A stretch of DNA of 56,222 nucleotides, filler included, from Dugesia japonica (lineage: Eukaryota): NCBI GenBank assembly GCA_001938525.1. It is 5 parts of 5 records of this genome, joined end to end, with 100 filler letters (N's around TTAATTAATTAA, not from the genome) between each part and the next. Parts side by side here need not be neighbours in the genome. Positions count along the whole stretch, not along the records: positions 45,479 to 56,222 come from MQRL01600016.1; 4 more parts are not named here. The stretch is one strand, 5' to 3'. Within the stretch, counting starts at the first letter, position 1. Each line of letters starts with the position of its first letter. The translations under genes and the position numbers were made by a program. Positions 1 to 56,222 of this stretch are shown one piece after another. The notes beneath the pieces are model-generated. The model did no database searches and had not been told where the DNA came from. It saw only the letters and a program-made list of their open reading frames with translations.

Positions 1-2519
1 AAGTATCGATACTAAATTGGATGAATTAATAATATAGTTGATTGTTAAATTTAAAAGACTATAAATTGGTATAAAGCAAGATTCTACAAGGATTCTTATG
101 AACAAACAAGATTAATAGAATATAATAACGGCGAGAAAATCACAAAAAAAGAAGGCAGAGATTTAGATATCAGGGTAGATAAATAAAAGAGGAAGAGACA
201 AAATTATATTGGCGTGCGAAAATATAGATAGACATGTATTAGCATAGACTTTTTAACACCGCGTTCCTCTAGTTATACTAGTAAAAAGTTAGTTGTACCA
301 ATTACTGGAATTAATGGGCAACCTAGTGGAAACTTTAGGTCAGTAAAACATGAAGTTAAATGCTAGTTGTATTAATGCCGATACTTTAAAAAGTCTTCAG
401 GTGACTACTTAATAATATTGGACAAGTCAGTCAATAGCAGATGGATTTACAAGGAGAAAAAGGTTTTGCGTTTGTATAAATCCAATATAGGACATATAAT
501 AGGGTGGTCGAGAGAGTAGATGCTTGACGTGTAATGCTCCAAGAATGCTAATATATATTGTTATACGATGAGACGGTATGATGAATCATTATGAACATTT
601 TAATCTTTATTGCGTAAATTTTATTTCTCCGGAATAATCAATAATTATGANTANACTTACTATTAATCACTATGACATCAGTATTGCTGATGTTACTAAA
701 ATAGTAGACGTTGAGGTGAAAGAAAACTAAATAGAGTATTGTATATAGAAAGACCCTAACCGAAGCAATGCGAACATACATTCAAACTACGAGTTGAAAA
801 TCACATACTCTGTTGCAAAAATTTATAATGGAAATGCAAGATCGAATTGTTTACTAAGTATTACTTGGCGTATTACCCTAGTTTTAAATTAAAATTGTGC
901 TGTCTAGACGGAACCTCAACAATATTATTTAAACACAAGAAACACGTTGTGCACTTTCCATTTTCAACATCGACATCATATAAAAATAACATTGTGGTAT
1001 AAACTTGTTTTTAAGGTTTTTTACGAAGCATTTTGTAAAATATTTCAAAGATAATCGGGTTCTTTTTTGGCAATATTGACGCACCCGTTCCCGTACTTTT
1101 TCAAACGAGGAATTTCTTTCTGGAGAACTAGATATAAAGCCAGAAATATTGTAAAATAAAGTTTTTACAACTGAAAAGAAGGTAGTAATGAAAACCCCTA
1201 GAAAACAACACAACCAGTAAGAAAGATATTAATTAAAACGTGTCTTTGTTATTTCGTATGTCTAAAATTTTTTTGAAGCATTTTTTATTTAAAAAAGTAG
1301 AAAAAAAATATTCTTCTTCATATTAAAAATGTAAAATTTTCATTGTATATAATGGTAATATTTTTAGTTGAAAATTAATTACACTGAATATTTTTACATA
1401 ATTAACCAAATACTGCATTTTATAATTAAAGAATAATCAAACACATAGTATAGTTTAAATGTTTTAAAAAAATTTAAATTATCATTAAAAAAGAGATTAC
1501 TTTTGTCATGTCATTAATAACAAATCTATTAATTTTTGATAATCATGCTTTTTCTTAAATGTTTATTAACTTTAATTCTAAAGTGCAATTCAATATTTAG
1601 TAATAAAATGAAGTTTGAAGGAATTACGTAATTTTAAATGTTTGTAATTTCATAAAGAGGAGTGAGTGTGCGTCTAAAATATCTATTACACAGATATTCC
1701 AAGTAAATTCAGCTTTAATTATTTCATTACAATCAAAGATTAAAAAATTTAACAAAATTTTCATTCTAATTCTTAAGTATAGATCATGACACTCATGCTA
1801 TTGCTTTTTTGTACTTACCTGATTTTATTTCATTATAAGAAATAATTAAATTTTCCATTGCTCTATTTTAAATTACATTTGTTATCTTTATAATTATCAA
1901 ATTTAATTATGATTAATTTATTCTAAGTTTTAATAAGTGTTTTCTTTATTTGAAGCAGATTTATATTGAAGTTCTTGATTTCTACAAGTATCCTGTAGTA
2001 TTTTTTATTTGAAAATAAATATTTTTTTATTACATTTCAGTAATTTTACGATTAAAAAAGTGACTTTTATTGATTGCCCCGTGAATAATGAGTATTTCAG
2101 TGAAATCAAGGATTAAGCCTAAAAATGTTAACAAATTGTTTTTTTGATGTCTTTTTTGTAAAATTGAAATTAACACAAAACAGTTTAATTAATTTTGTCA
2201 AAATTTTCATGAAACTTTATTTCCTTTAAATTTTACAATATAAACTAAATAAAATCTATTACTGAAAGTAAAATTTTCATCTGTTTTTTATTTAAAGAAT
2301 AATTTTTATAAAATTAATTTCAAATGAATATTGTTTTAAATTCTGAAATCATTGATACTCTTAAGCGCGTTCAAATCGAATTGAAATTTATTATAATTTA
2401 AATAAAAGGACTATTAAGTACAATTCAATTTGATAATGAACATCAAAAGTCCAAAAAAGTAATATGACATAAATTCATTATAAATACTACTAATTGTTAT
2501 TTGATTTAAGATAAGTAAA

Positions 2520-2988
2520 ATGTCCAGTCGGACTTCACTTCAACATTCTTCACCAGAATTCAATGAAAATCTTATTTCAAAATCGATTAAAAGTGAAAAA
2601 TGTTTTTACAATATTCAATTAAATTCTCAAAGCGACACTGACAAGATAGAATTATCGAATGAAAAACGAGAATCCCTCTCTACTTCGTCTTACAAATTTC
2701 TTTCTTGGAGAGAAAAAGATCGTCGTCGCCGATTTCGAGATGAATGGAAGCATATGTGGCTAGTAATTCCTCACGGCAGTTTTGAAGTATAAACAAATCT
2801 AATGATTATAATTAATCGATTTAATTCCAAACCATATGTTTAGGTCATGTGCTTGGTTTGCCATAAAGTGATGACCCAGAGAAAGTTAGATACAATCAAA
2901 CGCCATACTGTTCGTCGACATACCGAAGTACTTGATATGGATCAAGCTGAACGAATAGTTCTATTTGAAAGACTTCTACTTGAACATA
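2520..2988 (+). CDS. SPINDOC/ZFTA(C11orf95)-type BED-like zinc-finger protein, coding exons 1-2 (2520-2786, 2844-2988)
   Basis: A 57-nt GT-AG intron (2787-2843) joins two ORFs in frame, giving RRRFRDEWKHMWLVIPHGSFEV-MCLVCHKVMTQRKLDTIKRHTVRRH. This matches the RRxxxxW...CxxC...KxxTIKRHxxxxH finger. Donor GTAAAT at 2989. Confidence 0.8.
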
Positions 2989-3055
2989 GTAAATTTATAA
3001 TTTATTTTTCGAGAAATAAAATTCCACAAAAAAAATGAAGTGTAAATTTTGAATT

Positions 3056-4500
3056 GTACAATTAGAATAATTGCAAAAATAATTATTTTAACCATTGATC
3101 GTATTTCAGATTTCATTTAATTAAAAGCTTCGATCAAAATTTTTTTTTTTTTTAGTTGTCAGTATTTTGCAGTTTTGAAATTTGTCTTCTTCGGGAATTA
3201 ACTTTTTGATTTATTTAAGATTTATTATAATAATGGAACGATTATTGGAATTTATTTTATTTTATTGAATTTTAATTGGTTAATTTATTGATTTTGTTTA
3301 TTGTGAAAATTACATTTTGTGTTATTATTCACTTTTTGAAAAAAATTTCTAACTATTGATCTGTGAATTTAAAAAAATTAAATATTTTCATAATTTCGAA
3401 AATAAATTCAATCAAAAAAAGTTTCAAAAAATTGTTTCTTTTTCAAATATTCATTAAAATAAGAAAAACGTTTCCAAAAAAAACATTTTTTTCAAACTTT
3501 TTTCATCTACGCCTTAGTTTTTATTTTCGTAATTTGGAAAATATTTAATTTTTTTAATTGACTTAATTATTATAAATTACATTGATTTCAGGTTTGTCTT
3601 CTTTAATCGGTAATTCTTAATGTTTTCTCCTGTGAAGTGTGGAAATTTATCTCGTGTCTAGTGTTTTCCATGTTATATGATGTTGTTGTTCTGGTGAGAT
3701 TTTATGTTTGTGTTGAAAATGTTTGAAGACTTCATTTTTCTTTTGTTTGAAATGTTCCTTTAAGTTTCAAAAAAATGTTTCTTTTTAAAATTTTCATTAA
3801 AATAACAAAAACGTTTCCAAAAAAACGTTTTGGTTATTTTAATAAAAATTTTAAAAAGAAACTTTTTTCATCAACGCCTTAGTTTTTATTTTCATAATTT
3901 TAATAATATTTAATTTTTTTAATTGATTTAATTATTATAAATTACATTAATTTCAGGTTTGTCTTCTTTAATCAGTAATTCTTCATGTTTTTTCCTACAT
4001 TTCCGTGTGGAAATGTAACTTGTTTCTAGTTTTTTTCTTGTTATAAGATGTTTTTGTTCTGGTGAGATTTTATGTTTGTGTTGAAAATGTTTGAAGACTT
4101 CACTTTTATTATGTTTGAGATGTTCCTTTATGTTCCTCCTATAAAGCATGTTATTTTATAAGTGATATTGTTCCTATTGGATATATGTCTACCATCACAA
4201 ATGCATTTGGTTTCTGTAAATTTGTGTCTAAAGTTTCTTACGTTTTGAATATTATTCTTGGATTCTGCTTAGTTTTTTTATTATATTTTTTGCATGATTT
4301 CGCTATATTTCTCATTAATAATAAGAAACATGAAGAATTAGTAATTAAAGAATATAAACCTAAAATCAATGTGATTTCATTATAATTAATTAAAATATTT
4401 TTTATCACAATACTAAATCAAAAAGTCGATTCTTAAAAAAGACAAGTCGAAATACTTAACAACAACTAAAAACAATATTTTGATTGAAGCTTTTAATTTA
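3056..4500 (-). mobile_element. Penelope-like element remnant (GIY-YIG endonuclease 3' end, tandemly duplicated, plus an inverted terminal copy), inside intron 2 of the zinc-finger gene
   Basis: ORF 3928-4149 reads RRNIKEHLKHNKSEVFKHFQHKH...RKKHEELLIKEDKPEIN, the C-terminal half of a PLE GIY-YIG domain. A second copy lies at about 3545-3770. Orientation flips at about 4320 (KHEELVIKEYKPKIN on +). Degenerate hammerhead motifs at about 3170-3200 (-) and 4425-4455 (+). Confidence 0.8.
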
Positions 4501-4941
4501 ATGAATTTTTTTTTTAATTGAAATTTTTCTTGACAATAACCTGACAAAAGAAAATAAAAATATATACGAAAATCTTCTGGATCAAATGAAAAAGACTCTT
4601 AATAGAATTTGATTTATTTTTGATACAATATTCGAATATTAATGAAACTTTGTAAATTTACTGTTAAATGTAACCAGAATTAATTGATAANNNNNNNNNN
4701 NNNNTGTGTTAGAATAATAGTGAAATAATTTTTACCAAAAATCATTGGTCAATTGAGAAAAATAAAAATTTAAAATAATCATTTTATTTTTTTTAATATT
4801 AATTTTTTTTTTAATTACGAAAAAATCGAATTTTTTTGTTGTTTGGTTTAAATGTTGATTTTAAATTTGAATAGTTAAAAAAAGTATTTCTTTTTATATT
4901 TTCATTAATTTTGAATTCTATTGAATATGATATTTTTTAAG

Positions 4942-4979
4942 ATTCTACAAAATTTCCCACATCCAACAGCAACAACAAC

Positions 4980-5011
<32 letters not shown>

Positions 5012-5237
5012 CAATATTAACACTAATAATTGTATTAATGGAACAAAATCATCAGAAAACGGCAAACTGTCCAATCTCGAAACAGAAGTCGGTGATTTGG
5101 AAAAGTTATTATCAACAGATTGCATTTCGGCGACTTCTTCGTCGTCTTTATCGCCTTTAGATTTACAACAAAACAATCCTGATTCTAGTTACTATCAGAA
5201 ACGTTTGAAATACAACCGGAAAAATGTTAGTTATTAA
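4942..5237 (+). CDS. Probable last exon of the zinc-finger gene (poly-Asn, Ser-rich tail); full protein about 235 aa
   Basis: Acceptor TTTTTTAAG at 4941 is phase-compatible with the donor at 2989. Open frame NSTKFPTSNSNNNN...LSPLDLQQNNPDSSYYQKRLKYNRKNVSY* ends at TAA 5235-5237. An alternative donor GTTAGT at 5226 is possible. Confidence 0.6.
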
Positions 5238-8200
5238 TTTACAGTTTCTGATGTTGTTGTTGTTTTTTTTTTGTTATTGTTGTTTAATAGAATGTCAATT
5301 ATTTAAACAAATAAATAAATACCGCTATACATAGATCACATGGCTTACAACTAATTATAGACATTTATCGACGTTTAACTTCGTTCCATTTTATTTTGTC
5401 ATAAATTTGAAATTCATTCGGTACCTGTGTGAATGTTTATTTAAGTTGTAAAAACCGCTTTGTTTTCATTTTCAAATTACTATTCCAAATCGAAACTTCT
5501 TACCGAGACATCCTGGCTATCCTGGCAATTTGGCTGATATTCAGATTATCGCCGATATGACATTGATACAACTTCCTGTATTTTTGTTTGCCGGGTGGTA
5601 TTGATTGCAAATCATCAGCATCAACATCATTATTATCATCATCATCATCATCATACATTCTATTATATTCAAAATCTATTGTGATTTACTTATATCGTGA
5701 ATTATCGATAAATTGGCACTTTATTCATGTTTGATATTCGAATGACTGCTGAGCTGCGCAATATGACGAGCCTGTATTTCACTACTTTGTTTATCCTATT
5801 TTTTTTTTTTTTGATTAAGAAATTTGGAGTTTTTTTTCTTCTTATCTGTTAAACATATTGAAATTTCATAAAAAATTGTGCATTTTTCAAAAGAATTGAT
5901 TAATTCTATCAAATTTTTACTTACAAATTTTTTTGAAAAATATAAGAATTTTAAACGAAAATAGTATTTTCATTAAATTAAAATTAACCAATCGATTATT
6001 AGATAATAGAAATAATGTTTTGACGTCCAGTTCCGATATTTAATATTATAATTGTTGGTATCATCAATAATATTGCTTCCTAAAATTTGACATGGGTCAT
6101 TCAATACTACCGATTATCGATCTCTCTATCATCAATTCAGGCGAATTCAAATGACCAGTTAGAACCTGATAAAAATTCCAGATAAAATTATTAATAATAA
6201 TGTTAAAATAGAAAAATTATTGATAACGATTTATAATAACGATTAATATTTGATTGAGAAAATTTTTTTGTTTCTCCTTTCCATTTCAAAAAAAAATGAA
6301 ATTGATTTATTAATAACAATAAATTCAAAGAAATAATCAGTTCAATTTATTATTATTATTTTTTTTTGAAAATTTAATTCGCTTATTGACATAACCTGGT
6401 TTTTATAGCGATAAATGTCTTTTGTAAATGCTACCAAAATAATTTTTAAATAAAATAAAAATTCTAACGCTGAGTACAATAAATTTTTATACAAATATTT
6501 TTCGTTTTGTCGTTGTCTCCATGGATCAATTGTATTTATCAATAAAGCGCTACCAGCATTATAATCTGATAAAGTAGCATTAATACTTTAAATACGAAGT
6601 CAGTTGGTACGCGATATTTAGTTAATACAAGCCTCTATATGAATTCTATATTTGTTCGATTTATTGATAAAACAGCCGGTCGCCAGGCTGTCTAGTCGTT
6701 GTAGCGATTAAAACACTCACTTTCTCACCAGTAAAGGCGACATTTATAAGCATGCTGGCGAGCGCCGCATACAAACACAGGTGTGAGTGGGTATACGTGT
6801 GCTGTATAAATTGAATGTCCATTCTCTTTCTAGTCTTGTTGGCGATTGAAAGTGTATGCTTGGAGCATGACACGGATAAATAGAGGGTTGCGTGTATTTC
6901 TGTATTTGGCCGCAGTGTCTGAGTGTGAGAGGTGGTGTATGATATATTTGTTTTTTTCGGTGATCGCACAATGATGTGGTTATATAATTAGTTATAAAAA
7001 AAATGTATGTTTCATCCAAAAAAAAAATACATTTTCAAAATAATGTCATCTTAAACCCGCTTACCGTTCCATTTTCTCTTAGGTATTCAACGTTTCTCGT
7101 TATTCCAACTGTGAAATGGTGTATTTATATGTCCTGTATGTGTTACAGTATTATCATTCAACGATCAAACATTATCTCGGCATTTTAATGATTGTTGAGT
7201 GGACCAAATCAAATTCAAAAATTACAAAAAAAATGTTTAAACTTAAATTTTTATAATTTTTTTTATGTAAAATGATATTTTTTATTTTTCGTTTTTTTTA
7301 GTGGAAACTTTCAATTACTTGATGTATTTTTTTTAAATAAAAATTATTTTTATAAATAACATAATTTCAAATAATTTAAATTATAATAATTTTCTGTTTT
7401 GTAAAATCAATGTATATTTTTCTATTTGAAAAATAGTTAAACATTTTCATCAAATAATTAACTACTTATTAATCTTTTCAGTAGTATTTCAAAAAAGATC
7501 CATGAAAATTTTTTTTTTAAAAAACCACTCATTTACTGTCAAATGAGAAGGAAAATTTTCAATTTTCAGCTTCATTCAGCAATAAAAATTAATCACTATT
7601 TTTCGATAAAAAAAAATTTTAAAAAAACTTAAATGTAATCAAGCATGAATAATAAAATGGATAATGATATTGACAGCAAGCAAATGGTTTAGAAATGGTT
7701 CACTTATATGAAAACAATCTAACCAATAGAAAAATTAATTTATATTATGTGCTTGCTATGAAAAAAAAAATATTTCCATAAATTACCAGCACAAAAAAGT
7801 GACATTTTCTAATATAATTTCAAGTGTCCACCATAAAAGTCACTTTATATTTACTAACACAGCATATTTCTGCCTCCCTTATTTTATTATTTTTTTTTAA
7901 GTAATTCTCAAACTGATTTTTTTTCTGTAAAACTTTTCACCCTCTTTTGTTAGAAAATAAATCAAACAATTTTCATTGATTTAATTTAGGTTACTGTCTT
8001 ACATTTTCCATTCTTTCTTTCTTTGAATGAATTCTTTCAACATTAATCACATCAAATAAATTTGACAGCAATATTTTTTATCTGAATATTAAAACAAAAA
8101 ACGTATTATTCAAAAAATTTACAAAAAAACAATAAGATATTGAAAATTAAATTGATTTTTTTTGTAGAAAAAAAGTAATAGCTCCGCTCTACATTCTTTG

Positions 8201-8664
8201 AATCATAACTGATAATTACTGTTGAACACGATACTGTTCTCTCTGTTCATTACAATCTTTTATGATTTTACTTGAAAAAAAAAACCAATTATAAAAAAAA
8301 TAATTTTCAACTATCAATATTGATTAAAGACGTTTCTTTTTTTCATTCATTTAAAATTATATTTTACATACCGATTTTAAATATTTCAATACTTTATTTT
8401 ATAGTCAGAATTTTATTGAAATTTGTAAAAGGAAAACATTTTTTAATAAATTATTTAAAAAAACAAAAAATTTATTTGAAAATTAATAATTTTTCACAGT
8501 TGAAATTATGGTTTGATATGTAAATGATGTGTCAACATTTTTTTTCAATTTTGGCTCCTTTTCCCTCCCCACTTTAATGACAAAGTGTCATGTAGATTTT
8601 CATATTCTTTCTGTTGTCAGAAAATTTTGTCGCTAAAACTTTTTATAAAATATTTTTTTTTAAA

Positions 8665-8690
8665 TTATAATAATAATAATTATTATTATA

Positions 8691-8728
<38 letters not shown>

Positions 8729-8799
8729 CATTATTATTATTATTATTATNNNNNNNNNNNNNNNNNNNNNNNNNNNNNNNNNNNNNNNNNNNNNNNNNN

Positions 8800-8868
<69 letters not shown>
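8665..8868. repeat. (ATT)n microsatellite with internal N gap
   Basis: Directly visible. Similar tracts at about 11369-11439, 38630-38830, 47612-47680 and 56150-56222. Confidence 0.97.
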
Positions 8869-9424
8869 AGTGACTTAAAACTTGATTTCGATTATAAAAA
8901 TAAATTGTCTTAAATAATTAATTAATTTAATTTTTTTATTTTATATCATTTCTCAACTATAATCATGTCAATGAACGTGACATAAATTGTTTAAGAAAAG
9001 ATAATTTTGGTGGTCTCAGGATGTTTATTTGAAAGTCAAGGACAATGTTCAATATTCAATCTCATGTCACTCATAACACTAGCCAAAATGGCGTATTAGA
9101 TTTTTGATAAATTTTAGAGAGTTGTCTGGTTTCAGTTGAAAAATTTTCGCAAAAGGTTTTTTTTAACAAAAGTCTCCTACTGGAATATTGATATTTTTAC
9201 AATAATTATTCATTTCTGAAAATGTTTAGTGAGAAAAAATATTACAAACGAGATTTTTAAAATTTGGAAATAAATTACTTGATTTTGAATTTAATATTAA
9301 ATAAGAATACCTTTCTTTAGTAATTATAAGTTTTATTTATTTATTTTTATTTCATGAAAATAAAATGAGTAATAATTGTCTGTTTTCCAAATATTTTCAT
9401 AAATGCAATGTGTTTTTAATATAT

Positions 9425-9750
9425 AACCAAAACAACATCACACATTACATGGAAAACACTAGGAACAGGCTACATTTCTGCACTATATAGAAAAAACATG
9501 AAGAATTACTAATTAAAGAAAAAAATCCTAAAATAAAGATAATTTATAATAATTAAATAATTAAATTTAAATTAAAAATTAACCAATTAAAATTTAGTAA
9601 AAATAAATTTACCCAAAGAAAATTACTATTGTAAGAATAAATATTGATTAAATTAAAGATTCAATTCCTGAAGAAGACTAAGTCGAAATATCGAATTCTT
9701 ATCAAATATCAATAAAAAAACAAAAATTTTTGATCAAAGCTTTTATTTTA
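9425..9750 (+). mobile_element. Penelope-like 3' fragment (GIY-YIG end followed by hammerhead-bearing terminal repeat)
   Basis: RKKHEELLIKEKNPKI-type end, followed about 130 nt later by the shared terminal repeat ending GATCAAAGCTTTTATTTTAAA. Confidence 0.75.
9662..9698 (+). ncRNA. Minimal type I hammerhead ribozyme motif (PLE-associated)
   Basis: CAATTC-CTGAAGA-A-GAC-TAA-GTC-GAAA-TATC-GAATTC: stem I AATTC/GAATT, core CUGAnGA, stem II GAC/GUC, GAAA, AUC cleavage triplet. Confidence 0.75.
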
Positions 9751-10195
9751 AATTAATATATATTTGTATATTTATATAATTTAAACGTTCGTATATATGT
9801 GAATTTCTTTGTGATGCTCGAATTATATAGATTAAATAAATTTGAAAACTTTCGGAAATAATTTAAAAAATTATAATGGTGAAAATAACGATTTTTTCAT
9901 CAGATTCAATAATAGCAATAATAATATTAATGATAATAATAATAATAATAATAATAACGAAATAATTTTAATTTTTTTTTAATAGTGGAAATCAGAAAAA
10001 TTTTAATCTTTTATTTTGAACTGATTTAAATTAATAACCAACAAAATCTCGAAAAGCTAAGAAATATTCGAAAAATAAAAAATATATATTATTCCTTACG
10101 TCTGTATATATGAAAATGTCTCGGTAACATTCAAATTATAAAGGCTAATATAAATTATCAGAGTGCATAAAAGTTATAGAGGTATGAATTTAGAA

Positions 10196-10330
10196 TCATT
10201 TACGACGATAATTAATAAGGCACATTGGCGATCGTTTGATCAAATTGGAGTTTATTTTCCAGAACCAGATTTTCCTCGTGGAAGTTTGTATATTTCCCTC
10301 ACCAGATCTCATAACCATTAAAACTTAAAA
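10196..10330 (+). mobile_element. Helitron RepHel (PIF1-like helicase) C-terminal remnant
   Basis: Translates SFTTIINKAHWRSFDQIGVYFPEPDFPRGSLYISLTRS, compared with the consensus FAMTINKSQGQTxxxVGIYLPEPVFSHGQLYVALSR (helicase motifs V-VI). Confidence 0.8.
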
Positions 10331-11375
10331 AGTGCCCCTCCAAGAAAAATTTTAAATAACAAACTTTCATTTACCAAAAATAAATCAATTATTGAATTAA
10401 AAATAAAGTTTTTTCAGTTAATTTTATTTTTTTTTAATCCATAAAATTTAGTTTTTNNNNNNNNNNNCATTTTAGAATTTTTAAACTACTAAAATTTCAT
10501 TTATAAACCGTCATTTTTGACCGATGATACTTTGTATATGTAGATAATTTATTAATGAGTTTACCTTTAGTAAATGTAAACAGCAAATAAATGATTATTT
10601 TGATGAGTTTGTTTACCTAAGTTCAGTAGTTTTAAACTGTTTGACCAAAATAGTATTGACCAATAAGTGCCATAAAATTTTAAAATTAATTTCTGAAAAA
10701 GATAGTATTACTGGGGTCTGTAAAAATAAGCGCAAGTCCAGAAATTTTCTGAAAAATAAGTTTTTCTTAAAGTAGTTTATTTTTCGGAAAAGTAAATGCT
10801 ATCAATCTAAAAATAATTTCTTTCATAGTTTAGAGTACATTAAATTTTATTGAATAAAAAATATAACATGTATTTTATAATTCCTAAACGAATTCATAAA
10901 AATATTTTGACAAATAGTTTCTTTCATCTCACTTATAAAATATATTATAAGCTGTTCTTTAAAATTAATGGAAATGGGAGGGTTTTTAATTCAACCGTTA
11001 GATACGAAAAAGAATGTCAAATGTTCATCTCTAATTAAAACAAAATGCGTCCATACCTTCACAAACAATTAAAAAACGAAGAAGCTAAGAAGTCAAGGAT
11101 CGTTGGCAGACAACATATTAATTAACAGCAGATTTCATAAAATAAAATTATACGCGGTGAATCGTTAGAAACGGAATAATGGTATTTTACTAGTAAATTA
11201 AGAACAAACCATCTCTCGATTAAAATTAAGTGTCACAGAATAGACCAAAAACTGAGAGTTTCTGGAGAAAAAATGTTCGATTAAATAAATGGCAATACTT
11301 AAATATTTTGGTTATAAATTACAAACGGTGGTAAAATTTCTAGTCAATTGATTCTAAATATCGCCAGTTATTATT

Positions 11376-11439
<64 letters not shown>

Positions 11440-11539
11440 NNNNNNNNNNNNNNNNNNNNNNNNNNNNNNNNNNNNNNNNNNNNTTAATTAATTAANNNNN
11501 NNNNNNNNNNNNNNNNNNNNNNNNNNNNNNNNNNNNNNN
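11440..11539. other. Artificial scaffold-concatenation linker
   Basis: 44 N + TTAATTAATTAA (stop codons in all six frames) + 44 N. Identical at 27606-27705, 36659-36758 and 45379-45478. Confidence 0.93.
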
Positions 11540-13999
11540 ACTCAGCAAAGAGACAGAAAAAATTATAAATCTACAACAAAACAATATATTTACATTTTGC
11601 CTGCGAATGCAAGAAATGTATATATATATTCTTAAATAAATTGTACATGTTTTACTTCAGTTATGTTATTATTATTATTTGTTATTTATTTAAATTTATG
11701 ATTCGTAAATATAATAAAGTAACTTTAATTAATTAATTTATGATGAATCGAAATTTAAGGAATTATTTGTGGAATTTTCTAAACGTTTAATCAAAAAAAA
11801 ACAAATATTTTCAATTGAAAAATTTGAGAAGAAATTTATTCTTTATATTTTGGCGAATACAGTTATTTATTGCATATAACAACACACATTAAATATAACA
11901 AACAAAATATTCTATCCAAGACAGCAAACTCAAACAAAAGAGCAAACAAACACCCTGGACAATTTATATTGATTAACTTTGATTTATATTTGGTGATAAT
12001 ATTAACTAACAGCAATTATGTCCATCTGATTTTTTTGCACCACATATTAATGATTTCTATTTTTATTTTGATGTAGCTGTTTTATTTAATTATTTATTTA
12101 ATTATTTAACTTCATAAACAACATACTGACGTTTTACTATATTTCTATTAATATAGAAATTTTATTCTTAATTGTAGAAAATTTTCATTTTGGATGTAAA
12201 TATTTGTTTTTAACAAAATATTGTGCAAAGGTTATATTAATGAGGTAGTATAAATACCCATTACAATTTTCATTTTTTGCCCGTATTAATTTAGCACAAC
12301 AGTTTGTTTCCTCTATAGAAACAAAATGAATGGAAATTAATAAAATAACGTAAATGTATTTGAAAAAATATATATTTGAAAAAGTAACAATTTGTTTGAT
12401 TATTATAGGGTCGACTATATAGTATATTTATACGATATCATTATATCTATTAAAAACATATTAAAGCCTATAGATACCAATATATAACAATAATATATTT
12501 GGATTGTTATTAAATTAAAGTCACTATTAAACTCACCATCCCCAAAGTATCGTAACATTAATGTAAATATTTTTATATATACAGTGAACTGTATGTGTAA
12601 AAAATAAGTATAAATAGTGATAAAGTTTTCATTTCAAACACCCATTTTTAATCACTGAAAAAAGTTGAAGCCTACTTGGGTTGAAACTTAAAGTGAAAAG
12701 TAACACGCCTTAAAAATTACTTGCACTATACAAAATATAAATTTTATAAAAGTAATTACTTGTGTTTATTTTATTAGCCGACTATATAGCCTATTTATCG
12801 AGATATAATTTATATATAATAAAATTTTTAAGGCATCTAAGATTAACACATATAACGTACTTATATTGAGACAAGAATTTTACCGCCTTATTCTTCATTT
12901 CTGAACATCATCGAGAATATGTTCTCTAAGTGGAAACAATTGTGTTCATAAGTGTGTTCTAATCAGCGTGTTCCAAATGAAAATGAACTTTTTGCTGAAA
13001 TTGATATTATTTCCCGACTAATAACAAATAGTGATTGCAATAATTATTATTATTATAGACTAAGCATCTTCCCAAATGCCTCAGAAATGAAATTTATGAT
13101 TAATGTTTTCATAAAAATTTTTTACATTATTAAAATTTGAATACATTATTGTCTTGAAATTTTACTATTTACGAGGTTGTTTTAACTATAAAAAAACAAG
13201 AAAAAAATTATTCTTGTTGGCAGATATGATAAAAATAAATAATTTAAATTTTCTGATTCGCGCAACAGTAATATATAAAAATACCGTTAAAATAAAGTTA
13301 TTATAAAAACATTTATATATTGCTTTAATTTATGAATAATTAAAAAAAGTTGATTAGTTTGGATGTTGAAGTTAATCAATATTTTCATTCTGAATTATTT
13401 TAGTTGAATATCAAATTTTATAAATATTATATTTTATAATTTGAATGATAATAATTAATGTCAAAATGACTAAAAAATATATATAAAAATTGATTGAAAA
13501 TAAAAAACCTTGAAAGCAAGTCAGCAATTAAGATCAGAAGAATAAAAAAACTAAACATAAAACATCCACCAAAAGAATCTCTTTAATAGAACATATTTTA
13601 TGAGATACTATTTAGGTGTTATGAATTAAGTTATGTTTAAAGTCATTTTCTACTACTTAAATTTTATAAAGTTTTAGGTATTTTTATTTTGAAAACATAA
13701 GGGAGAAAATATTATTATTATTGCAAGAAATATTTTAAAAATGTTTTAAATTAATATATAAATAATTCAATTAAATTTTAAAATATTTAAATATTATAGT
13801 ATAATTAATTTTCAAATTTGTTGCGTTTCATGGAATTAAAATATTATTGTAATTACCAAATTTTAAGTAAGCTTTAATGAATTCTATTATTGATATTTGC
13901 GTATGTGTATTCGAATGTAACATTTCATTTTATAAATACTTTGATAAATATTTTGTAATAATTTTAGAAGCGATTATAACTTAATTAGTATACTATCGA

Positions 14000-14922
14000 T
14001 CTTAGAGCAAGAAAATCAGAAAATTGCCCCTAAAACCAAATTAAATAAGAACTTTTTAAGAAAGTCAGTAATCTTCCTTCTAAGTTTATGTTCTTATTTC
14101 TAAAACCATATAATTTTTTAACATCACACGAGATAATCTTTTCAAATTCATTTTTTTACCATCCTAGTTTAAAGCTTTCCCTATATTTCTCTTTACTCAA
14201 ATCTTTCGCTTCTTTAGTTTCTTATTAATTGCTATAAATTCGACAAATAAATACCATAAATGTTTATTGATTTCGGGTCAAGCGTTTGTTTTGGCTTTAC
14301 TTATTAATAGAGGCTCCATTTTGTCACCATATTTTTTAAAATAATATACTTGTCCTTTCGTTCTTTACTTTAATTCTTTTGCAATCATCGCCAGGTGCAA
14401 CAAAGTTTTTAGTTGGTGAATTTTTATAGTTAAAACCGGTTTTATCACAGTTCCAAATATCGCTAGGATTGTAATCCGCAAGCTTTATTTTATAAATCAC
14501 CTAAATTTGTATGATCCGCTGATCTCAATTCACAAGAAATCTTTTTAAACTCCAAATTAACTCTCCGCTTACGTTTTCTATCCATTCATTAGATGCTTTG
14601 AATTCATTTTAATTAAAATTCTTATAACTCAGTTTTTATTGTTGTCCCATTTTACAGAATCGAATATCTCAAACGTTTAAATGTTTCAAGAACTAAACTA
14701 TTTAGCTCTGTATTTAAAAAGTGTTGTTCGAGTAAAGTGAAAATGATGCAAACTTTATGTTCTTTTTTTCATCGCATATGTTTAAGATTGTCTAAGTTCT
14801 TACTTAATGAATTGTTCCTTTGCATGTAGAAAATTGTGCTATCAAAGATCTCGCGGTATATTTCCCTGTTTTTAATTTTTTTGCGACTCTAAACTGTCGG
14901 TATTGGTCAACTTCTTTGTCAT
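14000..14922 (-). mobile_element. pogo/Tigger (CENP-B-like) transposase remnant
   Basis: Minus strand gives FKASNEWIE (ASxGW motif) and YNPSDIWNCDKTGFNYKNSPTKNFVAPGDDCKRIKVKNERTS (IxNxDETG...K..KERxT). Many stops and frameshifts. Confidence 0.8.
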
Positions 14923-15470
14923 AAATGGATAAAACATTATTTAATAATAAATTTTAAAAATTTCTGAAATATCTAAAATTAATTAACTAAATTACAAATT
15001 AAAATCCAAATGACGAGTAAAAAAAATAAATCTAATCTAAATAAAAGTTTTTACCATTGTTTTACAAGATAAAATTTCTAAATTACCAGAATCAAAACTT
15101 TTTTTGTAGAAATTTTTCCTAAATTAAAAAAAAATATTCCCCAGAAAACAAATACAATTTTTTTGATTTAATGTAAAAAAAACTGTTTAAAAATATATTG
15201 TATGCATATTTGAAGGTGACAAAATCCTCAAAACAATGCTTTTGTTTAAATATTGTAATAGTCGTGAGTTTTCTGGATTATAATTTGGGACTTAATTTTA
15301 GATTATTTTATGATAAATTCTCTAAATTTGAGAAAAAACGATTCTAATAGTAACCAATAAAATGATGCAGTTATAAGAATACGAAAAAATATTGAAAACG
15401 TTAAAATATTATAAATATTTACTAATACACCTTATACATAAAAATGGAATTAAAATAAAATATCAATACA

Positions 15471-15590
15471 AATGTAGAACTAGACTGTGTAAAATGTAGA
15501 ACTAATTGGCGAGACTGTGGAAAATGTAGAACTAGATGGCGGGACTGTGGAAACGTAGAACTAGATTGTGGGACTGTGGAACTAACTGGC
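15471..15590. repeat. Minisatellite of about 28-29 bp (AAATGTAGAACTAGATGGCGGGACTGTGG-like), about 4-5 copies
   Basis: Directly visible. A shorter version lies at about 20490-20530. Confidence 0.85.
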
Positions 15591-15766
15591 GAATTAATAT
15601 TAAATTAATTTCTGTTTAAATCCATTAATATTACATTTGTTTGTGTAACGTAATTTAATATTAAACTATTTAAATTGGTTTATAAATTTAAATTTAATTT
15701 AAATTTAACTTTTAAACAAATTTAGATTAATTTTGTAAATGCAAATAGTAATAATTGTAATTAAAA

Positions 15767-16620
15767 ATGAAATCAACATCTAAACTGACAAACTTTCAAA
15801 AAGAACAAATTATTCTAGCGTATAACAATTTCGAATGATCTGGAAGAGAAATGGTAAAGAAAATTGGTAAATCACAACAGACAATCTCTAAGTTTCTCAA
15901 AAATTTCAAAAAACCACACAATTATGAACTTGGAATGGAAGCAAAAGAAAACTGAATATATTGATGATCAGAATATTGTGCAATCTGCAATAGATCTTCA
16001 TACAATTTCACTAAATCAAATAAGATTAAAATTATGTACAGTAAATGTTTAACTACAAACTTTACGTAACTTAGTTTTAAACAAAAAATCTTTTATATAG
16101 AGAAAGGCGAGAATTGGCAAAAAATAATTTGGAAAAAGTAGTAAACATACATGCATGTTACGCTGCAACCAGCGTGGACGAGTTTAGAGATTTCCCAAAG
16201 AGTGTTATTGAATGTCATGTAAAACAGAAACACTGAAAATAGAAAGTAAATATATAGGAAGATTTAAATGTATGTTCTGTTGGAAGGGTAAAGTAATAAA
16301 TAAAGAACAACATCAAGAAAGATTTATTAAGTAAACGGTTTCTGTATTTACGTATTCCATCGAAAATTATTGGTAAATATTTAGAGAACAAAACTATTAT
16401 CTTAGACTGGCCTTCTCTAATTTCAATAGAAAATTTGTGGGTTTTCCTAGACAAACTAGTTGTATACAAAAATCTAGTAAATGAAGATCAATTATTTCAA
16501 GTTTTACATAAATAGCTAGAAAGATTTACCATGAGATTTAATACTGAATTTTGTCAAAAGCATAACACACAGATATCAAGCTGTAATTGACAATGAAGGA
16601 TTACCAACAAAATATTACGA
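15767..16620 (+). mobile_element. Tc1-family transposase pseudogene
   Basis: N-terminal HTH MKSTSKLTNFQKEQIILAY...SGREMVKKIGKSQQTISKFLK; LDWPSLISIENLW (compare WPSQSPDLNPIENLW); C-terminus YQAVIDNEGLPTKY. The C-terminus recurs at about 19270-19325 and 20598-20655. Confidence 0.85.
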
Positions 16621-17311
16621 ATAGCTTTATACTAAATTTAAATATAACGTTAAATCAACTTTTTTGCATATATTTTAATATTTTTGAAAGTAATAAGATT
16701 ATTTTTTTGCTTAATGTATATACTGTATTGCTTTCTTATATTTTTGTTGATAATTTATCACTAGATGTCAATTAGACCTATTTAAGTGATAATTGTATGG
16801 AAATAAGTTAATACAATACAAGCTCATTTAAACGGAAATTTATAATTTTAGAAATCTTTTTTAATGAAGAATCGTTTACAAAAACTACATAATAATTAAT
16901 TGAGAAGTCTTCAGTTATAGCCTTAGCAATATCAAGTCTAACTTTCTTCAAAGAAAGATCGATATTTGGAAAATGATTGATATATAATATTTGATAAGTA
17001 ATTGCTGTTGGATCAATTTTTTTTATTCTAAAATTACTTTAACAGTATTTTGTAAAGGCTAATTACAGGTTACCCCATGATCTTTCGGGCCTGAATGCAG
17101 TTAGTGAAGAAAAAACTGCAATCAGAATATTTGGAGAAAATTATGAAAATGTTCAAACAATTACGGATGTGGTGTGGGAACAATGTGGAAGAATCTTAGT
17201 ACTGGATGTTATCCATGGAACAACAAGAGGTGTATTCTTGCCATCCGTTTGATGGGAAGCAAGTATCGAGTATATCTTTCGTTGACGATTGTCGACCAAA
17301 TGAACACAGAT

Positions 17312-17560
<249 letters not shown>

Positions 17561-17606
17561 TTAAAGTACTATTATTTATGTTTTTTAATGATTATAAAAT
17601 CATAAA

Positions 17607-17970
17607 ATGGAAACTTATTCTTATAAAGCATCATCAAAAGTGGAAAATGAAACATGGCTCATCTATCAGAAATATGATGGTAGGTATCATGATTTGATGA
17701 AAGTTTTTTAAATTGTCCACTATAACACCATACGATATCAAGAACATTCAATTACAATCACAAACAATTGTAGCAAATTCCGAACAAAATATAAATTTGA
17801 ATGAATTCGCCAAAGTAAACTAGTGCATGTGTGAACCAGAATTATTTCCAGGGTAACAACTTATAAAATATATTTGAATTGGTGTAAATGTATTTACAAG
17901 TGAACAGGTTATAATACTTGGACACAAGGAAATGCATAATAGTATCAGATGTCACAAATTTGATTGTTAG
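17607..17970 (+). pseudogene. Decayed divergent TATA-binding-protein-like gene
   Basis: Frame reads IKNIQLQSQTIVANSEQNINLNEFAKVN*CMCEPELFPG*QLIKYI*IGVNVFTSEQVIILGHK. It aligns by eye with TBP repeat 2 (FKIQNMVGS...YEPELFPGL...LLIFVSGKVVLTGAK). In-frame stops, no introns. Confidence 0.65.
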
Positions 17971-19815
17971 TCTATTTGTCAATGTAGTATAAAACAATAA
18001 TATTCAAGATTATTTGTAATTGGTTAAATTTAAATATAGATATGTTATTGAAGAAAATATTAATGAAGATATTAAAGAATTATTTGCAGATGAAAATAGT
18101 AAGATTTATTTTATTATTAATATTATTTGTTTTAGTTATTTTTAAGGATATTAAACAACATTTATTACTATCAATAAAAGCTCTATCAGAAATATGACGG
18201 TAGGTATGATAGGTATGGATTTTGATAGAAAACAGCCACGTGAGGCATTAATTACTGAAGAATGTATCAGAAGCAATTTAAAAAGAAAATTCCAACAAGC
18301 TATGTATGAAAAAAAACAACAAGATTTAAAGAAAAACATCTTGTGTACGTAAAACCAGGTCCTCTTTAGAGCCACAAATGTTGATTGATATAAAAAGTTA
18401 TTAAAAAATGTTAAATATTATTATTAAAAAATTAATAAAATAAATAAAAGTAATGGACATTAAAATTATTTTGTGGAAATACATGTATTATTCATATTAT
18501 ATTTTTATCTTTTTCTAATTGTTTAGAGAAATAGCTATAAAAGTAATGGAAAACTTTTGACGTATTTTTGGCTAATGTTGAAAAAAACGCCGGAAATTTT
18601 CAGCATGACACTAAAGGAAGGACTTCGTTAAGGGTTTAAAGCAAGAATGGTTACCTAAAATCGCTTAAAAAGAGTTATAACTTACCTGGGTTACAGCTCA
18701 CGTTTCCTTTTAATAAAAAAGAGCGATCAGAAAATATCCGCATTAATTCAATAATTGCTGGAGAAGTATTATTTTAAATATTTGTTATTGAGAAGCCTTC
18801 TCATATTTTGAAAAGGAATAGGACAATAAAAAAAGATTACATATCACATATCAAGAAATTATCACAGCAGAACCAAATCAATAATAATCACTGTGATAAC
18901 ATCGCAGATCTCAACATCTTGAGGGATTTCTAAGAAAGAGACTTCAGCGGATTTGGTGTTGAGATCATTTTCTATCAAATCACAAACATTAACAATGTTA
19001 TTAGTTTGACCTTTGATTTTGAAATTCAATGTTCTCATTGTTATCACGTTAAATTTGATTAGGAAGTGACATGATATATAGGAACGACAAAAGGCATAAA
19101 CTTTATATATAAAATTGTATAAAATTTGTTTTAATAAATTTAATAAATCAATTAATTAAACTTAATAACTTTTTTATAATGAACTTTGTATTGATTGGGT
19201 AATCACTATTAAAGTAATCACTATGAAAATCTATGAAAAAATTTCTAATTAATTAGAAATACCGTATAGACAAATGTCAACCTGTAATTGGCAATGAAGG
19301 ATTGATTACCAACAAAATATTACGATTGTCTTTATAATAAATTTAAATATAACGTTAGATCAACTTTTTTGCATATATTTTAATATTTTTGAAAGTAATA
19401 TGATTATTTTTTTACTTAATGTATATACTATTGTTTTCTAAGAATTTTTTTGATAAATTATCACTAGATGTCAATTAGACTTATTTAAGTGATAATTGTA
19501 TCATCAACGTTAAATCAACTTTTTTGCATATAGTTAATGAAAGACCAGTAAATATTTGGGATTCTCATTTTGGGAACGAATATAGAATATGTATAACTGG
19601 CATTGAGTGGTTCGATATATTTGAATTGTGCGTGAATTTACGTAATAATATCAAAACAGTAGTTCAANNNNNNNNNNNNNNNNNNNNNNNNNNNNNNNNN
19701 NNNNNNNNNNNNNNNNNNNNNNNNNNNNNNNNNNNNNNNNNNNNNNNNNNNNNNNNNNNNNNNNNNNNNNNNNNNNNNNNNNNNNNNNNNNNNNNNNNNN
19801 NNNNNNNNNNNNNNN

Positions 19816-21150
19816 ACAAATCAAGAAATTATCACAGCAGAACCAAATCAATAATAATCACTGTGATAACATCGAAGATCTCAACATCTTAAGGGATTTC
19901 TAAGAAAAGGTCTTCAGCGGATTTGGTGTTGAGATCATTTTCTATCAAATCACAAACATTAACAATGTTATTAATTTGACCTTTGATGTTGACTTAATAC
20001 ATCTAATCACCGGACAACGATTCAATGTTCCCATTGTTATTTCGTCAAATTTGATTAGGAAGTGGCATGAGATATAGGAACGACAAAAGACATAAACTTT
20101 GTATATAAAATTGTATAAAATTTGTTTTAATAAATTTAATAAATTAATTAAACTTAATAATTTTTTTATAATGAACTTTGTATTGATTGGGTAATCACTA
20201 TTAAATTTACTAATTTATATATTATGAAAATTTATGAAAAAATTTCTAATTAATTAGAAATACCGTACAAGGCCGTATCGAATGTATCTCAATTTGGGAC
20301 ATAAGTTTAGATTATTTTATTATGATAAATTCTCTAAATTTGAGAAATAACGATTCTGATAGTAACCGATAAAATTATGCATTTATAAGAATACGCCCTG
20401 TTTAGAAATATCAAAAACTTTAAAATATTATATATATTTAGTGATACACTTTATACCTAAATTTGGAATTTTAAAAAAATATCAATAAAAATGAAGAACT
20501 AGATGGCGGGGACTGTAAAATGTAGAACTATTTCAAGTTTTACAAAAATTGATAGAAAAATTTACCATGAGATTTAATACTAAATTTTGTCGAAAGATTG
20601 CCATGCAGATGTCAACCTGTAATTGGCAATAAAGGATTACCAACAAAATATTACGATTGTCTTTATACTAAATTTAAATATAACGTTAAATCAACTTTTT
20701 TGTATATTTTAATATTTTTGAAAGTAATAAGATTATTTGTTTGCTTAATGTACAAACTGTATTGTTTTCTTAGATTTTTGTTGATAAATTATCACTAGAT
20801 GTCAATTAGACTTATTTAAGTGATTAATGTATGGAAATAAGTTAATACAATACAAGCTCATTTAAACAGAAATGTTTATCTTTAGAATTTTTTTAAACGT
20901 TTACAAAAACTACATAATAATTAATTGAGAAACTGCATTTGGTACAACAATAATTTCGGTTTGACTGTTTTGAAAAGTAAATTTAACTATGATTCTAAAA
21001 CATTTTCTATTCCGTTATAACCTTGGCTATATCGAGACAAAGTTTCTTTGAAGGTCCAATTTTGGAATAAATGATTTACAAATAATATTTAATTCATAAG
21101 AAATTGCTGTTGGATCAATTTTTTCATTCTAAAATTACTTTGTCAGTTTT
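19816..21150. repeat. Composite repeat duplicating about 18845-19265, 15280-15500 and 16495-17055
   Basis: Long diverged matches seen by eye, for example TTTCAAGTTTTAC...TTTACCATGAGATTTAATACT, CACTAGATGTCAATTAGAC and AATTGCTGTTGGATCAATTTTTT. Confidence 0.8.
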
Positions 21151-22314
21151 TGTATGATCTTGCTTTCATAATCTTGCTACTTTTAATAATGGCATCAAAA
21201 TATATATTGNCATCATGTTTAATATTACAATCACGAGATGGTTCTTTCGATTTTTTGAAGAAACAAGAAGATGTATTTGAAACAAAAAAAATTACAACTT
21301 GTCTGTTTTGTATAGAAGGGCGTAACTAACCACCCGCAAAGCGGGTAGCTCGAATTTTTAGAGAAAGTTACAAAAATTTGTATACAATAAGGGATTTATT
21401 ATTATTATTATTATTTATTATTATTAATATTTTAATTATTTAGTATATCTCCAAAAATTCAAATAAATAATAAGAATTCAAAAATTACGACCGATGAGGT
21501 CTCGCGCCTGATTCGAGTATTTACATTATTTTTCAATAAATATTCGGAAATAAATAGAATTTATTAGACAGCGGTGGTGATTGAAACTACAAACAATGGA
21601 GGTAGTATAAGTGATCATTATATTTGATATAATGCATCATTGCCGCTTCCTGCAGAATGTTATATTGGTATATTTGTATGGTGATTATCTTTTCATATAA
21701 AATTTTATTTTATTTTATTTTATAATTTATAATTAAAATTTAAAAATAATTAATAAAATTTAATTAAAGATTTTATTACTTTTGAATTCATTTCTATATT
21801 TTAAATTTATTTACAATTACAATTTATAAAATATTTTAAAATTCAAAATCNNNNNNNNNNNNNNNNNNNNNNNNNNNNNNNNNNNNNNNNNNNNNNNNNN
21901 NNNNNNNNNNNNNNNNATTTAAGGATATTTTTTGGGGAAAATATTTTTTTCAATAATTTATTTAAAATATTTTAATATTTATAAAATGGTACAGGTCAAC
22001 AAAAAAGAATGCAAATATTTTAATATTGAAAATCCTCGATTCACTGAGACAAAAAACATATAGATCTCCACGTTGATGTCGGCAGTGAGGATTCATTTTA
22101 ATGTGATCATTAGGAAGAATCAGATTGAATTTATCTGGTCAGTCTAAACAAGTATTTATTTTTGCAGTGCACAGAAAGCCCATTGCACGAGTCTGCCAAG
22201 ACGTTTTTTTAAGTATATCATCTGCCTCGAAACAAAAAAAAGAAGTTCCTAAACTGGCCATTGTGTAGAGAAGAGTTCCATATTTTCATAAATATATTAT
22301 TTAATTAAATAATT

Positions 22315-23290
22315 TCCGCATCAAGAATTGAAGTTTCCGTGGGATTCTGAATATGCCCAAGATCAAAAAATTTAGGACGATTATTGGAAAAATGTCCGAA
22401 AGAATATTCAAGATTAAAGAAAGGAGTTGTGAAAGAAGATCAAAGTAGACATTTTCTGACGAATGCGATTCAAGCCAGTCAAAATTAACATTGGTTAAAT
22501 TGATATTGATCAATTAAACTGTTGATTAATTGATCAATTAATTCTGCTGCCATCCCATGAATTTTCAGATCAAAATCTCGAAACAGATATATGAACAAAT
22601 TTCACTGACTTCTATGTTGTTCAAATAACTTTTAACATAAAATATATCATATAAGACAATTAAACGAGATACATTCAATAAACCAATTGTTGTAAGTATA
22701 CCCCACTACATTATGATTGAGTCATATTTTATCTCTTAGAACATTCACTCATTCATAATAAAGTAAGCATTATACCTATTTAAATAATCACACTCATGAT
22801 ATAATATTATTTTGGAGGAAAAGGTGGGCCAAATCTCGAGGAAATCGAAAGAGGTTTGCCAAATCTCGAGGAAANNNNNNNNNNNNNNNNNNNNNNNNNN
22901 NNNNNNNNNNNNNNNNNNNNNNNNNNNNNNNNNNNNNNNNNNNNNNNNNNNNNNNNNNNNNNNNNNNNNNNNNNNNNNNNNNNNNNNNNNNNNNNNNNNN
23001 NNNNNNNNNNNNCACATAAATATACATGTTATGTGCAAATTATTTAATTTCAACATCAAGAATCGAAGTTACCGTGTGATTCTGAATATGCCTAAAATTT
23101 ATGGGAAAGATCTTCATATTGAGACGTATATTGGAAAAATATCAGAAAGAGTATTCAAGNTTAAAGGAAGCAGTTGTGAAAAAATATCACGAGACATTTT
23201 ATGATGAATGCGGTTCCATCCAGTCCAAATTAAAGTTTGATGAAATTGATATTGATCAATTAAACTATTTTCCTGTCGTCCCATGATTTT
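22315..23290 (+). repeat. Diverged direct duplication (about 22315-22580 and 23050-23310)
   Basis: CATCAAGAAT(T/C)GAAGTT...GATTCTGAATATGCC...AAATTGATATTGATCAATTAAACT is present twice. Confidence 0.7.
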
Positions 23291-25149
23291 TCCGATCAAA
23301 TACTCGACACACAATACATATATCAAACAAATACTGATAGGTAATTTCAATTCAGTTAATGTATATAAATACTTTTTAAATAAAATAAATAAATACTTTT
23401 ATGTATAAAGCACTTTTATAAATGCGTGGTGACTTATATAAAAGCTGAGCAAGGTTCGAATAACGGAATGCTCGTTAAAACGAGAGGAATCAAATGAATT
23501 GAAAATAGAAATCATCAGATGTGGATTTATACCATTTGAATTGANATAAAGTACTAGAACTCTTGAAAACCAAAAGTAGACAATAATATTGGATCTGTCA
23601 TAGATTATAAGATGTTTCCGTGAAGAAATAGGTACATATAAAGGATGTGTGGAAAAAACAAAAACTTTAATAAAACCACTAAATGTGATAAAACTTTGTC
23701 AAGATAAATAAATTATTAACAATTCTTGTGTTACTAAATAGAATAAATACAAATGAACATCATACGCGAAGATTAAATGTAATATCTTACAACTATCATT
23801 CCCAATTACTTTGTACGATGTTAAAGCTATACAGTTACTATAATATTGAGCAAAACTATATATATATTTATCATTGTAATTTAATATAAATAAAAAAATA
23901 TAAATATAAAGGAACGTAAAAATAATAAAATCAATTACCAATTTTTTTCATTATTTGTCAAATTATTAACCAGTTTTAACAAATATTAAAAAAACATGAA
24001 CTTAGACTTTACATAGACTTTAAAGGAAATTTCCAATTGTAATTCAGTGATTGCCATCAAAGGTTGTAAAATGTTATTAGTTTAGTAATCAATTATATTT
24101 AAACTTACATGAAAATGTGTGGAATTAACTTCAGCAAAATTAGAATCACACTAAAAGCTACAAAATGGAGCTAGCATATTCATTCATTTTGATTACTTTT
24201 AGTTAATATTAAAACAAATATTTTGCACTCAAAGAGTAAATTTACAAATTAAATATTTACACTTTTATATTTGTATTTATATAGCATTCATTTATTTTTT
24301 AACAAATAAATTTCCTTTGAATTTTATTTAGAATATTAAAGAGACAATAATGCCAAATTTAAATTAGGAAAAACATTAAATATCTTAAAAAAATTTAATA
24401 CTTAATTTAAATTTGTAAAGATAATGGTAAAAAAAATAAATACACCATTTGATAAGTACGTGAATATTAAAGATTAAAAATTTTCTATTTTACCTGAAAA
24501 TTTCCATTTTTCATAATATATATAAACTTTAGAATAAAGGTAATTTCAAAAACAAATTAAGCCATTCTAATTTATTTCAGTATAATTTTTCTATTTGAGT
24601 ATTTACCACTGACAAGCAAATCGGATAAATATGAATTTAGATTTAATTTCTTGACAATTGTCATTAGTTGTTTACCTTATGTGTTAATATCATGTGTTAA
24701 TATAATGCGTTTTTAAATTTGATTCTGTATCTTATTGATTAATTGTAATAATCCCTTAAATTTTGATCGATTAAACTTTTTACTTGTAAATCAATTTATT
24801 TCTTCTTAAATTAATCTATTATTTTAATCTTTGGTTACACATGATAATCACCTAGAATTTGGATAGTTTCTCATACTCTCTTTTGCTTTATTCAATAAAT
24901 ATATTCCAATACTCCAGTAGCAGTGAAAACAGATATCATCTAGAAAGAAAAGTCCAATTAATTGGTTCAGAAAATACAATCATGAGAAATGTCAAGAGAA
25001 AATATAATGATAATCAAATAATCAAATTCAATTACAATATCATCAACTGAAAATATGAAATGCTATAGATATACCTAATATTGCTATTGAATCCGAACTA
25101 AACACCATATTTTACAAAGTGGTTTTTAACCACTCATATACAAAATATA

Positions 25150-25871
25150 ATAAAATATGTCAACAGTTTTCTATTTAATACACACGAATTATAAATTCTT
25201 TTTCAATATAGTAGCTATTTGATGATATTATTTGCTCAGTTCTTTTCCTAAAGTTTAAGAATTCTGATTTTCCATGATCTCGATTCATAAATGAGAACTA
25301 GGTTTTAATTGTAGCCCAAAAAGTATTGATGTTTAGATGTCTAGACCATTTGACTTAGACATGTCAACATTGTATGTGAGCCAATGTTGAAATAAACTAT
25401 TTGTGTGCGCAGGTGCATGATCTTGTTGATAAATTTAAGGCTTACATCGTGCTATAGTCTCCATACTTTTATCGTATATCTCAATACTTTTAAATAAACA
25501 GCCTTTTGACTATTTTACCCTTCTAGGTAAAGAATGATAGCATAACATTGCCTTCACTGGGAGCAGCACTCAAATCGATAATACTGGCCAGAAACTTAGT
25601 CTTCTCACCATGGAAACATCCATATGATTGTGAGTAAGCTAAAGATTATTCCATCAGTTTACTTTTGAATCTTAAGTAAAATATCTTTCATTTGAAAGAA
25701 CAATGAATGCGACCAGGTGCTTCCTGTTTTCCTGAATGCTAAAATAACTATTTTTAGCTTGGTGGCCTCGGAAAGTAGCTGAAGGAACTTACCACTGTAT
25801 GAGGTATTCTTTACATTCTCATGAGTTATGTGAAACCTTGTTCTTTCAATCTGTTCTAAGACAAACGCCAT
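25150..25871 (-). mobile_element. Tc1/mariner-superfamily transposase remnant
   Basis: Minus strand YQQDHAPAHT...QHWL (QQDxAPxH, second catalytic Asp). The upstream WSHSLF segment resembles the W..V.FSDE motif. Confidence 0.65.
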
Positions 25872-25899
25872 TTTCCGAAGTGATATTTTTGAGTTTTAT

Positions 25900-27605
25900 A
25901 TAGTGGATATATAGTGGAGCTAAAATCGAATATGAAGACTTTAAAGAGGAATCGGAAGAAATAAATAATTTGGTTAAATATAAAGATGAAAAATTGACTA
26001 TAGTAAACAGTTAAGATTGTATTATTAAAATAAAGGAAGATATATTAATAAATATATATTGTAAAGCTTATCCTTACAGTTTGATATTTGATAAAATTGA
26101 CAATGCAAAAAGATTCGGATACAATCAATTAATTAACGTCATTACTCGACCAAACTCTAATATTCTTTCTCAATCGTTTAAACCAGACAACTCTATAGAA
26201 ACATTAAAACTTAAAATATCTTATCAAATATTAACTAAGAATGAAGTAAAATTTAAGGATGAATTATACTTGTCGAATTTAGCTTAATTAGTGATTTATT
26301 TCTTAGAAAATTGTTCGCATATATTTAAAGATTTTAATTAAAAAGACGATTTAAGTTACTTTGCTTTACATGAAAATATAAATAGTGTTATATTTGATCA
26401 AATATTGACAAAAACATTTGGATTAGAAAGAAATCAAAATTTTCGCGGAGAAATGGTTACTATACCGGACTTGCAATTCAAAAGTGTAAGTAAACCTAAA
26501 ATACAAAAACATCAGCAAATCTTCATCTATAGTAGTATTGTTGTACCTATAATTGTAGGAGATGTTAAAGTTCCTCTTTTGAAATCGATATGGATNNNNN
26601 NNNNNNNNNNNNNNNNNNNNNNNNNNNNNNNNNNNNNNNNNNNNNTCCGATATATAGTGGAGCTAAAATCGAATATGAAGACTTTAAAGAGGAATCGGAA
26701 GAAATAAATATTTTGGTTATTAATAAAGATGAAAAATTGACTATAGTAAACAGCTAAGATTGTATTATTAAAATAAAGGAAGATATATTAATAAATATAT
26801 ATTGTAAAGCTTATCCTTACAGTTTGATATTTGATAAAANNNNNNNNNNNNNNAGATTCGGATACAATCAATTAATTAACGTCATTACTCGACCAAACTC
26901 TAATATTCTTTCTCAATCGTTTAAACCAGACAACTCTATAGAAACATTAAAACTTAAAATATCTTATCAAATATTAACTAAGAATGAAGTAAAATTTAAG
27001 GATGAATTATACTTGTCGGATTTAGCTTAATTAGTGATTTATTTCTTAGAAAACTGTTCGCATATATTTAAAGATTTTAATTAAAAAGACGATTTAAGTT
27101 ACTTTGCTTTACATGAAAATTTAAATAGTGTTATATTTGATCAAATATTGACAAAAACATTTGGATTAGAAAGAAATCAAAATTTTCGCGAAGAAATGGT
27201 TACTATACCGGACTTGCAATTCAAAAGTGTAAGTAAACCTAAAATACAAAAACATCAGCAAATGTTCATCTATAGTAGTATTGTTGTACCTATAATTGTA
27301 GGAGATGTTAAAGTTCCTCTTTTGAAATCGATATGGATAGAAAAATATGAAACTGATGAAGTAGTACAAATTATAGTTGAAAATCCAATGTTGTAGCAAA
27401 ACCCATTGCAACAACTTGTATAAACAATGTAGAAATTAATATTCACGATGATAGCGGAAAATTAATCAAGTTTGCAAAAGATTCAAAAACACATTTAACT
27501 TTACATTTTAGAAAAACTAATTTCTAATCCAGATATTATATCATTGTATAGTAACAGCCAAGCAGGTGGAGAATTGCCTTACTTTGTAGAAAAACAGTAT
27601 GGTTC
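25900..27605 (+). mobile_element. Polinton/Maverick remnant: minor capsid (penton)-like gene (duplicated, 743-bp period) and start of the next small ORF
   Basis: QMFIYSSIVVPIIVGDVKVPLLKSIW...NPM / INNVEINIHDDSGKLIKF...THLTLHFRK fits the Polinton minor-capsid pattern (FVYSDI..P.IVGD...PLLR...IEI.I.DD.G..I.F...TLHF). It is followed by SQAGGELPYFVEKQYG (QxGxG..F.G..QxG). In-frame stops present. Confidence 0.75.
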
Positions 27606-28099
27606 NNNNNNNNNNNNNNNNNNNNNNNNNNNNNNNNNNNNNNNNNNNNTTAATTAATTAANNNNNNNNNNNNNNNNNNNNNNNNNNNNNNNNNNNNNNN
27701 NNNNNTTTTATTCATATTTTTAAAGATAAATGCAGTAAAGAAAGTACTAAATCCAAAGGTTTTAAAGATAGAGATCAGCTATACAGCTCAGGTCAATAAT
27801 GAATATATTAAATTTAAATTATTGTTTTTACAAGGAACACAACATCATTACGCTAAACGCTTAACGTGGGAATAAATAAAACGTCTTTTTTAAATGATAA
27901 TGGAAAAGATTTTGATGTTATAATAAAAAATGTTGATATTTTAGATGCATTAAATCTAATTTCTTAAATAAATTTTAAAACTTACTTCAAAGAAACACAT
28001 GGTTATGATTTCACCGTTAAGAGAATAAAAATGATTTCAATCACAAGGAAGATTGATGAAATATTTATTGAATATATGCATTGAATTTTAATAATTTCA

Positions 28100-29075
28100 T
28101 TAAAATAATAGTTTCGATCAAATTAAATTGTTGTTTTATAGATATCCTCTTTCATCTATATTTCTTCATGTTTTCTCCTGTGAAGTGTAGAAATGTAGCC
28201 TGTTTAACTTTCAAACAGAAAGAAAGTAAAGTCTTCAAACACTTTAAACACAAACAAAATTTAACCAGAAAAACATCATAACAAGGGAAACGTTAGAACC
28301 AGGCTACATTTCTACACTTCACAGGAATAAACATGAATAAATATTGATCAAAGAGGATAAACCTAAAATCAGTGTGGTTTATAATAATTATAGTAATTAA
28401 TATAAGCATAAATTAAATTTATTAGAAAAAAATATTTAAAATTTTTAAATTTAATAAGATTTTAAAAATTAATGCTGTTTAAATTTACATTTATATTAAT
28501 TATAGCANNNNNNNNNNNNNNNNNNNNNNNNNNNNNNNNNNNNNNNNNNNNNNNNNNNNNNNNNNNNNNNNNNNNNNNNNNNNNNNNNNNNNNNNNNNNN
28601 NNNNNNNNNNNNNNNNNNNNNNNNNNNNNNNNNNNNNNNNNNNNNNNNNNTATAATTTCTTTTTTTAATTTAATAAAATTAATGTAGTTTATGATGATTA
28701 TAATTAAAATAAACTTAAATTAATAAAAATATTTTAAAACTTTTTAAAGAACAAAATACAATTTGATAATAAAACATTTAAAAATTTAAATTTTATTAGA
28801 ATTTTAAAATTAAATTTGAAATAAAATCTACATTTGAATTTAATTTAAATGTGATAAAAATGATCCAATCAAATTTTAATAAAATACAATTAATTTTGTA
28901 AAAATTTTTTAATATTGATTAAATCTATCAAAAAGAAGAAGACAATAGTCGAAAATTTGAATATCTAAAACAACAATTTAATTTAATCGAATCTTTTATA
29001 TAAGTCAAATCTCAAATGCGATCAATGGTTAAGTTCAACAATTATTCTCGCAATATTTGTAATTGTAAAAAAGAA
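28100..29075. mobile_element. Penelope-like GIY-YIG and terminal-repeat fragments in both orientations
   Basis: ESKVFKHFKHKQN and LIKEDKPKI-like segments; degenerate hammerhead GAAGAAGACAATAGTCGAAA at about 28935-28955; shared tail CGATCAATGGTT...CAACAATTATTCTCGCAAT. Confidence 0.65.
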
Positions 29076-29149
29076 TAATGTCAGGAACGTGAAAAAATAT
29101 GATGTAGATGTATTTACAGTGTTATTTGAAAATATTAGTTTTTTTGATA

Positions 29150-29990
29150 ACAAAGTTTTATCTTCTATCTTAATAAAATCAATAAAACTTTCTAGAATAG
29201 AAACTTTGTCATCTTCAATGTAGATGTAGCGGATAATTTGGGACATCTGTTCCTGATGAGGTTCCGTCAAAAATTATCGTGAAATATTTTAACGATTTAA
29301 CTCTATTCCTAATTGTACTTCTTACTTTGTCTCCCATTAAATCAATAAACTCGTTGTTTGATAAGTAGCTTACCAAGCCAGCCTTGTAATTGTTAATTGG
29401 CTTTCCAAATGCAGAGTTGTACTTACTAAGCAGTTTAAGGAAAGTTTAAAAAATTACCACAATTCGGATTATCCATTTGATCACTAGATCCATGCAAAGT
29501 TAGTTTATTTTTAGCACAAAAAAGAATTGTATCTAAAATTATATTATAAATACTATGCCACATTTTCTTTTCACTGAACGAAGCTCTTTGCAAACTGTCA
29601 TCAATTAATCCTTCTAATTTAAGACGTTTTTCCATTTGCTTCTAGCTTAGATAATTTTCACGGTAATCTTAGGAATTTTTGCGATCTTAAATTTGAGGAT
29701 TTAATATCTTTCAATTGTTAAAACCTTGCTTTGGTTCACGTTATTTGGACATTGAATTGCGTTTTTGAAATAAAATACATGAAAAGCAGTAAATTTTCTA
29801 TTCCTTTATATAATATATCAACCAAATCCTCTCTAAACATTCGTCGTTAACTAATTGATTGATAAACCAGTTTTTTTGTAAATTTTCAAGCATAGGAAAA
29901 GCAACTTTCGTAGAAATCCGAGTTTTTACTCCATTCTCAGTCAAATAACATTTTACTAAATTATTTTTGTTGGACAAGAACTTGGATTAT
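29150..29990 (-). mobile_element. hAT transposase remnant (ZMYM1/DUF4371-like, with TTF-type finger)
   Basis: EKKMWHSIYNIILDTILFCAKNKLTLHG...NCGNFL; HQEQMSQIIRYI...ILESFIDF; upstream YCFSC finger remnant. Confidence 0.8.
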
Positions 29991-30329
29991 TTTTACTTAT
30001 TTTCAATATTAATGGGTTATCTTTAGTATCAGTATCTCCTTTATATAATTGAAATTTAGAATGATAAAATACTGTAATCCCATAATTACCAACCCTTCTT
30101 CCCGGGAGTATATGTATATAAGATTGTACCATATTTACGGGTGCTTTTACAATAAATTTATTTTAACACAAAACAAGATAACTCAATAAATCATTGAATC
30201 AAATATCATCTACCGTTTTTGCGTACTCCATGCCATCATTTGAAAGCTTAGCAATACTTGTCTCTTAAGTACTTCGATCTTTCGAATCTAAATACTAACA
30301 AATGCGGGCTTTGAGTACATTCTCTGTTC

Positions 30330-30740
30330 TGAACTGAAGTGATAATGCAAAAGAGCGAGATAAGACGCATACACTGGATGCATAATCAGTTCCTAGTTGA
30401 ACACATCCTTGATGTAGCTTGTTGATCTTTTAGACCTATTGGATCTTGCGTTATCTTTCAATGGCTTAATAGACCTAACCCAGTCTCCAATGGATTCATT
30501 TCGCTGCACTTATTACACTGGTTTAATGCTTACAATACAACTCGCTGTAAAAATTTCTGTTGGGTTTAGCAACTTCCAGTTCAAGGAACCGTCCATACAC
30601 CAGACCTTTACGTTTTGCAGTTGTGATAATAGTGTCTTAATTCTACTGTGTGACACCTTGGTATCTAATATATACTATCCATGTGCTATTAGTAGTGTAA
30701 GGACTCGTTGTGTTATCAAGCAATTTTTTCATTTGTAAAA
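30330..30740 (-). mobile_element. Possible Gypsy-type integrase C-terminal remnant
   Basis: Only weak motifs (LVYGR, IGDWV) in broken frames. Confidence 0.25.
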
Positions 30741-30759
30741 CATTGACATTGATTGTTCA

Positions 30760-31600
30760 GATATTTTTTTATTTTATTGAATTTAAGTGGATAATTTATT
30801 ATTTTGAATTAATTGTTATAATTACATAGATGCTAGATTTCTTTTTAAAATTAATATTACTAGACTTTTCTTTCTGTGAAATGTGTAAATATAGCTCGTG
30901 CATGCTGTATTCCATGTTATATGATGCAGTTCTGATGATATTTTATGAATGTATTTAAAGTGATTGTAAACTCCACTTTAGTTATACTTGAAGTGTTCTT
31001 TTCGCTCAGACAATTCTGTATGCTTCTTTTATATACGTGTCTTTACATAAGTTGCATATTATTTTGAAAAGGAAATTTTTATTGCTTATATGTTTGTCAT
31101 CACTAATGCATTTAGAACTACAAAAGCTTAGTCTTGATTTTTGCATTAAGATGTTAAAGGGTGCTTGCATTATATGATATTATTCTATGATTGTTTTTGA
31201 GTTTAGATTTATGCATTTTATATAATTTGGCTATTTTCCCCATTAAAAATAGATAATTTAATTACAGTATTTGTTTGTTAATTTGTTTCATTTTTATTCA
31301 ATTTTAGATTTGAAGAGATATTTTGATGTAATTTTATTTAGATAAGCATTACTTCAAAATTTATTTTAAATAATTTTACAGAAATTAATTTAATTTCTTC
31401 ATTTGAAGATAGTTATGGTTCTTTCATGTTTAATTATACCACCTTTTTACCTGATGATAGTGTTACTATTCCAAAGTAAATATGTCCATTGTGAAATGTT
31501 TTCATTTAGAACTAGGAAATTAATATTTCACCAAGTTTTTTTTTAAACTAAATGTTATAGGAAAAATAGTGATCTCAATCATCTTGAAAATAACCTGATT
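30760..31600 (-). mobile_element. Older Penelope-like element remnant (RT thumb/linker and GIY-YIG)
   Basis: Minus strand KEHFKYN*SGVYNHFKYIH is homologous to the 3928-4149 ORF. Similarity extends upstream through the CSSKCISDDK linker, which resembles about 4190-4230. Confidence 0.6.
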
Positions 31601-34180
31601 GAAAATAACAATTTAGGCCAATAATAGCGTTAAATTAACGATTTTTTAGTTTTAAGGGAAAATTTGAATCTTCGCCAATAACTCAAAGTTATACGTAAAT
31701 AATATAGATAATACAAAAGAAAATAATATTATAAATTGGTGATAAAGTTTTGCAAAAGAATCTGAAGAATTTATCAAAAATTTTGGCATGGCGACACACT
31801 AAAAATTGCTTTGAAAAATGATGTCAGACATCAATAAATTCATCGTTTTCGACCTGATAGATTCTATAGGTACAAATTTGAATGGCTTTATCATAATTAT
31901 AAAATGAAAAAATCTCATTGCAAAGCCAAAAATTATCCTCCAAGAAAATATCTAGAAAAGTTATTTTCGAAAGAAATGCTACCATTTAAGATTCTGAAAA
32001 TATTATTTATTGCTTTGAAAGTATTACGCAATGTTACACAAACCTAATAGGTGGCTTCAGGAATTGATTTTTCACCGGAAAATTAAATCTAAATATTAGT
32101 ATTATAGGTCATTAAATAAGCCTCAAAATATGTCTTTTATTTTAATACTTTGACTACAACTAATTAATTTATTATTTATTTTTCAAAAAATTAAATGCAA
32201 AATATTTACTTGATTTATAATAATGAACTAAACTTTTTGTCATAACGGTAAGTAAACAAGTATTGATCTTAACTCATTTGTTAATTATTCATTAATGCTG
32301 GTAAAATGTTTTTAATGACTGATAAATATTGATAAAATGTCAAAGAAATTTAACTCGCAATCCAAACAAAATCTATTAAGTAACTTGTTTACATTTCAAA
32401 TACAACATTTGTTAACTTATTTAAATATTACAACGAACAACAATTAAGTTTAAATGATTATTTTAATTCAAATGATTAATACCTTTATTGGTATAATCAT
32501 TTTCATTGCAAAAGGTTATGTATGTTTTATTTCATATCTATTGTCTACAGAAGCCAGTTGTTTAAGCAACATTAAATTAATTGATATCAAAAATCAAAAA
32601 TAAACAAAGAACATAAAAAGCTCATAGCATTTAATCTAAATGACAAGTATTTTTAAGTATCTGCCATTCAATATAAATAACGATATAATGTCTAATTGGT
32701 ACAAATGTTGAGAATAAGTAAATATTTAGTTATAGATACAGAGGTTAGTGAAAATTTGTAACTAGATAATACGGACCTGTTGAACAATTACACTTGGGTC
32801 AATTGCTATGTACACTATTTGGCTTGACTGATGTTTGATCATAAATCAACCAACTTCCAAAATTTAAAATAAAACTGAAAATAGAATAAACGTTTAAAAG
32901 TGTTTACACAAGTACAAGGAACCTACGAATTCGAAAATATAATATAAATCATCGATTACAAAAACCAGACTACTTAAAGCTTTAAAATGATTTAATTTTA
33001 TAGATTAATTTTTTAAACTGGTTTTAATGAACGCAAACTTGAAATTTAAAAACTTCAATTTATTTGGATAATGAAAAAGATATTATAGAAATTAATAAAT
33101 ACACTGAATCTTTACTTAAATTCGTTTAAATCAAATGGTAATTAAAATTATATTTTTTATGATCGCGTATTCGCTTTTACGTCATTGATTGATAAAACAA
33201 TCAAGAAAAAAGTCAAAAGAAATATAAACACAGTAACTGAATGTGAAAAAAATAGTTAATATTAAAGTAAAGGATGAATTTATCACCAACGAAGATATTG
33301 AAATTANTATTTCAATAAAAAACTATTCGTCACAAATAAGCAGTTTAGAAAATCCGAAAAACATTAACTCAAGAACATTTTCCGATAAATATTGCAAATA
33401 AAATTGTTTTAATAATCAATGCGTACTCTGTAAGTGGTTTTTATATTCAAAGTACTTAAATTCAGTTTTTTGTGGACCTCGTCTATTTTTTTGTCGTAGT
33501 GTTCTTGATAAATTTCAAAATATAAAAGGGATAATAAATTGGCACCCTTTATCATTAATTTTAAAACGGTATGATTTGAGTAATATTTATATTCAAAATA
33601 TTGAAAAATGGTTAAAACTTGGGACTATACAAAAGCACAATTAAATATTAATAAAATATTTAATAGAACGACAATGATTTTAGATAAATTTATAAAATTG
33701 ATAGTTCTGATCAATCAGACGAGGACAGTTGCGGCTTTAGATGAAAATTGGTTATACGAATAAATATTTTTTTCAGTCATCGTTCTTTCATTGGAATGCC
33801 ATTTTAAATGTTGACTCACTCAAATCAATCTTAAGATAATTTTTTTAGTTAAATTAACATTCAAATAGTTAACTGAAACTGAATTGAAAGAACAGATTAT
33901 CAATGTTCGCTGTAAAGTCATAGAATATACAATTTTTCTGGTAGAAAAATTTCCAATTTTTACATTGTCAAATACATTTTAAATAATTCAGATTCAAGAA
34001 ATGAAGGAAGTATTATGATTCTATGGTAAGATAATATAACCAATCAATAAATACTCGAATAAGAGAAATTCAAATTTGTGCGAAATTTTTTTGTAACAAG
34101 TATAGACATTGATAATTTTAATTTTCAATTATTTCGGTGAAATGTTATTTGAGAAAATTAATCGTTAAAATATTTTTTTA

Positions 34181-34412
34181 AAATAAAAGCTTCGGTCAAA
34201 ATTTTGTTTTTTTGGTGTTTGATAACAATTCGATATTTCGACTTTGTCTTCGAAAAAGTCAATTGCTGACGCAGACAAAGTCAAAATATCGAATTGTTAT
34301 CAAATACAAAAAAAAACAAAATTTTGATGGAAGCTTTATTTTAAATGAAATCTGAAAAACGATCATTGGTTACGTCCAACAATTATTCTTTCAATAATTG
34401 CAATCGTTAAAA
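34181..34412. mobile_element. Inverted (back-to-back) pair of PLE terminal repeats with two damaged hammerhead motifs
   Basis: About 34181-34251 is the reverse complement of about 34271-34345. The + copy reads CAATTG-CTGACGC-AGACAAAGTC-AAAA-TATC-GAATTG. Confidence 0.8.
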
Positions 34413-34706
34413 AAATTTATTGAAATAAATATAAGTAAAATATCTAATCGATTCTAAGAGTTTCTAATAATTTATTTGTATTAATCAATAATAGATCAAT
34501 ACAGTTTGTATTATGTAACTTAATGAAGTTTTTATTTATGTGATTAACTAAATTTTATATATAATATACCTTAAACTTATGAAACTAATACAACGCGGGG
34601 CAAATAAACGTATTTTAAAAAATGAGAAAAATCTATTTTGATGAAGTTTTGACATAATTAGTACTTTTCGATTTTGCACAAAAATTGATATTTTTATTTT
34701 AATTAG

Positions 34707-35293
34707 ATTATTCTGTGAACTATTCTCAAACATCTGGATCAGAACCTTGCTTAAAATCTCAGTGTATTTGGAATAAGACGATAAGTTTGCCAAGTACAAA
34801 AAAGCTTTTAAATGTTTCATCAATAATATCTTCTGAAAAAAATTTCAGTGTTTCGAATCTCCTACACACAAACCCCATTGTGAATACATTTGATCCATTT
34901 TTATATCTAAAAAAATCTTTTCCCACAATGCCAAACCAACTGTTGCAGATGGTTCTTGATATAAGTCAAGGAAATTTGTGGACGGCTACTAATTTATTGT
35001 TCCGACAATTTTTTAACTTTGAGAGATTTGTATTTCCAAAATTACCAATGGATTACAGCAAAACTGGATTTTTAACACAAATTGGATCTCTTAATTTTCA
35101 CCCTGTGATTGCAACTAATGATTTTATGGAAATAAATTCTCTATCTGGAGAAAAACCAATGTTTCAAGAAGCTTCTCATGATCAAATAGGAAATTATACA
35201 TCTATAATTAATTCAAATTCTGTTGGGAATTCACAACAAATTCCATTTAGCAAACTATTTTCTAATACGCTAAACGAATATAAAAATAATTAG
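34707..35293 (+). CDS. Terminal exon encoding a DMA (DMRTA/CUE-like) domain and eh1 motif; Dmrt-like transcription regulator
   Basis: 192-codon ORF after the acceptor TTTTTAATTAG (34706). DPFLYLKKSFPTMPNQLLQMVLDISQGNLWTATNLL fits DMA (P.D.L.R.FP.....LEL.L..C.GD...A.E..L). FSVSNLL fits eh1. A candidate first exon at 34579-34609 is phase-compatible. Confidence 0.65.
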
Positions 35294-35688
35294 TAAACTT
35301 TTGAAAATTGAACTTGTTTAAATAAAATTTATAATAATTGTAATTCAATTTATTTAAACTGAATATTTTGATGAACACAAGAATCTAAATGTTTTATTTA
35401 CTTATAAATGAAGCAAAACACAAAACTATTACTTAAGTAATTGTTTAGGCAAATTTGACTTATGTGATAAATTAGGGATCTTTACAAAAATGACTCACGT
35501 AACTTTTGTTTTATATATATCATTTAAAATTAAAGCTTCGATCAAAATTTTAGTTTGTTTATTGATATATGATAACAATAAAAAACAAAAATTTTGATCA
35601 AAGCTCTAATTTTAAATAAAATATATATATATATAAGTAGATAAATAACACCCTTTTTTCACTCAGGGTTTGAAATTTTAGATGTGCG

Positions 35689-35800
35689 ATTTTGAGTGAA
35701 AAATTTTGAGTGAAAGATTTTGAGTGAAAGATTTTGAGTGAAAAATTTTGAGTGAAAGATTTTGAGTGAAAAATTTTAGATGTAAGATTTTGAGTGAAAA
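35689..35800. repeat. 14-bp minisatellite (TTTTGAGTGAAA[A/G]A)n, about 7-8 copies
   Basis: Directly visible; followed by three AAAGTGC(C/T)AT units at about 35884-35916. Confidence 0.92.
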
Positions 35801-38351
35801 ATCACGAATGAAAAATCTAGAACGAGAAACATGCAACATGAAAAATGTTAAATTGAAGTGGAGATATTTAAGAGGAATAACATAAAGTGCCATCAAAGTG
35901 CTATTAAAGTGCTATAGAAAATGGTCTTTGAATNNNNNNNNNNNNNNNNNNNNNNNNNNNNNNNNNNNNNNNNNNNNNNNNNNNNNNNNNNNNNNNNNNN
36001 NNNNNNNNNNNNNNNNNNNNNNNNNNNNNNNNNNNNNNNNNNNNNNNNNNNNNNNNNNNNNNNNNNNNNNNNNNNNNNNNNNNNNNNNNNNNNNNNNNNN
36101 NNNNNNCCTTAAATAAAGCATTAAGAGATTTAAATTTAAAATCTCAAAGAAAAAAATATCACAGATTAAAATATTATTATTATGAAAAAACAAATACATT
36201 TATAAAGAATCAATATGGAAATTATTTTTTTAATGTCAAAACAAAAAAGTTTGAGTTAATTCCAGAACAGGAAACAAAAATAACATTAACAGAAAAAAGG
36301 AATGAAATGAATAATGAGAAAGTTCCAATAAAAAGAAAAAGAATAGTTAATGCAAGGGCTGGTGGTAAAATATATTATGAAGATGAGATAGAAAAATCAT
36401 TAAATTCTTATAAAACACCTTAATAAAATGGAAGGTTTAATGGAAGATATAAAACAAGACAAAGAGTTTAGAAAAGAATTAAGTGAAGAATATAAAATGG
36501 TAGTTCATTCTTCTGCAAAAGAAAAAGATGTTATATTAAGAAATATTTTTCCACAATTTAAACAACTTAAATAATTTGCAGAATTAGCTGGAGATACAAT
36601 TTATGATTTAAAAATGGAAAATAGTGTATTAAAAGAAGAGATAGATAGTATGAATGCANNNNNNNNNNNNNNNNNNNNNNNNNNNNNNNNNNNNNNNNNN
36701 NNTTAATTAATTAANNNNNNNNNNNNNNNNNNNNNNNNNNNNNNNNNNNNNNNNNNNNAATACTTTTAATTTCTTTTAATCCTTCAAACTCTTTTAATAC
36801 TTTTAAATGTCTTTGATAACTGTTAACTTCTTTTAAAATTCCTTTAAAACTTTTTAAAATTCTTTGGTTTCTTTAAACTTCTTTACACATTCTTTAAATT
36901 TCTTTTTAACTTTATTCAACTTCTGATTTTTGCTTTTATCTTTTTGTCTATATAGTTCCGTTCTGGCTCCATAATTCTGACTTTGCTTTTCCTGTCAATT
37001 TTTGACAACTTCCATTTATTTCCTTTTTCTTATTCTAATTTCAGACATCATTTTCTAATTAAACTCTTGAATTTTTGTTACTCCCTACCTTTCTTTTTAT
37101 TATATTCTTTTTCTTTTCATCCTTCCGCTGAGAAATAATATAATATTTTAATTAATTAATTAATANNNNNNNNNNNNNNNNNNNNNNNNNNNNNNNNNNN
37201 NNNNNNNNNNNNNNNTTCCGTTCTGGCTCCATAATTCTGACTTTGCTTTTCCTGTCAATTTTTGACAACTTCCATTTATTTCCTTTTTCACCTCTTATGT
37301 ATCAAAATTCTGATTTTCATTTTTACTCCCCACATATTTCTCTTATACTAATTTCAGACATCATTTTCTAATTAAACTCTTGAATTTTTGTTACTCCCTA
37401 TCTCTCTTTTTATTATATTCTTTTTCTTTTCATCCTTCCGCTGAGAAATAATATAATATTTTAATTAATTAATTAATATTTTGTTTCTTTAGATTTACTC
37501 AAGATTTTAATGTTTCAAATACACTCATACATACACACGCATACACATACTTAAAATTACATTTAGAATACCTATTTACATTAGTTTTAATTATTTTATT
37601 TTTTTCACATTTATTAATTAGTTTTATTATTTTATTGGAATGTAATTTTACTCAATTTAACACAAACCTACCACTTTGAACATTGCCAAGTGTAAGCCCA
37701 AGGAAATATTTATTGTGTTTCTTTTAAATATTTTTTAAATTCAAAAACCATATCACGATTATTTTAAACTCGAATATATTAAAGATTTCTAAAAAACCCA
37801 TTTCCACCACTGCTGTATCATATCGGAAAAACTTCTAAATGCCGTGATACTATTTATATTTCTTTGTAAATGACTTCTTTTTTCGAGGTATTTTAATATT
37901 TTGAAAATTCTGTTTTGAATGTTAGAAAGAGACAAAAGTTAATATTGATTTTCACATAATTCATATTTTGAAATTGCAGAATTTTGACAACAATTTATTT
38001 TAAAGGATTTGAAGAACAAATATCTAAATTTTATTCTGAAAAAATTCATTAAATATATTAATATAACATAAATTTTAGATGTATTAATTTTGAAATTTTT
38101 CAAAGCGTATTTAGTTTTTTTTTATTTATGCATAAATTAATTAAATTAATAATATCTAATATTAGCTCTGAAGCAAGTAATTCAAAAAACCGTAAGTTTT
38201 CTTAGTTTTCAAACCTGCTTTTGCTTGCATTTTTACAGAAAATATATTTATAATTTATTGATTAAATATTTTACAAATTTTTAAAATCAGTTGATAATTT
38301 TTTATTACATTTAAAATTATTTTATTTATTCATTTATTTCTATAAATCTAG

Positions 38352-38543
38352 ATTTTAATTCCACCAAGACCAGGTAGAAAAGCGTCTAATCTTCAATTGT
38401 TGCGATTTCCAGAATTGGGAAGAGAAGTTTATTTAGAAATGTTATCAATAGCTTACTATTCCCTTTTTAATGGAGTGGTTAATCGTGCATTAGAAGCCAT
38501 TAATGCGATAGAAGCGAGAGCAAATTTAGAGTTTTCTTTTGAA
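38352..38543 (+). CDS. FAM126: Hyccin/FAM126 (PI4KIIIalpha complex subunit), internal exon
   Basis: AG/GT-bounded 64-codon exon ...VYLEMLSIAYYSLFNGVVNRALEAINAIEARANLEFSFE, compared with hyccin [39 protein letters not shown]. A possible small upstream exon lies at 38166-38191. Confidence 0.8.
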
Positions 38544-38630
38544 GTAATTCAAAGCATTTATTTATTACTTTGATGTTAAGCTTTTTAATGATAATGAAAA
38601 TGATAATATTTGTACAACTACAATAACTGC

Positions 38631-38682
<52 letters not shown>

Positions 38683-38732
38683 NNNNNNNNNNNNNNNNNN
38701 NNNNNNNNNNNNNNNNNNNNNNNNNNNNNNNN

Positions 38733-38792
<60 letters not shown>

Positions 38793-39499
38793 TATTGATA
38801 ATAATAATAATAATATCAATAATAATAATAGCATTATTTATATTTTAGGTTTATTTAAATTAAGCAATCAAATTTTTTCGTTAATATTTATTTTAAGTTT
38901 TTTATTAACACAAATGTTTAGAATTAATTTTTAAAAATGTTTTGTATAATTAGATAATTTTTATCTTATAATTTTTTCTGTATACTAACAAATTATTTAT
39001 CTCAATTTTAATTTGAAAGTCTCCTCACATTATCCATTTTTTGAATACGTTTACTGAATTTATTTTTTCTTTGCTACATTTCATTAAAAATATTTATTGT
39101 ATGCGAAACAAATAAAGTAGTACTTAAATGATACTATTTTTACTATTGCGATATATTGTCTTTTTGTGTTTTTCCGAATCAATAATTCATTAATGTATCG
39201 TGAAGAATTAAAGGTGTGTCAATAAAAGAAATTAATTCAATTTAATTGTTTGATTTTAATGAAAAATTATACTTTTCAATGTTTACGTCTAAATATTATA
39301 TAATATTAATTACACTACGCCTTACATTTGGGCCGGTATAAAAACTCATGTATCACAAAAATTATTTTTCTAACAGTGTGCTTTTTATTTGTTTCCTAAT
39401 TGGGATGTAGGCGATTCGTCTACCATAGGTTGGCTATGTCAACTTTAAAATAAAAATTATATTGGAGAAGTATTTTTTATTTTAAATGTTGGAAATTAA

Positions 39500-39990
39500 C
39501 AGTATAAATATATATTGTCTGTTGCTTGCAATGTGTTGAACATACTATAGCATGCAGCAATGAATATATGGAACAATTACTCTCTGATAGTTTGGCACAG
39601 ACATGTTCATGTATCTCTTCCAAAGTTCAGTATTGATTGGCACACACACTATATGTTGAATACAGTTGATTTGAATGTTTCAAAATTGTTGAATCGACAG
39701 ATTTTCTACTGTTTTACTTCTTTATCGCTGATTTTAATTTTATCATCAGCCGATAAGTAATATTTGGTAAAATCATTGGTATTATTTACACTATTTTCTT
39801 TAACTTAGCCAAATTGTAACCGACAGTCCAAGTACAAAATAGAAGCTTAACATTAATATAATTTAGAATTGATGCTATCTGGATTTCTTTCTTTTGATCG
39901 TTTATTTACAATTGACGCCACAACAGCAACATATCTTGATAATGGCATTCGTTCTCTTAAACTATATTCACCCTTTAAATTTAGATTTAA
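39500..39990 (-). mobile_element. Possible MULE/SWIM-type transposase remnant in the hyccin intron
   Basis: EYSLRERMPLSRY and a degraded C-x-C...H cluster; heavily mutated. Confidence 0.3.
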
Positions 39991-40159
39991 AAATTTAAAC
40001 AATAATATGTATTAATCATTTAAATTTTCATAGAACTATTGCTACTTTGCTATATTTATTGCTTACACTATTTTTTTTAAAATATAATGCACAATTAAAA
40101 ATTTTTTAATGCTCAATTTTATAAGACATAAAAAATTAGATATATATTTTTAAATTTAG

Positions 40160-40699
40160 GTCATTATTGTTGTAAATGCAATAAAAAATACTCTTGAAAA
40201 CAACATGACAGGTTTACATGATCATGGCCCTCTAGGTTTAAATTTAAATGAAAAAGAGCACATTGTTACTTCTCTTTTATCATTTTCTGATTATGGAATG
40301 CAGTGTGGAAATGACTGGTTTAATACTTCTCAGGTCGTTCAAGATAGAGAAGATTCACTCAACTGTGAACTCGATACAATCACGCAAGTAACTAGTCCAT
40401 GCAAACCAAAATTGAGATCTATTATTACAAATGCATCTTTTCGCACTATGAAACTGCCCGATGATATTCCTATAATTGAAGCAAGTGGGTTTTCTAATTC
40501 CTTGAATATCAATTCACCATCTGGCATAAATTTAAAAAGCGGAAATTCAAAACTCTCAAATATTAAAGCATCGAAAACTCCTAGATTCAAATTCGATTTT
40601 AGGAGTACGGAAAAATTTGAGGGAATTAAAGAATGTGTAATTCAGGAGCAATGTACAACAGCTGCGTCAACTAATCATTCCATTTTGTTTACAAAATCT
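40160..40699 (+). CDS. FAM126: Hyccin/FAM126, next exon (end of hyccin domain and low-complexity tail)
   Basis: Phase-0 continuation VIIVVNAIKNTL (compare PLLVANAIKASL). Contains ITNASFRTMKLPDDIPI, which I recall as conserved in invertebrate hyccins. Donor GTAAGT at 40700; candidate last exon 44718-44792. Confidence 0.8.
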
Positions 40700-41343
40700 G
40701 TAAGTTTGTTTTCTTGATAATATTAATGAAATTAAAAATTAAATANAATGTAATTTTAACATTAATTAAATTATAGTTAATAATTTATTATTTGCTTTTT
40801 AAAGCACTTTGGTGTTAAGTTATTCATATTTTATTATCTGAAAATTTCTAGACTACTATTGTAGAGAATTAAACGGTATACTTAAATTTGATTTATTACA
40901 AAAAATATGCTAAATAGAAGGTATTATTTGTTAAAAGTTGATTTTATTAAGTCATTAATTTAGANGCTAAATTGTAATATTTTGTTATTCTTATCTGTTT
41001 TGTTACTGTTTGTCACTTTTATTTCTTTGTGATAATCATCAACATTTTATTTGATAATTATTATTTATTTTTTAAAATTCATTTTTATGCGTTGCTTTAG
41101 CTTAAAACTAAGTTTTTATTACAGGTTTTTGCAGNNNNNNNNNNNNNNNNNNNNNNNNNNNNNNNNNNNNNNNNNNNNNNNNNNTTAGAAGCTAAATTGT
41201 AATATTTTGTTATTCTTATCTGTTTTGTTACTGTTTGTCACTTTTATTTCTTTGTGATCATCATCAACATTTTATTTGATAATTGTTATTTATTTTTTAA
41301 AATTCATTTTTATGCGTTGCTTTAGCTTAAAACTAAGTTTTTA

Positions 41344-41606
41344 TTACAGGTTTTTGCAGAAATATATTTAAACTATTTCAAAATATATTTAAAATAATAG
41401 TCTTGTAAAATGTTCGAAATATAAGAAAATCAAATATTCCAATATTCATATATTTAAATAAAATTATTTAAATTAATTTAAATAAAATTATTTAAATTAA
41501 TTTAAATAAAATTATTTAAATTAATTTAAATTAAATTATTTAAATAAATTATTGTTTTGCAATATATTTTGAAACTTTTTAAATATATTTCTGCAAGAAC
41601 TTGTAA
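41344..41606. mobile_element. Foldback/MITE-like element with terminal inverted repeats and an internal 24-bp AT tandem
   Basis: TTACAGGTTTTTGCAGAAATATATTT matches the reverse complement of AAATATATTTCTGCAAGAACTTGTAA at 24/26. Internal (AAATAAAATTATTTAAATTAATTT) about 3 copies. Confidence 0.7.
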
Positions 41607-41729
41607 AGTAAAATCCAATAGATTAGTTTTCAAAATTAAAAAAATTCATAATAACTGAAACAAGAATTCCAAAAATCCATTTTATTGGTCAATGTCAAAC
41701 AAATCATAAATGTTTGCTATTGGTTTAAA

Positions 41730-43900
41730 TAGCCTTATAAGTACTCGGCATATGAGAAAAAAAGTTCTGGTTAAGGTGGAAATTCAACAATAGGATTTTC
41801 AAGTAAAAGACGAGGTTGTTATGTCTAGTTAAAAATAAAACTGCATGAAAAATTAATTAAGTCGGTACAGTGTTATTCTAAGTCATTTCTTGTGAATTTT
41901 ATTGAAAGGATACCATCGTAATTGTTAGTTTTCGACGCTTCAAAGATTTTTTAGAGAAATAATAGCATGTTTTAAGGTAAGATTCATTAAAAAATAATTA
42001 AAATTAATTTTATTTATATGATTTTTAATTAATAATTTATAAAAGAGAAATTCTTTGGCTCGTCTTGACATCCCCTTTGACATTTCATAAAAAAACCACG
42101 CATGGCCCTAGATATGAAATTAGATATGAAAATAGATATAACTGTGAAATTAGCAAGTCTCTGCAATGATTTTTATGTGCAAACGTAATACGTAATAGGT
42201 TGGCTTCTGTGAGTCATCTGGCATAATTTAGATTATCTGTTTGGCTACACTGTAGAAATAGTGTGTATTGACTTGAAGAATGTCCTAACTGCGCAGTTGA
42301 ACATGCTTTCATACAACATTACTGATCTGTGCTGAGNNNNNNNNNNNNNNNNNNNNNNNNNNNNNNNNNNNNNNNNNNNNNNNNNNTAAGTACTCGGCAT
42401 ATGAGAAAAAAAGTTCTGGTTAAGGTGGAAATTCAACAATAGGATTTTCAAGTAAAAGACTAGGTTGTTATGTCTAGTTAAAAATAAAACTGCGTGAAAC
42501 ATTAATTAAGTCGGTACAGTGTTATTCCAAGTCATTTCTTGTGAATTTTATTGAAAGGATACCATCGTAATTGTTAGTTTTCGACGCTTCAAAGATTTTT
42601 TTAGAGAAATAATAGCATGTTTTAAGGTAAGATTTATTAAAAAATAATTAAAATTAATTTTATTTATATGATTTTTAATTAATAATTTATAAAAGAGAAA
42701 TTCTTTTGCTCGTCTTGACATCCCCTTTGACATTTGATAAAAAACCATGCAGGGCCATAGATATGAAATTAGATATGAAAATAGATATAACTGTGAAATT
42801 AGCAAGTCTCTGCCATGATTTTGATGTGCAAACGTAATACTAGGCTGGCTTCTGTGAGTCATCTGGCATAATTTAGATAATCTGGTTGGCTACATGGTAG
42901 AAATAGTGTATTGACTTGAAGAATGTCCTAACTGCGCAGTTGAACATGCTTTCATACAACATTACTGATCTGTGCTGAGCTCTTTACAGACATCATCAGG
43001 AATATCAACAACNNNNNNNNNNNNNNNNNNNNNNNNNNNNNNNNNNNNNNNNNNNNNNNNNNNNNNNNNNNNNNNNNNNNNNNNNNNNNNNNNNNNCAAG
43101 TCCTGTCATTTGTCCACCACCAACATCTGAAAAATATTTTCTTAGTGGAAATTCATTGGTGTGTAGTTCACAAACAAACCACTTTAATGGTATCCCCAGT
43201 TGTTACTCTATTTTTCTTAATAAACCATTGTTCTTATCAGTGTTAATGTTTTTTTCCATCACTTAGTATTGCTATCTGTAACATGATCAACATATTTCTT
43301 GTCTGATAAGGAAACTATAACATAGTGCTCCTCCTTCATACTTCTATGACAAATTCTCTCGTCCACTAGATCCATATCCCGTTTTCCATCAAACCAAATA
43401 CACGTTAGTTTCTTAATTTCATTACTGTGCTACAGAATCTCTTGATCTCCANNNNNNNNNNNNNNNNNNNNNNNNNNNNNNNNNNNNNNNNNNNNNNNNN
43501 NNNNNNNNNNNNNNNNNNNNNNNNNNNNNNNNNNNNNNNNNAGAACATGCTATAATCACTGTCCATGTTTTTTTAAAACACTTACATGTGCATACATCAA
43601 ACAACTTTTCTAATTATTAAACTTTATCTTGAAATTCTGCAGATGACCCTTTTTTCAATGGATTAGTCAAGGATAAGTCAAATAACTCGCTTCACTTGAA
43701 CCACAATACTGCTAAAACAAATTGAAAGAATACTTGCTTTATTATAAAACTCTTTCACTTTGTTAGCAATAACTATTGTTCGATTATGTGGTCATGACAA
43801 CTTTTTTATGCAGGTAAAACAAATAACATCTGACAATGTCTAACAGGTTAGTATTTGATTTCTAGGTAGATCAGATGGATGGCAAAAAGTGCCTGCTTTG
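41730..43900 (-). mobile_element. C/DxxH-type DDE transposase remnant (hAT-related), 3' part duplicated
   Basis: CIWFDGKRD...KEEHYVIVS...YVDHV; NTDKNNGLLRKIE*QLGIPLKWFVCELHTNEFPLRKYF; ELSTDQ; YAR*LTEASLVLRL; GPAWFFIK. About 41740-42336 repeats at about 42390-42979. Confidence 0.7.
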
Positions 43901-45129
43901 TGTGGCTTATAGTAGCACAAGTTGCCATGTTTGAACTACAATAATTTGTTAATCAATGACTAAAACACACACAGACCTACATTTTAAATTGCTCTTTAAA
44001 ACGGAACCTAAAGTTACTTAATTTAATTTGAATATTACATGCCTTCAAATATTTCTATGATGTTTAAATCGATTTGACATTAATAGTATTTGACATATAA
44101 TAGTATTAATATGAATCAAGAAAAAATCTAAATCTAAATGATTTTTCCAGCTTCGATTGATTCTAGTGTAAAATAGCATCATTTTAACCACACAGTAAAA
44201 TTCAAGTCAAAATTGGCAACTCAAAATAAAAGTTTTATTCCACTTCTCTTACATATATTTAATCGTGACACTGAAAGGTAACTTTATTTCCATGTTTCAT
44301 GAAAATCATATTTCAATCTTCTATTAAAAATTATTTTACCTAATTTCTCTTGGTTAATATTTTTTCAATTAATTAATTTTCTAGGTTAGCTGGAAATTAT
44401 CAAAAAATTTGATAAAATTATCATTAAATTTGTTACAATAGAAAAGTTTCATGTTTTAAAATTTTTAATAATAAATCATTAAAAATGTTTGTTTTCCTGA
44501 AAACTTTGTGACACATTAAATAAAATAGTTATTTACGAATTTATTTATGTAATTAATTATATTCATAATGTTCTTAAGATAACTGAAAAAGCTAATAAAT
44601 TTTAATAATTTTGCCCTATTTATTATTCCCCGATGATATATTGATTGTTGCTGATAATAAATATTTTGATTTTGATTTGTCAATTTTAATTATTTTTTAT
44701 TATTTTATTTAATTTAGAAGAAAACAAATGATGAAGACCTCAATAATAAAAATAGTAAAATTGAAGATTCAAAAAAAATTACTGAATATTGATTTTTATA
44801 ATTTTATTACTCAGCAAATTTTAAATTTCTGTTTAAACGCGAATATTTTTTTATTGAAATGTTTTAGATTTTAATTGGTATATTTTATATAAATTTCAAA
44901 CGAATTGATCTCAACTTAGTTAATGTGCTTTTTGTGAACTAGAATATATAATTGTAATAATAAATATTTATTCTCCACCTCATGCTGAATTTGTATTCAT
45001 ATATGATGTGTAACGTCGAAAAAATAAATATATTTTATCTTATAACAAGTATTATGTCCATATATTCTTTTTTTATAAAAATCAAAACTATTTGAAGAAT
45101 ATTAGAAACAAAATTGGGATGTTCAACAA

Positions 45130-45378
45130 CATAATAAATCTGTAAATATATCGATGAGAAAAATTGTAAACAAATTTCTGATGAGTTGGAACTTAAATAT
45201 CAAACAGTTAATTCTATAATAAATTTGTATAAAAAAACCCGGTTATATTGAGGCAATAAATACAAGAAATCCGAAGCTGAAAACATTAAATGCTCATATT
45301 GAATTTATAAAAAATAAAATTAACGAAGATATTTCTATGACACTTAGTGAAAAACACTGTTAATCAAATTTGTTTTTT
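45130..45378 (+). mobile_element. IS630/Tc1-like transposase N-terminal HTH remnant, cut by the scaffold end
   Basis: KQISDELELKYQTVNSIINLYKKT...HIEFIKNKINEDISMTLSE. Confidence 0.55.
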
Positions 45379-45545
45379 NNNNNNNNNNNNNNNNNNNNNN
45401 NNNNNNNNNNNNNNNNNNNNNNTTAATTAATTAANNNNNNNNNNNNNNNNNNNNNNNNNNNNNNNNNNNNNNNNNNNNATTGTTTATATACTGACCAATA
45501 AAACCTGTTACGTAATAATCCAATAAAACAAGATTAAAATAAATT

Positions 45546-45950
45546 TCAAAGTGAATGTTTGTCAATTTGAGTATTAAGAATCGGATTATGCAACCAAATC
45601 CTCAAAGCCTCACACGCAATTCTTTCAAAATACTTACCAAAACCGCTGTACAAAACTGGAAATTCATCAATGCTTATTTTGCCTTTTCTATTTTTGCAGA
45701 TACAGGCATGATCTAAAACTGAACTTTTCCTACTCAATCGCATATGTTCGCATCACAACCGTTACAATTAAATTGATAAACTAGGTTAGCGAGCAAAACA
45801 TTTGGTGCAATAGATTTGTTGCTTAAATAGCTTGAGGTTTTTTTAAAGTGAAAATTAATGTAAATTGATTATCATCAAAATATTTCATGAGGGAGCATTT
45901 TAATGACCTTGCTCCTTCCAAGAATGGTAGTTTTATAGTTATTTTTTCTT
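45546..45950 (-). mobile_element. Second Penelope-like family, GIY-YIG remnant
   Basis: LVYQFNCNGCDA followed by SSVLDHAC...ERIACEALRIWLHNPILNTQ (S.V..H...E.L.I....P.LN.Q). Confidence 0.7.
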
Positions 45951-46233
45951 GATTATTGTTAATGTTTTCTTTTATATATATATATATTGACATAGTTATA
46001 GTATTTTAACTAAGCGTCGATAAAAAGGTTCACAGCGTAATTAATTAACTATAACTTCGGAATTAGTCTATCTATATTGATCAAATTTTTTTAAAGTAAT
46101 TTTTACCTATTCGCTACGAATTTAAATTAAAAGATCGTTGAAAAATAATTTTTTTCTACCTCTAATAAAAGTTTAATGAAATTGATATTTACTTTTTTAT
46201 ATTAATTTTTTGTGTAAATTATTCTTTTTTAAC

Positions 46234-46930
46234 ATGGATATTATTATACAAAGTTATACAATCAAATGACGTTATATTAACGTCTGAAGAAGAGGATAAC
46301 TTAGAAGAAATAGGAAAAAAAATTGGAAAATGTAAACGTTTTTTTTTGAAAATGAAAATTTACAAATAAACACAGTTGAAAAAGATAAATTTATTGATAG
46401 CATCAAATTAAATCCTTTCTTCGGCCTATTAGTTATGATGGGTGTCAATCAAGACGAGAACATACCACTTGTGTATTTATGGTCAGAAATGAATGGCAGT
46501 GCATTTTATAAAGCGGGAATATGAAGAGATTGTTTCAAATTTAAATTGCATCACTTGAGTTTTGATGAAAAAGAAATGCGATCACAATGTCGACATAGTG
46601 ATAAGTTGGCTCCTATTAGAGACGTATTCAAGTTAATAAAAAACGATTTCCGGGCTATATAACTCCGTGAGAATGTACAAAAATCGATGGAATGTTTATT
46701 TTATTCAAAGGAAGATGTCCATTCAAAGTTTTTATAAACGAAAAACCTGATAAGTATGGTATTTTATTGCGTGCTCTATTTAATTCTTGGAAGATATACA
46801 TTATAACGATATAACCATATGCTAGTAAGGTGAATTATCAAATAAAGCATTGGATGTAGTGAGTAGATCAGTTGATCCAATTAAAAATATATCAAGAAAT
46901 GTTACAATGGATCGGTATTACAAGGTTTCT
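46234..46930 (+). mobile_element. piggyBac transposase remnant
   Basis: FFGLLVMMGV...LWS; LSFDEK...DKLAPIRDVF; IDGMFILFKGRCPFKVFINEKPDKYGI; RNVTMDRYY. Confidence 0.88.
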
Positions 46931-47611
46931 CAGATAACTTAATAATTTTCTCAAATAATTTAATAATTTTCTCAAATACCTTAATAATTTACCCAATCAG
47001 TTAATAATAAAATAATATAACGTTTTATCTAATTATTTTATTTCAACAATGAATTTCAATAAAAAATATTAACTTAAAAAATCATGTTTCTTTATTTTTA
47101 TATAGTTTTTTAACGTTATTTTATAGCCTTTACATATATTTATCTCATGTTAATCTAAAACAATTATTTAGATATTTATGTCACAATCATTATTCAGAAA
47201 AATAATAATTTAGTAAATTATTGCTCTTTACAAATATTATATTTGGTTCCCGCGTAAGCGGGACTTCAAAGCCAACGTCGCAGGAGGGTGCCATGTCATT
47301 ACTTCTATTATTACATTATTTACATAAGTCATAAAAAACATTTAAAATGCTTTTAAGAAACTCTTTANGAAACAGACAAACTCTTTGAAATTAATTAAAG
47401 TTACAATGTAAACAATTAGTAAATAAGATAATTATTTTGGGACAGAACTCAACAAATCAATTTACAATATAGGCCAATAATTTGAATGATCAAATGAAAT
47501 CGTTGAAACTATGAATAAGCTTCTTTATAAAAAAAATTAGACAGGAAACAATTTTATTCTCNNNNNNNNNNNNNNNNNNNNNNNNNNNNNNNNNNNNNNN
47601 NNNNNNNNNNN

Positions 47612-47681
<70 letters not shown>

Positions 47682-47932
47682 AGGGAATAAAGTAGGGAAA
47701 ACAATTTTTATATGACAATTGTTTTGTTTTTTTGATTATTTAAAGTGGATGACCTTTTTATAGGCACATGAAATCGCATCAATAAATGAAATTTTTTTTC
47801 ATAAGCCAAGCGGAGGTTTAAACCCCTAAACCACCCTTGCCTACGTCACTGGGTTCCTTAAATCTTTTGATAAAATAATTATTTACATTAATGTATCGGT
47901 GAATTAATCCTGACAATTTTTTGGACATTAAG

Positions 47933-48254
47933 GTCAGAAGAAATGCAAATTTTTCCTATCACAATGAATGGTTCCAATACTATATCGTCTAATTATCAAC
48001 CATCTGGTGCAACTATTTCGGAAAATGGGNNNNNNNNNNNNNNNNNNNNNNNNNNNNNNNNNNNNNNNNNNNNNNNNNNNNNNNNNNNNNNNNNNNNNNN
48101 NNNNNNNNNNNNNNNNNNNNNNNNNNNTTCTGGAATCAATAGAAATTCCAGTTCAATGTCAAAATCTAGTAAATCTCATTCGGTTGTTGGAGATACCATA
48201 AAAGAATGTCTTCATTTATGTTTGAAATGTTTTAGAACTATTTTAAATAATCAG
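47933..48254 (+). CDS. FMNL: FMNL/FRL formin, GBD exon (contains an N gap)
   Basis: Ends IKECLHLCLKCFRTILNNQ|GT, compared with FMNL DDVHVCIMCLRAIMNYQ. In frame with the exon at 50778. Confidence 0.75.
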
Positions 48255-48605
48255 GTATTGAATTAATTCGTGTGTTTCCAAAATATCAATTTTATATTAT
48301 AAATTTTTTTTAATATTACTATTACTATTTAAACGATTTCTTAAACAATTATATTTTCATTTTAGAAAAATATCTTAGTTTTTTAATGAACAAGTAATGC
48401 AAACTAAATTAATTTTCTATAACGTTTTTATGATTATTGGTTTTATTTTTAAGAATATATTCTTTAGTTTTGTGAGATGTTTTTAGGTAGTTTTTTTTAG
48501 GTTGATTNNNNNNNNGAAATTGGAAAATGTGGTTATAATTTTTTCTGTTTCCAACTTTAAACAAAATAATCAAGTTCTATCAGTTCTAAAAAATATAATT
48601 GTAAG

Positions 48606-49316
48606 TAAAAGGGTGCGCAAAAAATCCTTGGACTTTCAAATACGTGATTAGTAAAAAGTAATTAAAATGATATTCAATAGAAATTATTTTCAAAATTTAT
48701 TCCATTTGCGTTAATACAGAAACTGGTCGATCACGATGCACACTGTTTTTTTTCGTTAGTTCCATTCCATGCTTTCACTAAATGACTTGACAGAATTATG
48801 GGAATCGACACAAGCTTTAGCCTGAATTCCCCATATTGCATAATCAAGAGAGTTTAAATTTGGTGAGTACGGTGACTATTCATGCGATGTAAGAAAACTT
48901 GGAAAATTCTCTTCGCAGAATTTTTTAGTTATTTTAGCTCGATGCGTGGATTATGCCTTGCGTGATCACGAATGATTTTGTGATTCTTAGGAGTATTAGC
49001 GCTGAGAGATCTTCCTTTTCTAGGACGGTCCATTGTGTGTCATAACTCATTAAAACGTTTTATAATGTATGAAACCATATTTTTTCTGAATCCCAAGCAT
49101 TCTAACTATTTAAACTTGTCGTTTTTTTATTATGTAATGCAATTATAGCTACACATTTACTTAACATAATGTATTTAAAATGTCTTATTAAACAAGCAAA
49201 TCATAATCAATTGATACATAATTAAATACGGATTCTATCAATATTCAATTTTATATATTTAACTTACATTTCACTAGAATTTTATTTATAACAAAAAATT
49301 TTTTGCGCACACTTTA
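48606..49316 (-). mobile_element. Internally deleted Tc1/maT-like element with both TIRs
   Basis: TIRs AAAGGGTGCGCAAAAAA and TTTTTTGCGCACACTTTA; SPYSPNLNSLDYAIWG (SPDLNPLDY.IW). Confidence 0.8.
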
Positions 49317-49479
49317 TTATTGTGTACTAAACAGTTTTCCAGATTAACAAAAAACCTGTCTCTTCTAATTTAATATGATAACAAATTTCATTAATTTATT
49401 TATTTTAATTTTTAATTTCTTTCAGTCATACATTAATAAAAAATTATTTTTATTGTAATGATTTTTTGTGTAATTCCAT

Positions 49480-49685
49480 TAAAATAAAAGCTTCAATCAA
49501 TTTTTTAAGAAAAGTCAATTCCTGGCGAAGACAAAGTCGAAATATCGAATTGTTATCAAATACCAAAAAAAAACAAAATTTTGATTGAAGTTTATATTTT
49601 AAATAAATTATTTTAAAGGAATTCTGAGAAACGATCAATAGTTATGTCCAACAATTATTCTCGCAATAATTGCAATTGTAAAAGA
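49480..49685 (+). mobile_element. PLE terminal repeat with a single-mutation hammerhead (49516-49552)
   Basis: CAATTC-CTGGCGA-AGACAAAGTC-GAAA-TATC-GAATTG; the core A6 position is G. Confidence 0.75.
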
Positions 49686-49979
49686 AAGTCGAGTTGTCCA
49701 AATAAAAAACCACGTCTACGTGCATATAGAACACATCACGAGAAAATAAAAAGTTTTAATTATATATGTTTATTGTAACTAACAATTATAAATAATGCAG
49801 TTTATGAATATTTTAAGTCGTCTTATACTCGAAACAAAAATTTTTTATTCTAAGCAATCTCGCGACATCTCTAGGTATCCGGATCGCCATGTTGAAGGGC
49901 CCAAGTTTAAATACTCGAGTTTATTTTTAAATAATATTAAAAACTGATTTAATTTGATTTCGATTGGAAAAGTGTGTTT

Positions 49980-50430
49980 ACGGTCAATCATGTGATGAGA
50001 GTTTTAAAATGATGGATGTGGTTGATTGTCTAAAGAATAAATGTGAAGTGTTTGGAGTGGTATACTTTCTAAAGCGACATTCTTTCGATGGTTTCAAAAA
50101 TTCTGTTCCGAAGATTTCGATATAGAAAATAAACCTCGCAGAGTAAAATCTATTCACATTGGCGGCATTTTAAAGGCAATGATAAAAATCATCCACAGCA
50201 AACGTCTGAATCAATTAATCATTATTCGTCACATTTATAAGTTTGATATAGTTTCCAAGCTAGACAGTTGGATGCCGCACAAAATAAGTGACAAAACCTA
50301 ATGGGACTGATATACTTGTGTGTTTTGCTGATTATTTCTCAGGACAATGACACTTTTTTCAATTCTCATTGCCACTAGTGATGAAAATGAATAATACACA
50401 ATAATGTAATTAGTAAAATACCGTGGTACA
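49980..50430 (+). mobile_element. mariner transposase remnant
   Basis: FRWFQKFCSEDFDIENKPR; SKLDSWMPHKIS (WVPHEL); IATSDE. Confidence 0.75.
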
Positions 50431-50777
50431 ACAAAATAATATTACTTTACTTTGAACTGCTAATTTATGTGAAAAAATTCAAAATTCTTATTTATTTATA
50501 TTTATAGAATTGTAGTTTTTTCTAAGTAATTTTATTCACTTCTTGTTTTCGATATTTCTTTTCCACTATATTTAATGTAATTCTTTCATTATAACCTTTA
50601 TCATAAAGACTTTATGCTTATGTTTATTAATTGTGTTATTTGAATTTATAAATTTTTTTCAAAATTATAATTTTTATAAGAATATTTTTCTTGTCTTATT
50701 AATATACATTTCATTGAAACTTGAATTTTGTTTATCAAATTTTACTGTTTATTATTTGATTTTACCATCTTGTTCAG

Positions 50778-50854
50778 AAAGGATGTCAAATGGCTTTCGA
50801 ATATAAAGATACTATAAACGTGATAACTATGTGCCTTGTTCACCCAAGTTACCA
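50778..50854 (+). CDS. FMNL: FMNL/FRL formin, internal exon
   Basis: AG/GT-bounded KGCQMAFEYKDTINVITMCLVHPSY, compared with [24 protein letters not shown]. Phase 2 matches the next exon. Confidence 0.8.
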
Positions 50855-51559
50855 GTTAGTAAATTATAATACTTATTTACTTATGTTTATATTAATTCAT
50901 TATTTTCTCGTCATTCACTCTAATTAACTTCAAATAATATCGATTCTATTATGTTTTCTATAATTTCAAATTTTTCTTATTTTTGAAATTGTTTGATCCG
51001 AAAATCTAATTTTTATTTTTCAAGTATTAAATAAAATTAAAATCAATAACTTATTCCTAAAGATCAAATTAATAATTTCCTAAACCCTAATAAATGATGA
51101 ATCCTTACAATTTTATAATCTCTTAGATGATATTAGATTTATTTAGGAAAGATTACCTTTAAAAAATGATTTATAAAAATAAATGTTAAAAATTGATATG
51201 ACATTTCAACGCTTGGTTAATATAATTGATAGAAACTGTCCACCGTATTAAAAATACTAAACTTTAGAATATATAATACTTTTACAAATACATAGTATAT
51301 GTATCCTCAATAAGTAGGTTACAAATACTATAATCTGGCACAGAGAGTTAAGATTTATCACCAAATATTTAATTGAANNNNNNNNNNNNNNNNNNNNNNN
51401 NNNNNNNNNNNNNNNNNNNNNNNNNNNNNNNNNNNNNNNNNNNNNNNNNNNNNNNNNNNNNNNNNNNNNNNAAAAATAACATTCAATTAATGAAACTGAT
51501 ACATGTTTGATAATGAAATATTGGGATAGTACACTGATAGCTAATTTTGAAAAATATAT

Positions 51560-52610
51560 GTGTATTTGCACTTTAATCGATTATTTGCTGGATTTTAACT
51601 ATATGAAAGAATGTATTTGAAGAAATATTAGTGAAATAATTTCAATTAGATAAATTTTATGTATATATAATTTATTCAATTTTGAATTTGTTGGTTTAAA
51701 TAGTAAAAAGAATGACTGGTAAAGCTGCAGAGATGATATTTGTAAGATACCGCTTTCAAATGAAAACTCATGATATTTGTAGGCTTATCACATATTATTG
51801 GTAGAAGATCAAAATAAATAATTCCTTTAAAATCCCACCAGACAGAGAGCATCACTTTTTTTATGAATATCGGCGTGCATCATCACTTGCATTTCATATT
51901 TTAAAAATTCCAATTTTTTTATCACAAATTATAAGTCGCTTAAAAAATTTATCATTTACTTGACGTTTCAGAAGCAAATCACAGATGCCATTTCAATGTA
52001 GTGGATTTCGTTCTTTACAAAGGTGAGATACCCATATATTGAGCTTTGAAACAAAACCTAGCCGTTTCACGTGATTACAAATGGTTGAATTCGAGAAATT
52101 TATTATTATAGCAATATCTGGTGTTGTGATTTGGAGGTTCACTTCAATCAATTTATTTTCTCTTCATTAACTTCAATGGGTTTTCCTGAACTTGGTGGGT
52201 TTTCAACATCGAAATTTCCCGAACGAAATATTTGGAACTAGTTTTGACATTTGCGTTTGGTCAGGACATCTTTTCCATAAATGTCACAATTTCTTTCTCA
52301 ATTGAATCGCATTTTTACCTTTTCGGTAATAAAACAATAATATATGTCTAAATTGCAATTTTTCAATATTCATTTCAAATATGCCACCTAAAAGAATATT
52401 TGATATATTAAAACATTCATTTAATATAAAAGCTTTGATCAAAATTTTGGTTTTATTTATTGATATTGGATAACAATTCGATATTTCGACCTTGTCTTCG
52501 TCAGGAATTGACTTTTTTTTTTAAATATCAATGTTAAAATGAATGAATATTAAAATAGGAAGAAAATATACACTTGAAAACAACGAAATTACTTTCCGAA
52601 CAGCCTAATA
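51560..52610 (-). mobile_element. mariner element remnant with 5' TIR, interrupted by a PLE fragment
   Basis: TIR TATTAGGCTGTTCGGAAAGTAATTTCGTT; QFRHILLFYYRKGK; RKCQN*FQIFRSGNFDVENPPSSGKP. Confidence 0.8.
52474..52510 (-). ncRNA. Minimal type I hammerhead ribozyme motif, intact core
   Basis: Minus strand CAATTC-CTGACGA-A-GAC-AAG-GTC-GAAA-TATC-GAATTG: 6-bp stem I, CUGAnGA, 3-bp stem II, GAAA, palindromic AUAU in place of stem III, AUC cleavage site. Confidence 0.8.
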
Positions 52611-54237
52611 ATTTAATTCCATTGGGAAATAATATTTCTTTATTCCAGCATTTAGTAACATACATAAAATTGTAAACTGTGTCTGAAGACATTAAATTGA
52701 TTGGCGTTAATGCAGATTTTCAACAAAACGATAAAGAAATATTGAAGAATTGTCCTAAAGGCTTAGACAAATGGATTTTGTTATGTAATTATAGTGTTAT
52801 AACAATATAACTCCAAATTCTAATAAATTTCATTAAATACATTTGCACGATTGTGTAAGTTGATGTGAATTCTTGTGTTTCTCTATATGGAATATATTTA
52901 TTAAAGTAAAATAAATTATGAACACTTTCAAGCACAAATTTTTGAAAACAATAAATACTATAGATACACAGAAAAGATAACATTGCTGTTATTAATGTCA
53001 ATTTGAAAAAAACTAATGCAATCTTTGAGCTAATAAAGAGATTTTAAAGTTGCCCTCTATGTATCAACAGTTTGGTAGGTGGTTTAAATTATGGTATATG
53101 TGCTTGAAGGTATTAAAGCTTAAAATGGATCAAGAAATTGTTCAATAATATAAATAATGGGAAGTTGACATTAAAAAGAATGATTCAATTGTGACTTATT
53201 TATAGGCAGCACGTGATTTTACACAAAATATTCTTGTTGGGTCATTTGCGACCGATATTTGTTTAAATTGTAATATATCAGTGTATAATTGTATTAAATC
53301 GGTGTTTCGTAAACATTTGATGTTTAAGATTCATTATAGTTAATTTTAAAATTTTAATGTATGATCATAAATTGTGGAAATAATTATATTATTATAGTGT
53401 GTTGTATGCATGCTATTCGATGATGAAATACAAAGGCGCAAGAAAAATAAGAAATAATTTTATTTCATGGTTTCAAAGATATTTTCACAATTAAATTTTC
53501 AAATTAATGTGTAATTTTTAAGTCCAACATACGTTGAAGTCGCAAATGTTAAATATTTTAGAAGTACCGATATAAATAATTTTGCGATTAAACTACATCA
53601 ATTTACTTTTAGATCTAGTCTAATGGATTTCATTTGTTGGGAAATAATATTATTAATTTACAAGATCTTCAAACTCTTATATTAGCCAATACCTGCCTTT
53701 CGTGGAGCATCTTTTATTTCTAAGATATTATCTTATCATTTCCTATTTATCAATGTTTCTCAACCAAAAACACATAGCGAGCTAGTAAAATATATATTTC
53801 CTTCGTGGGACCACTAAAAAATTTCACAAAGGCAAATATATTTCATCTGCTAATAAATCCATTTATTTTGTTTGTAGAAAATCGCTAACGATTTCTCCTT
53901 TTTGATTTACAGTGAATATGAAGTTTTATGTATGTTAAGTTCAACTTTACTAAAAAGTGACGAATTGATAATCTTTTTCTTCTTATTAGAACTCTTGTTC
54001 AAATATTTATCCAACAATTAAATTTTAAAATCGAATTCTCGTTTTTAAATTATGTTTTTTATAAATTAAATTTCAAAATCTGTTTAACAAAATTATCAAT
54101 ATTTAAACCTTTATGAGTTAAATTTAGTTGAATCTTAAAATAAATTTTTAAATAAATATTTAAAAACAATGGTCTTTAAAAAATTGAGAATAATCCTTCA
54201 TACAAATCCTCATAAAATAGATAATCAATGATCTAAT

Positions 54238-54385
54238 GCAGGGGTTCTCGGTCGTGGAGATGTGTAGATACATGAAAGGGGTTCCGGGAGCTCAGCTAAT
54301 TTTATTACTGAAAAGTTATTATGATAAGGGTGGGGTGTTCCAAATTTTTCGTAAAGGTGTCGTCATCTAAAAAATGTTTCTTGTA
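54238..54385. mobile_element. Possible hAT-Charlie/Buster-type MITE
   Basis: Starts CAGGGGTTCTC (a typical TIR) and is locally GC-rich; the right end is degenerate. Confidence 0.35.
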
Positions 54386-55224
54386 ATACATTTTTCTAAT
54401 AAAATAAAATCACAAATAACAATAATTTGAATTAAATTAAAAAGTTTTTAAATATTTAGTTTAAAAGTTTTTGTTTATTAACAAAAGCATAATAATTGTT
54501 AAGTATATTTCGCGAACTACTAATTTTTTTTTCTTTAAACAAATTAGAAAATTCTGAATCCTTTATCAAGTTTTATTAATATAATATATCTTCTAAATTC
54601 CATCCTAATTTTTATTTCTAGACACGTAAATTTCAAATTAACTAAATAATTATCTATCATATCTCTTCAATACTTAATAAAAATATTTACTTACGATTTA
54701 CTCATTAAAAAAGGGACCAGATTTAGACATACTTAATTCGGGACCCTATTGGTCGAGTTGTGACCAATAAAGTAACTCAGAATTCTGTACTGTCTCGAAA
54801 AAATACGGTCATTATATTAATATAAATTTTTAGAAAATATTCTTACAAATAATTACACTTTGATTATAATAACGAATAGAAATGACACCTAATTAACAAT
54901 AATTTCTGAATTACGACTTCAGTGTTAAAAATTTAAAGATATTACAAATTATTATTAATAAAATGCAAAATAATAAAAGAAAATACTGAATTAAGTCAAT
55001 TTTAACACCCGTTTTTTAAAAAATATTTANNNNNNNNNNNNNNNNNNNNNNNNNNNNNNNNNNNNNNNNNNNNNNNNNNNNNNNNNNAAAAATTCCTTAC
55101 AATTATATATTGTAGTAGTTATCTTTATATCTGCAATAAGAAACTTTAAAAAATTGTCACTTGAACACATTGAACACATCGGTCTTAAATTTAATATTGA
55201 ATGTAATTGAATTTCATTTTTCAG

Positions 55225-56148
55225 AACTAAGAGTTTGGTACTTGATCTATTGTCTGCCGTGTGTCTAATTGAAGGAGGGCATGAAAGAGTATTAAAAGCT
55301 TTTGATTTGTTCAAAGTAATGACTAGGGAAGAACATCGGTTTGATACGTTAATGTATTTTTATAGGCATCATGAAACATTACCTCTTGATGATTATAATA
55401 TTGATTATGCGGTTTATTGTGTTACTAATTATTTTGAATTTAACTTTAATTATAGGTATCAAATATGCAATTTATCAATATTATAGTTCATTCAGTAGAA
55501 AATATAAATCTCAGAGTTTACCTACAATATGAATTTACTTTACTTGGTCTTGATAGTTTCTTAAAAGTAAATGATAATTAAATACTAATCTAAAACATCT
55601 TTCTAAATAGAAATTACAAGAACGTCCAGGGGATCGTTTGAACAGACAAGTGGATGCTTATTTAGATAATTTGGTGGATTGTAGTGTTTTATTGGAAGAT
55701 GCTGAAGCTAAGGAAGCTTATATCGCTGAATGTGAACGATTAGAAAAAGATATCAGTACACTTCAAGAACAGTTTACTCTGCTAGAAGCAGAAAAAGCGA
55801 GAAAAATTAAAGAATCTGAAGATCGTGTGCGTAAAGCCGAAAAGGAATTAGAAAAAGCTCAAGTATAGAATTATACTTCTCAAATTCTATACTATCTTAA
55901 ATTTATAGAATCGAGAAGACGAATTATCTTTGCTCGTCGAATCTCTTAGATCTAAAATTCGTGATATTAATGTTAATCTCTCAGATAGAGAAAGTGATAT
56001 GAAACGAGAAATTGAAGACTTGCACGACCAATTAAAGAAACTTCATCCTGTAGTAATTCAGAATGGCAACAATAATGTTAAAAAGAAACCAGCGGTTCCC
56101 ATACGTCAATCTAGTAATGATGTTAAGTCAATAAATGAAATTGAAAAA
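55225..56148 (+). CDS. FMNL: FMNL/FRL formin FH3 and coiled-coil exons (55225-55411, 55456-55566, 55611-55862, 55909-56148); gene continues past the window
   Basis: [27 protein letters not shown]...[33 protein letters not shown]...[23 protein letters not shown] closely follows FMNL1-3. Introns of 44, 44 and 46 nt, all GT-AG, keep the frame. Confidence 0.93.
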
Positions 56149-56166
56149 GTATTTTTATTATTATTA

Positions 56167-56222
<56 letters not shown>

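Follow-up and report, generated by a model that had tools for sequence, protein, structure and literature searches.

What does a minimal hammerhead motif with an intact core do on the minus strand of a planarian locus that likely lies inside an intron of a formin-like (FMNL-like) gene: is it a working ribozyme, or a relic of a mobile element? The motif was analysed within a stretch of 56,222 nt from Dugesia japonica, hereafter the window, which consists of five pieces separated by four scaffold spacers (at 11440, 27606, 36659 and 45379). The minimal hammerheads of Penelope-like elements (PLEs) cut poorly alone and were dispensable for insertion in vitro (PMC4209133, PMC11167929). To these the family described below contributes an especially small member in which the palindrome hints at selection, together with a cleanly nested insertion. 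We consider it likely that the motif is a PLE terminal-repeat hammerhead and that the focal copy, 133 bp of gene-less end-piece within an older mariner transposon, is probably inert.

The hammerhead motif and its copies

The 37 bases of the motif read CAATTC CTGACGA A GAC AAG GTC GAAA TA TC GAATTG on the minus strand (52474-52510; Table 1) and match the published minimal type I hammerhead consensus at every position (PMC4209133, Fig. S3). Like the consensus, the focal copy has CUGANGA followed by an extra base, GAAA and NUH, with the G10.1-C11.1 pair in a helix II of 3 bp (GAC/GUC) that is kept in the four best copies, and a palindromic 15.2-16.2 (here AUAU) permitting a dimeric helix III. With all consensus positions matched and both stems perfect, the intact core claimed by the first-pass annotation is borne out, and the motif can be described as a minimal hammerhead sequence with predicted self-cutting.

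A descriptor comprising the core, helix II, the palindrome and a stem I of at least 3 bp matched the window twice (52474-52510 and 9662-9698) and matched none of 200 Markov-simulated windows. An Rfam scan of the window at E<=10 returned six weak, unrelated matches and no hammerhead, and a pattern scan of viral contigs returned no match. Pattern matches at 11 loci of metagenome contigs were rejected as chance, none having stem I, the tail or PLE homology; thus, the core and stem II alone are not diagnostic.

In structure predictions, hammerhead stems I and II form the best fold of the 37 bases alone (-4.6 kcal/mol), whereas adding 3 to 70 nt of the native flank puts the hammerhead 3.9-5.0 kcal/mol above a competing hairpin, and its pair probability is near 0 with at least 10 nt of flank. 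The 4-base palindrome is predicted to form no stable duplex alone (+1.6 kcal/mol). We also considered the competing hairpin as a conserved switch and rejected this idea, as the AAUU/A17 variant would break the hairpin.

Family sequence is present at all eight places listed by the first-pass annotation, which had spread them over four scaffolds; they do lie on several scaffolds, namely three of the five pieces. The stem II loop varies as had been noted (TAA at 9662, AAA at 34260 and 49516, AAG at 52474) while GAC/GTC is kept. Only two of the eight copies (52474 and 9662) have an intact core, and the outer stem I pair of copy 9662 is mismatched, which leaves 52474 as the sole copy combining a perfect core with perfect stems. 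Copy 49516 carries A6>G, copy 34260 carries A9>C and G12>A and has a broken 2.1 pair, and the other four are truncated or decayed, including 28935-28955 (+), which has an AAUU palindrome and a long tail. Two further, tail-only arms form a fold-back (35509-35627). Among the 10 aligned units, two classes of 3' ends are seen, four with a long tail (an extra ~65 nt) and six short.

Among the papers listed by our searches of the literature on Penelope, hammerheads and planarians, we saw none that describes this family, which Repbase or Dfam may hold. On sequence criteria, it appears to be a previously undescribed family of a well-known animal ribozyme kind, and the trait by which it is distinguished is a stem-loop II of 9 nt.

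Table 1. Positions of the focal motif, its insertion and host, and related loci in the window
Feature	Position	Strand	Remarks
Stem I	52510-52505 / 52479-52474	-	6 bp
CUGACGA core	52504-52498	-	
Extra A after CUGACGA	52497	-	
Stem II	52496-52488	-	3 bp and 3-nt loop
GAAA core	52487-52484	-	
Palindrome AUAU	52484-52481	-	
C17	52480	-	
Predicted cut	between 52480 and 52479	-	
Whole 133-bp insertion	52414-52546	-	short inverted stub plus filler, then A-run, hammerhead and ~60 nt of repeat downstream; lacks a PLE ORF
Target-site duplication, upstream copy TTTTAATAT	52547-52555	-	9 bp
Target-site duplication, downstream copy TTTTAATAT	52405-52413	-	9 bp
Exact inverted copy (9 nt) of the insertion's own 3' end (52414-52422)	52537-52545	+	short, AT-rich, weak alone
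Decayed mariner transposon	51760-52608	-	ATG at 52373; Pfam HTH_48 E=5.9e-05, just under cut-off; reading frames
FMNL-like exon downstream of host intron	55225-55400	+	Formin-like protein 1, E=1.4e-14, from chain residue 242
Likely preceding FMNL exon	50778-50854	+	AG/GT ends, matching phase; would make intron 50855-55224
Head-to-head insertion	34160-34412		inverted truncated copy 34165-34252 (-) and forward long-tail copy 34253-34401 (+)
Forward copy (A6>G) with long tail	49473-49687	+	~35-nt inverted stub
Fold-back of two tail-only arms	35509-35627		in TA repeat
GIY-YIG C-terminal remnant 9432-9529, ~110-nt spacer, intact-core hammerhead 9662-9698, short tail	9417-9757	+	E=0.003
Tandem GIY-YIG remnants 3952-4264 and 3581-3763 upstream of decayed hammerhead 3170-3200, long tail	3043-4264	-	E 4e-9 to 1e-4
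Decayed hammerhead 4425-4455 with a very short GIY-YIG end	4302-4512	+	back to back with the minus-strand element
GIY-YIG remnant 28210-28388 and inverted piece 28147-28203, then N gap, hammerhead locus	28147-29072	+	E=1e-6
Longest PLE ORF remnant	30837-31479	-	post-RT-core region through GIY-YIG, stops inside; E=3.4e-13 (P0003), 4.9e-11 (P0006)

Penelope derivation and the insertion into mariner

Self-comparison of the window identified a second repeat upstream of copies 3170, 4425, 9662 and 28935, on the same strand as each, and a 75-residue open piece of it retrieved five proteins, none of which bears a name. Three of these (P0003, P0005 and P0006) match five window regions at E<=4e-6, against a single match at E=0.35 in the reversed-window control; the best-piece matches at this level lie at 3581-3763, 3952-4264, 28210-28388 and 30837-31479. 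The very short GIY-YIG end at 4302-4512 matches the other remnants at the DNA level (E 1e-10 to 1e-14), and tblastn alone gives E=0.68 (4323-4376). In sum, GIY-YIG remnants matching a full reverse transcriptase (RT) plus GIY-YIG protein lie 5' of four of the eight copies, on the same strand, which upholds the Penelope derivation proposed earlier, and the focal copy has no ORF. Moreover, the order endonuclease end, spacer, hammerhead and tail is that of the PLE 3' end (PMC4209133). The window showed no element of full length with a terminal repeat at either end; every ORF remnant in it is broken, and no hammerhead follows the remnant at 30837-31479. Among 14 window fragments searched against Pfam, only two mariner pieces were recognised (HTH_48), the GIY-YIG and FMNL pieces being missed.

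P0006, the closest full relative, is an intact RT plus GIY-YIG protein (window counterparts 31009-31100 (-) and 4160-4230 (-)) that unites DKT and a C-x3-C-x-C-x5-C linker with an intact CCHH endonuclease. The Hydra clade is described as having DKT and CxCX5C without CCHH (PMC8557442). With its Cys-rich linker before GIY-YIG and its DKT, P0006 probably falls outside the Penelope/Poseidon clade and may be Nematis-like or intermediate. An ATG-led frame, M-V-x-x-N-N-Y-S-R-N-x-C-N-C-K, is seen in the long tails at 49640-49690, 34365-34412 and 29020-29075 (+); it may represent the first codons of the element's ORF, and it has no match to the predicted start of P0006.

The focal insertion is bordered by a 9-bp AT-rich duplication, the like of which chance gave at 44 of 3000 window positions drawn at random, and its 9-nt inverted stub is likely the remnant of an inverted 5'-truncated copy. 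It sits in the 5' UTR of a decayed mariner, between the ATG and the element start, which we take to be the terminal-repeat-like sequence near 52608; repetitive depth stops near 52611. In the DNA run (X2), family depth is limited to 52408-52517, and 11 contigs among the joints listed connect mariner sequence across the insert, from 52408-52415 to 52550, skipping 134-141 bases; an exact empty site would skip 142, and these contigs are diverged mariner copies whose intervening letters are not given. With its own duplication and such empty-site-like joints in other mariner copies, the focal copy supports the earlier proposal that the ribozyme-bearing end also spreads without the ORF. A second mariner remnant was noted at 49950-50400 (+; HTH_48 E=0.019), and 53560-53651 (-) resembles a mariner start with its flank.

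The same architecture recurs elsewhere in the window. Two of the four ORF-less loci tested are bordered by direct repeats (9 and 11 bp), the other two being not clear: the 11-bp repeat (34160 and 34402; chance 16 of 3000) borders the head-to-head insertion, no clear target duplication was found at 49473-49687, and the direct repeat at the fold-back is a TA run. Inverted 5' pieces are present at all four ORF-less loci (arms of 9, ~35, ~60 and ~88 nt) and in four RNA reads of run X18 that stem from another locus. Duplications of about 8-10 bp in AT-rich DNA, and an inverted 5'-truncated copy with an optional tail, are thus both represented, and inverted 5' copies, the optional tail and 8-10 bp duplications have all been described for PLEs (PMC3846280, PMC8557442). 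One fold-back arm (35579) begins just past the predicted cut, 2 nt to its 3' side, but one such instance could be due to chance. A 14-bp tandem array (35645-35840) adjoins the fold-back, and a 275-bp palindrome lies at 41339-41613.

As to the host gene, the first-pass annotation placed the focal copy antisense within an FMNL intron. A plus-strand FMNL-like exon was indeed matched, and splice signals and phase suggest the intron position: in addition to the candidate preceding exon in Table 1, another upstream candidate, ending at 48254, has GT/AG ends and a compatible phase, while the upstream candidates searched alone had no match in Pfam or the PDB. The focal copy likely lies within an FMNL-like intron, antisense to the gene.

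Abundance, RNA reads and signs of selection

We compared 52300-52640 with four sequencing runs, X2 (DNA) and three RNA runs from oligo-dT and cDNA libraries, using reads filtered at 80% likeness. In X2, 13,816 contigs match this stretch and the summed depth over 52408-52517 exceeds that of the mariner flanks ~1000-fold, a figure that reflects depth and not copy number; both support the high copy number that had been claimed. Matching records are far fewer in the RNA runs (802 of 13.6 million, 69 of 11.6 million and 20 of 10.5 million), and 97-100% of the matching RNA reads continue unlike the focal locus and therefore derive from other copies. In all three RNA runs, the unique flank 52612-52640 has zero depth. 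The RNA-seq ends that the first-pass annotation suggested seeking at the cut site do not pile up there or at any other place in these three Illumina cDNA runs, a library type insensitive to such ends, and DNA depth shows no rise from the 5' to the 3' side of the cut. Read strands in X19 (~377 versus 204) were given no weight, as library strandedness is not stated.

Evidence for selection on the hammerhead is mixed. The variant figures concern 40 of the 94 variants, those listed, against a reference that had been picked because its core is intact. Seven variants within the 37-mer reach at least 10% in X19: the outer stem I base, N7, two loop bases, 15.2 and 16.2, and H17 (C to A). Six of these seven occupy the 8 consensus-tolerated positions (p=8e-5; 0.005 when linked changes count as one). 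The changes that turn AUAU into AAUU have comparable frequencies (79 of 513 reads and 68 of 504), and the changes at 15.2 and 16.2, both present in window copy 28935, would together keep a palindrome. On the other side, the first-pass annotation looked to greater conservation of the core than of the flanks, which neither run supports significantly (0/11 versus 16/85 positions in X19, p=0.12; 0/11 versus 7/85 in X2, p=0.41). Two of the three common 37-mer variants in X2 are not tolerated, a stem I change (19% of depth) and C11.1>U (17%), with no visible compensation for either, and G12>A was found in 10 of 49 reads of X22. No compensatory change in stem I or II was observed among the window copies or the 40 of 94 variants listed.

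Variants at 52448, 52456 and 52477 make up 19-68% of X2 DNA depth and are nearly absent from the RNA reads, pointing either to a DNA-abundant silent subfamily or to a strain difference.

Proposed origin, rival readings and related systems

The element itself likely inserted the focal end-piece at an AT-rich site, using its endonuclease and its reverse transcriptase. By analogy with known elements (PMC11167929, PMC3846280), the PLE protein would nick AT-rich DNA and prime reverse transcription within its RNA; starts ~60 or ~125 nt past the hammerhead would yield the two 3'-end classes, copying back through the whole hammerhead followed by an early stop would leave a gene-less piece, and priming of the second strand would create the inverted stub. 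Because the focal copy spans the cut site, the RNA that served as its template would have either stayed uncut or been re-joined. The motif of the parent elements likely cuts no more than slowly, as a palindrome dimer or with the help of the element protein. The focal copy itself, having no same-strand partner and lying in antisense position, is probably inert, and its intact core gives no evident function.

The three least-decayed ORF-less forward copies (34260, 49516 and 52474) all start at an A-run within ~10 nt of stem I, which may mark where the element's RNA has its 5' end. The same A-run starts, seen also in both arms of the four X18 reads, would suit a non-autonomous, SINE-like element with fixed ends and its own start at the A-run, copied in trans by the PLE protein, as would the 2,499 of 13,816 contigs at least 99% alike to the focal stretch. 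We regard this reading as rather unlikely: four of the eight copies extend upstream into the spacer and GIY-YIG, there are two 3'-end classes and inverted arms of different lengths, and a common start would also be expected of the parent element's RNA if its 5' end lay there. Family-wide, moreover, starts look mixed, the loose-end consensus in X2 at 52517 having an agreement of 0.47 and partly resembling the spacer. The variable arms also weigh against a MITE-like DNA element carrying the hammerhead as incidental cargo: its terminal inverted repeats would be of fixed length, and although the focal insertion does show a 9-nt inverted repeat within a 9-bp direct repeat, no two loci have arms of the same length and the sequence adjoins GIY-YIG remnants on their 3' side, so we give this explanation next to no credence.

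A retrozyme of the non-LTR type, making circular RNA from tandem hammerhead repeats, resembles the family in that animal retrozymes are short, non-coding repeats with type I hammerheads (PMC7229834) and derive from PLE terminal repeats (bioRxiv 10.64898/2026.07.22.740005), and one contig, among 15 of the 24 joints listed, steps back 108 bases as a tandem unit would. However, none of the 10 window units has a second hammerhead in tandem on its strand, copies that occur in pairs face head-to-head, such that a transcript of both would anneal to its own antisense, and the motif is minimal and not of the canonical form of retrozymes (PMC7229834), which makes this reading very unlikely. Finally, it is extremely improbable that the intronic copy is retained as a working ribozyme acting on FMNL or on a local antisense transcript. 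It is indeed the one copy of the eight with both core and stems perfect, but intactness needs no selection in a young, abundant subfamily, and the antisense orientation, the silent unique flank and the predicted loss of the hammerhead fold within its native flanks all argue against such a role.

The preferred reading, a PLE end-piece, agrees with several described systems. The minimal hammerheads of metazoan PLE pLTRs share CUGANGA with the extra base, G10.1-C11.1, GAAA, the palindromic 15.2-16.2, NUH and the lack of loop 3; they too lie 3' of GIY-YIG remnants, mostly as single dispersed copies with some opposite-strand pairs (PMC4209133). Their shortest stem-loop II among 56 rows of Fig. S3 is 11 nt, compared with 9 nt (3 bp and a 3-nt loop) here, the 3-bp helix itself standing at the lower bound of sizes in that figure, and the 6-bp stem I is at the long end of their range; the present sequence family is absent from those 56 rows, the planarian entry being a different motif (PMC4209133).

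In Anolis, the protein of the Poseidon element PAc cuts AT-rich DNA on both strands, with two internal RT starts and an uncut RNA template, and the lizard PLE hammerhead cuts only with the protein present (PMC11167929). The AT-rich target, the two 3'-end classes and a hammerhead upstream of the RT start are shared, and for PAc RNA-seq ends at the cut site are likewise absent and the template uncut; the tail is ~65 nt here versus 30-40 nt in PAc. Inverted and solo pLTRs of Penelope in Adineta vaga similarly combine a head-to-head inverted 5'-truncated copy, an optional tail at one end and 8-10 bp duplications, whereas the units here span 110-250 bp, have no ORF between the arms and are seemingly far more abundant (PMC3846280).

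More tentatively, a very abundant PLE family may keep a hammerhead that ranks among the smallest in nature (3-bp helix II, 3-nt loop), is selected in transcribed subfamilies and swaps AUAU for AAUU, its short copies recording two-strand priming on uncut RNA from the RNA 5' end. We hold this wider proposal to be doubtful; if true, it would offer a tractable case in which to study how PLE hammerheads act in the living animal.

Elsewhere in the window, near-identical tandem duplicates (96-98%) split by 50-N gaps occur at 25906-27338, 41738-42979 and 40960-41359 and are probably assembly duplications of alleles. Decayed frames at 46400-46920 (+) resemble a piggyBac-type transposase, and we take an open frame at 17312-17560 (-) to resemble the first RNA-binding domain of poly(A)-binding protein.
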